A stretch of DNA of 64,000 nt, taken from positions 2,364,241 through 2,428,240 of the forward strand of contig OZ242948.1 in assembly GCA_965211635.1 (NCBI GenBank), read 5' to 3'. The position numbers and the translations under genes were made by a program. Below, one piece after another: positions 1-64,000 of the stretch. The notes beneath the pieces were generated by a model. It worked only from the letters and a program-made list of their open reading frames with translations. It ran no database searches and was not told where the DNA came from. This DNA comes from Dehalococcoidia bacterium. Its GTDB lineage: Bacteria > Chloroflexota > Dehalococcoidia > Bin125. Each line of letters opens with the position of its first letter. Position 1 is the first letter of the stretch.

Positions 1-2391
1 ACCATGGTCGTCGAGCGCCAGTCTGCCGAGGTCGCGTTGCTCAAATCGCGAGGCGCTGGCCTCGGCCACATCATGTCGATCTCCACCCTTGAAGGACTGC
101 TGCTCGTCGCCCTGGCGATGGGATTGGGACCGCTGGTCGCCCGCGAGGCCATCGCCTTCCTCGGCTTCTCGCCCGCGTTCGAAGGTCTCACCGGCGGCGC
201 GCGTCTCAGCGTCGAGCTCAACGGCGAGGTGTACATCTGGGCGGCAATCGGCGCGGCGCTCAGTTTCATCGCCCTAATCTGGCCCGCCTGGCGCTCCAAT
301 CGCGCCACCGTCGTCCACTACGTCCGCTCAACCTCAAGGCCCGAAGACAAACCAGTCTTCCAGCGCTACTACCTCGACCTTGTCGTTGTCGGCGTCGGCG
401 CCTTGCTCTTCTTCCAGCTCCAGGAGTCCGGCTCCCTGGTCACCGAGGACCTGTTTGGCGGACTCCAGCAAGACCCGCTCCTGCTGATCGCGCCTGCCGT
501 CTTCGTCGTCACCGTTGCCGTTCTCTTCCTCAGGCTCTTCCCACTGCTCTTGTCGGCATTCGGTGGCATCGCCCGACTCGTCGGCGGCGCGTCGATGCAG
601 ATGGTCCTCTGGCACCTGACCCGAGCGCCGGTCCAACCCGGACGCCTCGCATTGCTGCTGATCATGGCCACCTCGCTGGGAATGTTCGGTGGGACCTTCG
701 GAGCCACGCTGGACAAGTCATTCGACGATCGCGCCGCCTACCAATCCGGAGCGCAGCTGCGCCTCGCCGATCTGCGCAGCTCCGGCGCCTCCGTCGAGAT
801 GATCGAGGAGGACCTCGCCGAGGCCCCCGGTGTCGCCGATTCGTCGATCGTTCTACGCACCAATGCCTCCTTCTCGCGCGGCGCCCTCGATGTCACCGAC
901 GCCACCGTTCTCGGCGTTGACCCCGAATCCTTCTCCGACGTCCTCTGGTACCGCGAGGACTTTGCCCTCGAAGACATCCGCTCGCTCGTCAGCCGCGCCG
1001 TCGGACCCGAGTTCGAGGTCGAAGAGATCCGAGTTCCTGCCGAGGCGAACTTCGTTGGTGTCTGGTTCTGGCTGCCCGACACCAGCGGAGTGATCAACCC
1101 AAGCCTGCGCCTCGTCGACTCACAGGGACGCTATCGCGACCTGCAGCTCATCGGACTCCCGCGAGGGCGCGGCTTCGGTCGCAGCGCCGAGATCGCTGAA
1201 GGCTGGCGCTTCCTCTACGGCGATCTGCGACAGGGACCGGGTGCCCCACATGTCGGTCCCTGGCTCTTGCACGGCATCTCGATTCGCACAGCCGGCTCGA
1301 CCAACTTCTCCGGTACGGTCGGCTACGACGCGGTTCAGTACAGCACCCAGACCGAGCTTCCCGAGAACATCATCGATCTCGGATTCGACAACGGTGTGGT
1401 CATCGAGAGCTTCGAGCAGCAGGGCCGCTGGACTGTCCTCACCGACACCACTCGTGATGGCGCGCTGCCGGATGACGCGCGCCTGACCGCCGAACAGGCC
1501 TACGACGGCGACCTCGGCATGCGCTACGTCTGGAACCGCCAGGTCCGCACCGGACTGCCCCGCGGCGTTCGACTCGCCGGGCCCGATGCGCCTGTTCCCG
1601 TCGTCGTCAGCCGCGAGTTCCTGACCGAGGCCTCGCTCGATGTCGGAGCCGTCATTCGTCTCAATCTCTCCAGCGTCTATGTACCGGTCGAGATCGTCGG
1701 CAGCTTCGACCTGTTCCCAACCTGGGATCCTGAGGATGCTCGCTCGCTGATCATCGCCAACCGCGACTACCTCTTCTATCGCGTTAACCGCAACCCGGCT
1801 ACGGTCGGCGCTCTGGCGCCCAACGAAGTCTGGATCGAACCGGTCAGCGACGATGGACTGCGCCAGCTCCGTACCTGGCTCGAGGTCACACCGCCCTGGC
1901 GCCACGACGCCTACGATGTCGACGCGATCCGCAACCTGCAGGACGAAGACCCGCTGGTCGCCGCCGGCTGGGAAGGCCTGCTCTTCCTTACCTTCATCGC
2001 CATCGTCATGCTGGCCGCGCTGGGATTCCTCGTCGCTTCCGTCCTCGTCGCCCAGCAACAACAGGGTGAATTCGCGGTCCTCAGAACGGTGGGTTTCTCC
2101 CTACCTCAAGTGCTGCTGGTCGTGGGCATCGAGAAGATCCTGATCATCGCCGTCTCGATGGCGTTGGGCACGGCCGTCGGTCTCCAGCTCGGCACGATGA
2201 TGCTCGAGTTCGTCGGCTTCGTCGAGACCGGCGAGACCGTCCTGCCGCCCTTCGTCACCGTCACCGACTGGGCCACCATCGGCGGCGCTTACAGCGTGCT
2301 CGGCCTCGTCTTCCTCGGCGCCATCGGCATCATCGTCGCCCTCTACATGCGCATGACCATTGGCCAAATCCTCCGCATCGGCGCCGACTAA
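1..2391 (+). CDS. Large FtsX/MacB-like ABC transporter permease (5'-truncated by window edge)
   Basis: Two FtsX-type motifs (ERQSAEVALLKSRGA; QQGEFAVLRTVGFS), several TM segments and a large extracytoplasmic domain; frame is open to position 1. Confidence 0.85.
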   Translation, partial: TMVVERQSAEVALLKSRGAGLGHIMSISTLEGLLLVALAMGLGPLVAREAIAFLGFSPAFEGLTGGARLSVELNGEVYIWAAIGAALSFIALIWPAWRSNRATVVHYVRSTSRPEDKPVFQRYYLDLVVVGVGALLFFQLQESGSLVTEDLFGGLQQDPLLLIAPAVFVVTVAVLFLRLFPLLLSAFGGIARLVGGASMQMVLWHLTRAPVQPGRLALLLIMATSLGMFGGTFGATLDKSFDDRAAYQSGAQLRLADLRSSGASVEMIEEDLAEAPGVADSSIVLRTNASFSRGALDVTDATVLGVDPESFSDVLWYREDFALEDIRSLVSRAVGPEFEVEEIRVPAEANFVGVWFWLPDTSGVINPSLRLVDSQGRYRDLQLIGLPRGRGFGRSAEIAEGWRFLYGDLRQGPGAPHVGPWLLHGISIRTAGSTNFSGTVGYDAVQYSTQTELPENIIDLGFDNGVVIESFEQQGRWTVLTDTTRDGALPDDARLTAEQAYDGDLGMRYVWNRQVRTGLPRGVRLAGPDAPVPVVVSREFLTEASLDVGAVIRLNLSSVYVPVEIVGSFDLFPTWDPEDARSLIIANRDYLFYRVNRNPATVGALAPNEVWIEPVSDDGLRQLRTWLEVTPPWRHDAYDVDAIRNLQDEDPLVAAGWEGLLFLTFIAIVMLAALGFLVASVLVAQQQQGEFAVLRTVGFSLPQVLLVVGIEKILIIAVSMALGTAVGLQLGTMMLEFVGFVETGETVLPPFVTVTDWATIGGAYSVLGLVFLGAIGIIVALYMRMTIGQILRIGAD

Positions 2392-2398
2392 CGCATCT

Positions 2399-2428
2399 CG
2401 ATTCCCGCTTCACGCAGGAGTCCGCTCG
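2399..2428 (-). repeat. Family E palindromic repeat copy
   Basis: Minus strand CGAGCGGACTCCTGCGTGAAGCGGGAATCG resembles GAGCGGGTCCCCGCGTGAAGCGGGGACTGG at 54734; lies between convergent genes. Confidence 0.65.
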
Positions 2429-2457
2429 CCCGCCACCTACGCCGGCGCGACCGCCGT

Positions 2458-3930
2458 TTACCCGCCTCCGCCTCCGCCGCCCGCGCCACCACCACCCGCT
2501 CCGGTTCCTAGACGCTCTGCCGCTGAGTGCTGCGGAGCCTGACGTGTCGCCATCGCGTTGACTGCCTGCACCGCATGCGCTGCCGCCGCTGAGGCTCGCT
2601 CTGCCGCAGCGACCGTAGCTGCTCGAATCCGACTCTCCTCAACCAACCCGCCGTGACGCAGTGTCGCCCGCAACCGTGGCATGCCCAGCGCCCAGAGGAT
2701 GAGCGCAATCGCAAACAGAATTCCCGGCACGACCAGCAGGAACCGTACGTTGATGAAGTCCGCCGCTAATCCGTTGACCAGGATCATCAGCGCCATGATG
2801 CCCCCGGCGAACATCGCGTATAGCGACATCACGCGACCGCGGATCGCGTCCGGCACCACCGATTGAATCATCACGGAACTGAGCGCCATGAACATCGCCT
2901 GGCTCGATCCCGCAAGGGCCGCTCCGAGAATCGCGATTGGCAGTGTGCCCGCCAGTCCAAGGACGGGCAGTGAGAGGCCGCTGGCGACTCCTGTAAAGAG
3001 CATCAGTCGACCGCGGATTGGACCATCGGGCACCATCGACAACGCGATAGTGGCCACCAGCGCTCCGCCCCCGACACCCATCAGCAGGTAACCGAATTCG
3101 CTCTCGCTTCCGAGCAGAACGTCAACTGCAAAGGCGCGAAGGAGGGCATCGAACGACATCGCCAGCATGCAGTGGACAGCGGTCAGTGCAATCAGCATCC
3201 GCACGCCTTTGGCCACACCCAGGTAACGCAATCCTTCGCGTACGTGGGCTGCTGCATCGACGAGAATGCCGCTGAAGTGAGTCGAGCCGCCGACGATTCC
3301 GCCGGTCGAGCGAACCGTGATGCGCGTCAACTGCCAGACCGAGATCAACAGCAGCACCGCAGCACCGGCGAACACCCATTCCGGACCAAGTTCCTTCATC
3401 ACCGGACCGGCGACCGGGCCGATCACCCGCGATCCGAACTGCATCATCGACGCCAACGTGATCGCCGACAGCAGCGCCGCCATCTTGACCGTGTTGGGCA
3501 ACAACGCGGCCTGCGCCGGCATCTCGCCCGAGCGAATCACACCGGACAGGAACGTGATCAGGATTAGATTCCACAGGGAGATCTGATCGGTGAACGCCAG
3601 CAACGCCAGCAGTGCGGCCAGCACAGCCGCCCCGAGCCGACAGATCATCACCACCCGCGCCCGATCGAACCGATCGGCGAAGGCGCCTCCGATTGGAGCC
3701 AGAACCCAGGGACCAATCGCCGCGAAGTAGACGACGCCGACCGCCCAGTTGGCATCGGCCAACTCCCCCGCGAGCCATCCCCGAGCCGTAATCAGCGCCC
3801 ACAGGGACACCGCCGAGAGTCCCGCCGAGTAGAACAGTTTGCGGTACTCGACGGACTCCATCGCCGGGAATATCCGCAGCATGCGCCCGGGCTGCTGCGT
3901 CCCCGGCTCCATACTCCCCGATTGCGACAT
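2458..3930 (-). CDS. MFS transporter (EntS/MFS_3-like), paralog 1, poly-Gly C-terminus
   Basis: Motif A GGAFADRFDRARV, C-half PDAIRGRVMS, about 12 hydrophobic segments; start taken at MSQSGSM (3930). Confidence 0.9.
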   Translation of the reverse strand: MSQSGSMEPGTQQPGRMLRIFPAMESVEYRKLFYSAGLSAVSLWALITARGWLAGELADANWAVGVVYFAAIGPWVLAPIGGAFADRFDRARVVMICRLGAAVLAALLALLAFTDQISLWNLILITFLSGVIRSGEMPAQAALLPNTVKMAALLSAITLASMMQFGSRVIGPVAGPVMKELGPEWVFAGAAVLLLISVWQLTRITVRSTGGIVGGSTHFSGILVDAAAHVREGLRYLGVAKGVRMLIALTAVHCMLAMSFDALLRAFAVDVLLGSESEFGYLLMGVGGGALVATIALSMVPDGPIRGRLMLFTGVASGLSLPVLGLAGTLPIAILGAALAGSSQAMFMALSSVMIQSVVPDAIRGRVMSLYAMFAGGIMALMILVNGLAADFINVRFLLVVPGILFAIALILWALGMPRLRATLRHGGLVEESRIRAATVAAAERASAAAAHAVQAVNAMATRQAPQHSAAERLGTGAGGGGAGGGGGGG

Positions 3931-3993
3931 CGATTGACTCCGCTCTCCCACTGACCACGCGGCGGCGTCTGGCCGCCTGCTCGGCACTGCAGG

Positions 3994-5430
3994 TTAGTCG
4001 CCGCCGCTGCCCAGCCGCTCCTCGACCACGCTCCGCTGAGGCGCCGGACGCGACGCCAGGACCACGGGCCGCAGCGCAGCGGAGGCCGTCGCCGCCGCTT
4101 GCCGAGCAACCTCACGCGCCATCCGCCGACCCTCCTCAACAAGTTCGCCGTTGCGAATCACTGACCGGATCCCTGGTAGGACCAACGCGGCAAGCATGAT
4201 CGCAGCGAAAACAAAGCCGGGCCCAACCAACAGCAGACGAATGCTGATGTAATCCGCCGCCAGCCCATTGACCAGGATCATCACTGCCATGATCCCTCCC
4301 GCGAACATCATGTAGAGGCTCATCACGCGACCACGCACGGCGTCGGGCAGAACAGCCTGGATCATGGCGCTGGTCAGGACCATGAACATCGCCTGACTTG
4401 CCCCCGCAATCACGCTTCCGATCAACGCCATCAGCAACGAATCCACCAATCCGACCCAGACCAGGGAAAGCCCAGAAACAATCCCCGCGACGATGAAAAC
4501 GCGCCCGCGGATGGCGCCAATCGGCAACATCGACAATCCCACCGACGAAACCAGCGCACCACTGCCGAGCGCCATCAGCAGGTATCCGTACTCCGACTGC
4601 CCACCGCCCAGGATCAGGTCTGCGTAGGCCGGCAACAGCGAGAAGTCGAAGGCCATCGTGAACATGCAGTGCAACGAGACCATGATGATCATCAACCGCA
4701 CCGACGGCGTACGACCGAGATAGCGCAATCCATCGCGGATATGACTAACGGTGTCGCGAAGTAGTCCGCCCGTGTGACCCGCGATGCCGCCCGTCGATCG
4801 AGTGGTCATCCGGGTCATTTGCAGAATCGACAGCATCAGGAACAACGCCGCCCCAACGAACACCCACTCGGCGCCGAATGCCTGCAGAACTGGACCCGCA
4901 ACCGGGCCAATCACCTTGGACCCGAACTGCATCATCGAGGCCATCGTGACCGCGCTCAACAAGGCATGCAGCTTGACCGTGTTCGGCAACAGCGCCTGCA
5001 GCGCCGGCATCTCTCCCGAGCGAATGATGCCCGAGATCAACGTGATGATTACCAGATTCCAAATCGTCAACTGACCGCTGAACGCCAGGAAGGCAAGTCC
5101 GAGCGCGCACAATGCCGCCCCGCAGCGGCAGATGATCACGATCCTGGCACGATCGAAGCGGTCCGCCAGCGCGCCTGCGAACGGCGCCAGCACCCACGGA
5201 AAAATCGCCGCAAAGGTGACAATCCCGGTGCCCGATGGATTGCCGGTCAGCTCATAGCCCAGCCAGCCACTAGCGACGATCATCGCCCACAGAGAAACCG
5301 AAGAGAGCCCCGCCGCGTAGAACATACGGCGGTACTCGAGATATTCCAGGGCTGGGAATATGCGCAACAGCCAACCCGGCTGCGCAGGTTTCCGCAGCGT
5401 TGGGGAACGGCTCGGGGCCTGTTGACTCAT
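3994..5430 (-). CDS. MFS transporter (EntS/MFS_3-like), paralog 2
   Basis: AGALADRFDRARI and PDAVRGRVMS; clearly paralogous to the neighbour (shared RSGEMPA.QA.LLPNTVK, ASMMQFGS.VIGPVAGP). Confidence 0.9.
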   Translation of the reverse strand: MSQQAPSRSPTLRKPAQPGWLLRIFPALEYLEYRRMFYAAGLSSVSLWAMIVASGWLGYELTGNPSGTGIVTFAAIFPWVLAPFAGALADRFDRARIVIICRCGAALCALGLAFLAFSGQLTIWNLVIITLISGIIRSGEMPALQALLPNTVKLHALLSAVTMASMMQFGSKVIGPVAGPVLQAFGAEWVFVGAALFLMLSILQMTRMTTRSTGGIAGHTGGLLRDTVSHIRDGLRYLGRTPSVRLMIIMVSLHCMFTMAFDFSLLPAYADLILGGGQSEYGYLLMALGSGALVSSVGLSMLPIGAIRGRVFIVAGIVSGLSLVWVGLVDSLLMALIGSVIAGASQAMFMVLTSAMIQAVLPDAVRGRVMSLYMMFAGGIMAVMILVNGLAADYISIRLLLVGPGFVFAAIMLAALVLPGIRSVIRNGELVEEGRRMAREVARQAAATASAALRPVVLASRPAPQRSVVEERLGSGGD

Positions 5431-5551
5431 CAGCTACCGCCTGAATCGCTCAATCCACCGCATGGTACGGCTTGACGAACGTTCTTGACCAGCCCTGAGG
5501 GTACGCTAACCGCGAGCAAGCCAACCGACTCAGCCGAAGCAGGCAGCGCCA

Positions 5552-7234
5552 ATGACCTCTCAAGACCACCTTCGCGAACGATCCAGCGTCCTCGTCGACG
5601 GACCCAGCCGCGCCGCCGCGCGCTCACAGCTCTACTCCGTCGGCTTCGACGACGAGGCTCTTTCCAAACCGCTAGTCATGGTCGCCCACAACTGGATCGG
5701 CACCATGCCCTGCAACTTCTCGCACCGCGAGCTCGCCCAGGACGTGATGCGCGGCATCCGCGAGGCCGGCGGCACGCCGATGGAAGTCAACACCGTCTCG
5801 ATCTCCGACGGCATCACGATGGGCACCGAGGGCATGAAGGCTTCGCTCGTCTCGCGCGAGATCATCACAGACTCAATCGAGCTCTGCGCCGTCGGCTACG
5901 CCTTCGACGCGGCCGTTGTGATCTGCGGCTGCGACAAGACCATCCCCGCTGCCGCCATGGCAATGGCCCGGATCAACATCCCCTCGGTCGCGCTCTACTC
6001 CGGCTCGATCGCCCCCGGACGCCACCACGACGGCCGCGACCTCACCATCCAGGACGTCTTCGAGGCCGTCGGCCAGCACTCTGCCGGCACGATCGACGAC
6101 CACGAGCTGCACCAGGTCGCGCTCAACGCCTGCCCCGGGGCAGGCGCATGCGGCGCGCAATACACCGCCAACACCATGGCCACCACGCTCGAGTTCCTCG
6201 GCCTCTCGCCGATGGGCTCCGCCACCGTCGGCGCCACCGACCCGCGCAAACACAACGTCGGCGAAGCCGCCGGTCAGCTCGTCATGGATGTCCTCCGCCG
6301 CGGCCTCAAGCCGCGCGACATCCTCACCCGCGAAGCCTTCGAGAACGGCATCGCCTGCGCCGCCTCGACCGGCGGCTCGACCAACGTCGTCCTCCACCTG
6401 CTCGCCCTCGCCCGCGAAGCCGGTGTCGAACTCAGCATCGACGACTTCGACAAAATCTCCGAGCGCACCCCGTTAATCGGCGACCTCCGACCGGGCGGCC
6501 GCTACGTCGCGCTCGACATGGACCGCGCCGGCGGCACCCCGCTACTGGCCAAGCGCCTGCTCGAAGGCGGCAAGCTCCACGGCGACGCCGCAACCGTCAC
6601 CGGACAGACCATCGCCGAAGCTGCCTCAGGCGCAGAAGAGACGCCCGGGCAGGACGTCATCTTGCCCGTCGACCAGGCGCTCAAGGAGACGGGCGGACTG
6701 GTCATCCTCAAAGGTTCGCTCGCGCCCGAGGGTTGCGTCGTCAAGGTCGCCGGCTACGAGCGACAGCTCCAGACCGGTCCCGCCCGCGTATTCGAGCGCG
6801 AAGAAGACGCCATGGACGCCGTCACCCACAACCGGATCAACGCCGGCGACATCGTCGTCATCCGCTACGAGGGACCCAAAGGCGGCCCAGGCATGAGGGA
6901 AATGCTCGGCGTCACCGCCGCAATCGTCGGCGCCGGTCTGGGAGAATCCGTCGCCCTGCTCACCGACGGCCGCTTCTCCGGCGCCACGCGAGGCCTGATG
7001 GCCGGCCACGTCGCCCCCGAGGCATTCGTCGGCGGGCCCATCGCCCTGGTCGAAGAGGGAGATCAAATCACCCTCGACATCGCCAACCGCCAGCTCAACC
7101 TCGATGTCGACGAAGCCGAGCTCGCCCGCCGCCGAGCCAACTGGTCACCCCCAACCCCCAACTACGCCAACGGAGTCTTCGCCAAGTACGCCACCCTCGT
7201 CTCCGGAGCCGAACGCGGCGCCGTCACGAGCTAG
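5552..7234 (+). CDS. ilvD: Dihydroxy-acid dehydratase
   Basis: [41 protein letters not shown] and TDGRFSG motifs; 560 aa. Confidence 0.97.
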
Positions 7235-7247
7235 GTACGCTAATCCT

Positions 7248-8633
7248 ATGCCAGTCATGGATAGCGTCACCCTCGAGAACTTCCGCTGCTTCCGAGAGAG
7301 GCAGACGGTGAAGCTAGCCCCGCTCACCCTGTTGGTTGGCGAAAACAGCACTGGCAAGACCTCGTTCTTGGCTCTAGTTCATGCACTGACCGAACTCGTG
7401 TTGAACGGCCACACTCCTACCTTCAAACAAGCCCCGTTTGATCTAGGGAGTTTCGACGAAATCGCGTACAAGCAGAAAGCAATGATTGCAGCAGAAGATG
7501 CCTTTTCTGCTGGTCTGTCAACAACGCTGATTTGGGAACCAACAGAGGAGTCCCCACCAATCTCCGAAGTCGAGCCATTGAGCGTGGATTTCTTATTCGG
7601 TCGACCGACTAGTGGCACGACTCCTTCGCTCTGTAGTCAACGTGTGGCCACTAGAGAGGTCTCGATTCTAGAACGATTAGGTGTAAGTGACACACTGTAT
7701 GAGGTGAAACTCGGCACAAGGCGAGGGCAGTGGGGCTTGAGAATCGAGGGCGGCGAGTTTGGTTCCTTCGGTACGTTTCTTAGACTCACCTACGCAGCAA
7801 GCCCACGAGAAGAGCTTGCCAAAATCGTAGGCCCGGTGTTTGAAGCTGTCGATGACTCTCCAACACTGAGTACCCTCGACGCATGGCAGCTTTCTCAGCT
7901 CGACATCCGCTATCGCGCTCGCTTTGCGCAAGACGGGACTAGTGAGCGATCTCTTGCTGCCGCCCCCGTCAGATCGGCTCCTCAGCGGACATACAATCCA
8001 TCCGCAACCCGCTATAGCTCGGAAGGGTCTCACGTACCGTCATACCTAGCAGACTTAGTGCGCAGACAAGATCCGAATTGGATGCCTTTGAAGGAACGCA
8101 TCGAAGCCTTCGGTCGCTCCGCAGACTTGTTCGACGAAATCGAGGTCCGGCCTTCTGATGCGGAGGCAGGCTCTCCGTTGCAGCTTCAGTTTCGTAGAGG
8201 CGACGCCGAAACAGAAACGCCGTTCCGTAACTTGGTCGACGTGGGTTACGGCGTGAGTCAAGTTCTGCCAATAGTGACTGAGTTACTTCAGGCTGACGCT
8301 GCTCCTCAATATCTGGTCCAACAACCAGAAGTTCACTTGCATCCGAGTGCACAAGCGGAGCTGGGCAGTCTGTTTTGCGAGGTCGCAGCCCAGGGACGCC
8401 AACTCATCGTGGAAACACACAGCGACCATTTGATGAATCGGATACGAATGGATGTCAGGGATCAATCAACAGCGCTGCAGCCTCAGGATGTCCTCATACT
8501 TTACTTCGAGCGCCAAGACCAAGACGTGCGCATCCACGAGATCACCATCGACGAACAAGGCAACATCTGCGGAGCACCCGATTCGTATCGAGAGTTCTTC
8601 CGCCTCGAGTCACGCAGGTCCCTGGGCCTGTAA
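7248..8633 (+). CDS. ABC/AAA_15-AAA_21-type ATPase with DUF3696-like C-terminus
   Basis: LENFRCF start, Walker A GENSTGKT, signature-like DVGYGVSQVLP, Walker B region LVQQPEVHLHP, H-loop ETHS; AT-richer core. Confidence 0.88.
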   Translation: MPVMDSVTLENFRCFRERQTVKLAPLTLLVGENSTGKTSFLALVHALTELVLNGHTPTFKQAPFDLGSFDEIAYKQKAMIAAEDAFSAGLSTTLIWEPTEESPPISEVEPLSVDFLFGRPTSGTTPSLCSQRVATREVSILERLGVSDTLYEVKLGTRRGQWGLRIEGGEFGSFGTFLRLTYAASPREELAKIVGPVFEAVDDSPTLSTLDAWQLSQLDIRYRARFAQDGTSERSLAAAPVRSAPQRTYNPSATRYSSEGSHVPSYLADLVRRQDPNWMPLKERIEAFGRSADLFDEIEVRPSDAEAGSPLQLQFRRGDAETETPFRNLVDVGYGVSQVLPIVTELLQADAAPQYLVQQPEVHLHPSAQAELGSLFCEVAAQGRQLIVETHSDHLMNRIRMDVRDQSTALQPQDVLILYFERQDQDVRIHEITIDEQGNICGAPDSYREFFRLESRRSLGL

Positions 8634-8635
8634 CG

Positions 8636-9106
8636 ATGTGCGCCATCCTGGACGCCAACTTGCTTGGTGAAGTGTTCAATCGCAGGCCAGATCCTGCTGC
8701 CGAGCAATTCCGCGCCTGGATGCTGACGAAGCAATGCAGATTGGCAATCGGAGGCAAGCTGCGTCAGGAGCTGGATCGTTCGGATGCGTTCCGCGAGTGG
8801 GCCGTCGATGCAGCATTGGATGGACGCTTGCAGAGTGTGAGCGACGAGGCGGTAGAAGACTTGATGCGAGAGTTGCTCGTCGCGGACGCCTGCCAGTCGG
8901 ACGACGAGCACATCATCGCGCTCGCACAGGTTGGTGGAGCCAGACTCCTTTACTCAAACGACCAAGATCTGGGTGTCGACTTCCGCGACAGCTCGCTACT
9001 GCAACCCAGAGGCCGACTCTTGCCCCTCGGAGAGAGCAGAAATGCAAGGCGTCAGCGAGACAGGTTGCTCAGCCAGCCCGATCTCTGTCCACAGCACCGA
9101 CGATAG
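8636..9106 (+). CDS. PIN-like domain protein (partner of the upstream ATPase)
   Basis: N-terminal AILDAN and C-terminal SDDEHIIALA...LLYSNDQDL acidic motifs of the PIN fold; ATG 2 nt after the ATPase stop. Confidence 0.75.
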   Translation: MCAILDANLLGEVFNRRPDPAAEQFRAWMLTKQCRLAIGGKLRQELDRSDAFREWAVDAALDGRLQSVSDEAVEDLMRELLVADACQSDDEHIIALAQVGGARLLYSNDQDLGVDFRDSSLLQPRGRLLPLGESRNARRQRDRLLSQPDLCPQHRR

Positions 9107-9110
9107 GCAG

Positions 9111-9701
9111 CTACCACCCTCGACGCCGACGCCGTCTCCTGCGACCACCCGAGCTTGACGTGGATGCCTTCAGCATCGCAACGAAGATCGCCCCGACCAG
9201 CTTGAACACCCCGCCGATCAGGATCAGCCACGGCGACTCCGCCGCCTCGCGGCGCTGCTTCTGCTGCGCACGCTTCGCCCGTCGATAATCCCACGGCTTG
9301 ACTGATCCCTGTTGCCCCCAGACGCCCGCGCGCTCGCGCCTGGCATACCGCTCCGAGTCGTCGAAGCCAAGCTCCTCGCCTCCGTACTCCCGGTACCAGT
9401 AGGCCAGTCCAGACTCCACCATCGCGTGATTGGCTGAATCCCGAACCGACCCGCCCTCCGGATACAGAACCCCGACCAGCCGCTGGTAGCGGTCGACATC
9501 CACTACTCGGAGCCGCCACTCGCGACGGCTTTGCACCACGCGCCTCAGGTAGTCGTGCGAATCACGACCCGACCGCTGGTCTTTCTCCGGCGCGTCGATC
9601 CCGTACATGCGCACGGAGTACTCGTCACCACCAGGCAGCCGCACCTTGACCGAATCACCGTCGATCACTCGCACTACGTGAACCGCATAGTCCTCTGCCA
9701 T
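9111..9701 (-). CDS. Thermonuclease (SNase-like) family protein
   Basis: VIDGDS, RMYGIDAPE, DRYQRLVG, GLAY and ARRERAGVW motifs; hydrophobic then poly-Arg C-terminal tail. Confidence 0.92.
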   Translation of the reverse strand: MAEDYAVHVVRVIDGDSVKVRLPGGDEYSVRMYGIDAPEKDQRSGRDSHDYLRRVVQSRREWRLRVVDVDRYQRLVGVLYPEGGSVRDSANHAMVESGLAYWYREYGGEELGFDDSERYARRERAGVWGQQGSVKPWDYRRAKRAQQKQRREAAESPWLILIGGVFKLVGAIFVAMLKASTSSSGGRRRRRRRRGW

Positions 9702-9734
9702 GACCCGGAATATACCTGCGCTACGATCTCCGCC

Positions 9735-10526
9735 ATGACCCGACTACAGATCGCCTCCGACCTCTCCCTCGATGTCGCCGACCAGGGCGACGGTCCCCTC
9801 GTTGTCCTGATCGCCGGCGGCATGATGGATATGGACCAGTGGGCGCCGGTCGCCGATGTCCTGTCCGACTCCTACCGGGTCGTCCGCTACGACCAGCGCG
9901 GAATCGGCGAGTCCGACCAACCGACCGAGGGTTACACCGTCGCTCAGTTCGCCGAGGACGCCGTCAACCTGATCGAAGCGCTCGACAACGGGCCCGCTGT
10001 CCTGATCGGCAACTCGCTCGGCGGCACCGTCGCCATGGCCGCCGCCTTCGCCGCTCCCGAGTCGGTGCGCGGCATCGTCACCTGCGCCACCTCCGCAGGA
10101 CCCACTGGACCGCCCACGCCGCCCGAGTCTATGCAGCACATGATGCGCGGAGCGCAGCTCCCCGTCCCCCAGGCCGCGGCCGCGATGATGGACATCCTCT
10201 TCGCCACCGACTTCATCGACGAACACCCCGACATGCTCGACCAGGCCGTCGAGAAGCGCAGCAAGGGCGCGCCGATGATCGCCACCCTCGGCCCGCTCCA
10301 GTCTGCCCTCGTCTTCGACCCGATCGAGCGCCTCAAGACGCTCGGCATTCCTATGCTCGTATTGCACGGAGAAGAAGACGTCCTCGTCGTCCCCGACCAC
10401 GCCCAACTCCTAGCCGCCGCCGCCGGCGCAGAAGCCAAACTCATCCCCAACGCCGGCCACGCCTTGGTCGTCGAGCAGTCCGATGCAGTCGCAGAAGCCC
10501 TCACCTCGTTCCTCACCGGTCTTTAG
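9735..10526 (+). CDS. Alpha/beta hydrolase
   Basis: YDQRGIGES, nucleophile GNSLGG, HGEED, AGH. Confidence 0.92.
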   Translation: MTRLQIASDLSLDVADQGDGPLVVLIAGGMMDMDQWAPVADVLSDSYRVVRYDQRGIGESDQPTEGYTVAQFAEDAVNLIEALDNGPAVLIGNSLGGTVAMAAAFAAPESVRGIVTCATSAGPTGPPTPPESMQHMMRGAQLPVPQAAAAMMDILFATDFIDEHPDMLDQAVEKRSKGAPMIATLGPLQSALVFDPIERLKTLGIPMLVLHGEEDVLVVPDHAQLLAAAAGAEAKLIPNAGHALVVEQSDAVAEALTSFLTGL

Positions 10527-10532
10527 AATCCC

Positions 10533-10579
10533 TTCTCCCCCCGCGCAAGCGGGGGGAGATACCGAAGGCAGAGGGGGGC
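10533..10579 (+). repeat. Family A double-hairpin repeat
   Basis: TCTCCCCCCGC-GCAA-GCGGGGGGAGA-TACCGAAGGCA-GAGGGGGG between convergent genes. Confidence 0.9.
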
Positions 10580-10616
10580 ACCCAGCAGTCGAGGGGCCGC
10601 TGTTCCTACCTCCCCG

Positions 10617-11999
10617 CTAGACCTCAAGCTCCGGACGCTGCATAATCCAGTCCGTCGACTGCTCATACGCGTGCGCCACCCGACAGACCGTCGCCTCGTC
10701 GAAGTGCCGGCCGCCGATCATCAAGCCGATCGGCATCCCGTTGCGGTCGTATCCGCAGGGAATCGAGATCGCAGGAATCCCCGTCACGTCGTAAGGCGCC
10801 GTCAACCGAGCCAGCTCCGCCGTCGGGTCGCCGTCCTCAATCAGCGGAGCCGTCCTCGAGCAAGTCGGCGAGATCAGCACGTCCACCTCCTGCAAGACCT
10901 CGACGGTCTCATCGATGAACTTGCGCCGCACTCGCTGATCGTTGATGTACTCCACCGCCGAGACCGCCAGACCCGCCTCGACCCGCTCGAGAATGTCGCC
11001 GTACTCGTCCCGCCGCTCGCGCAGCCACTTCTCGTGATAGGCGGCCGCCTCGGCGATGATCGTCAGTCCGCGCGGACGGCCCGTCTGCAGCGGCATCTCG
11101 ACCTCGGTCACGGTCGCGCCCATGCTGCGCAGGTGATCGACCGCGATCTCGCAGTGCTCAACCACGTCCTCCTCACAGCCCTGCCAGAGCATCTGCCGCG
11201 GAATGCCTATCCGGATCCCGTCCACCCCCTCAACCAGCGTCTCGGTGCAGTCGCCAACCGGCACGTCGGCACTGCCCGGATCTGCAGCGTCGTAGCCCGC
11301 GATCGCGTTCAGCACCAGCCCCGCGTCCTCGACTGTCTTTGTCAATGGGCCGACATGGTCCAGAGTCCATGAGAGCGGCAATACGCCCCGCCGCGACACC
11401 CGTCCGTACGTCCCCATCAGACCGGTCACGCCGCACAGGCTGGCCGGAATGCGGATGCTGCCGCCCGTGTCCGAGCCCAGCGCCCCAAGCGACGAACCCA
11501 CCGCCACCGATGCCCCCGAGCCACCGCTCGAACCGCCCGGCGTCCGCGACACGTCCCACGGGTTGCAGACCGGGCCGTAGTGCGGATTGGCGCTGGTCGT
11601 CCCAAAGGCGAACTCATGCAGATTCAGCTTGCCCGGCATCACCGCGCCGGCTTCCTTGAGTTTCGTGTAGACCACCGCGTCGGAGTCGGGCACGCGGTCG
11701 CGCAGGAATCCGCCGCCGCCTGTGGTGGGAATCCCCGCCGTGTCGACCAGGTCCTTCAGCGCCACCGGAATCCCGTGCAACGGACCCAGGTCGCGCCCGT
11801 CCCGTAGCAGATCGTCCGCCGCCGATGCCTGCTCGCGCGCTAGCTCCTCCGTGACCGTGATGTACGCGTTGAGCAGCGGCTCGGTCGCTTCCAGCCGCGA
11901 CAACACCGACTCGGTCAGCGCTGTCGAAGTTAGCGATCCGTCTCGCAAGGCGACGCCCGCTTCTACGATCGAGAGTTCATACGGCTCGCGATGGTCCAT
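10617..11999 (-). CDS. Amidase-signature family enzyme (GatA/AtzE-like)
   Basis: ALKD, GGSSGGSG, GSDTGGSIRIPA amidase signature; start at MDHREP. Confidence 0.92.
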   Translation of the reverse strand: MDHREPYELSIVEAGVALRDGSLTSTALTESVLSRLEATEPLLNAYITVTEELAREQASAADDLLRDGRDLGPLHGIPVALKDLVDTAGIPTTGGGGFLRDRVPDSDAVVYTKLKEAGAVMPGKLNLHEFAFGTTSANPHYGPVCNPWDVSRTPGGSSGGSGASVAVGSSLGALGSDTGGSIRIPASLCGVTGLMGTYGRVSRRGVLPLSWTLDHVGPLTKTVEDAGLVLNAIAGYDAADPGSADVPVGDCTETLVEGVDGIRIGIPRQMLWQGCEEDVVEHCEIAVDHLRSMGATVTEVEMPLQTGRPRGLTIIAEAAAYHEKWLRERRDEYGDILERVEAGLAVSAVEYINDQRVRRKFIDETVEVLQEVDVLISPTCSRTAPLIEDGDPTAELARLTAPYDVTGIPAISIPCGYDRNGMPIGLMIGGRHFDEATVCRVAHAYEQSTDWIMQRPELEV

Positions 12000-12000
12000 C

Positions 12001-12222
12001 TCAGCCCTCCTCACCGTCGCGCAGTTCGCCGATGTCGAATCGCAAGCCAAATGCCGGCTCGGTCTCGCCCAAATCGGGCAACGGTTCGCTGCGCAGAGCG
12101 TTTTTCAATGTTCGCGTCATGATCGGCAGCGCGCGTTCCAGGTCCGCAAGATCCGCCTGGTTCGCGGGTGCGCCTAACGACTCGGCAAACGCCGCCAATG
12201 CCTCCAGTGGTGAGTCGGCCAT
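12001..12222 (-). CDS. Small protein, putative amidase accessory subunit (AtzG/GatC-like position)
   Basis: 73 aa, RBS GGAGAGGAG upstream, C-terminal EPAFGL, stop 1 nt before the amidase ATG. Confidence 0.6.
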   Translation of the reverse strand: MADSPLEALAAFAESLGAPANQADLADLERALPIMTRTLKNALRSEPLPDLGETEPAFGLRFDIGELRDGEEG

Positions 12223-12326
12223 GCCTGCTCCTCTCCCGCTCGGTTTCGGCTAGATGATACGGGCGCTGCCCTTATCCTGCCCTCATCCAGTCCGTATTCG
12301 CGAACCAACAGATCACGCTGCGAGGA

Positions 12327-13124
12327 GTGTCCCCGATGGCCGATGAAGTCCTCTTCGATGTGTCCGAGCGAGTCGCTACGATCACACTCAACCGACCCGA
12401 CAAGATGAACACGATCAACAGCGCTCTTGGCTCGCAGTTGATCGAGTCGTTGGTCGAGGTCCGCAACAACGACGAGATTCGCTCGGCCGTGATAACCGGT
12501 GCCGGCGACCGCGCCTTCTGCGCCGGCGCCGACCTGACCCAGGGCGACGGACCCGCCGCCTCCGCCGGCCCGGCGGGACACTTCCCCACAAACGTCGCCG
12601 ACCGCTTCGACGAGTTCGACGCCAAGAAGCCGCTGATCGCCGCGATCAACGGCCACGCCCTCGGCGGAGGATTCGAGATCGCCCTGGTCTGCGACCTGCG
12701 CATCGGCGCCGAAAATGCCCGCGCCCGCCTCGGACTGCCAGAGATCACCCTCGGCTTCTTCCCACTCGCCGGCGGCCCGATGCGCCTGCCCCGCGCCATC
12801 CCCCAGGCTTACGCCAACGAAATGCTCTACCTCGGCCGACGCCTGAGCATGGAGGAGGCCCTGCAGTGGGGCGTCATCTCCCGCCTCGTCCCCCAGGAAC
12901 AGCTCCTCCCGACCGCCCAGGAGATGGCCGCCCAGGTCGCCGGCTACGCCCCCATCGCCGTCCGCGCGATGAAAGAGCTGATCAACGCCCAGGCAGACAT
13001 GACCCTCGCCCAGGCCAACCGCTTCGGAGGCTCCCTCCGCTGGATCGTCGGCCAAACCGCCGACTCCAAGGAAGGCCCCCGAGCCTTCGCCGAAGGCCGC
13101 CAACCCGAGTTCAAGGGCGAGTAA
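12327..13124 (+). CDS. Enoyl-CoA hydratase/isomerase
   Basis: TLNRPDKMN, AFCAGADL, AAINGHALGGGFE, LGLPE. Confidence 0.93.
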   Translation: MSPMADEVLFDVSERVATITLNRPDKMNTINSALGSQLIESLVEVRNNDEIRSAVITGAGDRAFCAGADLTQGDGPAASAGPAGHFPTNVADRFDEFDAKKPLIAAINGHALGGGFEIALVCDLRIGAENARARLGLPEITLGFFPLAGGPMRLPRAIPQAYANEMLYLGRRLSMEEALQWGVISRLVPQEQLLPTAQEMAAQVAGYAPIAVRAMKELINAQADMTLAQANRFGGSLRWIVGQTADSKEGPRAFAEGRQPEFKGE

Positions 13125-13185
13125 GGCCACTTGCCGGACTAACCGCGATAGTCTGGGCGTCAAGTACTCAGTTTGCGAGATCTGC

Positions 13186-13485
13186 ATGTCTGCTCCCGAC
13201 CGCCGACCTGTCACAATCAACCTCGACGCCGAACTCCACCGGAGCCTGTGTGAGGCGGCTGAGAGCGAGGGCATGGACGTGCCTTCGTACTGCCGTAGCG
13301 TCATCGAGCGCGACCTCAGCACGGCCACAGAAGCGCGCGTCAGTGGTGGTAAGCCGTTCGACATCGATGGTCTGCTCGCATTCCGCGACGAGCTGCTGGG
13401 CGATCGAGTGTTCCCAGGCAACTCAGTCGATCTGATTCGCGAAGCTCGTGAAGAACGAACGAAGCAACTGGACGAGTGGCGGTGA
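13186..13485 (+). CDS. Putative VapB-like antitoxin (RHH-like N-terminus)
   Basis: VTINLDAELHRSL N-terminus, C-terminal SVDLIREAREER typical of VapB-like antitoxins; GTGA overlap with the PIN gene. Confidence 0.75.
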   Translation: MSAPDRRPVTINLDAELHRSLCEAAESEGMDVPSYCRSVIERDLSTATEARVSGGKPFDIDGLLAFRDELLGDRVFPGNSVDLIREAREERTKQLDEWR

Positions 13486-13919
13486 CTGTCGTTGTTGATG
13501 CCAACATCGCAGTCAAGTGGTTGATTCGCGAACACGACTCCAACACAGCGTCCGCGCTTGCGAATCAGTGGAGCCGCGACTCGGTCCGAGTCACTGCCCC
13601 CTACACGCTTCTTGGTGAGACCTCCAACACCTTGCATCAGCGAGTCCGGCGTGACCGTTTAGAGGTGAGCGCGGCAACAGCGCTGATTCGACGACTCAGG
13701 TCAACCGGGATCGAGTTTCATCACGCCTTTGCGTTCTATCCACGAGCGATAGAACTCGCCCGCCAACTCGATCAGGGTGCTGTCTACGATTCCATCTACC
13801 TGGCCTTGGCCGAGTCCCTTGACTGCGAACTCTGGACCGCTGACGAACGTTTCCAGCGCGCCGCACGAGAACGGTTTCCGCGCGTCCGCCTCCTCGCAGA
13901 TCTCGACCCTCTAGCCTGA
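13482..13919 (+). CDS. vapC: VapC-family PIN toxin
   Basis: VVVDANIAVKWL, E at LGET, YDSIYLALA, LWTADERF. Confidence 0.9.
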   Translation: MTVVVDANIAVKWLIREHDSNTASALANQWSRDSVRVTAPYTLLGETSNTLHQRVRRDRLEVSAATALIRRLRSTGIEFHHAFAFYPRAIELARQLDQGAVYDSIYLALAESLDCELWTADERFQRAARERFPRVRLLADLDPLA

Positions 13920-13944
13920 GACCCTGCACGACTGGATCCAACCC

Positions 13945-14535
13945 ATGAGAAGCCAGGAATCGCTCAACGAACTCCGCTACCTCCGACGCATCCACGAGGA
14001 CGTCGAGGATCAGTGGCGCGCCCGACAACCCGACCTCGACCGTCTGCACCGCCTCATGGCCCTGCTATACACCAGCCACGGCCTGGTCTGGAAGTCGCAG
14101 GGTTGCAGCGGTTCAGGCGAGCACGACTTTTTCGCCAGCGAGATCGTCGATGACGCACTGCGCATCGAGCGCTCCAACCGCCACGCGCCGCACAAGGCCT
14201 TCAACAAGTTCGAGGAATGGCGCTGCGAGGCCTGTAGCTGGGACCACAACGCCCTCTACACCTACTGGGCCACGAACGCGCCCGCCGGCGAGGGCTTCCA
14301 ACCGGTCGACGCCATGAACGACCACCGAGCCATGCACGAGCGAGCAGAACAGGGTCTCGACCAACCCCTCCCCGAAGCCCTCGACATCCGCAACAACGCC
14401 GCTTCCATCCGCCTCGAGGCCAACGCCCGCATCGCCGAGCGCCTCGCCCAATGGACCGCCCAGGGCCTCCTCAGCGACAACGTCGACGAACGCTACGCAT
14501 CCGAACTCACCGATCCAGTCCCGGTCCCAGCCTGA
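13945..14535 (+). CDS. Hypothetical protein with Cys/His cluster
   Basis: 196-aa ORF with host-like codon usage; GC...EH...CEAC..DH. Confidence 0.7.
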   Translation: MRSQESLNELRYLRRIHEDVEDQWRARQPDLDRLHRLMALLYTSHGLVWKSQGCSGSGEHDFFASEIVDDALRIERSNRHAPHKAFNKFEEWRCEACSWDHNALYTYWATNAPAGEGFQPVDAMNDHRAMHERAEQGLDQPLPEALDIRNNAASIRLEANARIAERLAQWTAQGLLSDNVDERYASELTDPVPVPA

Positions 14536-14553
14536 ACGCACATCGGCGTCGAG

Positions 14554-14820
14554 TTAGGTCCGCACCAGTTCAGTCAAGACTTCCAGATCAGAGGGTCCCT
14601 GCTCCTTGATCACGGAGAGCAAGTCCGCTTCGTCAGGTAAACCACGAAGGTCTAGCCGGCCGTCGATCCTGATGAATTCGACTCCCAAAACAGCACCGTT
14701 GGCGTCAACATCAACCAAGCGATCGTCGCCGAACGTCCTCGTGGTCGCAATCTTTCCGGCGCGCAGGCGCACATAGAGTATGTCGCCCACGTCATTGAAC
14801 TTCACTGACGCAGTCATCAT
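14554..14820 (-). CDS. DUF2283-family protein
   Basis: DILYVRL...DVDANGAVLGVEFI pattern. Confidence 0.8.
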   Translation of the reverse strand: MMTASVKFNDVGDILYVRLRAGKIATTRTFGDDRLVDVDANGAVLGVEFIRIDGRLDLRGLPDEADLLSVIKEQGPSDLEVLTELVRT

Positions 14821-14828
14821 CGGCTCCG

Positions 14829-15062
14829 TTACTCGCCATGCCAGTCGACAGTGGCGACTCGCGGCGGATCTGAACCGTCCCTGACGTAGACCTTGCAGGT
14901 TCGTGCGCCGATCATCCGCAGGTGAATCGTACAAGGTTCGCGCCGTCTGATGGCGGGTCGTGTCTGGTCGGGTTCCTGCACTGTCAGTTCCACCGCCTCC
15001 AGATCAACTTCTCGCTCCTCCATCTGCTCTAGTGCCTGAGGCTCGAACTCGATGTGGTGCAT
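14829..15062 (-). CDS. DUF4258-like small protein (putative BECR-fold toxin)
   Basis: IEFEPQALEQMEEREVDLEAVELTVQEPD resembles the F..HA..RM.ER.I....V.....PD pattern; sits directly upstream of DUF2283. Confidence 0.7.
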   Translation of the reverse strand: MHHIEFEPQALEQMEEREVDLEAVELTVQEPDQTRPAIRRREPCTIHLRMIGARTCKVYVRDGSDPPRVATVDWHGE

Positions 15063-15118
15063 GATCCGCGTCGCTCTTTGGGGTCAGGGTGACCGCGCCA
15101 GCGCGTATCCTACCCCCC

Positions 15119-16297
15119 ATGACCTACCTCCCCCTCGACCATCTCTTCGTCCTCGACCTCACCCGCGCTCGCGCCGGCCCCACTGCGACGCGGCAACTCG
15201 GCGACTGGGGCGCCGACGTGCTCAAGATCGAACAGCCCGAAGAAGGCGAGGGCATGACTGGAGGGCGCGAGTCCTCCGACTTCCTCAATCTGCACCGCAA
15301 CAAGCGCTCCCTCACCCTGAATCTCAAGGAGCCCGAGGCCGTCGAGATCTTTCTCACCCTCGTCGAGCGCGCCGATGTCGTCGTCGAGAACTACCGTGCC
15401 GACGTCAAGCGGCGCCTCGGCATCGACTACGACGCCTGCCGCGCGCGCAACCCGCGCATCGTCTACGGCTCGATCTCCGGCTTCGGCCAGGACGGACCCT
15501 ACGCCTGGCGCGCCGGCGTCGACCAGATCGCCCAGGGACTCGGCGGGATCATGTCCGTCAACGGACTCCCGGGCTCAGGACCGGTCCGCGTCGGCATCCC
15601 CATCGCCGATCTCACTGCTGGCGGATTCCTCGCCCAGGCCATCCTGATCGCACTGCTTGAGCGCGAGCGCTCCGGCGAAGGCCAGTGGGTCCATACCTCA
15701 CTGCTCGAGGCCCAGATCGCCATGCTCGACCTCCAGGCCACCCGCTGGACCATCGACGGCGAAGTCCCGCCTCAGGCCGGCAACGATCATCCCACCTCGA
15801 TGCCGACCGGCGTCTATGAGACCGCCGACGGACACATCAACATCGCCGCCTCCGGCGGCGTCATGTTCACCCGACTCTGCCGAGCCATCGTCGCCGAAGG
15901 ACTGCTCGACCACCCCGATTACGCCTCCTCCGTGCGCCGCTCGAAGAACCGAGTCGCCCTCAACGAGGCGATTAACAAGCGCACTCGCACCAACACCTCC
16001 GAGTACTGGATCCAGTGCCTCAACGAGGCCGGAGTCCCCTGCGGACCGATCTACGACATTCCCGGCACCTTCGAGGACGAACAGGTCAAGCACCTCAACA
16101 TCGCCCGCCAGGCGCCGCACCCCGTGCGAGGCGAGATCACCGTCGTCGGACAACCGATCAACCTCGCGCGAACTCCCCAACCCGACAAAATGCGCCTCGG
16201 AACCCCAGCCCTCGGACAACACAACCACGAAGTCCTCACCGACCTCGGCTACACCCCCGCCGCCATCGCCGACCTCAACGCCCGCGGCGTCATCTGA
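15119..16297 (+). CDS. Family III (CaiB/BaiF) CoA transferase
   Basis: LDLTRARAGP, GADVLKIE, RNKRS, VVENYR, ISGFGQDGPY, catalytic Asp in PIADL. Confidence 0.95.
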   Translation: MTYLPLDHLFVLDLTRARAGPTATRQLGDWGADVLKIEQPEEGEGMTGGRESSDFLNLHRNKRSLTLNLKEPEAVEIFLTLVERADVVVENYRADVKRRLGIDYDACRARNPRIVYGSISGFGQDGPYAWRAGVDQIAQGLGGIMSVNGLPGSGPVRVGIPIADLTAGGFLAQAILIALLERERSGEGQWVHTSLLEAQIAMLDLQATRWTIDGEVPPQAGNDHPTSMPTGVYETADGHINIAASGGVMFTRLCRAIVAEGLLDHPDYASSVRRSKNRVALNEAINKRTRTNTSEYWIQCLNEAGVPCGPIYDIPGTFEDEQVKHLNIARQAPHPVRGEITVVGQPINLARTPQPDKMRLGTPALGQHNHEVLTDLGYTPAAIADLNARGVI

Positions 16298-16303
16298 CTT
16301 TCC

Positions 16304-16395
16304 ATCTCCCCCCGCCGTCAGGCGGGGGGAGATGCCGACCACATCCTTCCTCTCCCCCCGCGAAGCGGGGGGAGATGCCGAAGGCAGAGGGGGGC
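16304..16395 (+). repeat. Two tandem family A repeats (first partial)
   Basis: ATCTCCCCCCGCC-GTCA-GGCGGGGGGAGATGCCG followed by CTCTCCCCCCGC-GAA-GCGGGGGGAGATGCCGAAGGCAGAGGGGGG. Confidence 0.9.
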
Positions 16396-16448
16396 ACTCG
16401 GCCGCAGGGACTACCATCCCACCAAACCGCCTCACAGGAGACCCCCCA

Positions 16449-17255
16449 ATGAAGCACCACATCGCCCTTGACACCGACAAGATGCTCGCATGGTCCGAGG
16501 ACGGCATCGGCTGGATGGTCTTCAACAACCCCGAGAAGCTCAACGCCATGGGCGTCGCCATGAACGCCGCCATCCCGACCATCATGCACACCTTCCGCGA
16601 CGACCCCGACGTCCGCGTCGTCGTGATGGCCGGCGCCGGCGACCGCGCCTTCGTCTCCGGCGCCGACATCTCCGAGTTCGAAGCCCAGCGTTCCAACCCC
16701 GAGACGATCAAGAAGTACGACGAAATCGGCGCCGCCGCCGGTCGCGCTTACGGCGAGCTGGACAAGCCGATCATCGCCATGATCCAGGGCTTCTGCATGG
16801 GCGGCGGACTGCTCACCGCGCTGCGCGCCGACCTGCGCATCGCCTCCGACGACTCCCAGTTCGGCGTGCCCGCCGCTCGCCTCGGGCTCGGCTACGGCTA
16901 CGGCGGCGTCAAGACGCTCTGCGACCTCGTCGGCTTCCCGGCCGCGCAGGAGATTCTGCTCACCGGCAAGCGCTTCCCCGCCGCCGACGCCGCGCGCTGG
17001 GGCCTCGTCAACCGGGTCACTACTCGCGACGAGCTCGAGCCCACCGTCCACGAGCTCGCCGCCACCATCGCCCAGAACGCCCCCAAGACCATCCGAGCCA
17101 TCCGCCGAGCCATCCAGGAAATCCCCAAGGACCCCGACCGCCGAAACCTCGACGAAGTCGACCGCCTGGTCCAGGCCTGCTTCGCCTCAGCCGACTACAA
17201 AGAAGGCCGAACCGCCTTCATGGAGAAGCGCCGCCCCGTCTTCCAGGACGCTTGA
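16449..17255 (+). CDS. Enoyl-CoA hydratase
   Basis: NNPEKLNA, AFVSGADISEF, GFCMGGG, PAARLGLGY; RBS AGGAG. Confidence 0.93.
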   Translation: MKHHIALDTDKMLAWSEDGIGWMVFNNPEKLNAMGVAMNAAIPTIMHTFRDDPDVRVVVMAGAGDRAFVSGADISEFEAQRSNPETIKKYDEIGAAAGRAYGELDKPIIAMIQGFCMGGGLLTALRADLRIASDDSQFGVPAARLGLGYGYGGVKTLCDLVGFPAAQEILLTGKRFPAADAARWGLVNRVTTRDELEPTVHELAATIAQNAPKTIRAIRRAIQEIPKDPDRRNLDEVDRLVQACFASADYKEGRTAFMEKRRPVFQDA

Positions 17256-17261
17256 CCCTCT

Positions 17262-17350
17262 CCAGTTCCTGCGCACGCAGGAACCCGCTCCACTCCCCTC
17301 TCCCCCCGCCGCAAGGCGGGGGGAGATGTCCCGTAGGGACAGTGGGGGGC
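17262..17350. repeat. Family E repeat (minus, 17262-17291) adjacent to a family A repeat (plus, 17297-17350)
   Basis: Reverse complement GAGCGGGTTCCTGCGTGCGCAGGAACTGG, then CTCTCCCCCCGCC-GCAA-GGCGGGGGGAGA-TGTCCCGTAGGGACA-GTGGGGGG. Confidence 0.85.
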
Positions 17351-17407
17351 TCCCCGCCCCACCTATGCGACAATCACCCAAGAGACCGCCATCGAGGACT
17401 ACCAGGC

Positions 17408-18850
17408 ATGGCCGAGCCCAACTGGAACAACCGCACCCTCTTCGTCGCCGACAACATCCGCATTCTCCGAGGCATGAACTCGGAGAGCGTCGACTGCATC
17501 GCCACCGACCCGCCGTTCAACAAGAAGCGCATCTTCAACGCCCCACTCGGCTCTCGGCAAGCCGCGCAGCGCTTCGACGACCGCTGGCGCTGGGACGAAG
17601 TGACCGACGAATGGCAGGACCTGATCGCCACCGACCATCCCGCGATCAAGGAGATCATCGAGGCGGCCGTCGTCATCGAAGGCGGCAGCATCGACCATCG
17701 CACCGGCAAGATCGACACTGGCCGGACCCGCAACTCGATTGCAGCGTTTCTGGCCTACATGGCGCCTCGCATGATTGAGATGCACCGTGTACTCAAACCG
17801 ACCGGCGTGCTGTTCATGCAGTGCGACACCGAGGCCAACTCCTACTTGAGACTGCTGCTCGACGCAGTGTTCGGCCGCCGCAACCTGATCAACGAGATCA
17901 CGCGTCGTCGTGTCGACTCGAAGGGGCTGATGACCAGACGGCTTGCCAACAACAGCGACGTCATCCTGGCCTATGGCAAGTCGAACAAGTACAAGTGGAA
18001 TCTGCCGTACCAGCCGTACGACATGGCTAATCTCGACGAGAAGACGCTGCAGCAGTATGACAAGACCGAGAACGGAAGGCGATACACGCTCGGTGACCTG
18101 GTCAATCCAAACGAAGATCGCCCGAATCTCAAGTACGAGTTCCTGGGCGTTACACGGGTCTGGCGCTGGACTCGCGAACGGATGGAGGCGGCGCTCGCCG
18201 AAGGGCGTGTGGTCCAGGCGAAAACAGGCAACGTTCCGCGATACAAGCGGTTCCTTGATGAGCAGCCGGGCAAGCCGCATGACGACATCTGGGACGACGT
18301 TGTGCAGTTGGAAACGAGCGAGTTGGACTGGGACACGCGTAAGCCGCTCAGCCTGTACAAGCGGTTGATCGAGTGCGGGAGTGACGAGGGCGATGTCGTT
18401 CTCGACCCGTTCGCGGGCTGCGCGACGGCCTGCGTCGCGGCGGAGGTACTAGGCCGCCAGTGGGTCGGTATCGACATCGATCCCGTCGCTGAGGAAGCGA
18501 CCTACGTCCGCCTGCGCGAGGCCACCGGCCTGAACATGACCGAGCAGCCGGTCACGGTCCGCAAGTCACCGCCACGCCGCCAGGACGTGGACCGCGTCCC
18601 CGACGACAAGCTGCGAGACGCCCTCTGGAGCAGGCAGGCCCGCCGCTGCGCCAATCCCTACTGCGACTCTGAGAATCTCCGCAAGGTCGACCTCCAGCTC
18701 GACCACCGCATCCCAAGAGTCCGAGGCGGCGACGACGGAGTGCTCAATCGAATCGGCCTTTGCGGCAACTGCAACGGTCGCAAGGGAGCGAAGGCGTGGG
18801 GTCGGTGTCTTGATGAGGAACGGGCCAAGCTGCCCCACGAACGGGTGTAG
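17408..18850 (+). CDS. N6A/N4C DNA methyltransferase (beta order) fused to a C-terminal HNH endonuclease
   Basis: Motif IV DCIATDPPFN, motif I LDPFAGCATA; C-terminal CANPYC...LDHRIP..RGG...N...LCGNCNGRKG. Confidence 0.9.
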   Translation: MAEPNWNNRTLFVADNIRILRGMNSESVDCIATDPPFNKKRIFNAPLGSRQAAQRFDDRWRWDEVTDEWQDLIATDHPAIKEIIEAAVVIEGGSIDHRTGKIDTGRTRNSIAAFLAYMAPRMIEMHRVLKPTGVLFMQCDTEANSYLRLLLDAVFGRRNLINEITRRRVDSKGLMTRRLANNSDVILAYGKSNKYKWNLPYQPYDMANLDEKTLQQYDKTENGRRYTLGDLVNPNEDRPNLKYEFLGVTRVWRWTRERMEAALAEGRVVQAKTGNVPRYKRFLDEQPGKPHDDIWDDVVQLETSELDWDTRKPLSLYKRLIECGSDEGDVVLDPFAGCATACVAAEVLGRQWVGIDIDPVAEEATYVRLREATGLNMTEQPVTVRKSPPRRQDVDRVPDDKLRDALWSRQARRCANPYCDSENLRKVDLQLDHRIPRVRGGDDGVLNRIGLCGNCNGRKGAKAWGRCLDEERAKLPHERV

Positions 18851-19008
18851 GGCGGACGAATGTGGAGAATCTCCGTGCCTAGCCCGCCGAGGTCTTCTCA
18901 CTGTGTCGGCTCCCGGCGCCTGAGTCGTTCGGGGGGACTCGGCGGTAGTGAAGCCTTAACGGGTCGTCAGCGTCGACAAGACACAAGCTAGTCAGAAACA
19001 GGGGGAGC

Positions 19009-20358
19009 ATGGCCTACCAACCGTTTGACACTGACCTTGACAGCGTAGAGCCGCAAGATCTGGCGATTCTCTCTGACACCCACGAAGGATGGTATGTGGA
19101 GTACAAGTCCCAGTTCATTAAGGAGAAGGACATCGCCAAGAGTCTCTCATCCTTCGCGAATAGGCACGGCGGTTGGCTGTTCTTCGGAGTGCAAGAGGAT
19201 CCAGTCACTCTGACAGCTTCTTCATTTCCCGGGATTTCGCACGACAAACTGCCTTCAGGGTTAGAGGCCCTCCGGAACGCCTCCAAAGACCTGCTCCGTC
19301 CATCGGTGTACTATGAGCATCGAGTCTTCGAAGGGCCCATCGATGCCATTCAGTTGCCAAGAGAGCGCTCCATAGTTGCTGTCTATGTACCCGAGGGTGC
19401 TGACACCCCTTACATCCACAACGACGGACGAATCTACGAGCGTGTTGGTGACTCCTCGCAACCTCGTCACGTCACTGATAGAGCGACGCTTGACCGCCTT
19501 GCGCAACGCCGTCGCGACGCTGAGGAACTGTTGAGAGACTCGCTCGAGAGACGCTTTGCAGTGTCCGAGGCAGAAAAGAACGTATCCTACTTGCATGTGT
19601 ACCTCACATCCGATCCCTACCGGATGAGAAATCACCGCTTCAAGGGCGGCTTTCCGGACTTCACCGAAATCATGAGGCGGCAGGAGTTTCCATTCACTAA
19701 CTGTTACTCTGGTCCCAGCGAGTACATTGCCCGGCAAACGATCAACACTGATACTTATATGAGGCTTCTTAGCTGGCACTTCAGCTGGAACTGCGATTCG
19801 TTTGTCACACTACCATTGCCGTGGATGCATCCACCACCATCCGCAGGGCGAGATTGGGGAGGATATGACGCCAATGGTACGTTTCGACGGCTCTTGGAGG
19901 AGGAGAATCAAGCAATCGTACGGCTGCTGGACCTGAACATTATTGCTGCATACTTCATTGGCGTGGTGCAACGCCACCGATCGTTGGTACATGACTCTGA
20001 GATTGAAGGGCCATTCTATGCCAAGGTCCGAATAGAGAACACCTGGAGAACAACTCCGTTTATCGACTGCGAACCGTACTTTGATCACATCAGGGAGTTC
20101 GGGGTGCCTGTAGTGCAAGAAGAGAACATATGGACCCCGCGAGGTGTGACACTCGATTCTTTCATTCTGCTGGATGCGATAGCGGCTGATGACATTGACG
20201 CGATTCAGGTGCCGGCTGCCCAGCGAGCAGTATCTCTCATGCTTCAGGTGTTCTCGGCACTAGGTGTCCCCGTAGAGGCCGTGCGCCAGTTCTCCAATGA
20301 GCTTCTCGACCTGAATGTGAAACGGCAGGAGTTTCAGCAACAGCAGCAGTTGTTGTAG
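19009..20358 (+). CDS. AlbA_2 (Schlafen-like) domain protein
   Basis: EGWYVEYKS, SLSSFANRHGGWLFFGVQE, YERVGDSS; AT-richer than flanks. Confidence 0.85.
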   Translation: MAYQPFDTDLDSVEPQDLAILSDTHEGWYVEYKSQFIKEKDIAKSLSSFANRHGGWLFFGVQEDPVTLTASSFPGISHDKLPSGLEALRNASKDLLRPSVYYEHRVFEGPIDAIQLPRERSIVAVYVPEGADTPYIHNDGRIYERVGDSSQPRHVTDRATLDRLAQRRRDAEELLRDSLERRFAVSEAEKNVSYLHVYLTSDPYRMRNHRFKGGFPDFTEIMRRQEFPFTNCYSGPSEYIARQTINTDTYMRLLSWHFSWNCDSFVTLPLPWMHPPPSAGRDWGGYDANGTFRRLLEEENQAIVRLLDLNIIAAYFIGVVQRHRSLVHDSEIEGPFYAKVRIENTWRTTPFIDCEPYFDHIREFGVPVVQEENIWTPRGVTLDSFILLDAIAADDIDAIQVPAAQRAVSLMLQVFSALGVPVEAVRQFSNELLDLNVKRQEFQQQQQLL

Positions 20359-20376
20359 GACGGCATTCCTTGTCGC

Positions 20377-20793
20377 CTACACCCGCAGCAGCGGCCGATC
20401 TGGCGACTCCGGCCTCGGACCCAGCGTGCGGTGCAGCGGATCGGGAATCAGGTCCAGCGTCTCCATCACCAGTTGGCCGACCAGCGCCTCGGCGCCCTCA
20501 GACACGACGATACAGTCCGTGGACATCTCTCGATTGCCGATCCGAATCGTCAGCGGGCCGGCGACGGGTAGCTCGCCGCGCCGCCCGTCGGCGTAGCTTG
20601 TGGAGATAGTGCGCCTGGTCGGAATCCCTAGGCGCGTGACCAGGCCCACCGGCAGGGCCAGCATCACGGCGCCGGTATCTACGACAGCGTCGATGGTCTC
20701 TCTCCGAATCGCCTGATCTCTGAGCGCGTCCGCCTCCGAGAGTTGCCGATCGACGGGATTCTCCAGCTCAATGGCGACTACAATTTCGCCCAT
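20377..20793 (-). CDS. Clan AA (retropepsin-like) aspartyl protease
   Basis: AVVDTGA, YADGR, ALVGQLVMETLDL; RBS GGAGG. Confidence 0.85.
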   Translation of the reverse strand: MGEIVVAIELENPVDRQLSEADALRDQAIRRETIDAVVDTGAVMLALPVGLVTRLGIPTRRTISTSYADGRRGELPVAGPLTIRIGNREMSTDCIVVSEGAEALVGQLVMETLDLIPDPLHRTLGPRPESPDRPLLRV

Positions 20794-20916
20794 CAAGTCC
20801 TCCAAACATCGTCTTCCGATACTCAGCCTACATCCTCGACATCCTCCCAGCGGTCTCGAATTCTCCTCCGACGCAGCGTTCCCTATCCTGATCCTTTGAG
20901 CGGAGTGAGGTGCGAT

Positions 20917-22029
20917 ATGCCTGTTGAGTTCCTGGGGATGATTGGCGTCAAGCCGTCGGAGTCGAATGCGGCGATGCACATCATCGGCGGCGGGATTGAC
21001 CACGACTACCTCTGTCGATTCACCAGGGCGCACGAGGACTCCGACTTCGACGGCGTGCTGGTCGGCTACACCTCCGGCTCGGCCGACGGGCTGCATGTCG
21101 CCCAGGCGGCGGCGGCCTGCTCGGAGCGGATCAAGTTCCTGATCGCGCACCGGCCGGGATTCGTCGCGCCGACGTTGGCCGCGCGCAAGTTCGCCACGCT
21201 CGACTTCTTCACCGGTGGGCGCGTGTCGGTCCACATCATCACCGGCGGACACGACGCCGAGCAGCAGCGTGACGGCGACTGGAAGGGTCACGACGAGCGC
21301 TACCGCCGCACCGACGAGTACCTGACCATCCTGCGCCGCACCATGGAGCACGATGCCAACGGGCGCGAGCCGTTCGATTTTGACGGCGAGTTCTACCAGG
21401 TCGTCGGCCAGAACCCCGAGGTCGCGCCGGTCCAGCCCGACGGCATCCCGCTCTACTTCGGCGGCGCGTCCGACATCGCCTTCGAGATCGGCGTCAAGCA
21501 CGCCGACGTCTACATGATGTGGGGCGAACCGCGCGCGTCGATCGCCTCGACCATCGAGCGCGTGCACGAGGGCGCTGCCCGACACGGCCGCGAACCGCGG
21601 CTTTCGGTCTCCTTCCGCCCGATCATCGCGCCGACCGAGGAACAGGCCTGGGAGAAGGCCCGCAGCTACCTCGCCGCCGTGCAGAAGCTGGCCAAGCAGC
21701 CGCTCGACTTCCGCCCGCAGTCGCGCGGCTCGCAGCGCCTGCTCGAGTTCGCCGCGCAGGGTGAAATCCACGACGAACGGCTCTGGATGCCGATCGCCGG
21801 CGCCACCGGCGCGGCCGGCAACAGCACCGCGCTCGTCGGCACCCCCGAGCAGGTCGCCGAAGTCCTGCTCAAGTACATCGACCTCGGCGTCTCGACCATT
21901 CTGATCCGAGGCTTCGAACCGCTGCCCGACGCCATCGACTACGGCCGCGAGCTGATCCCCATGGTCAAAGCCGAAGTCGCCCGCCGCGACGCTGAGGCTG
22001 CCCGCCAGACGGCGGCGGTCGCGGACTAA
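20917..22029 (+). CDS. LLM-class flavin-dependent monooxygenase (SsuD-like)
   Basis: FLIAHRPGFVAPTLAARKFATLD, LYFGGAS, TGAAGNSTALVGTPEQVA. Confidence 0.92.
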   Translation: MPVEFLGMIGVKPSESNAAMHIIGGGIDHDYLCRFTRAHEDSDFDGVLVGYTSGSADGLHVAQAAAACSERIKFLIAHRPGFVAPTLAARKFATLDFFTGGRVSVHIITGGHDAEQQRDGDWKGHDERYRRTDEYLTILRRTMEHDANGREPFDFDGEFYQVVGQNPEVAPVQPDGIPLYFGGASDIAFEIGVKHADVYMMWGEPRASIASTIERVHEGAARHGREPRLSVSFRPIIAPTEEQAWEKARSYLAAVQKLAKQPLDFRPQSRGSQRLLEFAAQGEIHDERLWMPIAGATGAAGNSTALVGTPEQVAEVLLKYIDLGVSTILIRGFEPLPDAIDYGRELIPMVKAEVARRDAEAARQTAAVAD

Positions 22030-22040
22030 CTGTCTTGATC

Positions 22041-23171
22041 ATGAACGACGCCGAGCGCCGCATCCGCGCCTACGAGGAAATGGGCATCCACCGCACGGGC
22101 CGCGAGGCCGACAACACGACGACGTGGTGGATGATGGAAGAGTTGCGCGAGGTCGGCGTCGAGGCCGACTGGCAGACGTGGCGCTTCCCGCGTGTCGAGA
22201 TACACGACGCCTCGATCCGCTTCGGCGGCTGGGACATCCCCGCCGTCCCGACCTACGACTGCGCCTTCACCGACCATCGCGGAGTCTCGGGCGTCCTGCG
22301 CCGGGACAACGGCCCCGGCATCGTGGTCTGGGAGTTCGCCCACGATGATCAGGAGCGCATGGCGCCTGGCATGTACACCGCCTTCGAGCTGGCCCGCCAG
22401 GACGGCGCAGCGGGGATCATCCTCGTCATGGGCGATCCCGACGGCGAGATTGTGCTGCGCAACGCCGAGCGTCCGCTCGACCCGATTGAGCTGCCCGTGC
22501 TCCAGGTCGCGCCGAATGACGCCGGCTCGTTGCTCGACGCCGTCGGTTCAGAGATCACGATGATCGCTGACGGCGGACGGGTCGATGCGCCGGCTTACAA
22601 CGTCGTCGCCGGAATTCCCGGTAGCGACCCCGACGCGGCGCCGGTGGTGCTGATGACGCCCAAATCGGGTTGGTTCACGTGCGCCGCCGAGCGCGGCGGC
22701 GGGATTGCCGTCTGGATCGAAGTGGCCGACCGGATCGCGGCCAATCCCGGGCGCCGCGCGCTCAATCTCGTCGCCTCGAGCGGCCACGAGCTGCATCACC
22801 TGGGTCTCGATCACTACATCCGCGAACTCGGCGACGACGCACACGATGTCCACGCCTGGATGCACCTGGGCGCGTCGATTGGGTCGCGGAACGGTCAGGC
22901 CCGCTTCGCCGCCTCGGACGATGAACTGTTTGAGGCCGCACAGCGTTCGCTTAGCGAACTGGGCATTGAGCGTGAGGCGTTCCTGGTCGGCAACGCCGGA
23001 TTCGGCGAGGCTCGCAACATCGGCGAGATCGGCGGCCGCTTCGTCTCCTTCCTCGGCGGACATCCCTACTTCCACAGCCCGCAGGACACTTACGACCGCT
23101 GTATCGATCCCGAATCGCTGGCCCGTCACACGGACGCAGCCGAAGCGATCGTGCGGTACATGGTCCGGTAG
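22041..23171 (+). CDS. Hypothetical protein, M28 peptidase/PA-domain-like
   Basis: GIHRTG, GAAGIILV, YNVVAGIPG, ERGGG, SGHELHHLG, FHSPQD resemble the M28 layout, but canonical Zn ligands are altered. Confidence 0.6.
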   Translation: MNDAERRIRAYEEMGIHRTGREADNTTTWWMMEELREVGVEADWQTWRFPRVEIHDASIRFGGWDIPAVPTYDCAFTDHRGVSGVLRRDNGPGIVVWEFAHDDQERMAPGMYTAFELARQDGAAGIILVMGDPDGEIVLRNAERPLDPIELPVLQVAPNDAGSLLDAVGSEITMIADGGRVDAPAYNVVAGIPGSDPDAAPVVLMTPKSGWFTCAAERGGGIAVWIEVADRIAANPGRRALNLVASSGHELHHLGLDHYIRELGDDAHDVHAWMHLGASIGSRNGQARFAASDDELFEAAQRSLSELGIEREAFLVGNAGFGEARNIGEIGGRFVSFLGGHPYFHSPQDTYDRCIDPESLARHTDAAEAIVRYMVR

Positions 23172-23202
23172 GTTGGCGGCTCGTGCGGCGTGCGCACGAG
23201 TG

Positions 23203-23949
23203 TCATCGAATGCCTCGACGTTGGAGCTCTGCGACGAGTTGGTCATAGAACCGCTGTGCGTCGGACAGCGCCCGGCGCGCTTCCTCGACGGTCGGGTTCG
23301 GTCCCCAGTCCGGATAGCGGCCGCCCAGCCCTCGGTAGGTAGTGCTCGCGAGATTCATGCCCGCGGTCCATGCTTGCATCTCTTCGGGAAGCAACTCGGC
23401 CAGCTCATGGAGCTTGTGCGTGCGCGGAACCCCGACGTGTTCGAGGAACAGCGCCGCCTTGATCGACTTCTCCAACGATTGCAGCGCGCCCCAGCTCACC
23501 TCCCCGGCAAGCTCTGGCTCCACCTCCAGTTGTGCCGCCGCCATGCTGGCGACTCTCAGGCTGTTCCTCGCGTTCAGTTGCCACTCAAGCGCTGTCGCTG
23601 CGTGGGCGTCTTCCTGTTCGTAGACCAACAGGCCCTCCTCCAGCGCGTTGTTGAGCACGGTCCCGCCGACGCGGCCGCGACGCACGATGTGGTCGGCATT
23701 GGTGAACAGTACATCGGAGCGAATCCCCGTCTTCGCTTCCAGGCGGCTGACCTCCATCCGGCAGGCGCGCCGATCGGTATCGGGTTCCAGCACGACGAGC
23801 AGATCAACATCGCTCCACTCGTCTGCGTCGCCCCGGGCCCGGGACCCGAACAGCCAGATCTGGATCGGATGCACCGCCGCGGCGACTTGTTCAATGAAGT
23901 CTGCGACGACTGCGTCCTGGTCGGCCGGTGGCAGGGTCCGCGTGGCCAT
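23203..23949 (-). CDS. Fused minimal nucleotidyltransferase (MNT)-HEPN protein
   Basis: LFGSRARGDADEWSDVDLLVV (MNT); QSLEKSIKA...PRTHKLHELAELL...RYPD (HEPN). Confidence 0.88.
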   Translation of the reverse strand: MATRTLPPADQDAVVADFIEQVAAAVHPIQIWLFGSRARGDADEWSDVDLLVVLEPDTDRRACRMEVSRLEAKTGIRSDVLFTNADHIVRRGRVGGTVLNNALEEGLLVYEQEDAHAATALEWQLNARNSLRVASMAAAQLEVEPELAGEVSWGALQSLEKSIKAALFLEHVGVPRTHKLHELAELLPEEMQAWTAGMNLASTTYRGLGGRYPDWGPNPTVEEARRALSDAQRFYDQLVAELQRRGIR

Positions 23950-23983
23950 GGTCGCATTGTAAGTAGGAATCGGAGCGTCCGTG

Positions 23984-25189
23984 CTACGCGATCCCACTTC
24001 TGCGCAGCCGCGCCAGCTCCGACGCCTCAATCCCAACCTCCGACAGCACCTCCACCGTGTGCTCTCCGAGCAGCGGCGCGCGACGCCGGATCGCCCAGGG
24101 ACTCTCGCTCAGCTTGTACGGCGCGCCCGGGAGCCTGACCGGCTCCGCGAACTCAGGATGCTCGACCTCCGCCCAGAACTCTCGCGCCTGGAGATGCTCC
24201 GACTCCGCCACTTCGCCGATCGTGTGGACCGGTTGGAACGAGATGTGGTTCTCGCCGAACAGATCCATCAACTCGACCCTGGTCCGTTCCGCCATCCAGG
24301 GATGCCAGAAGGCGTCGAGCTCGTCGGCGTGCTGGAACGCGAGCCAGCGATTCTGTAGGCGTTCGTCGTGTTGCCACTCGGGGTCTCCCAGGAGCTCCAT
24401 GAAGCGATGCCACTGGGCGTCGACCATCGTGATCACTTCGTAGTAGCCGTCTTTCACCGGCGTCACCTGCCAGGGATAGAAGGCGTTCATGTGCGTCCCG
24501 GCGCGGCCCCGCGACTGACCGGTGAAGACAAACGGCGCGACTCCGGCGCCGGCCATCACGTTGCTGATAATGTCCACTATCGACAGCCAGGCGTGCTGTC
24601 CGACGCCGCTCTCGCGCGTCGCCCGACGCGCCAGCAACGCGGCGATCGCGGCGTGAATGCCGCCCTGGTACTGTGGCGCGTCATAGGGCAGACCCAACGG
24701 CGCGCGGTCCGGATCGCCGATGCGATACGAAATCCCACTGGCCAGCGAAGCAATCAGCGACTCCGACTGCCAGCTCTCGCGCTGGGTGCCGATGCCGAAG
24801 ACGGTAATCGTGACCTGGTTCAGTTCCGGCGCGTCTTGGGACAGCTCGTCCCAGTCCAGTCCCAGCCGGCGCTGCTCGGCGATCTGCCGCGACGTGAGCA
24901 CGGTGCCGCAGCGTCGCGCCAGGTCGCGGTAGATTCGCCGACCGGCCGCGCTCTTCAGGTCCAGCGAAACGCTGCGTTTGTTGGTGTCAAGGAACAGATG
25001 CAGACCGCTTCGCTCGCGTCCCGGGAGATCTCTCGGAAATGGCGCCTTGCGCCGCACCTCGTCGCCGCCGGGAGGCTCGACCTTGATCACGTTCGCGCCG
25101 AGATCGGCCAGTAGCTTGCCCGCATACGACGCTGCAATGCCGCCGCCGTCTTCGAGCACCGTGAATCCGTCCAAGGCAGCCTCAGCCAT
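23984..25189 (-). CDS. Family III CoA transferase-like protein (catalytic Asp apparently absent)
   Basis: KLLADLGANVIKVEPPGGD, NKRSVSLDL, APLLGEHT; APQY where the paralog has IADL. Confidence 0.88.
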   Translation of the reverse strand: MAEAALDGFTVLEDGGGIAASYAGKLLADLGANVIKVEPPGGDEVRRKAPFPRDLPGRERSGLHLFLDTNKRSVSLDLKSAAGRRIYRDLARRCGTVLTSRQIAEQRRLGLDWDELSQDAPELNQVTITVFGIGTQRESWQSESLIASLASGISYRIGDPDRAPLGLPYDAPQYQGGIHAAIAALLARRATRESGVGQHAWLSIVDIISNVMAGAGVAPFVFTGQSRGRAGTHMNAFYPWQVTPVKDGYYEVITMVDAQWHRFMELLGDPEWQHDERLQNRWLAFQHADELDAFWHPWMAERTRVELMDLFGENHISFQPVHTIGEVAESEHLQAREFWAEVEHPEFAEPVRLPGAPYKLSESPWAIRRRAPLLGEHTVEVLSEVGIEASELARLRRSGIA

Positions 25190-25232
25190 GCAGGTCAGGC
25201 TACCCTCTCCTTCGAGTGCGGGAGTTCTGGTG

Positions 25233-25288
25233 CCCTCTGCCTCTGGGAGAGGGCTAGAGCCTGCCCCCGCGAAGGCGGGGGGTGAGGG
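25233..25288 (+). repeat. Family B repeat with a nested mini-hairpin
   Basis: CCCTCTGCCTCTGGGAGAGGGCTAG-[AGCCTGCCCCCGCGAAGGCGG]-GGGGTGAGGG; near-identical arrangement at 37869. Confidence 0.8.
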
Positions 25289-25314
25289 CTCCCCGCATTG
25301 GGATGGAGGATCCT

Positions 25315-26136
25315 ATGGACAATCTGAGCGGCAAAGTGGCGCTGATCACCGGCGCCGGATCGGGCATCGGACGCGGCATTGCGCTGGCTTGCGCCGACGA
25401 AGGCATGCACGTGGTCCTCTCCGATGTCCAGGAAGGCACGGCGGCGACCGTCGCAGCGGAGGTTGAGGCGAAGGAAGTTCAGGCGCTCGCCGTCGACCTC
25501 GATGTCGCCGACACCGTCGCCTACGAGTGGCTGGCGGAGCGCGTGTACGACGAGTTCGGCGAGCTCAATCTGCTGGTCAACAACGCCGGCGTGATGACCG
25601 CCGGTCCGGTCAGCGAAGGCACCCAGGCCGACTGGGACTGGACCTTCCGCGTCAACCTGTTCGGCGTGATCAACGGCGTCAACACCTTCCTGCCGCGGAT
25701 GCGCTCGCAGGACGGCGACGCGCACATCGTCAACACCGTTTCGATGGCCGGATTGCGGCTCAACGAGGTGGTTCCTCTGGGCGTCTACAGCAGCAGCAAG
25801 CACGCCGCGCTGGCCTACACCGAATCCCTGCACGATGAACTCGCCGCCGAGGGGATCGGCGTCTCGGCGCTCTGCCCCGGCGGCGTCGACACCCTGATCG
25901 GCATGGCCGAGCGCAACCGCCCGCGGGAGTTCGGCGGGCCCAGCGACGAACCGGCGCGCGGCTTCAGCGCGGGCATGATGTCGCAGCAGATGAACCCGGA
26001 AGACGTCGGCCGCGTCGTGATTCGAGGAGTCAAGGCGAATCGACGCCTGATCTTCTCGCATCCCGAGCTGCGCGACCAGGTCGAGCGCCGCTACCAGCGA
26101 ATCATGGACGACTTCGACTTCTTCACCAACGACTGA
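25315..26136 (+). CDS. Short-chain dehydrogenase/reductase
   Basis: TGAGSGIG, NNAGV, YSSSK; RBS GGAGG. Confidence 0.95.
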   Translation: MDNLSGKVALITGAGSGIGRGIALACADEGMHVVLSDVQEGTAATVAAEVEAKEVQALAVDLDVADTVAYEWLAERVYDEFGELNLLVNNAGVMTAGPVSEGTQADWDWTFRVNLFGVINGVNTFLPRMRSQDGDAHIVNTVSMAGLRLNEVVPLGVYSSSKHAALAYTESLHDELAAEGIGVSALCPGGVDTLIGMAERNRPREFGGPSDEPARGFSAGMMSQQMNPEDVGRVVIRGVKANRRLIFSHPELRDQVERRYQRIMDDFDFFTND

Positions 26137-26145
26137 GCGCACGGA

Positions 26146-26246
26146 GCCCCCCTCTGCCTTCGGCATCTCCCCCCGCGGAGCGGGGGGAGAGGAGAGTGAG
26201 AGGAATACGCGCAACTCTCCTGTGAGAGAGGGTTAGGGTGAGGGCG
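26146..26246 (-). repeat. Composite: family A repeat + MITE-like end + half family B repeat
   Basis: 26146-26192 is the reverse complement of family A; 26203-26220 GAATACGCGCAACTCTCC resembles the MITE terminus; 26221-26245 TGTGAGAGAGGGTTAGGGTGAGGG. Confidence 0.8.
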
Positions 26247-26279
26247 TCCCTATGAGGCGCACGAAGGTGAGCACACTCA

Positions 26280-27230
26280 ATGAGTACCAAACACACCGCA
26301 TCCAGCGACATTCTCCCCGCCCCCGAAGTGGTCGAGGTCTCGGAGGGCATCTTCGCCTACATCCAGCACGACGGTTCGTGGTGTCTGAACAACCCCGCGT
26401 TCGTCGACGCCGGCGGGCAGGTGATCGCCATCGACGCCTGCGCCACCGAGCGCCGCACGCGCGCCTTCCAGGCGGCGATCGCCGAACTCTCGCCCAATCC
26501 GGTGCGGACGCTGGTCAACACGCATAGCCACTTCGATCACACCTACGGCAACTTCCTCTTCTCCGACGAGGCGATGATCGTCGGCCACCGCCGCTGCCGC
26601 GAGGACGTCCTGCGCGACGCCCCTGATCTGCCCCAGCGAGCGCCGCAGATGTTCCCTGGGGTCGAGTGGGGTGAGTTCCAACCGGCGGCGCCGAGCGTCG
26701 TGTTCGATGATGCGATGACGCTCTACGCCGGTGACCTGGAGCTGGAACTGATCTACGTCTCGCCCGCGCATACCAACACCGATGTTGTGATCTGGATTCC
26801 CGACCGGCGGGTCTTGATCGCGGGCGACATCATCTTCAACCAGGGCACGCCCTTCGCTTTGATGGGCTCGGTCGCCGGCTGGCGCTCGACATTGGTTCGC
26901 CTGAAGGAGCTGCCGATCGAATCGGTGATTCCCGGGCACGGTCCGGTCTCGGACGCTTCGGTGCTGGACGACGTCGATGCCTACCTGGCGTTCGTTCAGG
27001 AGTCGGCCAAAGCGGCTTACGACGGCGGAGTCGATCCGCTCGCCGCAGCGCGCGACCTTGATCTCGGCCGCTTCGGCGAATGGACGGACACCGAGCGGAT
27101 CGTGGGCAACCTGCATCGCGCCTACAGCGAACTGCGCGGCGAGGTGCTGGGCGCCGAGATCGACATGCAGACCGCCTTCGGCCAGATGATCGAGTTCAAC
27201 GGCGGCCAACCGCTCAGGTGTCTGGCGTAG
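26280..27230 (+). CDS. MBL-fold metallo-hydrolase (cyclase-like)
   Basis: NTHSHFDHTYGN, AHT, AGD, PGHG. Confidence 0.92.
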   Translation: MSTKHTASSDILPAPEVVEVSEGIFAYIQHDGSWCLNNPAFVDAGGQVIAIDACATERRTRAFQAAIAELSPNPVRTLVNTHSHFDHTYGNFLFSDEAMIVGHRRCREDVLRDAPDLPQRAPQMFPGVEWGEFQPAAPSVVFDDAMTLYAGDLELELIYVSPAHTNTDVVIWIPDRRVLIAGDIIFNQGTPFALMGSVAGWRSTLVRLKELPIESVIPGHGPVSDASVLDDVDAYLAFVQESAKAAYDGGVDPLAAARDLDLGRFGEWTDTERIVGNLHRAYSELRGEVLGAEIDMQTAFGQMIEFNGGQPLRCLA

Positions 27231-27265
27231 AGGCCGTGCACAACGGGGGTGCCGCCCACACAGAT

Positions 27266-27361
27266 CGTCATTGCCGCGCTTGTCGCGGCAATCTGGCTGC
27301 CTCCGGTACAAGCGTCGGTGCTATCAGCGACGAGATACCCGCGCCAAGCGCGGGTATGACG
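27266..27361. repeat. Family C inverted REP-like doublet
   Basis: CGTCATTGCCGCGCTTGTCGCGGCAATCT ... GAGATACCCGCGCCAAGCGCGGGTATGACG; second copy at 34125. Confidence 0.88.
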
Positions 27362-27390
27362 GGATCCTGAAAGACATTGAAGACTGCCGC

Positions 27391-28491
27391 CTAGACCGGG
27401 ATCTTCTCCTCTTCCGCCAGCTCGACCATCCCCGCCCACTTGCGTAGTTCGACGTTCAGCCGATCCTCGCGATCCGCGAGGTGGCACTGGCGCAGATATC
27501 CGAGATAGGTCTCGATCTGCTCACGGCGCAGCTCGGCAACGTCGGCCATCGCTTCCTCGGCGCCCTCGCGGCCGTCGCCCATGATCACGGCGAGCGCGCT
27601 GTACAGTGTGTCGTCGCCGTCCTTGGCCAGGTACCACTCGGCCTTGTTCATGTAACGATGGATCTCCTCGCGCCGCACCGGTTCCTTGAGCATCAGGTAG
27701 CGCATGTGATCGACGAAGTAGGCCAAGTGACGCTCGATGTCCTGCTCGCAGTACCGGTAGATCCTGCGCTCGGCCTCGGTCTGGGCAAGCTGTTCGCCGT
27801 GGCGCAGCAGCGTGAGCAGCATCGAATCATGCATGAGCGAGGCGACAACGAACTCGGAGAACGTGTAGCTCTGGGTCAGCGGCAGGAACTTCCAGTTGCG
27901 TCCGCCGCGGCCCATGCCGCCGCCGTTGGCCAGCGCCCGCTTGCGCCAGACCTCGAACAGCCGCGCCGCGTCGAAGACTACCGTGCCCAGGAACAGCTTG
28001 ACCTCGATGTAGCCGTAGGAAATCTCCTGCAGCCAGCGACCGGTGGTCTGCGCCTTGGTCCAGCCGTACTCCGACATCATCGTCGCAATCTGGCAGACGG
28101 CGCGCTCCAGGTCGGCGCCGATCGGCTCCAGCGAGTCCCAGGGGATGTCGGCGGACGAGTTCCAGCGGTCGGCGATGGCGTCTTCGTAGAGCTCGGCGCA
28201 GAGGTCCGACCAGACTTCGGCCTTATTGAAGATCGAGTAGCCCATCTGCTCGGTGCGGGTGTCGGGGACCGCGCCGCGCGGAATCTCGGTGTTGTTCTCC
28301 CAGACGTCCGGGACTTCGCCGTAAACGTCAACGTTGAGCATCTGGAAGCGCAGACCGCCGTTCTTCGGCGTCGCCTGCTCTTTCGCCTTGACCCCCCAGT
28401 GCACGGGAATGTCCAGCCAGGTCGAGGGCAACCCCGACTGCTCAAGCCGTTCCTTCGCAGCGGCGATCACGTCGTTGTCGGGCATGGTCAA
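27391..28491 (-). CDS. Ferritin-like domain protein with degenerate di-iron ligands
   Basis: Paralog of the next gene (W.S..DIPW, RKRALANGGG); DAARL and DIERH replace DEARH and DESRH. Confidence 0.75.
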   Translation of the reverse strand: MTMPDNDVIAAAKERLEQSGLPSTWLDIPVHWGVKAKEQATPKNGGLRFQMLNVDVYGEVPDVWENNTEIPRGAVPDTRTEQMGYSIFNKAEVWSDLCAELYEDAIADRWNSSADIPWDSLEPIGADLERAVCQIATMMSEYGWTKAQTTGRWLQEISYGYIEVKLFLGTVVFDAARLFEVWRKRALANGGGMGRGGRNWKFLPLTQSYTFSEFVVASLMHDSMLLTLLRHGEQLAQTEAERRIYRYCEQDIERHLAYFVDHMRYLMLKEPVRREEIHRYMNKAEWYLAKDGDDTLYSALAVIMGDGREGAEEAMADVAELRREQIETYLGYLRQCHLADREDRLNVELRKWAGMVELAEEEKIPV

Positions 28492-28530
28492 ACTCGCAAT
28501 CCTCAGAACCAGCGCCTCACTTCGGCTCTC

Positions 28531-28616
28531 GTAGGGGCGACCCTTGTGGTCGCCCGTCCATCCCCTCAGGACTCACGTCTTGAACAGGGAAGGGCGACCA
28601 CAAGGGTCGCCCCTAC
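28531..28616. repeat. Family D GTAG-type REP doublet (REPIN-like)
   Basis: GTAGGGGCGACCCTTGTGGTCGCCC (28531-28555) and its exact reverse complement (28592-28616). Confidence 0.92.
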
Positions 28617-28642
28617 ACCCTCGTGTCGACGCGGTGTAGAAC

Positions 28643-29710
28643 CTAGTTCTCGTCGAGCGCGCCAGCGAGAGCCGGGTGCAGACGACCGGTCTCAAGGCGA
28701 CCGCCGAGGCCGGCGACGTCGAGGCGGTGCAGGTACTCGAGCACCTGCTTGCGTCGCACGTGCCAGAACAGCCGCCAGCCCTCGTCGACATCGCCGTCGC
28801 CGAGCAGGTAGACCAGCGCTCCGGCGAGACCCGGGTTGGCCTGGTCGGGATCGACCAGCGTGTCCTCGAACATGTCGAGCGTCCAGTGGACTTCCTCGGC
28901 CTTCTCGGGCTCGTGCTCCAGCGTGTACTTGAGGTGCGTGACGCCGTAGGCGACGTGGCGCGACTCGTCCTGCGCGGCCAGGCGGAAGATGCGCTTCTCG
29001 GCCTCGTTGTGCGCGATCAGCTCGCCCAGGCGGAACAGCGACTGGACAAAGCCCTCGCCGAGGATGTGCAGCATCGAGGACATCTGGGTGAAGTCCTCGG
29101 CCTCAAGAATCTGGCGCAGACCGCCGCCGCCGCCCTGCAGCAGCAGGCCGCCGCCGTTGGCCAGCGCGCGCTTGCGGAAGACATCGGTGTGGCGCGCCTC
29201 GTCCATCACCTGCGACATCAGGAAGAGGCCCGACTCGAAGTGGTCGGCCGCGACTCGCGGGAGCCACTTGCCGGGCACGTCGCCGGCGATGAACTCGACC
29301 TCGGTCAGCGATGTGCAGAGCTGCACCATCGCGCGCTCGATGTCCTCGGGCAGTTCGTCCAGCGTGTCCCAAGGGATGTCGGTGGCCGACGACCACTGGC
29401 GCGAGACCGCTTCGTCGTACAACAGCGCCGACGATTCGGAGAAGGTCTCGGTGGCGTCGCCCAGCACCCACGGGGTCATGCGTGGGGTCGCGCCCTCGGG
29501 CGCCGCGGCGCCGCGCGGTCGGGCCGAGCTGTCCTCCGAGGTGGCCGGAATCTCGCCGTAGATGGACTTGTTGATCTGCTGCAGGGTCAGCCCCTTGCGG
29601 CCCGGCTCCGAGGCGACACCCCATTCGGTGTCGAGATTGAGCCACGAGAGGTCGAGTTCGGGAGCCTCCGGTTCCATGCGAAGTTCGTCAAGTTTGTCAA
29701 CGGTCACCAT
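28643..29710 (-). CDS. Ferritin-like di-iron carboxylate protein
   Basis: TEVE...DEARH...LGEG...DESRH is a complete E/ExxH/E/ExxH set; RBS GAGGGAG; start at MVTVDK. Confidence 0.85.
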   Translation of the reverse strand: MVTVDKLDELRMEPEAPELDLSWLNLDTEWGVASEPGRKGLTLQQINKSIYGEIPATSEDSSARPRGAAAPEGATPRMTPWVLGDATETFSESSALLYDEAVSRQWSSATDIPWDTLDELPEDIERAMVQLCTSLTEVEFIAGDVPGKWLPRVAADHFESGLFLMSQVMDEARHTDVFRKRALANGGGLLLQGGGGGLRQILEAEDFTQMSSMLHILGEGFVQSLFRLGELIAHNEAEKRIFRLAAQDESRHVAYGVTHLKYTLEHEPEKAEEVHWTLDMFEDTLVDPDQANPGLAGALVYLLGDGDVDEGWRLFWHVRRKQVLEYLHRLDVAGLGGRLETGRLHPALAGALDEN

Positions 29711-29823
29711 CGGATTCTCCCTCAAGCGCACAGTTGGGCGCGGATGCGGCCAATCTAGCGTGTGTGGTCCGCTGTCCGCAACCGGCCGACGGCGTGCGTC
29801 CACTGTCTGAATGTAGTGAGGCA

Positions 29824-30327
29824 ATGAGCCGGTCCATATGGCTGCTGGCGTTCTCGATTATCTGCGCTGGATTGGTCGCCTGCGGGCAAGAGCTGCGAAC
29901 CCTGCAATCACAACCAGATCGTGGCCCGCGGGCGCTCAGCCCTGGCGAGCCCTATCAGATTCTGTATCGCGACACTGAGCTGTCGCTTACCGCACCATCT
30001 GGTGTTGAGTTGCAGTTTCATGGATTCGAAGCAGAAGATGGTGGCGGTGGCAGTTGGGGTGGCTACCACCTTGTGACAGCTATCGTGTGCCACGAGCAGG
30101 AAGCTGAGTATGCCTGTCTACGCATAATCATGAAGTACAAGGCCAGCGACAACGGCCGCCTGTGTCCCGGCGATGAAAGCACGAGAGACGTGACTGGGTT
30201 GTCGGACAAGTCCTTACAGATGATCGTGGACGATGCATTTGACGAACTCATCTCCTCAATCGAGGTCTCTGTGCCTACTGACCAGTTGGAAGAGTATTGC
30301 CAGCACCTTGCTACAGAAGCAAGTTGA
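29824..30327 (+). CDS. Putative lipoprotein, hypothetical
   Basis: Signal peptide with lipobox LVAC; AT-richer DNA. Confidence 0.65.
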   Translation: MSRSIWLLAFSIICAGLVACGQELRTLQSQPDRGPRALSPGEPYQILYRDTELSLTAPSGVELQFHGFEAEDGGGGSWGGYHLVTAIVCHEQEAEYACLRIIMKYKASDNGRLCPGDESTRDVTGLSDKSLQMIVDDAFDELISSIEVSVPTDQLEEYCQHLATEAS

Positions 30328-30358
30328 AGGACTTGTGGAAGCCGCACCCTGTCTTGCG

Positions 30359-32173
30359 TCAGTCCGTCCGATAGAGATAGCGCACATCCCACAGGCCGTA
30401 GAGCGTCGCCGTCGAGTTGCCGAACACGTTGCGTACCGCGGCGATCCGCTCGGCGTGAGTCGTATAGATCACCGGCAGGTTTTCAGCCACGATCTCCTGG
30501 GCTCGGTGGTAGTAGCCGAGTCGCAGTTCTCGGTCCAGCTCCTGGCTGCCACGTATGTAGAGGACGTCCAGTTCGGCCTCCCAGACCGTGGCCGGCTCCG
30601 GCTGGTTGGGATACCAGAGATGCAGGTTTTCCGAGCTGTGCCAGAGCACGATGCCGCTGTATGGGTCGGGACCACCGGTGAAGCCAATAACGATCGCGTC
30701 CCAGTCGTAGGTCGTCGTGAGCTGGGTGACCAGATCGCCGAAGTCGATCACCTGGAAGTCCACGTTGAGCCCCAGCTCGAACATGCCTGCGTGGATGATG
30801 CCCGTGACCTGCTCTCGTACCGAGTTGCCCTCGTTCGTAGCCATCGTGAAGGCGATTTCGTTACCCAGTTCGTCCTCGCGGTATCCGTTGCCGTCGCGAT
30901 CGGTCCAGCCGAGATCGTTGAGGATCTGTTTGGCCCGCTCCAGGTCGAACGCATACGTAGTGATGTCTGGATTGTGGAAGTCGCCAGTCGCCGGACTGAT
31001 CGGCGACCACTGCGGGTAACCGAGTCCATGCTGGACCTGCTCGATGATCGCCTCTTTGTCGATCACGTGGGCGACCGCGCGGCGGAAGTGCGGATTGGTG
31101 AACCAGTGCAGGCGTTCTTCCGAGACATACGGCTCATCAGCCTCCGGATCCGTCCCGCGGTTCTGATTGAACGTGACGAACGTGGACCCAAACGTCGGGC
31201 CGCGACGATGAATCGTGAAGTTCTCGTCCTCCTGCAGCGGCAGAAGCTCCTCGTATTCCGAGCCGAGCACGCCATGAATGTCGGAGAGCCCCGAGCGGAA
31301 CGCCTCCAGCTCGTCCTCCTGTTCGGGCACGATCACCTGCACGACGCGGTCGAGGTAGGGAAGCTGGTTGCCCTCGGCGTCGGACATCCAGTAGTCCGGG
31401 TTGCGCCTGAACGTGACCCGCGCTTCCGGCAGGTACTGCTCGATCAGGAACGGCCCGGTGCCGATGATCTCCGAAGGATCGGTATCGATTCCCCAGATCT
31501 CCGTAAACGTGCCATCGTCCACGAACGGCTGCAGGATGTGCTGTGGATAGATAGCCGTAGCCATCGAGCGCAAGAATGGAGCGAATGACACAGGCAGTTC
31601 GAACTGCACCGTGTACTCGTCAATCGCCTCGACTGTCATCGGCGCTTCCTGCCAGTCGCCGTTCTCGTCAAGCAAGCGGAAGGTGAAGGTGGCGCGAGTC
31701 GATGTTGGAATCGCCTCGTTGTAGATGATCTCGTTGAAGGTGAACTCGACATCGTCGGCGTTGAACGGCTCTCCGTCGTGCCAAAGAACGTCTCGCCGCA
31801 GGTAGAAGGTCCAGGTCAATCCGTCGGCGGATACATCCCACGACTCGGCCAGGTTCTCAATCGGCTCGCCGGTCAGCCACGAGATGTCGGTCAGGCCCTC
31901 AAACAAGTAGCTCAACACACCCGACGAGCCCGCATCGTTGGACATTGCCAGATTGAATGTCAGCGGTTCGGAGATCGTGGCAAAGGTCAGCTCGCCGCCG
32001 TACTCGCCGATCTCATAGTCAAACGCCCGGGCGTTCGACTGCAGTCGAGTGACTACGTCCTCATCCACGGCCGACTCGGGCTCTTCATAGGGAATCTCAT
32101 CATCGCAAGCAACGACCAGGAGTGCCGCCAGTGCGACGGCAAGGATCCCGCCGAGGACGAGAACACGCTTCAT
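30359..32173 (-). CDS. ABC transporter substrate-binding lipoprotein (family 5, peptide/nickel)
   Basis: Lipobox VVAC, LAESWDVSADGLTWTFYLR, WHDGEPF, GTGPF, RNPDYW; start at MKRVLV. Confidence 0.93.
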   Translation of the reverse strand: MKRVLVLGGILAVALAALLVVACDDEIPYEEPESAVDEDVVTRLQSNARAFDYEIGEYGGELTFATISEPLTFNLAMSNDAGSSGVLSYLFEGLTDISWLTGEPIENLAESWDVSADGLTWTFYLRRDVLWHDGEPFNADDVEFTFNEIIYNEAIPTSTRATFTFRLLDENGDWQEAPMTVEAIDEYTVQFELPVSFAPFLRSMATAIYPQHILQPFVDDGTFTEIWGIDTDPSEIIGTGPFLIEQYLPEARVTFRRNPDYWMSDAEGNQLPYLDRVVQVIVPEQEDELEAFRSGLSDIHGVLGSEYEELLPLQEDENFTIHRRGPTFGSTFVTFNQNRGTDPEADEPYVSEERLHWFTNPHFRRAVAHVIDKEAIIEQVQHGLGYPQWSPISPATGDFHNPDITTYAFDLERAKQILNDLGWTDRDGNGYREDELGNEIAFTMATNEGNSVREQVTGIIHAGMFELGLNVDFQVIDFGDLVTQLTTTYDWDAIVIGFTGGPDPYSGIVLWHSSENLHLWYPNQPEPATVWEAELDVLYIRGSQELDRELRLGYYHRAQEIVAENLPVIYTTHAERIAAVRNVFGNSTATLYGLWDVRYLYRTD

Positions 32174-32345
32174 GTCATTCAACTCCCGCCATCCTCGATA
32201 GAGCACAGTGTCAACAAGGTAAGGTCGACGCACTCGATCGTGAAGCATGCGGCCTGCCCGGATGTTGCGCGATCATCAGACTGCGAGCCTGAACCGGCGT
32301 CGGCTACGCTAGTTCCGATTTCCCGCGACCTCCTGGAGACCCCAC

Positions 32346-33236
32346 ATGTCCCTGCCCAGCTTTGAGAATGTCCTGCTTGAGCGCACAGGCGCCGACGACC
32401 GGGTCGGCGTGCTCACGCTCAATCGACCGGAGAAGATGAACGCCCTCTCGCAGGAGCTGATCTACGACTTCCGTGACGCCTGCGAGTACTTCGAGGCCGA
32501 CGACGATGTGCGCGTGATCATCGTCAAGGGCGCCGGACGCACCTTCTCGGCCGGCTACGACCTGACCCCGGCCGGCGGCTATGGCGCCGACGCAATCCAT
32601 CGGCGTTTCCGCACCGTCGACGACGACGGCAACCGCCTGATCATGGGCATCCGCGGTGGCATGGCCCGCGTCACCGATATCTGGCTCTACTTCTGGAACA
32701 TGCAAAAGGTGACGATTGCCCAGCTCCACGGCTATGCGATCGCCGGAGGCTTCGAGCTCTCGATGATGGCCGACCTCGTGGTCGCCGCCGAGGACACGCA
32801 GATCGGCCACCCCGGACTGCGCTTTGCCGGCTCGCGCACTTCGGCGATCCTGCCGCTGCTGACCAACATGCGCAAAGCCAAGGAGCTGTTCTACACCGGC
32901 GACCCGATCCGCGCGACCGAGGCGGCGGAGCTCAATCTGATCAACTACGCCGTCCCGCGCGACGAGCTCGAAGAGAAGACAATGGCCCTGGCCGAGCGCG
33001 TCGCCAATCTGCCTGCCGACCACCTGGCCCAGCTCAAGGTTCACATGAACCGCTTCTACGAGAACATGGGCATCTACTCGTCGCTGCGCAGCAGCACCGA
33101 CCTCGACGCTGTCGGCACCTTCACCAGCCAGCACTACGAGTGGTCGCGCCGGATGCGAGACGAAGGCCTCAAGGGAGCCCTCGCCTGGCGGGACGGCCCC
33201 TTCGGCGACTACTCCCAGGCCCCGCGCAATCGGTAG
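32346..33236 (+). CDS. Crotonase/enoyl-CoA hydratase family protein
   Basis: TLNRPEKMNALS, FSAGYDL, HGYAIAGG, IGHP. Confidence 0.92.
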   Translation: MSLPSFENVLLERTGADDRVGVLTLNRPEKMNALSQELIYDFRDACEYFEADDDVRVIIVKGAGRTFSAGYDLTPAGGYGADAIHRRFRTVDDDGNRLIMGIRGGMARVTDIWLYFWNMQKVTIAQLHGYAIAGGFELSMMADLVVAAEDTQIGHPGLRFAGSRTSAILPLLTNMRKAKELFYTGDPIRATEAAELNLINYAVPRDELEEKTMALAERVANLPADHLAQLKVHMNRFYENMGIYSSLRSSTDLDAVGTFTSQHYEWSRRMRDEGLKGALAWRDGPFGDYSQAPRNR

Positions 33237-33243
33237 CCGCGAT

Positions 33244-33295
33244 CCCCTCTCCCCCCGCGCAGCGGGGGGAGATGCCGAAGGCAGAGGGGGGCTCC
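33244..33295 (+). repeat. Family A repeat
   Basis: CCCCTCTCCCCCCGC-GCA-GCGGGGGGAGA-TGCCGAAGGCA-GAGGGGGGCTCC. Confidence 0.92.
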
Positions 33296-33325
33296 CCCGC
33301 CGCACGCCGCCGAGCCGCACAGATC

Positions 33326-34087
33326 ATGCCCACCTTCATCGGCCTCGACCTCGCCTGGACGACCAGGAACGAGAGCGGCATCTGCTGGCTTGAAGGCGAC
33401 TCACGGGAGACTTTGCGTTGCACCCGGCTTGAGGTGGCTGCCTGCGAGACCGCGAAACTGGCTGATGCAGTCACTGCAGTCGACGAGCCGGTCGTCGTCA
33501 CCATCGACGCTCCGTTGATCTACAACGAAGAACGACGCGCCGAAAGCAAGATCGCCAGTATGTTCGGCCGCTACAAGGCGTCGGCCTATCACCCTTCACT
33601 GGCCGTCAGCCGCGGATACACGGCCGGCATCGATCTCGGCAAGGCCCTGGAGTCGTCAGGCTTCACGCTGGACCCGGCGCAACTGTTGTGCGGCGATCGA
33701 ACCGGTCGCACAGCGGTTGAGGTGTTTCCACACACGATCCACGTTCGCCTCTTCTGCCTGACCGAACGGATCCTATACAAGAAGGGACGTGTCGCTCAGA
33801 AGCGGGCCGGGCTCCAGCAGTATCAACGGCACTTGGAGGCATTGATTGAGGACGTAGCGCCAGGGGTGCTGGAATTCCCCGACGTGAAGCGCGCCCTCGA
33901 CCCCGTGACCGCCCGAAACGCCAGGGGCAAGAGTCTCAAGCGCCTCGATGACACCCTCGACGGCCTCACCTGCGCCCTTGCCGCCTGGCTGATGTGGTCG
34001 CGACCGGAGGAGTGGGAGATGATCGGCGACCTCAACGGCTACATCGTCGCGCCTCGAGATTCCGACGAACCGGCCACCCTTGTTTAG
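33326..34087 (+). CDS. DUF429 family protein (predicted RNase H-fold nuclease)
   Basis: FIGLDLAW, IDAPLI, EVFPH, YKKG, DTLDGLTCA, GYIVAP. Confidence 0.85.
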   Translation: MPTFIGLDLAWTTRNESGICWLEGDSRETLRCTRLEVAACETAKLADAVTAVDEPVVVTIDAPLIYNEERRAESKIASMFGRYKASAYHPSLAVSRGYTAGIDLGKALESSGFTLDPAQLLCGDRTGRTAVEVFPHTIHVRLFCLTERILYKKGRVAQKRAGLQQYQRHLEALIEDVAPGVLEFPDVKRALDPVTARNARGKSLKRLDDTLDGLTCALAAWLMWSRPEEWEMIGDLNGYIVAPRDSDEPATLV

Positions 34088-34124
34088 CGCCGCTTCGCAT
34101 CGCCGATTGCTCAACCGGTCATTG

Positions 34125-34220
34125 CGTCATTGCCGCGCCTGCCGCGGCAATCTCGCTGTGTTGGGTACACAAGTCCGCGCTGAAACGGGCGAGATACCCG
34201 CGACAAGCGCGGGTATGACG
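34125..34220. repeat. Family C inverted doublet
   Basis: CGTCATTGCCGCGCCTGCCGCGGCAATCT ... GAGATACCCGCGACAAGCGCGGGTATGACG. Confidence 0.88.
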
Positions 34221-34242
34221 AGTTCACAGTGCCCGCGAACTG

Positions 34243-34791
34243 TCAGGGGGGATAGTCCGGATGCGACTTAAGCGCCTCGATCTGGCGCGTGTGATCGCCG
34301 TCGTGGAAGGCCTGGAACAGGGGCCAGGCCATTGAGGGGAGGTCCCCGAAGATGGCGTGCGGCACCGTCGTCTCGTTGTCGATCTCATCCGGGAACGCGT
34401 TGGCGACGCTAAGCAGGCGCTCACTTACGCTCGTGACCTGCAAGCGCAGGTCATCCACGTCCGACATCGGCGCCGTGATCTGCCCCGGCGGACCCTTGAT
34501 CACTGTCTTGCCGTTCGCTGTCGCCGCGATGATTTCGGCGATGTTCGGCGAGGCCGTGATCACGTGGCGCATGATCTCCGCGATGGACCATGTGGACTCA
34601 TCGTCCGAGTTCAATTCATTCCTTGGCGTCCACTCGGCCTGCTCCTGGGAGACATCCTGCAGCGCGTCGATCAGCGCAAACCGCGCACTAGCCATGCGCA
34701 ACCAAATCTCGTCCCAGGGCAAGGTCCGGGCGCCCGCAAGGAACTCGGCCCGTGTGCGCGCGAAGAACTCCAGGTGGCTTGGATCTGCCAT
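34243..34791 (-). CDS. DinB/YfiT-like family protein
   Basis: WSIAEIMRH, HAIFG, HDGDHTRQI. Confidence 0.8.
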   Translation of the reverse strand: MADPSHLEFFARTRAEFLAGARTLPWDEIWLRMASARFALIDALQDVSQEQAEWTPRNELNSDDESTWSIAEIMRHVITASPNIAEIIAATANGKTVIKGPPGQITAPMSDVDDLRLQVTSVSERLLSVANAFPDEIDNETTVPHAIFGDLPSMAWPLFQAFHDGDHTRQIEALKSHPDYPP

Positions 34792-34973
34792 GTCGCCTGC
34801 TGTTTCACTCCTCGACCAGGGACAGCATAGAACGCACGAACCGGTTGTTTGACACGAATAGAAATGGGCCGGGCAGGAGCCGCAACAGGCGGCGTGCAGG
34901 ACCCGCTCTTGGGCTTCTCTCACTCCAGTACGCTCAACATGGGCGAGATGGACTTGGCTTCGAGTAGAGCGTT

Positions 34974-36881
34974 ATGCACTGGTTGGTCGCCATTTTTCTT
35001 GTCTCCGCAGTGCTCGCTTCAGCTTGTAGCGAAGAGGTGGGTCCAGATTCATCGGCGCAGTCCGGTCCGGCGACCGATGCTGATGGTCAGGACCAGCCTG
35101 AGTCTGCCCAGTTGGCCATCATCCTGGAACCTACTGAAGCTGAGTGCGCCCTTGATGTCGATCGGCAGGGAAGTACCCAGGTGCGCTGGTCGGTCGAGGG
35201 AGGTACGGCTCCTTACGAGGTGTGGGTAGACGGCGAGCTACGAGAAGGCGCAACAGGCTCGCTTGAGGTGGCCTGTGCCGGCCCGCGCTTGGTTGACGAA
35301 GGTAGCGGCGAACTCGTCAATCGCGGGTTGCCACTGACAGTTGTAGGCACAGTCTTCGATGCCGAGGGCGTCCGCGCTTCGGATCTGCTGTTGCTCAGGC
35401 GTCCCGGCGCGGTTCTCGACGCTGACTGGAATCGGACCAGGGAGTTCGAGGGCCGCGTCGATACCCTGACACTCGAACTGTTCGCGCCCAGCATCTGCGA
35501 AGCAGAAGACTGGACATGGATATGGAGACTACCGTTTGTGGGGACGGGCGCCGATGACATCTCCATGGAGATCGAGTGGCAAAACTCCGGTGGGAAGCCG
35601 CCCTACACGCTCTTTCTCGCTGGAGGCGAGTTCGAAGGGGAATCGGGAACATTGAGGCTCCAGTGTCGATACTTCGAAGGCGGAGGATCGGACACTGGAT
35701 GGATCACAGTCCCGGCGCTAGCGCGCGACTCGGTCGGAGCTATCGGTTCTGCGATGGTTCAGACTCTCGCCTTGGCGCACAACTCCAGCACCAGAGAGCA
35801 CGAAACCGAGTTTCTTAACGGAGGCAAGGCGTATCGGCTTTTGGGCATGCTCATGACCATTCCGGAGGGCATCACACTTGATCTCCGTGAGGAGGGGATT
35901 CCTGTCATCTTGCATGAGTGTGAAGAGGACGAAGATGGCAATGAGGTGTTCCCTTGCGAAGCATCGACCCGACTGGTGACCACAGGTGGATCACTCGTTG
36001 TCTGGTTCGCATTGGAGTCTCGACTCCTGTACAAGTGGGAGATTCTCGACTCGGACTGGCGCAGCGACCCCGGGATTCGGGTCGAGACGAGGGAGGAGTT
36101 AGATGAACTCATGGATCAGTGGGCGGACTCGATCGGTCAATCGCCAGACCTCTCCGCTGCCCGATGGCTCAATCCCGCCCCTCTGCGGATTTCCGGCTAC
36201 GCCGATCCGCTGATTTGCGATCCGATCGATCAGATCGGACGCGTCTACATCAACGTCGCGGGCGGCGCCTGGGTTCCGACCGGTATCAAGGTCGATGGGG
36301 AGCTAGTCGGACTTGCCCGAGGAAGCGGGACGATGAACACGTATGCGGAGTGTTCTTTGCCGCCGGGGATTCAACGGGTGCATCTGAACGTTCACGACCT
36401 GGGCCCCGACACCGACACGTCGTTCGCCGAGACAGAGATCGACATCGAGGTTCCTCCCGATGAGCAGGGTAGTGACGAACTCAAACTTGGCATCGGCTTC
36501 GAGTATGGCGAGCCGCGGAATCGGATACCCGCGACCAGCTACTGCGCCCCCGGTTCCACTACGAAGGTTCTCTGGCGCCTGATCGTTGCAAACGCACCTG
36601 GCACCATCCGAAGCGTAATGAATCCTGTGAGCTTGCGGATCGGCGATCAGTTTGTCGACACCTCATCTGGATACTTGCAAGACGATTCGTACAGACAGTC
36701 GGGCGGGTTGTGGGTCAGGTGTCAAGAGTCCCTGGGCAGACAAGTCGTCAAGTTCAGGGGACGAATCCCAGGGAACACAACCGAGGCTGCTGAGTTGTTG
36801 GTTCCGCTCCAAATCGTCGAGACCCACCCCTCGGGACTGGACTGGTCCGAGATTCGACCCGATGACTATCCCGACGAGTAG
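34974..36881 (+). CDS. Large putative lipoprotein with repeated Ig-like modules
   Basis: Lipobox ASAC; repeats WSVEGGTAPY, WQNSGGKPPY and NVAGGAWVP, each preceded by a Cys. Confidence 0.7.
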   Translation: MHWLVAIFLVSAVLASACSEEVGPDSSAQSGPATDADGQDQPESAQLAIILEPTEAECALDVDRQGSTQVRWSVEGGTAPYEVWVDGELREGATGSLEVACAGPRLVDEGSGELVNRGLPLTVVGTVFDAEGVRASDLLLLRRPGAVLDADWNRTREFEGRVDTLTLELFAPSICEAEDWTWIWRLPFVGTGADDISMEIEWQNSGGKPPYTLFLAGGEFEGESGTLRLQCRYFEGGGSDTGWITVPALARDSVGAIGSAMVQTLALAHNSSTREHETEFLNGGKAYRLLGMLMTIPEGITLDLREEGIPVILHECEEDEDGNEVFPCEASTRLVTTGGSLVVWFALESRLLYKWEILDSDWRSDPGIRVETREELDELMDQWADSIGQSPDLSAARWLNPAPLRISGYADPLICDPIDQIGRVYINVAGGAWVPTGIKVDGELVGLARGSGTMNTYAECSLPPGIQRVHLNVHDLGPDTDTSFAETEIDIEVPPDEQGSDELKLGIGFEYGEPRNRIPATSYCAPGSTTKVLWRLIVANAPGTIRSVMNPVSLRIGDQFVDTSSGYLQDDSYRQSGGLWVRCQESLGRQVVKFRGRIPGNTTEAAELLVPLQIVETHPSGLDWSEIRPDDYPDE

Positions 36882-36886
36882 CGCCA

Positions 36887-37798
36887 CTACCGAAACTCGG
36901 GCGCGATCTCCTCGATGAAGCGATCCATTTGCTCGGTGCGTTGGAAGGCGTTGGCGCCGAGGGTGAAGTCGGGGAGGATGAGTTCGTCGACGCCGGCGTC
37001 GATGTAGGCCTGCACCGTCCGCTTGATCTCGTCGTTGGAGCCGCCCAGCACCGGCCGGCCGCTGGCGCTGATCGGACCGAGGACATCCTCGTTGTCGGTC
37101 ATCATCAGCAGCATGCAGGCGGAGCGCTCGATCTCGGCCGGGTCGCGGCCGACGTCGGCGCAGTGGGCGTCGAGCACGGACTGTTTCTGGATGAGGACCT
37201 CGGGCGTGCCCCAGACGTTCCACTCGTTTGCGTACTGCGCCGTAATCCGCAGCGTGCGCTTCTCGCCGCCGCCGCCGATCATCAGCGGCAGCGGCGTCTG
37301 AATCGGCTTCGGCTCCATCGGCGCGTCGATCAGTTGGTAGTGCTCGCCGGTGAAGTTGGTCTTTTCGTAGCGGAACATCTCGGTGATCAGGTGGCAGGCT
37401 TCCTCAAAGCGATCCATGCGCTCCTTGAGCGTGCCGAAGTGGATGCCATAAGCGTGGTGCTCGTTCTCTTGCCAGGCGGCGCCAAGGCCAAGGATGAATC
37501 GCCCGCCGGAGATGATGTCGATCTGCGCCGCCATCTTGGCCGTCACCGTCGGATGCCGATAGGTGTTGCCCGAGACCATGTGACCAAGCCTGACCCGCGG
37601 AATCCGCGACGCGAACGCAGCCAGCGTCGTCCACGACTCGTGCATGATCTCGTCGGAGGCGTCCTCGCCGACCGGCTTGTTGGGCATGAAGTGGTCGGCG
37701 AACCAGATGCGATCCCAACCGGTCCGCTCGGCGTGCCGGGCTACGGTCAAGACCTCGGCCCAGGGGTTGGATGCGCCTGGCCAGAATCCGAATCGCAT
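36887..37798 (-). CDS. LLM-class (probably F420-dependent) oxidoreductase
   Basis: WFADHF, GNTYRHP, GLGAAWQENEH, IGGGGEKRTLR. Confidence 0.92.
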   Translation of the reverse strand: MRFGFWPGASNPWAEVLTVARHAERTGWDRIWFADHFMPNKPVGEDASDEIMHESWTTLAAFASRIPRVRLGHMVSGNTYRHPTVTAKMAAQIDIISGGRFILGLGAAWQENEHHAYGIHFGTLKERMDRFEEACHLITEMFRYEKTNFTGEHYQLIDAPMEPKPIQTPLPLMIGGGGEKRTLRITAQYANEWNVWGTPEVLIQKQSVLDAHCADVGRDPAEIERSACMLLMMTDNEDVLGPISASGRPVLGGSNDEIKRTVQAYIDAGVDELILPDFTLGANAFQRTEQMDRFIEEIAPEFR

Positions 37799-37868
37799 GA
37801 TGGTCTTCTTTCAGGTTTGGGGTTGTGGAGGCAGACTAGCGAAGTGCTGGGATACCTCTCGTTCCGGT

Positions 37869-38113
37869 CCCCTCTGCCTGAGGGAGAGAGTCAGTGCCTG
37901 CCCCCGCGACGGCGGGGGGTGAGGGCCTCCGGTCGGGCTGATGGAAGGAGGGCCCTCACCCCAATCCTCTCCCAGAGGAGACTTTCGCGTAACCCAGCCA
38001 AAGTCGTCCCCGCGCAGGCGGGGACCCGTGGCGCCTATCTGATCACGGCGCCCCCGCCTACGCGGGGGCGACTTCATCGAGAGATTACGCGCAGGTCTCC
38101 AGAGGGAGAGGGA
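37869..38113. repeat. Inverted doublet of family B repeats; first carries the nested mini-hairpin, second is split by a MITE
   Basis: 37869-37925 CCCCTCTGCCTGAGGGAGAGAGTCAG[TGCCTGCCCCCGCGACGGCGG]GGGGTGAGGG; 37953-37976 plus 38101-38113 CCCTCACCCCAATCCTCTCCCAGA//AGAGGGAGAGGG. Confidence 0.85.
37977..38100. mobile_element. ~124-bp MITE, copy 1
   Basis: Ends GGAGACTTTCGCGTAA ... TTACGCGCAGGTCTCC, flanked by a direct repeat centred on AGA; near-identical inverted copy at 48638. Confidence 0.85.
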
Positions 38114-38199
38114 GCCGGAGAGAAGGCGTTGCGGTTAACTGGATCGCAACCGATGGATCGGCTCCCTCGATAGACTGTGTGCCAGTGGAGGAGGCCCCG

Positions 38200-38880
38200 G
38201 TGCCGCGTACGTTGCTAGTCGTGGAAGACGAGAGACCGCTGGCCGAGACGCTGCGATTCAATCTCGAGATGGAGGGCTACCGGGTCCGCACGGCCGAGGA
38301 CGGTCTGGAAGGCCTCTCCATGGCCCGCGCGCTCCAGCCCGACCTGGTCCTGCTCGACCTCATGCTGCCGCGCATGGACGGACTCGACGTATTGCGCGGC
38401 ATCCGCGAGCACTCGCAGGCGCCGGTGTTGCTGTTGACCGCACGCACCTCCGAAGCCGATCGCGTCCGGGGACTCGACCTCGGCGCCGACGACTACATCA
38501 CCAAACCGTTCTCCCTGGCCGAACTCAAGGCCCGCGTACGCGTCCACCTGCGCCGCAAGCAGGACATCTCGGTCGAGCCGAGGGAGCTCGAGTTCGGCGA
38601 CTTCAAGCTCGATCTCAATCGCCGCCTGCTGACCCGCAACGGCGAGCCAATCGCGCTGCGGCCGAAGGAGTACGAACTGCTCGCTTACATGGCCCAGCGC
38701 GACGGTCGCGCCTTCACTCGCGACCAGTTGCTCAACGATGTCTGGGAGATCTCCTTCGCCGGCAGCACGCGAACCGTTGATGTCCACGTTCGTTGGCTGC
38801 GCAAGAAGATTGAACAGCCGGACAGCCCGCCGCGCCACTTGATCACAGTGCGGGGAGCGGGGTATCGATTCGAGCGCTAG
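38200..38880 (+). CDS. phoB: OmpR/PhoB-family response regulator
   Basis: LLDLMLP, GADDYITKPF, TRTVDVHVRWLRKK, TVRGAGYRF; pst context; GTG after GGAGGAGG chosen as start. Confidence 0.88.
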   Translation: MPRTLLVVEDERPLAETLRFNLEMEGYRVRTAEDGLEGLSMARALQPDLVLLDLMLPRMDGLDVLRGIREHSQAPVLLLTARTSEADRVRGLDLGADDYITKPFSLAELKARVRVHLRRKQDISVEPRELEFGDFKLDLNRRLLTRNGEPIALRPKEYELLAYMAQRDGRAFTRDQLLNDVWEISFAGSTRTVDVHVRWLRKKIEQPDSPPRHLITVRGAGYRFER

Positions 38881-38882
38881 CC

Positions 38883-40163
38883 GTGCGTACCGTTGGACTC
38901 GGGGTTGTCGCACTGCTCCTCGGGGTCGGACTCCTCGCGGCCGACGTCTCCGCTGGTGGTGGAGCGACTGCGCTCGCCGTCGGCGCGGCCTTGTGCGCTG
39001 TTGGCTTCTACCAGGCGCGACGCGGCCTGGTCGAACTGCGCGAACAGTCGGCCGAGCACCTGCTGACCATTGAGGGACTCGAAGCGACGCTGTCGGAGCG
39101 CACGGCCGAGCGAGATCAGCTCGCACGCGCCCTGGCCTCGACCGGCGACATGGTGATCGCCGTAGACCGCGATGCACGCATCCGTTATCTCAATCCGGCG
39201 GCGGAACTGACGCTTCGCTCGGCTGATCGCGAGCCGATCGGCGCGCCGTTGCTGGAGGCTGTGGAAGATCCCGATCTCTATGGCGCCGTCCGGCTTGCCA
39301 TGGAGGAGGGAACTCCGGCGGTATTGGTCGTGTTGCGGGCGGAACGACGCTTTCGGACGGTCGTTGCGCCGGTCGCCGACGTTGCCGGCGCGGGTCCCTG
39401 GTCGGTCGTGCTGGCCATGCACGATCTCTCCGAACTCTACGAGGCAGAGATTGCGCGGCGGGACTTTTTCATCAACGCATCGCACGAACTGCGTACGCCG
39501 CTGGCCTCCATCTCCGCCGCCGCCGAGACGCTGGCACTCGCCCGCGAGCCGGAGGACTCGCATCGTTTCCGCTCGATCATCCAGAACGAGTCCGAACGTA
39601 TGGGACAGCTCGTAGAGGAGATGCTCGCCCTCGCGCGGCTGGAGTCGGGACTGACCGAGCCTGAAATGCAAGTGGTCGGAATGGAGTCGCTGCTCGACGA
39701 CGCCATCGACAGCATCCGCCCCCAGGCCGAGCGCGAGGGACTCACGCTGCGCTATGCCGGAGTCAAAGACGGTCCCAACGGCGGTACCGAGACGATGATC
39801 ATGGCCGATCCCGAGTTGGTCGAGCGCGCCCTGTTGAATCTGCTGCACAACGCGGTCAAGTTCACGGACAAGGGCGGCACTGTCGAGGTGCTCTGCGAGT
39901 TCGGCGACGGCGCCGACCCGGCGCCGATGGTCTGGATTCGCGTCCGCGATACCGGCATCGGGATCGAGCCGGCCGAGCAGAGCCGCATATTCCAGCGCTT
40001 CTATCGGATTGACCGTGCGCGCCAATCGGGCGGAGGCACCGGACTCGGCCTGGCCGTCGTGCGGCACATCGCCGAGGTCCATGGCGGGGCGGTCTCCCTA
40101 GAGAGCACACCCGGGCGCGGCTCCACCTTTGGCTTCAGCGTGCCGCTCGCCCAACAGAGCTAG
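38883..40163 (+). CDS. phoR: PAS-containing sensor histidine kinase
   Basis: NASHELRTPL, NLLHNAVKF, DTGIGI, FQRFYRIDRAR, GGTGLGL. Confidence 0.88.
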   Translation: MRTVGLGVVALLLGVGLLAADVSAGGGATALAVGAALCAVGFYQARRGLVELREQSAEHLLTIEGLEATLSERTAERDQLARALASTGDMVIAVDRDARIRYLNPAAELTLRSADREPIGAPLLEAVEDPDLYGAVRLAMEEGTPAVLVVLRAERRFRTVVAPVADVAGAGPWSVVLAMHDLSELYEAEIARRDFFINASHELRTPLASISAAAETLALAREPEDSHRFRSIIQNESERMGQLVEEMLALARLESGLTEPEMQVVGMESLLDDAIDSIRPQAEREGLTLRYAGVKDGPNGGTETMIMADPELVERALLNLLHNAVKFTDKGGTVEVLCEFGDGADPAPMVWIRVRDTGIGIEPAEQSRIFQRFYRIDRARQSGGGTGLGLAVVRHIAEVHGGAVSLESTPGRGSTFGFSVPLAQQS

Positions 40164-40233
40164 GACCTGTTCACATCGTCGTTCTCGGCCGCAGGTACCG
40201 CCGTCCGAACACGCCTGAGAGCAGCAACTGGGC

Positions 40234-40273
40234 CATAACGACTCGTTAACGATTCGTTAGCCGCATCGTTAAC
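40234..40273 (+). promoter_or_regulatory. Putative PHO box array upstream of pstS
   Basis: CATAAC (40234), GTTAAC (40245), GTTAGC (40256), GTTAAC (40268); spacing 11/11/12 bp. Confidence 0.7.
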
Positions 40274-40294
40274 GCACTCCCGGTTCAGTCCCAA

Positions 40295-41443
40295 ATGCTG
40301 AATGAGTGGGAGGGGTTGCATGAATCGGTGAAGCTGATCTACGACAGAGTTAGCGCCTGGGGCCTGCCGCTCCTGATTGCCGTCCTGTTGGCTATTGCTG
40401 TCTGGGTCTCGCTCCGCGGTGGTGAGCAACAGAGCTTGAACCAAACCGGTCAGCCGGCCGTTCAACAGGCCGGGGAAGCCAGCCGAGCCGGGCAGGCGTC
40501 CCCGGCGCCACTACGACTCACCGCGCTGACGGGGGAGATCCAGGTTGACGGTTCCTCGACCGTCTTCCCGATCACCGAGGCGATGGCTGAAGAATTCGGC
40601 AACCTGCCCGACCGCAATGTGCGCGTGACGGTCGGCGTCTCCGGCACGGGCGGCGGCTTCAAGCGCTTCTGCGCGGGCGAGACCGACATCTCCGACGCCT
40701 CGCGTCCGATCAAGGACTCCGAGGTTGTGCTTTGCAGTGAGGCCGGGATCGAGTTCATCGAGGTCCCGGTTGCCTTCGACGGTCTGACGGTCGTCATCAG
40801 CCCGGACAACGACTGGGTCGACTTCCTCACGGTCGAAGAGATCAACCACATCTTCCGCCCCGACGACTTCGCTAGCTCCTGGGCCGAAGTCCGTGCCGGC
40901 TTCCCCGATGTCGAGATTGCCCTCTACGCACCCGGCGCCGACAGCGGGACCTTCGACTACTTCACCGAGGCGATCAACGGCGACAGCGGCGTCCACCGTT
41001 CGGATAACACAACGTTCTCCGAGGACGACAACGTCCTTGTACAGGGCGTCTCATCGGACCGCGGCGGGATCGGCTACTTCGGTTTCAGCTACTACACCAA
41101 CAACGCCGACGCGCTCAAGGCCGTTCCGGTAGTCAACGATGCCGGCAACGCTGTGACTCCGTCCAACGAGACGATCAACGACGGCACATACAACCCGCTC
41201 TCGCGGCCCCTGTTCATCTACGTCTCGGTCGCCTCGCTGGAGCGCGATGAGGTGGCGGCGTTCGTCGAGTACTTCCTCACTGACGGCGCCCGGCTGGTTG
41301 ACACGCCTGAGGTCGGCTACGTGCAACTGCCCGAAACCATCTACGCCGCCGTACTTGACCGTGTGCAGAACGCGGTCACCGGCTCGGCCATGGCTGCCGC
41401 GGACGAGGGCGCGACCCTCGCCGAGATCTTCGGAACCGAGTAG
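40295..41443 (+). CDS. pstS: Phosphate ABC transporter substrate-binding protein
   Basis: [35 protein letters not shown]; true start may be GTG 40328. Confidence 0.95.
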
Positions 41444-41493
41444 TTGTCAGGCTGGCTACGCCGCTCCAACTGGTGGTGAGAAGATCCGCTCCC

Positions 41494-41545
41494 CATCTCC
41501 CCCGCGCAGCGGGGGAGATGTCACGGAGTGACAGAGGGGGCTCCC
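41494..41545 (+). repeat. Family A repeat (between pstS and pstC)
   Basis: CATCTCCCCCGC-GCA-GCGGGGGAGA-TGTCACGGAGTGACA-GAGGGGGCTCC. Confidence 0.88.
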
Positions 41546-41667
41546 CCTCCAGTGCGTCCCAGTTGGCGTCGCCCCTTACGGCTTACTAGGCGTTAACCGC
41601 GAACGCGGCCAGCGCACATAGCTTGCGCACATCCGCCTGGACAGCCTGATCGGTCGCGAGTTCCAAC

Positions 41668-42651
41668 ATGGCAGCACGGACGCCGGAGGGACCACCGCAA
41701 GACACAGTTCGCTCGCTGTTGGCCGAGCTGTGGCGAGACCGGCTGCAACCTTCGCGTCCCGGCAGCGGCCGCGAGACCCCCTCCGGGCGAGTGGTCCATG
41801 GAGCGTTGTTCCTCACCGCGACACTCTCCGCGTTCGTCACCGTCGGCATCGTCCTGGTTCTGATTTTCGAGACCGTGGAGTTCTTCCGCGAGGTCCCGTT
41901 GATCGACTTCTTTGGTTCGACCAAGTGGTCGGCGTTGTTCGCCGAGAAGCAGTTCGGCGTCTGGGCGCTGGTCTGGGGCACGGGCATGATTGCCCTGATC
42001 GGCCTGGCCGTCGCGATTCCCCTGGGACTGATGGCAGCCGTCTTCCTCAGCGAGTACGCGCCGCCCCGCGTCCGCGCCACGGTCAAACCGATCCTCGAGA
42101 TCCTGGCCGGCGTCCCCACCGTTGTCTTTGGCTATTTTGCCCTGGTCTCCGTCTCCCCCGTGATTCGCGACATCTTCGGCGCGGACGTGGGCATCTACAA
42201 CGCCCTCTCGGCCGGCATTGTTGTTGGCCTGATGATCGTGCCAATCATCGCCTCGCTCTCCGAGGACGCGATGCGCGCAGTACCGCGCGCCCTGCGCGAA
42301 GGCGCATACGCGCTCGGATCGACACGTATGGAAGTATCTCTCCGCGTTGTCCTGCCTGCGGCATTCTCCGGCGTCGTCGCCTCGGTCATCCTGGCCGCCT
42401 CTCGAGCAGTCGGCGAGACGATGGCGGTGACTATCGCCGGCGGCGGCAATCCGCAGTTCGGTGTCGGACCGCTGGAAGCGGTGCAGACGATGACCGCGAT
42501 GATCGTCCAGCTCTCGCTTGGCGACACGCCGACTACGTCGATCGAGTTCAAAGTTCTCTTCTCTGTTGCGATGACGCTGTTCGTCCTGACCCTGGCAATG
42601 AACATCGTGGCCCAATGGGTCTCGCGCCGATTCCGGGAGGAGTACGAATGA
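41668..42651 (+). CDS. pstC: Phosphate ABC transporter permease
   Basis: [30 protein letters not shown]. Confidence 0.95.
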
Positions 42652-44018
42652 GCGCGGCAGCGCCTACCGCTCGCTTTGCGACCTTTTCGCCGCGCGTGCG
42701 CCTACGACGCGGCGTGTCCGTTGCGTTCATGGTTGCGGCGCTGCTGGCGATCGCTGTTTCAATGATCATGCTTGGCGCGTTGGTCGTCGAGATCGCCGTC
42801 GACGGCGCTGCCCGCCTCTTCACCGACGGCGCCGCAGTCTCCCGCGAGGCTCGCGGAGGCGGCATTATCAGCGACCTGCCGACGCCCGAAGGCATGCGCT
42901 GGATGTCCTGGGCCTTGCCAGTCGCTGTCTTGCTCCCCTTTGTCGGACCGCGCCTGGTCAACGGCCTGATCACCGGTCTACCGCAGGTCGCGGAGCGACT
43001 CATGGGCCTCGCGGTCGTTGCGCCCGGCGCAATCTTCGTCCATGTTCTCTATGTCCGCTTCGAGTCCGCCTACTTCATCGAGTATGCAAAGGTAGTCGGA
43101 ATCGACGGCGCCAGCGGCAACATCTTCCACCTGTTTAGCGAGGCCTCCGGCTTCCAGATCGTGCGCCTGATCGTTGTCGGCTTGCTCGTCCCTGTCGCCA
43201 TCCTGGCTGCCGGCTGGTTCGGTGCGCAGCGAATGCGCAAGCCCAGCCTGGTCATCCCCGCCATCATGATTGCCGGTTGGGTCGTTTACCTCTTTGTCGA
43301 CCCCTGGTTCCTCTCCTCATTCCCCTCGCGCCGCCCACCCGACGCCGGTATCTTTTCGGCGGTCACCGGCACGCTCTACATGATGGTCATCACCGCTGCG
43401 GTTGCGTTCCCTCTCGGCGTCGGAGCGGCCATCTATCTGGAGGAGTATGCGAGACGCAACTGGTTCTCGCGGATGATCCAGGTGAACATCTCCAATCTCG
43501 CCGGCGTGCCGTCGATCATCTATGGCCTGCTGGGATTGCAGGTCTTTGTGCGCGTTCTCGAGTTCGAGCGCTCCGTGCTCGCCGGGGCTTGCACGATGGC
43601 GCTGCTGGTCATGCCAATCATCATCGTTTCCGCTCAAGAGGCGCTGCGCACCGTCCCACCGTCCATGCGTGAGGCCGCCTACGCCGTCGGAGCCACCCGC
43701 TGGCAGGTGATCCGCTTTCACGTCCTGCCCTATGCCTTCGGCGGCATGCTGACCGGCAACATCCTTGCGATGTCGCGGGCGATCGGCGAGACGGCGCCGC
43801 TGATCGCCATCGGCGCGCTCACGTTCATTGCCTTCCTCGCCGACTCGCCGACCGACGACTTCACCGTCCTGCCGATCCAGATCTTCAACTGGGTTGCGAG
43901 ACCGCAGGCTGAGTTCCACGAGATCGCGGCCTCCGGCATCATCGTGCTGATGTTGATGCTGCTGCTGATGAACGCCGCGGCGATCATCATGCGTCAGCGC
44001 ACCCGTACCGACTGGTAG
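42648..44018 (+). CDS. pstA: Phosphate ABC transporter permease with an extra membrane insertion
   Basis: [31 protein letters not shown]; ATGA overlap with pstC. Confidence 0.93.
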
Positions 44019-44077
44019 ATACTGACGACGAGGAACACCGCGAGCCTGTTGCTGGACCGTGGCGAAGGGAGCCTGAG

Positions 44078-45019
44078 ATGCCCCGAAACTTCTTCACCAT
44101 CATGCGCTCGAGCGCTCCCGGCGCAACCACCGAGCGGGAGGCCGCCGCGGCCTCGGTTCCGCCTCAGCCCAGCATGGCCAAGTCCGCAGCCGCCGATGGC
44201 AGCGTCCACCTCGATGCAACCCTGGACGCGGTTCGACATGAAATCACTGAAGAGCTGGACATCGCTGTCGAGCTACGAGACGTCTCGGCCTTCTATGGTT
44301 CGTTTCAGGCCGTGGACCGCATCTCGCTACCGATTCCGAAGAACCGTGTGACAGCCCTGATTGGACCATCAGGCTGCGGCAAATCGACGCTCCTGCGCTG
44401 CCTTAACCGCATGAACGACCTGATCCCGGGCGCTCGAGTCGAGGGAGAGATCCGCTTCGAAGGTCGCAACCTGATCGACCCGACCGTCGATGCCGTTGGG
44501 GTCCGACGACGGATTGGCATGGTCTTTCAGAAGCCGAATCCGTTCCCGAAATCGATCTTCGAAAACGTGGCCTTCGGCGCTCGGATCAATGGTTTCTCAG
44601 GTGACATGGATCGGCTGGTCGAGGACTCCCTGCGCCGAGCCGCGCTCTGGGACGAGGTCAAGGATGATCTGGACAAGTCCGGTCTAGCGCTCTCCGGTGG
44701 TCAGCAGCAGCGACTCTGCATCGCCCGCGCGATAGCAGTCCAGCCCGAGATCATCCTGATGGATGAACCGGCCTCGGCCCTTGACCCTGTCGCGACTCTA
44801 AAGATCGAAGACTTGATGCGCGAACTGGCGGAGCAGTTCACGATCGTCGTGGTGACGCACAACATGCAGCAGGCTGGACGAGTGTCCGACTACACGGCGT
44901 TTCTGCTCGCCGGCGAGGAGCGCACCGGTCGCCTGGTGGAGTTTGGTCCCACGCAGGAGATCTTCACCAACCCGCTGGACCAGCGCACCGAAGACTACAT
45001 TACCGGCAGGTACGGCTAG
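44078..45019 (+). CDS. pstB: Phosphate ABC transporter ATP-binding protein
   Basis: [45 protein letters not shown]; start uncertain. Confidence 0.96.
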
Positions 45020-45079
45020 TCTGCATTCAGGCGGTCCGAGCCGTCCTCCAAGGGTGTCCGCCGGAGATGAGGTGGGGAT

Positions 45080-45772
45080 GTGTCAACCGTACGGCTGACG
45101 TACTCCGCCGATCGCGCCGATGTGCTGGATCGGCTGCGACTACAGCACGCTCGCGTCGATCGCTCGATTGTCGACTCGATGCAGGCGCTGCTGCGCAGGG
45201 ATCTGGTCCTCGCCCGCCGCGTCAGTGAAGCGGACGAAGAGGCCAAGCAAGTGCGCTACGGCATTGAGGAAGCGGTCACCAGCATCATTGCCCTGCAGCA
45301 ACCTGTGGCCGGCGATCTGCGGGAGCTGATGTCGATCATCGCGATCACGCTCAACCTCGAACGAATCGGCGGTCACGCAGAGGGCATCGCCCGCAACGCC
45401 ATCTTCCTTGAAGACAATCCCGTCGCCGCCACCGAGCCCGACCTCTGGCGCATGGCCGATGTCGTGCGCGAGATGCTGCAATCTGCCACTCGTTCCTTCC
45501 TTGAACGTGACGAGCATCTCGCCCGCCTGACGGTTGAGCGCGATGACGAGGTCGATGACCTCTACGCGGACATCCACGAGCGCCTGATCGCCCGGATCGC
45601 CGACGCGGAGGGCGATGCCGATGAGTCCGATGCGATCACCCACGTGCTCTGGTGCTCGCACAACCTCGAGCGAGTCGGCGATCGTGCGCTCAACATCTGC
45701 GAGCGCACCATCTTCCAGGTCACCGGACGCTTCGAGCGCCTTAGCGACGAAGACCTCAGCGTCGCTTCCTGA
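45080..45772 (+). CDS. phoU: Phosphate signalling protein PhoU
   Basis: QQPVAGDLR, LERIG, RDDEVD, NLERVGD. Confidence 0.93.
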   Translation: MSTVRLTYSADRADVLDRLRLQHARVDRSIVDSMQALLRRDLVLARRVSEADEEAKQVRYGIEEAVTSIIALQQPVAGDLRELMSIIAITLNLERIGGHAEGIARNAIFLEDNPVAATEPDLWRMADVVREMLQSATRSFLERDEHLARLTVERDDEVDDLYADIHERLIARIADAEGDADESDAITHVLWCSHNLERVGDRALNICERTIFQVTGRFERLSDEDLSVAS

Positions 45773-45875
45773 CGGCTCCTCCCAATCTCCCCCTCCTACC
45801 CAAGGAGACACCGCAAGCCTTCGTCGTCTACTACGACGGCCAGCGTCACGAACAGCCTCCCCCTAGCCTTCCGAT

Positions 45876-46451
45876 ATGGAAGCAATCGTCATCGCCCTGA
45901 TCCGCATCGCGGGGTCGCTGCCGGTCCTCCGTTGGGCCTTCGTCGGTGGGCTGATCGCCGTCTTCACCGACCTCTCCGACCTGTTCATCCGCCAGGCGAT
46001 CGACCTCGGAGGACTGCCCAACTACCAGGAGTGGGACAAGTGGGTCGATCAGGTCTACATCTGGCTGTTCTTCCTCGTCAGCCTGCGTTGGTCCGGCTGG
46101 GAGCGACGCATCGCAATGGGGCTGTTCGCCTGGCGGCTGGTTGGCTTTGTCGCCTTCACCGCCGGCGCCGGGCGCGACATTCTGATCTACTTTCCTCACA
46201 TATTCGAGTTCTGGTTCCTCTTTGTCGCGGCCCGGCCGCACTGGCCCTCGCGACTGCGTCCGGGTTGGGCCTCAAACCCTGACGGCACACCCGCGCCCCT
46301 GACTCGCAACGAGGCGATCCGTTGGCTGCTCTTCCTCGCTGCGCTCAAGATCTTCCACGAGTACACCCTGCACACCGGTAAGTGGTTCGACAGATGCTCG
46401 CCAATCGAGTTCCTGGAGAACATCGCCGATTGCATCGGCCCGGTGTCGTGA
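45876..46451 (+). CDS. Hypothetical membrane protein
   Basis: Hydrophobic ORF with DLSD, YQEWDK..D, LKIFHEY. Confidence 0.75.
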   Translation: MEAIVIALIRIAGSLPVLRWAFVGGLIAVFTDLSDLFIRQAIDLGGLPNYQEWDKWVDQVYIWLFFLVSLRWSGWERRIAMGLFAWRLVGFVAFTAGAGRDILIYFPHIFEFWFLFVAARPHWPSRLRPGWASNPDGTPAPLTRNEAIRWLLFLAALKIFHEYTLHTGKWFDRCSPIEFLENIADCIGPVS

Positions 46452-46459
46452 GGTTGTGA

Positions 46460-46493
46460 CCGAGCGGGTCCCGGTTCAAGCTCGCGACTGTGG
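46460..46493 (+). repeat. Degenerate family E repeat
   Basis: CCGAGCGGGTCCCGGTTCAAGCTCGCGACTGTGG. Confidence 0.5.
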
Positions 46494-46566
46494 TGGCACA
46501 GGGCGGATCAGGGGGTATCCTGCATCTGTTGCGCACTTGAAACCAGACCATCTCACGGGGTGACCG

Positions 46567-47514
46567 ATGACGACCAGCGCGGCCCGACCGCCGATGCGTC
46601 CCGACGACATGCAGGCAGACCAACATGTGATCTGCCGCGACTTGTTCAAGATCTACAAGATCGCCGACCTCGAAGTCGTCGCCCTGCGCGGTCTCGACCT
46701 GACGGTCGCCCGGGGAGAGGTGTTGGCCATTGTCGGCGCGTCCGGCTCCGGCAAGTCGACACTGCTCAATGTGCTGGCGGGTCTCGACATTCCCTCGGCG
46801 GGGCAGGCCTACGTCAACAAGGCCGACCTGCTCGCACTGACCGAGCAGGAGTTGGTCGATTACCGCCGCGAAGAGGTCGGCTTCGTCTGGCAACAGACCG
46901 GCCGCAACCTGATCCCCTACCTCTCTGCCCAGCAGAACATCGAAGTTCCAATGATTCTCGCCGGGCGAACACGCCGCCACGCCCGCGAACGGGCGTTGGA
47001 ACTCCTCGAAGCAGTTGGGCTGACGGACAAGCGCAAGCAGCGCCCCGACCAACTCTCTGGCGGAGAGCAACAACGCGTCTCGATCGGTGTGGCGCTGGCC
47101 AACGATCCGCCGCTATTGCTCGCTGACGAACCGACGGGCGAGCTCGACACGCACACTTCGGAGGAGATCTTCCAGCTCTTCCGCAACCTGTCCAACCAGT
47201 TTGGACTGACCATCATCGTGGTCACACACGACCCTGCCATCGCTGCCCGCGTGGATCGGGTGGTCGCGATTCGAGATGGCACGATCGCCACCGAAACCGT
47301 GCGCCGCGTCGAAAACGCGGGAACTGAGATTGCCGAGGTCGTCCACGAGGAGTTTGCCGTCGTCGACGGCGCGGGCCGCTTGCAGATTCCCAAGCCTCTG
47401 CTCGACCAGGTCGCCTTGGGTCGCCGCGCCTACGTCGATTCACGCGAGGGGCGGATCGTGATCACACCCGCGCACGAAGCTGATGCCGGCGACGAGGAGG
47501 GCACGGCCAGATGA
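46567..47514 (+). CDS. LolD/MacB-type ABC ATP-binding protein with an AbrB-like C-terminal tail
   Basis: GASGSGKST, LSGGEQQR, ADEPTGELD; tail VDGAGRLQIPK. Confidence 0.92.
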   Translation: MTTSAARPPMRPDDMQADQHVICRDLFKIYKIADLEVVALRGLDLTVARGEVLAIVGASGSGKSTLLNVLAGLDIPSAGQAYVNKADLLALTEQELVDYRREEVGFVWQQTGRNLIPYLSAQQNIEVPMILAGRTRRHARERALELLEAVGLTDKRKQRPDQLSGGEQQRVSIGVALANDPPLLLADEPTGELDTHTSEEIFQLFRNLSNQFGLTIIVVTHDPAIAARVDRVVAIRDGTIATETVRRVENAGTEIAEVVHEEFAVVDGAGRLQIPKPLLDQVALGRRAYVDSREGRIVITPAHEADAGDEEGTAR

Positions 47515-48596
47515 CCACCATCCAGGCATCAAATGGACTGAGCGCGACCCCCCAACGGGATTTGGTAGTTGATGTCCACGATGTCAGCCGCAAGTTTGTC
47601 GTTGGCGGCGAGGACATCTGGGCAGTGCGAGATGTGTCGCTGCAGGTCTCCCGGGGCGAGTTTGTCGCCCTTATCGGCCGCTCCGGCTCCGGCAAGACGA
47701 CCTTGCTCAACCTGATTGCGGGACTCGACGCGCCGACCTCCGGCCACGTGATGATCGATGGTGAGAACATCACCGACTACTCCGAGCGCCAACTCACCCA
47801 GCTTCGCCGTCACCGAGTCGGTTTTGTCTTCCAGTCCTTCGGTCTGCTGCCGCTGCTCTCCGCCTACGAGAATGTGGAATTGTCGCTGCGTATCGCCGGA
47901 GCAGGAATTCGCGAGCGTCGTCGTCGTGCCGATGAGCTGTTGGAAGCCGTTGGCCTCGGTGGACGCGCGAGACACCGGCCCTACGAACTCTCGGGCGGCG
48001 AGCAGCAGCGTGTCGCCATCGCCCGCGCCCTGGCCAACTCGCCGGCCCTGATTCTCGCCGACGAGCCCACCGGTGAACTTGACTCCACTACCGCGGTCTC
48101 CATATTCCGCCTGCTGCACGATCTTGTTGTCGAGCAGGGCGTCACGATCATCACCACAACCCACGACCGTACCGTGATGGAACTAGTCCCGCGTGTGGAG
48201 GAGATGCGCGACGGTCGGCTGCTCGATCCGGACGAGCAGGAACTGTTCCGCTACACGGTGCGGGAGGAACGGTCTCAGTTCGCCGCCGAGCTGCCGTCGG
48301 ATGTCCGAGAGGAAGTCTCGGCCGTTGGAGCGCATGGAGCGGACTTTGCGCCGACGATCGAGGAACGCATCGCAGCCGAGCGCGCCGCCCATCCCGAGAT
48401 CAGCGAGGCCCAGGCGCGCCACGTGTTCGGCGCCGACCTTCCAGCGGAACCGCCCGCGGCTGAGTCGGCCGCGGAGGATCAGGACTCCTGGGCGCCCGAC
48501 ATTCCTGAACCCGAGGAACCAGACGACGAAGCCGCTTCCTTCGCCCCACCCGAAGGCGTCGAACGCCCTACCTGGGCCCGCCCACGCGAGGACTGA
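47511..48596 (+). CDS. LolD/MacB-type ABC ATP-binding protein with an acidic C-terminal extension
   Basis: GRSGSGKTT, LSGGEQQR, ADEPTGELD; ATGA overlap. Confidence 0.92.
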   Translation: MTTIQASNGLSATPQRDLVVDVHDVSRKFVVGGEDIWAVRDVSLQVSRGEFVALIGRSGSGKTTLLNLIAGLDAPTSGHVMIDGENITDYSERQLTQLRRHRVGFVFQSFGLLPLLSAYENVELSLRIAGAGIRERRRRADELLEAVGLGGRARHRPYELSGGEQQRVAIARALANSPALILADEPTGELDSTTAVSIFRLLHDLVVEQGVTIITTTHDRTVMELVPRVEEMRDGRLLDPDEQELFRYTVREERSQFAAELPSDVREEVSAVGAHGADFAPTIEERIAAERAAHPEISEAQARHVFGADLPAEPPAAESAAEDQDSWAPDIPEPEEPDDEAASFAPPEGVERPTWARPRED

Positions 48597-48637
48597 CCAT
48601 CGCGGCTCTCGCCCCCCCTCTGATCCCCTCTCCCAGA

Positions 48638-48761
48638 GGAGACCTGCGCGTAATCTCTCGATGAAGTCGCCCCCGCGTAGGCGGGGGCGCCGTGACCAGA
48701 TAGGCGCCACGGGTCCCCGCCTGCGCGGGGACGACTTTGGTTGGGTTACGCTCAAGTCTCC
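48638..48761. mobile_element. ~124-bp MITE, copy 2 (inverted relative to copy 1), inside a family B hairpin
   Basis: CCCTCTCCC-AGA-[GGAGACCTGCGCGTAA ... TTACGCTCAAGTCTCC]-AGA-GGGAGAGGG. Confidence 0.85.
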
Positions 48762-48815
48762 AGAGGGAGAGGGAGTTAAACCAAACAACACACTCAAGAT
48801 GCCTTGCACCGATGC

Positions 48816-49670
48816 CTATGGCGCCGTCTCAATCTTCGTCAGTACGAACCGCCGAGGCTGCTGGTCCCAACGGATCAACCTGTGCGGCGGCTCAATCTCG
48901 TACCACGCCCGTGACACCTCCACCCCCGGCGTCGCCACGACCTGCCAGACCACCACATCGCCGTCCGGTCCCCGAAGCGTGTCCTGACCGCGAACCGCAA
49001 CCTGTACGAGTTGGCTGCGGCGCTGGATCACATTGACTGAGCGATACGTCAGCTCCAGGTCTTGTTCGAATGCCAGCGTTCGCCAGAGCCACGCCGATGA
49101 GTCGTTGTCGAATGCGAACACCCCGGCCTCCAAGACTTCGCGTTCGGTCTCGATTCGCTTGTCTTCGTCTTCCTCTTCCTTGTCGACCTGCTCAATCACG
49201 ATGTCCGCGGAGGTCTCACCGTCCGAACTCACCCGATACTCCGCCTCGCCCCGCAGCGCTTCGTCGGGCGCGTCCGCCTCGCGTTCATATCGGATCGGAG
49301 CCAGACTCTGAGCATCAACCCAGACCGTCACTGTGTCCAGCACGGGGCCGTCCTCAGTGTCCAGTCTGAACTCCAGCGATAGCCGGTAGCGGTCGTCCTC
49401 CCGCACCGTCTCCATCACCAGCGTGCCCAGCCTCGAATCGGTCTGGTCGAGCATGTCGTAGTGCAGCCGCTCAAAGTCGGGCCAGGAGATCTGGGAGACA
49501 GGATTCTCAGGATCGCCAAAGTCGCTCTCAGTGCCGCAAGCCGCGACGACTAGCGCAAACGCAATCAGCATGGCGAGCATGTAGGGGCGTCCCTTGTGGT
49601 CGCCCGCTTGCTGCAGGAACCACCGGTCTCTCCCCTGAGCGGCCGCTACGGTCCGAGCGCCAAGGCTCAC
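48816..49670 (-). CDS. Putative lipoprotein (DUF3108-like beta-rich)
   Basis: Lipobox VAAC; GTGA overlap with the ltaE stop; alternative start at ATG 49580. Confidence 0.7.
   Translation of the reverse strand: MSLGARTVAAAQGRDRWFLQQAGDHKGRPYMLAMLIAFALVVAACGTESDFGDPENPVSQISWPDFERLHYDMLDQTDSRLGTLVMETVREDDRYRLSLEFRLDTEDGPVLDTVTVWVDAQSLAPIRYEREADAPDEALRGEAEYRVSSDGETSADIVIEQVDKEEEDEDKRIETEREVLEAGVFAFDNDSSAWLWRTLAFEQDLELTYRSVNVIQRRSQLVQVAVRGQDTLRGPDGDVVVWQVVATPGVEVSRAWYEIEPPHRLIRWDQQPRRFVLTKIETAP
49581..49605 (+). repeat. Single family D GTAG REP
   Basis: GTAGGGGCGTCCCTTGTGGTCGCCC, one mismatch to the copy at 28531. Confidence 0.88.
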
Positions 49671-50740
49671 GACTGTGGGCCAATCTCGGCCTCAGCCATT
49701 CGGCGCAACGCCTCGACACAGTCAACCGTGGACACGTCGGCGTGGGTCACCAGTCGAATCTTCGTCCGGTCCGGAGTCGTCACCAACACGCCGATCTGCT
49801 TCAGCGCTGCCTGGAGCTTCGGCGACGGCGCAGGATCGCTCGACGCGTCGAGTTGGACGATCACGATATTCGTCTGAACATCTTCGGGATTGATGTTGAA
49901 GCCTAACTCGGCCAATCCGCGCGCGAGTTGACGCGCGTTGGCGTGATCATCCGTCAGCCGATCAACCATCTCGTCCAGGGCCACCAATCCCGCCGCCGCC
50001 AGGATGCCCGCCTGGCGCATGCCGCCGCCGACCAGCTTGCGCGTCCTGCGCGCCTGGTGGATGAACTCCTCTTCACCGCAGATCAACGATCCAACCGGCG
50101 CGCCAAGGCCCTTGGACAGGCAGAACGTGACGCTGTCGGCCGACGCCGCCAACTCTGCCGCGGGGTGACCCGAGGCGACCGCAGCGTTGAATATGCGCGC
50201 ACCGTCGAGATGCACGCGTAGCCCCTGCTCATGCGCGATGTCGGCGATTTCCTGGGTCCGTTCGAGCGAGACCACTGCGCCGCCGCAGAAGTTGTGCGTG
50301 TTCTCCAGCGCCAGCAGCGTCGTTCGCGGCTGGTGCATGTCGTCCGGTCGCACCGCGGCGGCGACAAGCTCGGGGTCGAATCCGCCGTCGGTCTGGTTGG
50401 GCAGCGTTGTCGCGAGCACGCCACCTAGCCGCGACACGCCGCCAGCTTCGGATCGCACGATGTGCGCCCGGTCGCCAACCAGCAGTTCATCGCCGGCCGT
50501 GGTGTGAGTCAGCAGCGAGACCAGGTTGGCCATCGTCCCGCTGGAGACGAACAGCGCCGCATCCTTGCCTAACCGCTCGGCCGCCGTCCCTTCCAGCTTC
50601 GCGATTGTCGGGTCCTCGCCGAATACATCATCGCCGACTTCGGCCTCGAACATCGCCTGGCGCATTGCCGGCGTGGGCCTGGTCACCGTGTCGGAGCGCA
50701 GGTCGATCCGCGGCAACTCGGAATCTTGGCGGTGCGTCAT
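49667..50740 (-). CDS. ltaE: Low-specificity L-threonine aldolase
   Basis: DLRSDTVT, GDDVFGEDPT, SGTMAN, ENTHN, HLDGARIFNA, CLSKGLGAPVGS. Confidence 0.95.
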   Translation of the reverse strand: MTHRQDSELPRIDLRSDTVTRPTPAMRQAMFEAEVGDDVFGEDPTIAKLEGTAAERLGKDAALFVSSGTMANLVSLLTHTTAGDELLVGDRAHIVRSEAGGVSRLGGVLATTLPNQTDGGFDPELVAAAVRPDDMHQPRTTLLALENTHNFCGGAVVSLERTQEIADIAHEQGLRVHLDGARIFNAAVASGHPAAELAASADSVTFCLSKGLGAPVGSLICGEEEFIHQARRTRKLVGGGMRQAGILAAAGLVALDEMVDRLTDDHANARQLARGLAELGFNINPEDVQTNIVIVQLDASSDPAPSPKLQAALKQIGVLVTTPDRTKIRLVTHADVSTVDCVEALRRMAEAEIGPQS

Positions 50741-51183
50741 TCGGCAGGTCCGTTCGCTCGTTCCCAGATGGTGCGGAAGCCCTCGCCGCCGGTTATCGCG
50801 GCAAGAATGACCGCCCGCTCACCATCGTGGAGTTGCTGTCTGATCGCGCCAATGTCATCCGCGTCGACGCCCAGGCTGAGCAGCCGTGCCTCGATCTTCT
50901 CCCAGATGCCCGATTCGTCGAAGGCGCTGATCGCCCGCGGCCAGGGAAACGAGAGGATTCGTTCCGGCAGAGGCATTCGCGGACGCAGCGACTTGAGGTG
51001 GCGGAAACGCTCCTCGGCCGAGTTGACTCGGTCGACCAGCCGGATGATCGGCATGTCCGGCGGATCCGTGCGGAAGTCGACCAGCAGCCGAGGCTCCAGC
51101 ACCTCAAAGCGCACGATCAGCACCGAGGCGCGATCGATTACGCGCAAAATCTCCTCAAGGTCGACGCCGTAGTCGTCGGTCAT
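50737..51183 (-). CDS. Hypothetical protein
   Basis: Host-like codon usage, ATGA overlap with ltaE; the upstream ATG (51204) lies inside a repeat, so 51183 was chosen. Confidence 0.75.
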   Translation of the reverse strand: MTDDYGVDLEEILRVIDRASVLIVRFEVLEPRLLVDFRTDPPDMPIIRLVDRVNSAEERFRHLKSLRPRMPLPERILSFPWPRAISAFDESGIWEKIEARLLSLGVDADDIGAIRQQLHDGERAVILAAITGGEGFRTIWERANGPAE

Positions 51184-51195
51184 CAACTCGCCCAG

Positions 51196-51286
51196 ATTCG
51201 TCATTCCCGCGCAGGCGGGAATCTCGCCCCATCCGGCAGGCAGTTGCCCAATCGTCGAGACTTCCGCCTGCGCGGGAATGACGAAT
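51196..51286. repeat. Family C (GTCATTCCCGCGCAGGCGGGAATC type) inverted doublet
   Basis: ATTCGTCATTCCCGCGCAGGCGGGAATCTCG ... CGAGACTTCCGCCTGCGCGGGAATGACGAAT. Confidence 0.9.
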
Positions 51287-51311
51287 GGCCGTCAGGGGGC
51301 TTACTCGGACC

Positions 51312-51596
51312 TTAGTCCGAGTCGCTCTCCGATGTCCTTGAGTCTATGGACGGTGTGGGAGAGCGTCCAATACCACCGCCACCGGGGGCCGACAGTGCGC
51401 CGATGCCGAGTAACGCCTCTCTCGCCGCGTCGTAGCGCTGCTTGGCTCGCGCTTCCCGATTGAGCAATCCCTTGAGCTGGGGCGGCCCCAGCGGCTCGCC
51501 ATCGAGGAAGACCTCATGCATGCGTGTGAGCTGCCTCTGCCAGGCCTCCCAGGCATCGCGGTATTCGGACTGGCGCTCGGGGTCGACTCGGACCAT
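51312..51596 (-). CDS. Small hypothetical helical protein
   Basis: MVRVDPERQSEYRDAWEAWQRQL...LKGLLNREARAK; co-oriented with neighbours. Confidence 0.7.
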   Translation of the reverse strand: MVRVDPERQSEYRDAWEAWQRQLTRMHEVFLDGEPLGPPQLKGLLNREARAKQRYDAAREALLGIGALSAPGGGGIGRSPTPSIDSRTSESDSD

Positions 51597-51627
51597 GGGA
51601 TTCCCGCTTTCGTTCAGAGCAGACTGC

Positions 51628-51939
51628 TCAGACCAGGTTGCGGTAGATGTTGATCTCGGCCGAGTCGAAGACCATCGCCTCGCGCACGGCACGGCGCAAG
51701 TGGGCGAACTGCTGATCCTGGGCGGCCAGTTCCTCGAACTGTTCGAGTTCCTTGAGATCCTCGAACTCGGCCACGATTTCAACGGTCGAGGCGGCCCCGG
51801 TGATCGCGTCCCAGACCGAGAACTGCGCCTCGATCCCACGCGCCGCCTGGTAGTCGAGCGCCGCCTCGACGGCGCGCAGGAACTCGCCATGCTTGCCCGG
51901 CGCCACCCTGCCGGTCAGGACTCTGCGGTACATAGCCAT
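51628..51939 (-). CDS. NIPSNAP/dimeric alpha-beta barrel-like protein
   Basis: RVAPGK...EFEDLKELE pattern, 103 aa, RBS GGGAG. Confidence 0.7.
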   Translation of the reverse strand: MAMYRRVLTGRVAPGKHGEFLRAVEAALDYQAARGIEAQFSVWDAITGAASTVEIVAEFEDLKELEQFEELAAQDQQFAHLRRAVREAMVFDSAEINIYRNLV

Positions 51940-51951
51940 CGGAGTCTCCCT

Positions 51952-52656
51952 TCAGTGATTCGACTCATTAGCGACCCTGCTTCCCCGCTTCCCCCTGGGG
52001 GGAAGCTGGCCCGTAGGGACTGAAGGGGGGACGCCGACAGCCCTATCGGTGAGCGCCCCTCGCAAGAACGACTCGGCCCGATCAAGATCCTCAGGGCGAT
52101 TCACGTTGGTGAACGACTCCAGCTCCGGATCAATACGCCGCAGTTCGGCTTCGCCAAGCAGCTTGTGCGTTACCAGCGGCAGCAGCGCCCGCACTCGACC
52201 GTCGCCTTCATCCAGCAGCCGCCTCGCGTGTGCGACAACAGAAGGTCGGTACGCGGCCAACAGCGGTTGAGCCACCCCGTCGAGATAGGGCATCGCGATC
52301 TCGACGCCGCTGCAGGCGTCGGCGACGGCGCGTAGCAGGTTGGGTCGCAGAAGCGGCATGTCGCAAGCGACGGCGACGGCTAGGTCGTGCCTGATCAGCG
52401 GCAGCGACGCTTCGAGTCCGGCCAACGGGCCGCGGTCGTGGCGGTGATCGACCGCCTCGCGCCAATCGACCCCGTCCAGAGGCGGCAACTGCTGGTCCGG
52501 TCGACGGGCGACGACGATGTCGTCGGTGACCTGGGATGCGGCGAAGGCGCTCCAGTGCAGCAGCGGACGTCCACCGGCCATCGCAGTGGCCTTGTCGCGG
52601 CCCAGGCGTCGGCCGAATCCGCCGGCGAGGATGATCACGGAACAGGCTTCACTCAT
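51952..52656 (-). CDS. mobA: Molybdenum cofactor guanylyltransferase
   Basis: ILAGGFGRRLGRDK, GPLAGL, ACDMP, QPLLAAY, FTNVNRPED. Confidence 0.92.
   Translation of the reverse strand: MSEACSVIILAGGFGRRLGRDKATAMAGGRPLLHWSAFAASQVTDDIVVARRPDQQLPPLDGVDWREAVDHRHDRGPLAGLEASLPLIRHDLAVAVACDMPLLRPNLLRAVADACSGVEIAMPYLDGVAQPLLAAYRPSVVAHARRLLDEGDGRVRALLPLVTHKLLGEAELRRIDPELESFTNVNRPEDLDRAESFLRGALTDRAVGVPPSVPTGQLPPRGKRGSRVANESNH
51987..52030 (+). repeat. Family A variant repeat inside the 3' end of mobA
   Basis: GCTTCCCCC-TG-GGGGGAAGC-TGGCCCGTAGGGACT-GAAGGGGGG. Confidence 0.8.
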
Positions 52657-52690
52657 GGCTTGAGTTTACGCTGCAAGCCGGAGACCAACC

Positions 52691-53434
52691 GTGAACCTTC
52701 CGCTACACGAGGCATTGGGCATTACCCGTCCGGCCGTCTTCGCCACGGTCGGCGGCGGCGGCAAGACGACGGTCCTCTTCGCGCTCGCCGCCGAGTGGGA
52801 AGCCGCCGGCGTCGACGGCCTGACCGTGCTCACGACCACGACGAAGATGACGATTCCCGCCGAGGGCCGGACGCTGCCCCTGGCGATCGGCCGCGACGAC
52901 GCCTTCCGCGCCGGCGCGCTCGACGACATCCGCTCGCGGGGCCGCGCCTCGGCGGTCGTCGGCTCGGGCCGCGGCGATCGCGAGCGCGTCCTGGGCGTCG
53001 ACCCGTCCTGGCCGCGCAGCGCCGTTGACGCCGGCCTGGCCAGCCTCGTCGGCGTCGAAGCCGACGGCTCGCGAGGCCGCCCCTTCAAAGCCCCCGGAGT
53101 CCACGAACCGGTCATCCCCGACGGCGTCGACATCGTCGCCGCAGTTATTGGCGCGGGAGTGCTCGGAAAGCCGCTAGACGAGCGGTCCGTGCATAGACCG
53201 GAGATCGTAGCGAAAATCGCAGGCGCGGAGATCGGGGATGAGGTCACGCCGGAGCTGGCCGCAAAGGTCTTGACGTCGCCGGACGGAGGACGCAAGGGAG
53301 TGCCCGAGACTGCAGAGTTCGTCGTGCTGGTGTCGGGCGCATCAAGAAACCCAGAGGCATCAAGGGCGCTGGCGGAGGCGGTGGATGGGCGGGTGGTGTT
53401 GTGGGACGCGGGGTCGGGGGTGTTGAATGAGTGA
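52691..53434 (+). CDS. yqeC: YqeC-like selenium-dependent molybdenum hydroxylase accessory protein
   Basis: VGGGGKTT, TTTTKM, VEADGSRGRPFKAP..HEPVIP, VHRPE. Confidence 0.88.
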   Translation: MNLPLHEALGITRPAVFATVGGGGKTTVLFALAAEWEAAGVDGLTVLTTTTKMTIPAEGRTLPLAIGRDDAFRAGALDDIRSRGRASAVVGSGRGDRERVLGVDPSWPRSAVDAGLASLVGVEADGSRGRPFKAPGVHEPVIPDGVDIVAAVIGAGVLGKPLDERSVHRPEIVAKIAGAEIGDEVTPELAAKVLTSPDGGRKGVPETAEFVVLVSGASRNPEASRALAEAVDGRVVLWDAGSGVLNE

Positions 53435-53490
53435 GCATTGTCTGTATCCAATTGGACGAGCATGAACATCGATGCTGAGATAGGCAAGCC

Positions 53491-54567
53491 TCATGAGTGT
53501 TGTTCGGACTGGTCGCCCAAAACCTCCTTCTCCTGAGGTTGCTCTATAATCTGCGAAAGCTCGCCAATCAATCCGTTGACGAATTGGGATGAGAGTAAGG
53601 CAGAGTCTTCTTGAAGCTTCCGAATCAACTGCATGGATTGATCGGTCTCCCCCAGTTGGTCTCTCGCAATCGCCTCAAGAATTACGACTACTGATCGGTT
53701 GATTCCATGTTGGGCCGCTAGTTTCAAGTGTTGAATCGCCAGTTCAGGTTGGTCTGCACGGATAAACTTCGTTGCATTCACAAAATGGTGAAATGCCCTA
53801 TATGATGTAAGGCTGGCTGCAGCACTCATGTGCCTGTCAGCCTCTTGCTGAAAGCTCTCAAAGTCTTCTTCGTTCTCTGCATTCTTCATTTTGATCGCGA
53901 GCGTGAGCATCGGCGCGGCCTCGGCGCGAAGAGCGCTGAAGTCCTCTTCTGTTTCCTTTTGTATCCTTATGAAGCCGTGAAGATCATTGAAGAGCATAGA
54001 TTGTGACAGACCGCTAGTCCTCTTGAGATAATCAAGAATGGGTCCTTTTGCACGATATGGAACCTCTATAGTGCGATCCGGTTCGATTAGTCCATCGGGA
54101 GGCTGTATGAAAACGCTTTTCTGTGCAATCACCCTGTTGGATGGAAAGGTGGGACGCCAGTGTGGATATTTGCTAATGTTGCAGAAGATCAATCTGCCAG
54201 GCTCGGTCGGGTGAGCCATGCAAGCGAAGAATAGGGCGATGCGATAGTCTTCCGAGAAGTCCAGCAAGTTAGTAGTAGCGCCAAAATGTTGTAGTTCAGA
54301 TAAAATGAGTTGGTCATCTGCTAACGTGGTGTAGCGTCTGGCAGAGTCAAGAGACATCTGTTGTAACTCATCCGCGGTCAAGAGGCCTGCCGAGATCACT
54401 GAACGGTGTATGCGGCGAATTCCTGTTTCTACACGGTCAAACAGCTTGGCCTCACCTCTAAACACATAGGATTCGGTCGCACAGAGACTCTCGATCTCGG
54501 CGAATAGGAGCCGTATGTCGTCTGGAGGATAGGAAGGATCCATTTGGGATGTGGCTTGGCGATCCAT
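53491..54567 (-). CDS. FRG domain protein with a helical (TPR-like) C-terminus
   Basis: YVFRGE, LQHFGATTNLLDFS, ALFFAC, NRVIAQKSVF; strongly AT-richer. Confidence 0.88.
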   Translation of the reverse strand: MDRQATSQMDPSYPPDDIRLLFAEIESLCATESYVFRGEAKLFDRVETGIRRIHRSVISAGLLTADELQQMSLDSARRYTTLADDQLILSELQHFGATTNLLDFSEDYRIALFFACMAHPTEPGRLIFCNISKYPHWRPTFPSNRVIAQKSVFIQPPDGLIEPDRTIEVPYRAKGPILDYLKRTSGLSQSMLFNDLHGFIRIQKETEEDFSALRAEAAPMLTLAIKMKNAENEEDFESFQQEADRHMSAAASLTSYRAFHHFVNATKFIRADQPELAIQHLKLAAQHGINRSVVVILEAIARDQLGETDQSMQLIRKLQEDSALLSSQFVNGLIGELSQIIEQPQEKEVLGDQSEQHS

Positions 54568-54733
54568 AGAGGGGCGTCCGATGTTTTGGGGTGAGGCGTA
54601 GGTATTATATAGGGTCCGAGGATGACGGGGAAAGCGGATGGATACATTTGAGAGGTCTGGTTGATTTAAGGAAGGTGTTGGCAGACATAGGTGGAGTTAG
54701 GTGACGAGGAAGTCGAGGTCGCTGGTCTCGCGG

Positions 54734-54763
54734 GAGCGGGTCCCCGCGTGAAGCGGGGACTGG
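54734..54763 (+). repeat. Family E repeat
   Basis: GAGCGG-GTCCCCGC-GTGAA-GCGGGGAC-TGG. Confidence 0.85.
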
Positions 54764-54811
54764 TGAATCCAGGACCGTTATGTGCGCTCTTCCGATGACC
54801 GCCGGTCTCCC

Positions 54812-54840
54812 TTGAGAACAGAACGAACGTTCTCTATGCT
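54812..54840 (+). promoter_or_regulatory. Sigma70 promoter with a LexA (SOS) box in the spacer
   Basis: -35 TTGAGA (54812-17), 17-bp spacer containing AGAAC-GAAC-GTTCT (54820-33), -10 TATGCT (54835-40). Confidence 0.9.
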
Positions 54841-54872
54841 GACTCTCCGACCGTTGGAGAGGCTGACCGGAT

Positions 54873-56381
54873 ATGGGCGACGCTGGGATCATCGGCTGCG
54901 TCTTGGTGACTCACCTGCGGGCCCGCGTTGAGCTGGCGCGGCGGGCGGAGCTGTGGGGTCGCGCGGGGGTGATCGTCGAGCGCTCGGGGTCTCGGCCGGT
55001 GGTGATCGACTGCCTGCCGGCGGCCGAGGCGGTCGAGCTGGGGATGACGCTGGAGCAGGCGCTGTCGCTGCAGCCCGAGGCCGTCGTGCTGGAGGCGGAC
55101 GAGCCGCACTACGCGCGCGAGTTCGAGCGGCTGCTGGCCGCGCTCGACGACGTCAGCGACCGCGTCGAGGGCGCCGAAGCCGACGGCGAACTGGGCGTCG
55201 CCTACGTCGGGCTGGACGGGCTCGAGGCGATGTACGGCGGCGAGACGCCGATGCTCGACGCGCTGCTGCACGCCGTGCCCTCGCACTTCGAGCCGCGGAT
55301 CGGGATCGGCGCGGGCAAGTTTCCCGCCCTGGCGGCGGCTCGCACGCGGGGCTCGCCGGGCGTCAGCCGGGTCGGCCGGGACGCAAGAGCTACGGCGGCC
55401 TTCCTCGCGCCGCATTCAATCAACCTGCTGCCGTCGGCGCTCGTCGCGTCCGAGCTGATCGACGACCTGCACCGGCTGGGGCTGCACACGATGGGCGAGG
55501 TCGCCGGTCAGGAGATGCACGCGCTGCTGGACCGCTTCGGGCACGAGGGCCGGCGCGCCTGGGAGCTGGCCTCGGGGATCGACGAGCGCCCGCTGCGTCC
55601 GCGCGTGGCGGAGGAGTCGATTACGGAGCGGGTGGTGCTGCCGGCAGCGTCGGCCTCGCTGGAGCTGCTGCGCGTGGCGGTCGACACGCTGCTCACGCGC
55701 GTCTTCGCGCAGCCGCGGATGCAGGGCCGCTACGCAGGCTCGGCGACGCTCGTCTGCACGCTCGAGGACGCGCCCACCGAAGCGTCGGCAGCGTCGATGT
55801 GGCAGAAGGAGTTCCACTTCAAGAGCCGCGTAGGGAACTGGCAGCGGGCGGCGGAGATCGTCAAGGGCCGGCTGGAGACCGAGCATCCGCAGGCGCCGGT
55901 CGAGGCGATGAGCGTCACGCTAGGCAACCTCAGCGGGGCATCGGGCGTGCAGCTCTCGCTCTTCCCCGACCTGCGCGCCGACCGCGAGCGGCGCCTGCTG
56001 GAGACCGAGCGCCAGCTCCAGGCCCGGCTCCAGGGCAGGCACGCGCTGCACCGCATGGTCGAGGTCGCGCCCTGGCATCCGGCCCCCGAAATGCGCACCG
56101 TGCAGGTCTCGATCGACCCCGCCGCCTCAGGCGACATGCGGCCCGTCTCGGCGCCGGCCTCGGTCGAAGTCCGCGAAGGCCCCGCGCAGGAGCCGCGGGC
56201 GGTGCGGATCGGCGCCGAGTGGCAGGAGGTGTCGAGCATCGAGGACCGCTGGAGCTTCGACCTCTGGTGGCGTCCGACGCCGATGCATCGCAGCTACTAC
56301 CGGATCAGCCAGGCGGACGGTCGGCAGGTGACGATCTATCGGGACGAGGGGGAATCGCAGTGGTATCGCCAGACGGCGTGA
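54873..56381 (+). CDS. imuB: ImuB-like, catalytically inactive Y-family polymerase
   Basis: Y-family layout (GMTLEQAL, RIGIGAGKFPA, LHRLGLHTMGEV, RFG) without the catalytic D/DE; C-terminal W...WW...YYR module; directly upstream of dnaE2. Confidence 0.85.
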   Translation: MGDAGIIGCVLVTHLRARVELARRAELWGRAGVIVERSGSRPVVIDCLPAAEAVELGMTLEQALSLQPEAVVLEADEPHYAREFERLLAALDDVSDRVEGAEADGELGVAYVGLDGLEAMYGGETPMLDALLHAVPSHFEPRIGIGAGKFPALAAARTRGSPGVSRVGRDARATAAFLAPHSINLLPSALVASELIDDLHRLGLHTMGEVAGQEMHALLDRFGHEGRRAWELASGIDERPLRPRVAEESITERVVLPAASASLELLRVAVDTLLTRVFAQPRMQGRYAGSATLVCTLEDAPTEASAASMWQKEFHFKSRVGNWQRAAEIVKGRLETEHPQAPVEAMSVTLGNLSGASGVQLSLFPDLRADRERRLLETERQLQARLQGRHALHRMVEVAPWHPAPEMRTVQVSIDPAASGDMRPVSAPASVEVREGPAQEPRAVRIGAEWQEVSSIEDRWSFDLWWRPTPMHRSYYRISQADGRQVTIYRDEGESQWYRQTA

Positions 56382-56417
56382 TGGGAACGTCCCAAAGCCT
56401 GTGGCGGCGGCCACTCA

Positions 56418-56560
56418 TCTCTCCCCCCGCTCCGCGGGGGGAGATGTCGCGGAGCGACAGAGGGGGGCTCTCCGCGCTGGGAGATGCGCCCGGGTTCGCT
56501 GTCGGCTCGGAGCCTCCCTCTGCCTTCGGCATCTCCCCCCGCGGAGCGGGGGGAGAGGGG
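56418..56560. repeat. Inverted doublet of family A repeats
   Basis: 56418-56470 (+, second hairpin TGTCGCGGAGCGACA) and 56511-56560 (-, TGCCGAAGGCA). Confidence 0.92.
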
Positions 56561-56589
56561 AACGGAGGATTACGCGCACGCCGTGCCGC

Positions 56590-56683
56590 CCGAGCGGGTC
56601 CCTGCATGAAGCAGGGACTGGGAGGGCGGTTGATGCAGCGATGGGGCGTCCGAGCGGGTCCCTGTGTGAAGCGGGGACTGGGA
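56590..56683 (+). repeat. Two tandem family E repeats (60-bp period)
   Basis: CCGAGCGGGTCCCTGCATGAAGCAGGGACTGGGA and CCGAGCGGGTCCCTGTGTGAAGCGGGGACTGGGA. Confidence 0.9.
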
Positions 56684-56693
56684 CACCGTTGAC

Positions 56694-59600
56694 ATGACCT
56701 ACGTCGAGTTGCACGCCAAGAGTTTTCATTCCTTCGGGCTGGGCGCCTCGCACGGGCATGAGCTGCTGGCCCAGGCTCGGACGCTGGGGATGCCGGCGCT
56801 GGCCCAGACCGACACCAACCTGTGCGGCGCGCTGGAGTTCGCCCGGCTGGCGAACAGCCTGGAGATTCAGCCGATCACCGGCGGCGAGATCACGCTGCAG
56901 GACGACTCCCGCGTCACGCTGCTGGTCAAGTCGCGCGAGGGCTACGCCAACCTGTCGCGGCTGTTCACGCTGGCCAACACTGTGGACCGTCGAGAGCCTC
57001 GGCTGGATCCGGCCCACCTGTCCGAGCATGCCGAGGGATTGGTGCTCCTGGCAGGCGGGCGGCATGGGGCGCTGTCGCGAGTGGCGCTGGCCGGCGAGCG
57101 GGCCGAGGCTCGAGAGTTGCTGGGTCGCTATCGCGACTGGTACGGCGCGGACTCGGTCTACGTCGAGCTGCAGCAGAACTTCCTGCGTGGCGACACCGAG
57201 CGCAACCGCGAGCTAGTCGGGCTGGCCCGCGAGGTTGGCGCGCCGCTGGTCGCGTCCAACGACGTCCATTACCACGCGCCCGAGCGCTACCGGCTGCAAC
57301 ACGCACTGGTCGCGTCCAAACACAACGTGACCATCGACCAGGCCCTGCGACACATACAACCCAATCATCATCTGCACCTCAAGTCCGCAGCGCAGATGGC
57401 GGAGCTGTTCTCCGAGTTCCCCGAGGCCATCTGCAACACGCTGCGGGTCGCCGAGCAGTGCGCGTTCAACCTCAGCGTCGACCTCGGCTACACCCTGCCC
57501 GAGCCGTTGGTGCCCGAGGGCTACACGCCGCAGAGTTATCTCCGCCGTCTCTGCGAGGAGGCCGCGGCGCGGCGCTACGGCTCGGTCACGCCGGAGGTTG
57601 AGGAGCGGTTGGAGGAGGAGTTCAACCTGATCGGGCGACATAAGCTGGCCGGGTTCCTGCTGCTCTATCGCGAGATCGTGCGGCTGGCCCAGCGGATCAT
57701 GGAAGAGCGCGGCCTGGCCGAGCCGGAGACGCCGCTGGAGAAGCGACCGCCCGGTCGCGGGCGCGGATCGTCGGTGGCGCTGCTGGTCGGCTACCTGATC
57801 GGGATCAGCCACGTCGATCCGCTCAAGTGGGAGCTGACGCTCGAGCGCTTCCTGCCCGACGACATGACGTCCTTGCCCGACATCGACCTCGATTTCCCGC
57901 GCGGGCTGCGCGATGAGCTGATCGAGCGGGTGCACGAGTACTTCGGCCGCGACTACGCCGTCCTGACCGGGGCGATCTCGACCTACTCGGTCAAGGGCAT
58001 CATCCAGGATCTGGGCAAGGCGCTCGGTCTGCCGCCGGACGATCTGCGCCTCTTGTCGAAGCAGATTCACTCGCACGACGGGGCGCGGCTGCGCGAGGAG
58101 ATGGAGCAGCTTCCGGCCTTCCGCGACAAGGTCGAGGCGCACGGCTGGCGCGACCTGATCGCGCTCGCGCCGCAGTTGATGAACGCGCCGCGCGGGCTGG
58201 GTCAGCACGTGGGCGGGATGATCCTCTCGGACTCGCCGATTCCCGAGATGGTGCCGGTGCGGGCCGGCGCGATGGCGGGTCGCTACATCATGGACTGGAA
58301 CAAGGACAGCGTGGCCGACGCCAACTTCGCCAAGATCGACCTGCTCTCGCTGCCCGTGCTCGACCAGTTGGAAGAGGCGCTGGACCTGATCGAACAGCGC
58401 ACCGGCGAGCGTCCCGACCTGAGCCGGATCAGCCCCGAGGACCCGGGCGTCTACGACATGATCAACGCGGGCAAATCGAAGGGCGTCTTCCTGCTGCAGT
58501 CGCCGGCGCAGCTCAAGATGGGCCAGCGGCTCAGATCGCGGCGGCTGCTGGATTTGGCCTACCAGGTGGCCTTAATCCGGCCCGGAGTGGGAACGCAGGG
58601 CAGCGCGGTCAGCCAGTTCGTCGAGCGTTACCGGCACGGCGTCCCGTGGGAGTACGACCATCCGCTGGAGGAGCGGGCGCTGGAACGCGGCTACGGTGTG
58701 ATCGTCTGGCAGGAGCAGGTGGTCCAGTTGATCATGGACGTGGCCGGGATGTCGGCGGCCGAGGCCGACGAAGTGCGCCGCGCGTTTGCCCGGGCGAACA
58801 ACGAGCACCTGATCGCGATGCACCGCGAGCGCTTCCTCGAGGGCGCGCGGGCCAACAGCGTGCCGGACGACGTCGCCGAGACGATCTTCGCCAAGATCAA
58901 CGGGCACTACATGTTCCCCGAGTCGCACTCGCACGCGTTCGCGATCACCGCTTACCAGGCGGCCTGGCTGAAGCGCTATCACCCGCTGGAGTTCTTCGTC
59001 ACGTTGATCAACAACCAGCCCATGGGCTTCTACCCGGTCGAGACGCTGAAGCAGGACGCCCGCAAGTTCGGCGTGCAGTTCCTCAACCCCTGCGTCAATC
59101 GCAGCGAGGTACAGGCGAGGCCCGCACTCTCCTCTCCCCCCGCGCAGCGGGGGGAGATGCCGCAGGCAGAGGGGGGTCCTTTCCAGATAGCCACCGCTGG
59201 GGAGCCCCCCTTCAGTCGCTTCGCGACAGCTTCCGCCCAGAGGGGGGAAGCGGAATCTATCGGCAATCTCTCGCAGGCAGCCCGTCTCGGCCTGGGGATG
59301 ATCAAGGACATTGGACCCGAGTCGGCCCGGCTCATCGTCGAGGAACGGGAGGCGCGCGGTCCCTACTCCGATGCGGGCGAACTGGTCAGAAGGACGGGGC
59401 TGAAGCCGCAGTCGGTGCGATCGCTGATCGAGGCGGGCGCGTTCGACGCCATGACGCCCAACCGCCGTGAGGCCTTGTGGGAAGCCGGACTCTCGATCCG
59501 CCCCGCGCGCTCCGGCCAACGCGCGTTCCCGGTCCATGGCTCGGAGGCGCCGCCGCGCTTCGACGATTTCACGGACTACGAGAAGATGGTCGGCGAATAC

Positions 59601-59978
59601 AAGACGCTGGGCATCTACCCCTCAGGGCACGTGATGGAGTTCATCCGCCCGACGCTGGACGGGGGCGTGCTGACCACCGCCCGGGTCTACGACTGCGCCG
59701 ACGGCGAGCGCATCCGCGTGGCCGGCTGGCCGATCGCGCGGCAGCACCCGCGCGGCCAGGACGGGACGGTGTTTGTCACGATCGAGGACGAAACCGGCGA
59801 CGTGCAGTCGATCGTCTGGCCCCAGGTATTCGCCAAGTGCCGTCGGGCGCTGTCGAATCAGCTCATCCTGCTGCAGGGCCGAATCGACCGCTGGGACGGC
59901 ACGACGAACATCGTGGCCGAGCGGATCGACGCGATCGGCGCCGACATTCGCATGCCCAGCGCCCACGACTGGCACTGA
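56694..59978 (+). CDS. dnaE2: Error-prone DNA polymerase III alpha subunit
   Basis: YVELHAKS PHP start, GRGSS, ERFL...PDIDLDF, QHVGG, FPESHS, NNQPMGFY, OB-fold FVTIEDETG, C-terminal AHDWH. Confidence 0.95.
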   Translation: MTYVELHAKSFHSFGLGASHGHELLAQARTLGMPALAQTDTNLCGALEFARLANSLEIQPITGGEITLQDDSRVTLLVKSREGYANLSRLFTLANTVDRREPRLDPAHLSEHAEGLVLLAGGRHGALSRVALAGERAEARELLGRYRDWYGADSVYVELQQNFLRGDTERNRELVGLAREVGAPLVASNDVHYHAPERYRLQHALVASKHNVTIDQALRHIQPNHHLHLKSAAQMAELFSEFPEAICNTLRVAEQCAFNLSVDLGYTLPEPLVPEGYTPQSYLRRLCEEAAARRYGSVTPEVEERLEEEFNLIGRHKLAGFLLLYREIVRLAQRIMEERGLAEPETPLEKRPPGRGRGSSVALLVGYLIGISHVDPLKWELTLERFLPDDMTSLPDIDLDFPRGLRDELIERVHEYFGRDYAVLTGAISTYSVKGIIQDLGKALGLPPDDLRLLSKQIHSHDGARLREEMEQLPAFRDKVEAHGWRDLIALAPQLMNAPRGLGQHVGGMILSDSPIPEMVPVRAGAMAGRYIMDWNKDSVADANFAKIDLLSLPVLDQLEEALDLIEQRTGERPDLSRISPEDPGVYDMINAGKSKGVFLLQSPAQLKMGQRLRSRRLLDLAYQVALIRPGVGTQGSAVSQFVERYRHGVPWEYDHPLEERALERGYGVIVWQEQVVQLIMDVAGMSAAEADEVRRAFARANNEHLIAMHRERFLEGARANSVPDDVAETIFAKINGHYMFPESHSHAFAITAYQAAWLKRYHPLEFFVTLINNQPMGFYPVETLKQDARKFGVQFLNPCVNRSEVQARPALSSPPAQRGEMPQAEGGPFQIATAGEPPFSRFATASAQRGEAESIGNLSQAARLGLGMIKDIGPESARLIVEEREARGPYSDAGELVRRTGLKPQSVRSLIEAGAFDAMTPNRREALWEAGLSIRPARSGQRAFPVHGSEAPPRFDDFTDYEKMVGEYKTLGIYPSGHVMEFIRPTLDGGVLTTARVYDCADGERIRVAGWPIARQHPRGQDGTVFVTIEDETGDVQSIVWPQVFAKCRRALSNQLILLQGRIDRWDGTTNIVAERIDAIGADIRMPSAHDWH
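59131..59253. repeat. Family A inverted doublet inserted in-frame in dnaE2
   Basis: 59131-59176 CCTCTCCCCCCGCGCAGCGGGGGGAGATGCCGCAGGCAGAGGGGGG, and 59201-59253 the reverse complement of the 51987-type variant. Confidence 0.9.
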
Positions 59979-59986
59979 GAGGTGGG

Positions 59987-60724
59987 CTATCTGTCGAGGA
60001 TGCCCAGGCGCATGCCGGCGAGTACCGCGTCGAGCTTGGTCTTGGCCTGCAGCTTGCGCCGGAAATGGCGAACATGATTTCGCACCGTATGCACGCTGAT
60101 TTCAAGGTCTTCCGCGATTCGTTCGGTGCTCCAGCCCTGAGACACCAGACGCAACACTTCCAGTTCGCGAGCGCTGAGCGGTTGGTACCCGGCCGACCGG
60201 GTGGATTCGGCCGACTGCCGGGCCACGACGGCGGCCGGCCGACCGGCTAGCTCGGTGCGAGGATACTGCCCAGCATCGGCCTGGCCAGCGGCGTCGTCGC
60301 GAGGCGCGAGCAGATGCAACACCAGGGGCACTTCTCGTTCTGGATCGGAAACAATCACCGGGGTCATGGTCACATGCGTGCGCTCGCCGCTGGCGCTCAA
60401 CACTTGCATGTTGCGCGGACCGGGAATCTCGCCCGCGCGAAGGATGCGCAAAAAGGGGCAGCCGTACAAACATTCCGAACTCGAACTGCCCGGCGTCATG
60501 CCGGCGACCGCCTCATAGCAGCGCACGCCAACCACCTGATCCGCCGAGAAGCCAAGCATTTGCTCGGCGGCTTGATTCCAGAACACAATCACCTGGTCTG
60601 GGGAAGTGGCAAACGCACCAATCTCTGCTGACTCGAGAAGTGCCAGTATGTCTGTTCGTGTTAGGGCGCTCACGGCGGCCCTCCGGGTTGCATTGAGTTG
60701 TTCGCTTCCATCGAGGCCCGCCAT
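59987..60724 (-). CDS. PAS + LuxR-type HTH transcriptional regulator
   Basis: IVFWNQAAEQMLGF...VRCYE (PAS, Cys-rich); LSARELEVLRL...SVHTVRNHV (LuxR HTH); start uncertain. Confidence 0.9.
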   Translation of the reverse strand: MAGLDGSEQLNATRRAAVSALTRTDILALLESAEIGAFATSPDQVIVFWNQAAEQMLGFSADQVVGVRCYEAVAGMTPGSSSSECLYGCPFLRILRAGEIPGPRNMQVLSASGERTHVTMTPVIVSDPEREVPLVLHLLAPRDDAAGQADAGQYPRTELAGRPAAVVARQSAESTRSAGYQPLSARELEVLRLVSQGWSTERIAEDLEISVHTVRNHVRHFRRKLQAKTKLDAVLAGMRLGILDR

Positions 60725-61179
60725 GACAAGAATCGAAGAAACAAACGCTGGGTTGTGGCCGCCAGAATAACAGGAACCGTCTCTAACCTGTGACACTCTC
60801 GGACCCTGAAACAGGGATGGCAGGCTGATGCACAGCACATCTTCTGACCAATAGGACACGTTCTCTGTAGAGAACGGCAACGAATTCGCAAGTAACGGCG
60901 ACGAACAGTCCAGAAGCAGTTCCTGGTCCGTCGGTGATTGAGTCTGAGTCAGCGGTGTGAGACATACAGACGGTAGTGAACATGAGATCCCAGGCTCGTT
61001 CCTGAGTGCCTTGGCCCGCCAGCGGAGGACGGCCAATCGGCGAGCAAGCGGCGGACGCCTGCCCTGAGTTGGAGTGCGGGTAGCGCGCAGTCCGTCCCCG
61101 GCATTGCAGTCAGACGTAGCCCTGACCTTGAAGGCGACCGGCCAGCTCGGTTGCGGGAGGCAAGTCGGCTCAGCAGACC

Positions 61180-63999
61180 TTAGCGTCGTGAGGCGGCAAG
61201 TTGACGGCGGACGAGTCGCGAGTAGAGGCCGTCCTGCGATGCCAGCTCCTCGTGCGTGCCGATCTCTGTGACTCTGCCTTCGTCGAGTACCACGATTCGG
61301 TCGGCGTCGCGTACGGTTGAGAGTCGGTGGGCAATGACGAGCGTGGTGCGGTCTTCCATGAGCTCGTCCAGGGCGTCCCGCACCAGGCGCTCGTTGAGAC
61401 CGTCCAGGTGCGAGGTCGCCTCGTCCAGAATCAGCACCGGAGCATCCTTGAGCAGGGCGCGGCCGATAGCTACGCGCTGGCGCTGTCCACCTGAGAGCTG
61501 AGCCCCGCGTTCGCCGACCGTCGTATCGAGACCATCAGGCAAGGACTCGACAAAGTCGGAAAGTCCTGCCCGTTCGATGGCCAACTGCAGTTCGTCATCG
61601 TTTGCATCGGGCTTGGCGACGAGCAGATTGTTGCGAATCGAGGAGTTGAACAGGTACGTGTCCTGCGCAACGAGCGCGACCTGTCCACGCAACTCATCAA
61701 GCCGATAGGTGCGCAGGTCCGCGTCTTCCAGCGTGATCCTGCCGTCTTGTGGGTCCCAGAAGCGCAGCATCAGGTGCGCGGCGGTGGTTTTGCCGGCGCC
61801 TGACGGTCCGACCAGCGCGACGGTGCCGCCAGGCTTGAGTTCGAAGGACACGCCGTCAAGCGCTGCCCGCGGCGTGTCTTCATAAGTGAAGTCGACAGAT
61901 GCAAACGCACCCTCAGAAACGCCGCCGCTCGGGGAAGCCTGACCATTGCTCGAGAGGCCGGGCCCGTCGACGACCTCGACTGCCTCGCTATGCACCGCTG
62001 TAAGGCGACGCGTCGCTCCCAGCGTGTCTCCAAGTCTCCGTCCAACCTGAGCCAACTCGGCGACAGGCATGAACGCGCCCATGGCCAGCAGAGTCAGCAG
62101 CGGCGCAAGCGAGGAATCGACGTCGCCCCTGACCGCAAGCGCGCCGCCGATCGTCAATACGGCGAGTCCCCCGTAGCCAGTCAGTCCTTCAAGCAGCGTG
62201 CGCTGGGTCGAAATCTGGCGGTTGAATCCGGCCCGCACGGGCACGTACTCGCGCATGAGTCCTTCAAACTCGGCCTTGCGCTCCGGCTCCCGCTGAAATG
62301 CGTTGACCTCGCGCAGACCCTGGAGCGTGTCGACCATGTGCGCGTTGAGGGCGCCGAGGTGGTCCCGAGAGCGGGATCCCAGTCGGTCAACGATGCGACG
62401 AGTGAAGAGCGGACTCAATGCCGCGATCAGCAGCAGCGGACCCAGGCCGATCCCAAGCCGCCAGTCAACCACAAACAGCGTGACGATCGCCGCCCCGGGA
62501 ATGACGACGCTGACAAACGCGTTGGCGATCGTATGAGCGAAGAAGTACTCCACCGTCTCCACGTCCTGCGTCGCCATCGAGACCAGGTCGCCTGTGCGTC
62601 GGCGCAGCAGGTAGGCGGGAGCAAGCTGATCGAGCTTGCGGAACAGGTCAATCCGCATATCGGCCAATAGCCGGAAGGCCATGTCGTGCGAGACCCAGTT
62701 CTCGAGGAAGCGGAACAGGCCGGTCATCACCGCGACCACGATCAACAGCGCGGCGAGCAGATCAATCGAGTCGCCGTCGCGCACATTGGCAACCATCAGC
62801 GCGCCGATCACGCCAACCGCGATCGCGCCGAAGAAGTGTGTGATTCCTGTCAGGAAGGACAGCGATGTCTTGAACCAGTACGGCGCAGCGAGGGACAGCA
62901 ATCTCTGCGATGTCTCGCGCCAGCCCATGCCTTCGGCGCGAACGATCGCTTGTGTTGCGCCGCCGTCGTCGTCACGGATGGCCAGGGACATTGAAGCAGC
63001 GCTCGTCGCGGCAGCCTCGGGTGCAAGCGGCGCCTCGGGGTACGCGTCCAGGCTTGGGTCGGTCATCTGGCCCTGCATCAACCAGTCGTAGACTCCGCCT
63101 TCGGCCAGCAGGGTCTCGTGGTCGCCGCGTTCGACCAGGCGACCCTCGTCAAGCACGAGGATGTCGTCGCAATCGCGCACGCTTGACAATCGGTGCGCCA
63201 TGATCAGCGTCGTTCGACCTTCCATCAGTCGGTCCAGCGCCGCCTGGATTGTGGCCTCGTTCTCCGCGTCGACACTCGACAGCGCCTCATCCAGGATCAG
63301 CATCGGCGCGTCGCGCAGCAGAGCTCGCGCGATGGCGATCCGCTGGCGCTCGCCGCCCGAGAGTCGATGCCCGCGCTCGCCGATCACGGTGGCATAGCCC
63401 TCGGGCAGGGCGTTGATGAACTCGTGCGCGTTGGCGGCCTGGGCGGCCGAGCGAATTTCGTCTTCAGTCGCGTCCGGTTTGGCGAAGCGCAGGTTGGCGA
63501 GCACGCTCCCGTGGAAGAGGTAGGTGTCCTGCAGCACGACCGCCATCTGGGCGCGGATGTCGTCGAAGCGCAGCGAGTTGAGGCCGCGTCCCCCGATTCG
63601 AATCGATCCTTCCTGCGGCGTGTAGAGCCGCTGCAGCAGCCAGACCAGCGTCGACTTGCCGGAGCCTGATCGTCCGACCACGCCAACCCGGTGTCCCGGC
63701 TCGACCGTGAACGACACATCTTGCAGCGCTGGACGCCGCCCGGTCGGATAGCTGAAGGTGACATGGTCGAACTCAATGCGCGGTTCAAGCTGCGGACTCG
63801 ATTCCGCCTCGACATCCGGCGTCAGCGGCTCGGCCTGATCGACATCCAGCACGCTCTGCGCTGCAGCGACGCCGAGCAGGCCCTGGTGGAAGAGCTGGCT
63901 CAGCTCGCGCAGTGGGCGGAAGACCTCGACCCCCAGCATCAGCACGACCAACAGTTCGGCCAGTTCCATCGCGCCGCTTTCGACGCGTAAGGCTCCGAC
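61180..63999 (-). CDS. Fused TMD-NBD-TMD-NBD ABC exporter (CydDC-like), 5'-truncated by window edge
   Basis: Two NBDs (GRSGSGKST/LSGGERQR; GPSGAGKTT/LSGGQRQR) and an internal TMD with SHDMAFRLLADMR. Confidence 0.9.
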   Translation of the reverse strand, partial: VGALRVESGAMELAELLVVLMLGVEVFRPLRELSQLFHQGLLGVAAAQSVLDVDQAEPLTPDVEAESSPQLEPRIEFDHVTFSYPTGRRPALQDVSFTVEPGHRVGVVGRSGSGKSTLVWLLQRLYTPQEGSIRIGGRGLNSLRFDDIRAQMAVVLQDTYLFHGSVLANLRFAKPDATEDEIRSAAQAANAHEFINALPEGYATVIGERGHRLSGGERQRIAIARALLRDAPMLILDEALSSVDAENEATIQAALDRLMEGRTTLIMAHRLSSVRDCDDILVLDEGRLVERGDHETLLAEGGVYDWLMQGQMTDPSLDAYPEAPLAPEAAATSAASMSLAIRDDDGGATQAIVRAEGMGWRETSQRLLSLAAPYWFKTSLSFLTGITHFFGAIAVGVIGALMVANVRDGDSIDLLAALLIVVAVMTGLFRFLENWVSHDMAFRLLADMRIDLFRKLDQLAPAYLLRRRTGDLVSMATQDVETVEYFFAHTIANAFVSVVIPGAAIVTLFVVDWRLGIGLGPLLLIAALSPLFTRRIVDRLGSRSRDHLGALNAHMVDTLQGLREVNAFQREPERKAEFEGLMREYVPVRAGFNRQISTQRTLLEGLTGYGGLAVLTIGGALAVRGDVDSSLAPLLTLLAMGAFMPVAELAQVGRRLGDTLGATRRLTAVHSEAVEVVDGPGLSSNGQASPSGGVSEGAFASVDFTYEDTPRAALDGVSFELKPGGTVALVGPSGAGKTTAAHLMLRFWDPQDGRITLEDADLRTYRLDELRGQVALVAQDTYLFNSSIRNNLLVAKPDANDDELQLAIERAGLSDFVESLPDGLDTTVGERGAQLSGGQRQRVAIGRALLKDAPVLILDEATSHLDGLNERLVRDALDELMEDRTTLVIAHRLSTVRDADRIVVLDEGRVTEIGTHEELASQDGLYSRLVRRQLAASRR

Positions 64000-64000
64000 A

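What the first reader, a model, noticed from the sequence alone, without database searches (positions are those of the whole stretch)
59105..59285. Palindromic repeat doublet translated in-frame inside the SOS polymerase DnaE2
Seen: 59 residues separate VNRS from RLGL (...SSPPAQRGEMPQAEGGPFQIATAGEPPFSRFATASAQRGEAE...). Their DNA is a near-exact copy of the intergenic family A repeat (compare 33244) plus an inverted variant copy (compare 51987). The frame and catalytic PDIDLDF motif are intact. Knowledge: this loop is usually short but length-variable in DnaE/DnaE2, and Rickettsia palindromic elements are the precedent for selfish repeats creating new peptide inside proteins. Inference: an RPE-like process operates in this lineage and has added roughly 45 aa to a mutagenic polymerase.
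Basis: partly seen in the sequence, partly recalled or inferred. Interest (0 to 1): 0.78.

Follow-up and report, generated by a model that had tools for sequence, protein, structure and literature searches.

The report
Hairpin repeat doublet translated inside DnaE2
A small hairpin-forming DNA repeat that litters this uncultured Dehalococcoidia genome sits in frame in a surface loop of the error-prone polymerase DnaE2, adding about 48 disordered residues; this is a real but already documented kind of event, notable mainly because relatives show the same loop being filled, rebuilt and emptied repeatedly.

Summary
Window 59131-59176 is a 46-nt copy of a dispersed hairpin repeat: 93% to 33237-33291, and 79 genome copies at up to 3 mismatches against 0 for the reversed pattern. 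Positions 59203-59255 hold a diverged inverted copy. Both are read in frame inside a 1094-aa DnaE2 gene that follows imuB. Across 76 distinct DnaE2 sequences the LNPC..MIK segment is 27 aa in 61. It is 75 aa here, and longer forms are almost all confined to the closest clade, where length, sequence and reading frame differ between species.

The rest of the gene is under purifying selection (dN/dS 0.08-0.13). Contigs from four runs of two studies bridge both junctions. AlphaFold gives pLDDT under 50 for residues 813-859, between confident strands.

My reading is a REP/RPE-like selfish repeat tolerated at a beta-hairpin tip that acts as a gain-and-loss hotspot. In-frame REPs, including in DnaE2 genes, were published in 2013. 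This scan had already noted in-frame repeats in valS, ftsK and murE of this same genome. So this is a new member of a known kind. No RAYT transposase was found, so the mobilising mechanism is unknown.

The parts
56694..59978 (+). dnaE2 (imuC-type error-prone Pol III alpha paralog), 1094 aa, intact
   Evidence: Searches give the ORF. Pfam finds PHP, DNA_pol3_alpha, finger, HHH_6 and an OB fold. The best NCBIfam model is NF004225, error-prone DNA polymerase, at 811.7 bits, which is below its cut-off of 939. A separate replicative dnaE lies at G000:C1:2032669-2035092, 32% identical.
59124..59267 (+). Net insert relative to empty-site orthologs: about residues 811-858, 48 aa / 144 nt, boundaries uncertain by about 9 nt
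   Evidence: Protein alignments. pLDDT is under 50 for residues 813-859, with no secondary structure, between strands at 794-797 and 861-864.
59131..59176 (+). Element A, 46-nt core. It has an 11-bp C/G hairpin (59133-59143 paired with 59147-59157), a 4-bp mini-hairpin (59158-59161 paired with 59165-59168), then a G-run that mirrors the hairpin's G arm. It is read as SPPAQRGEMPQAEGG.
   Evidence: copies at 90-98%; fold; 79 copies against 0 for the control.
59177..59202 (+). Spacer of the doublet
   Evidence: 19 of 70 high-identity A copies have an inverted partner 15-45 nt downstream, median 27 nt.
59203..59255 (+). Element B, a diverged inverted copy of the same architecture. Its C-run pairs with the G-run of A in the single-strand fold.
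   Evidence: I11, 85% to 51991-52030; copies at 88-94%; DNA fold -42.7 kcal/mol, z -3.83, 0 of 200 shuffles as stable.
59256..59282 (+). Probable relic of an older A-like copy. Relatives have a full element ending at this same junction.
   Evidence: Tail alignment. This part is inference.
54873..56381 (+). imuB-like Y-family gene directly upstream of dnaE2
   Evidence: Pfam IMS PF00817, E 4e-07.
54821..54832 (+). GAAC-N4-GTTC box, a candidate LexA site 41 nt before the imuB ATG
   Evidence: It is the only match in the 64-kb window; 0.84 matches are expected anywhere in the window by chance. The LexA assignment is recalled knowledge of Gram-positive-type SOS boxes and was not tested.
56382..56693 (.). 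imuB-dnaE2 spacer packed with four repeat copies: 56409-56475 and 56505-56561 of the A type, 56587-56623 and 56647-56683 of a second family

Best explanation
A dispersed, non-coding, hairpin-forming repeat of this genome has been inserted at the tip of a beta-hairpin in the HhH/beta-binding domain of DnaE2. The hairpin lies between the conserved NPCVNRS and RLGLGMIKD strands and corresponds to E. coli Pol III alpha residues 819-832. The copy here is a doublet: element A, a spacer, and an inverted variant B.

The insertion survives for three reasons. The element has no stop codon in any of its six frames. The net gain is a multiple of three (144 nt). And this site tolerates a floppy Pro/Gly/Ala/Ser/Glu-rich loop.

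The polymerase stays functional and the insert is most likely a neutral or slightly costly passenger. In this genus the same spot is a hotspot. An older copy abutting the 3' junction is shared by several species. Later events have since added to or removed from it: new copies or doublets, tandem duplications, a nested palindrome and deletions. As a result close relatives differ in the length, sequence and even reading frame of the insert.

Shown: repeat identity, the empty site, the open frame, purifying selection, junctions present in independent read sets, and a disordered model. Inferred: the order of events, tolerance as the cause of the hotspot, and lack of function. The enzyme that moves the repeat is unknown.
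For: Reading the consensus shown shows all six frames are open.

Empty site: 61 of 76 distinct DnaE2 sequences have a 27-aa LNPC..MIK segment. 12 sequences, all in the closest clade, have 39-108 aa. The other three are L015 and L055 with 32 aa and L021 with 28 aa.

Tree: the filled L017 is sister to the empty L058, local support 0.99, and both come from one genome record. The empty L010 is nested inside filled alleles, support 0.99. By my own reading of the tree, at least 5 state changes are needed in this clade.

Each insert carries the repeat subtype common in its own genome. The insert of L006 contains a piece of a different repeat that has 8 more copies in its genome.

dN/dS of the gene without the insert is 0.081-0.158 against nine relatives. 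Contigs from runs X1, X3, X4 and X5 (two studies) bridge the left and right junctions with 0 differences, at the same depth as the flanks in X1 (131-146), and no empty-site joint was listed at the insert. AlphaFold2 gives pLDDT under 50 for 813-859, flanked by blocks at 88-91 and 90.

Other in-frame copies in this genome have Pfam domains on both sides.
Against: No mobilising enzyme was found: RAYT/Y1 transposase PF01797 gave 0 hits in a genome that is 96.6% complete. No target-site duplication was seen.

The identical 3' junction and frame in several lineages, and in L017 outside the main filled clade, could mean gene conversion or targeted insertion rather than a simple tolerance filter.

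The A copy keeps a perfect 11-bp stem and differs from the commonest genomic form at a single core position. That fits a recent insertion, but it also fits selection on the structure.

The model is of middling quality overall (mean pLDDT 65.1, pTM 0.46, alignment of 36 close sequences), so it shows local disorder only. There is no expression or protein evidence.
Confidence: 0.85

Rival explanations
1. The insert has been co-opted. Either the hairpin/triplex-type structure inside the dnaE2 DNA or mRNA tunes expression of the mutagenic polymerase, or the extra loop modulates contacts of the beta-binding/HhH domain. On this view selection keeps some repeat at this spot.
For: Most members of the closest clade keep a repeat-derived insert across dS up to about 0.6. 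The A copy keeps intact stems. The imuB-dnaE2 spacer also holds four repeats. G/C-rich intrastrand-triplex repeats are linked to local genome instability in Holder et al. 2015 (PMC4666352; abstract and section 15 read).
Against: Length (39-108 aa), sequence and reading frame differ between close relatives. L010 and probably L048/L095 lost the insert. Genomes rich in the repeat, G017 with 61 copies and G011 with 48, have empty sites. The peptide is modelled as disordered.
Confidence: 0.1
2. The long loop is an old lineage-specific low-complexity linker that arose in place, and its likeness to intergenic repeats is compositional.
For: The genome is 64% G+C, and Pro/Gly/Ala-rich linkers are common in such genomes (general knowledge).
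Against: The A copy differs from the commonest genomic form at one core position, with the hairpins in register, and is 90-98% identical to dozens of copies. The reversed-pattern control gives 0. The whole A-spacer-B architecture recurs at 18 other sites. Empty sites dominate outside the clade.
Confidence: 0.02
3. dnaE2 here is a decaying or unexpressed gene, and the insert is one sign of that decay.
For: The NCBIfam score of 811.7 is below the family cut-off of 939. Some genomes of the genus lack a DnaE2 match or hold only fragments.
Against: The 1094-codon frame is open, with PDIDLDF and all domains present. dN/dS is 0.08-0.16. The gene sits in a conserved imuB-dnaE2 arrangement with a candidate SOS box.
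Confidence: 0.02
4. The insert is an assembly artefact: a repeat collapsed into the gene.
For: Depth in the repeat bins is inflated, because repeat copies from elsewhere in the metagenome are laid onto them.
Against: Contigs with 0 differences run from unique gene sequence into the repeat on both sides in four runs of two studies. Orthologs in other assemblies carry related inserts at the same codon.
Confidence: 0.01

Closest known systems
Intragenic GTAG/CGTC-tagged REPs, including REPs inside DnaE2 genes (Di Nocera, De Gregorio and Rocco 2013, PMC3733652; passages read)
   Same: Both are short palindromic repeats, mostly intergenic, that are sometimes wholly inside ORFs. They occur often as dimers encoding 20-30 aa or as clusters encoding 43-82 aa. 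Many lie in DNA synthesis and repair genes, and the paper names error-prone polymerases encoded by DnaE2 genes among the tagged proteins.
   Different: I read no GTAG or CGTC tag at the ends of element A in the copies. No RAYT was found. The element carries a third, mirror-repeat G block. The species and insertion sites of the published DnaE2 cases are in a supplementary .xls that I could not open, so I cannot say whether the same hairpin was hit.
Rickettsia palindromic elements (RPE; Ogata et al. 2000, as cited in PMC3733652; the original paper was not read)
   Same: Both are selfish palindromic repeats inserted in frame in genes that apparently remain functional. The added peptide lies in a loop, and several reading frames of the element are used.
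   Different: The lineage differs: free-living or sponge-associated Dehalococcoidia rather than an obligate intracellular alphaproteobacterium. The element family is unrelated and very G+C-rich. Here the same codon position shows repeated gain, rebuilding and loss among congeners.
Intrastrand triplex motifs, class II C-G-G (BoxC / PIT / TMECO; Holder et al. 2015, PMC4666352; abstract and section 15 read)
   Same: Element A has three consecutive blocks on one strand: a C-rich block, its complementary G-rich block, and a second G-rich block that mirrors the first (TCTCCCCCC / GGGGGGAGA / AGAGGGGGG). Those published motifs are abundant and are linked to local instability.
   Different: The covariation evidence is thin: 122 of 141 are mirrored against 96.7 expected, and the main subtype is its own mirror image.
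REPINs (REP doublets forming hairpins, mobilised by RAYTs; Bertels and Rainey 2011, recalled, not read)
   Same: Two inverted repeat units separated by a short variable spacer can fold into a long hairpin. 19 of 70 A copies are such doublets.
   Different: No RAYT gene was found in the genome, and the two arms belong to diverged subfamilies.

Membership tests
In-frame intragenic palindromic repeat (RPE-like / intragenic REP) | The intragenic segment is a copy of a dispersed, mostly intergenic repeat family | tested here: met
   Only 21 of 241 merged loci lie in ORFs with coding-like flanks on both sides, by a crude codon-score filter.
In-frame intragenic palindromic repeat (RPE-like / intragenic REP) | The host reading frame stays open and the gene is under constraint | tested here: met
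   1094 aa, no stop; dN/dS 0.08-0.16.
In-frame intragenic palindromic repeat (RPE-like / intragenic REP) | Homologs without the insert exist (empty site) | tested here: met
   (61 of 76 have the 27-aa segment). The empty paralog L058 lies in the same genome as the filled L017.
In-frame intragenic palindromic repeat (RPE-like / intragenic REP) | The insert lies in a surface loop and does not disrupt the fold | tested here: met
   By model only: pLDDT is under 50 for 813-859 between confident strands. The site corresponds to the 14-residue stretch 819-832 of E. coli Pol III alpha.
In-frame intragenic palindromic repeat (RPE-like / intragenic REP) | The insert-bearing protein is made | not testable with these tools
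   No RNA run was listed as holding the stretch. There are no proteomics data.
REP / REPIN mobilised by RAYT | A RAYT (Y1 transposase, PF01797) gene is present in the genome | tested here: not met
   0 matches in G000, which is 96.6% complete. The control search rings in 6 of 14 reference genomes.
REP / REPIN mobilised by RAYT | A GTAG or CGTC tetranucleotide tag at one end of the palindrome | tested here: not met
   In the 70 copies, the ends read ..ttCC-CCTCTCC.. and ..GAGGGGGG-ctcc/tcc.
REP / REPIN mobilised by RAYT | Inverted doublets with a short spacer | tested here: met
   19 of 70 copies, spacer 15-45 nt. Fold.
Intrastrand triplex motif, class II C-G-G | Three blocks on one strand, with the third block mirroring the second | tested here: inconclusive
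   122 of 141 elements are mirrored against 96.7 expected. The AGG/GGA subtype is mirrored in 7 of 7, while the AGC/TGA subtype is mirrored in 0 of 15.
Intrastrand triplex motif, class II C-G-G | Loops of 1-6 nt, as in the search criteria of PMC4666352 section 15 | tested here: not met
   Loop 1 is 3 nt, but the connector to the third block is an 11-nt mini-hairpin.
DnaE2 / ImuC error-prone polymerase | Match to the curated family model | tested here: inconclusive
   NF004225 is the best model at 811.7 bits, below its cut-off of 939. The next best model is DnaE NF004226 at 607.3 bits.
DnaE2 / ImuC error-prone polymerase | Adjacent imuB-type Y-family gene, and a separate replicative dnaE elsewhere | tested here: met
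   IMS domain in 54873-56381; second Pol III alpha at G000:C1:2032669-2035092, 32% identity.
DnaE2 / ImuC error-prone polymerase | SOS (LexA) control | tested here: inconclusive
   A single GAAC-N4-GTTC lies 41 nt upstream of imuB. LexA binding was not tested.
MITE | Terminal inverted repeats plus a target-site duplication | tested here: inconclusive
   A and B act as long imperfect inverted ends. No duplication is visible at the dnaE2 junctions.

The most novel reading that the evidence does not exclude
The hairpin tip of DnaE2 may be more than a tolerant site. It could be a directed landing and excision pad for these triplex-type repeats. The native codons there (GAR-GAY-GGN) resemble the 3' arm of the element. 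Several lineages share the identical junction and frame. And two 'empty' alleles (L010, and L048/L095) look like scars that restore exactly the ancestral length. Together these would point to a homology- or structure-guided copy-in / copy-out process, for instance template switching at hairpins during repair synthesis, acting inside the gene for the very polymerase that performs such synthesis.
Probability: 0.1. Interest if true: 0.7.

Novelty: new member of a known kind. Interest (0 to 1): 0.38.

Why it matters
This adds a clean, well-controlled example of selfish palindromic DNA living inside a functional repair gene. The controls are empty and filled paralogs in one genome, read-level support, purifying selection and a disordered model. 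It extends the phenomenon to uncultured Dehalococcoidia, whose relatives' records are largely from sponge metagenomes. Across roughly a dozen species, the series of alleles at one codon position gives a natural time course of how such inserts arise, are rebuilt and are lost. It also shows where Pol III alpha-type polymerases tolerate large insertions. The kind of event itself is not new.

Tried and rejected
- **Fuzzy regex census:** I replaced it with blastn and nhmmer.
- **align_proteins:** it failed twice because the L072 match holds a stop and the L118 match is out of frame. I dropped both rows.
- **RAYT search:** nothing found.
- **RNA evidence:** no RNA holder was listed, so nothing can be said on expression.
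- **Supplementary table of PMC3733652:** this table lists the published DnaE2 cases.
- **Literature search:** 'Dehalococcoidia', 'sponge', 'repeat', 'palindromic' gave 4 papers. None is about these repeats, judging by title and abstract.
- **Triplex covariation:** only weakly informative.
- **Intein or intron reading:** considered and dropped without a dedicated test. The insert is a repeat copy and is far smaller than introns or inteins as I recall them.
- **Clamp-binding motif:** I read the insert peptide by eye and saw none. There was no formal search.
- **Complex prediction and structure-library searches:** not run, because they would not change the verdict.

Full report
**What is there.** The ORF 56694..59978 (+) encodes a 1094-aa Pol III alpha-type protein.
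- Pfam finds PHP, DNA_pol3_alpha, finger, HHH_6 and an OB fold.
- The best NCBIfam model is NF004225, error-prone DNA polymerase, at 811.7 bits. That is under its cut-off of 939 but ahead of the DnaE models.
- Directly upstream lies an IMS-domain gene, imuB-like, at 54873-56381.
- A second Pol III alpha, 32% identical, sits elsewhere in the genome.
- The only GAAC-N4-GTTC in the window lies 41 nt before the imuB start.

I therefore accept the DnaE2 label. The curated score threshold is not reached and LexA control is only suggested.

**The observation.** Exactly 59 residues separate VNRS from RLGL.
- Window 59122-59176 is 93% identical to 33237-33291, and 59205-59244 is 85% complementary to 51991-52030.
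- The 46-nt core has 70 copies covering at least 40 of 46 nt.
- nhmmer finds 241 merged loci, 196 of them near full length.
- The element pattern with up to 3 mismatches occurs 79 times, against 0 for the reversed control.
- HHH_6, a 90-position profile, stretches over residues 793-927.

**Anatomy of the repeat.** Element A reads CCTCTCCCCCCGC, a 3-nt variable loop, GCGGGGGGAGA, the mini-hairpin TGCC-GAA-GGCA, then GAGGGGGG. So it has an 11-bp hairpin, a 4-bp hairpin and a G block that mirrors the hairpin's G arm.
- None of its six frames holds a stop, as read from the consensus.
- Element B is the same design inverted and diverged.
- 19 of 70 A copies have such an inverted partner 15-45 nt downstream, so the dnaE2 insert is a complete doublet of a recurrent type.
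- As single-stranded DNA the insert folds at -42.7 kcal/mol, z -3.83, with the G block of A pairing with the C block of B.
- The mirror symmetry recalls class II C-G-G intrastrand triplex motifs (PMC4666352; abstract and section 15 read).
- No Y1/RAYT transposase was found, and I read no GTAG/CGTC tag.

**Empty site and hotspot.** I compared 76 distinct DnaE2 sequences from genomes of the same genus and from named MAG records, mostly Dehalococcoidia. Duplicates, truncated loci, L072 and L118 were dropped.
- The LNPC..MIK segment is 27 aa in 61 of the 76. It is 75 aa here.
- 12 sequences have 39-108 aa, all of them in the closest clade. L015 and L055 have 32 aa and L021 has 28 aa.
- On a tree built without the insert columns, the filled L017 is sister to the empty L058 (support 0.99). 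Both come from one genome record.
- The empty L010 is nested among filled alleles (support 0.99).
- By my reading of the tree, at least five state changes are needed in this clade.

At the DNA level the filled alleles show several kinds of event:
- Several species share an element that ends at the same 3' junction.
- L003 and L049 have partial tandem copies.
- L008 has a 24-nt palindrome nested in the mini-hairpin.
- G009, the closest relative at 93% protein identity, reads its copy in another frame.
- G000 keeps only a short relic of the shared 3' copy, with the A-B doublet upstream of it.

Each insert carries the subtype common in its own genome. The L006 insert contains a piece of another repeat family. 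Genomes rich in the repeat can still have an empty site: G017 has 61 copies and G011 has 48.

**Is the gene alive and the insert real?**
- dN/dS outside the insert is 0.081-0.158 against nine relatives.
- Contigs of four runs from two studies run from unique gene sequence into the repeat on both sides with no differences, and no empty-site joint was listed at the insert.
- AlphaFold2, from an alignment of 36 sequences, has mean pLDDT 65.1. It gives pLDDT under 50 and no secondary structure for 813-859, between strands 794-797 and 861-864 that sit in blocks of pLDDT 88-91 and 90.
- The site aligns with the short stretch 819-832 of E. coli Pol III alpha, between PPDINS and YGIGAIKG.

**The process is genome-wide.** 21 of 241 repeat loci lie in ORFs with coding-like flanks on both sides. 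I gave 17 such ORFs to Pfam.
- A Mur ligase and a PD40/S9 peptidase have domains on both sides of the copy.
- Five ORFs each hold two CoA-transferase domains joined by repeat-coded linkers.
- A DUF255 protein carries a copy after its N-terminal domain.
- Earlier notes of this scan report in-frame repeats in valS, ftsK and murE of this same genome. The murE site coincides with my Mur ligase hit.

**Comparison with what is known.** Di Nocera et al. 2013 (PMC3733652; passages read) describe REPs wholly inside ORFs. These are often dimers of 20-30 aa or clusters of 43-82 aa, and many lie in replication and repair genes. The paper explicitly includes error-prone polymerases encoded by DnaE2 genes, and it cites the Rickettsia RPEs as the precedent. 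The table with species and positions could not be opened. A search for these repeats in Dehalococcoidia or sponge literature found nothing relevant.

**Verdict.** This is a real, well-supported in-frame repeat insertion and a new member of a known kind. Its local interest is the layered gain, rebuilding and loss at one hairpin tip. Three things remain unexplained: the scar-like 'empty' alleles that restore the ancestral length, the shared junction in L017 and L008, and the likeness of the native codons to the end of the element.

Noticed in passing
G000 genome: L032 (675390-678191), L033 (1072895-1075510), L036 (1271574-1274252), L044 (2816185-2819250), L045 (2889469-2892216): Five stop-to-stop ORFs each hold two CoA_transf_3 domains joined by one to several repeat copies read in frame. 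These may be gene fusions created where an intergenic repeat without stop codons replaced the stop of the upstream gene.
   Followed up: partly
window 56382-56693 and 54729-54765: The imuB-dnaE2 spacer is almost entirely repeats: two A-type copies and two copies of a second 37-nt hairpin family. A third copy of that second family lies upstream of imuB.
   Followed up: no
window 54821-54832: GAACGAACGTTC is the only GAAC-N4-GTTC in the window. It lies 41 nt before the imuB ATG and is a candidate LexA box for the imuB-dnaE2 pair.
   Followed up: partly
L048, L095, L011, L012 and L010, hairpin codons of dnaE2: 'Empty' alleles next to the filled clade read GGCTGAGGCGG or GGGCAGCGAGG where filled alleles have the 3' end of the element, GGCWGAGGGGG. 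They also restore exactly the ancestral length. They look like deletion scars.
   Followed up: partly
L008 (G023), dnaE2 hairpin: A 24-nt palindrome (GCCCCGCA..TGCGGGGC type) is nested inside the mini-hairpin of the resident element: a repeat inserted into a repeat inside a gene.
   Followed up: no
G003:C1 around 2111732 and 2180292: The extra dnaE2 copies or fragments of this genome, some with internal stops, carry the same element at the same place. The filled allele was therefore duplicated together with the gene.
   Followed up: partly
L006 (G021) 3930-4065: This dnaE2 insert is unrelated to family A, but it holds a 32-nt piece with 8 more copies in its genome. A second repeat family has therefore used the same hairpin.
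   Followed up: partly
window 37966-38128 and 48610-48772: A 163-nt inverted repeat pair, 90% complementary, with arms 10.5 kb apart.
   Followed up: no
L072 and L118: The dnaE2 match of L072 holds one stop codon and that of L118 is out of frame. These may be broken copies in those MAGs.
   Followed up: no
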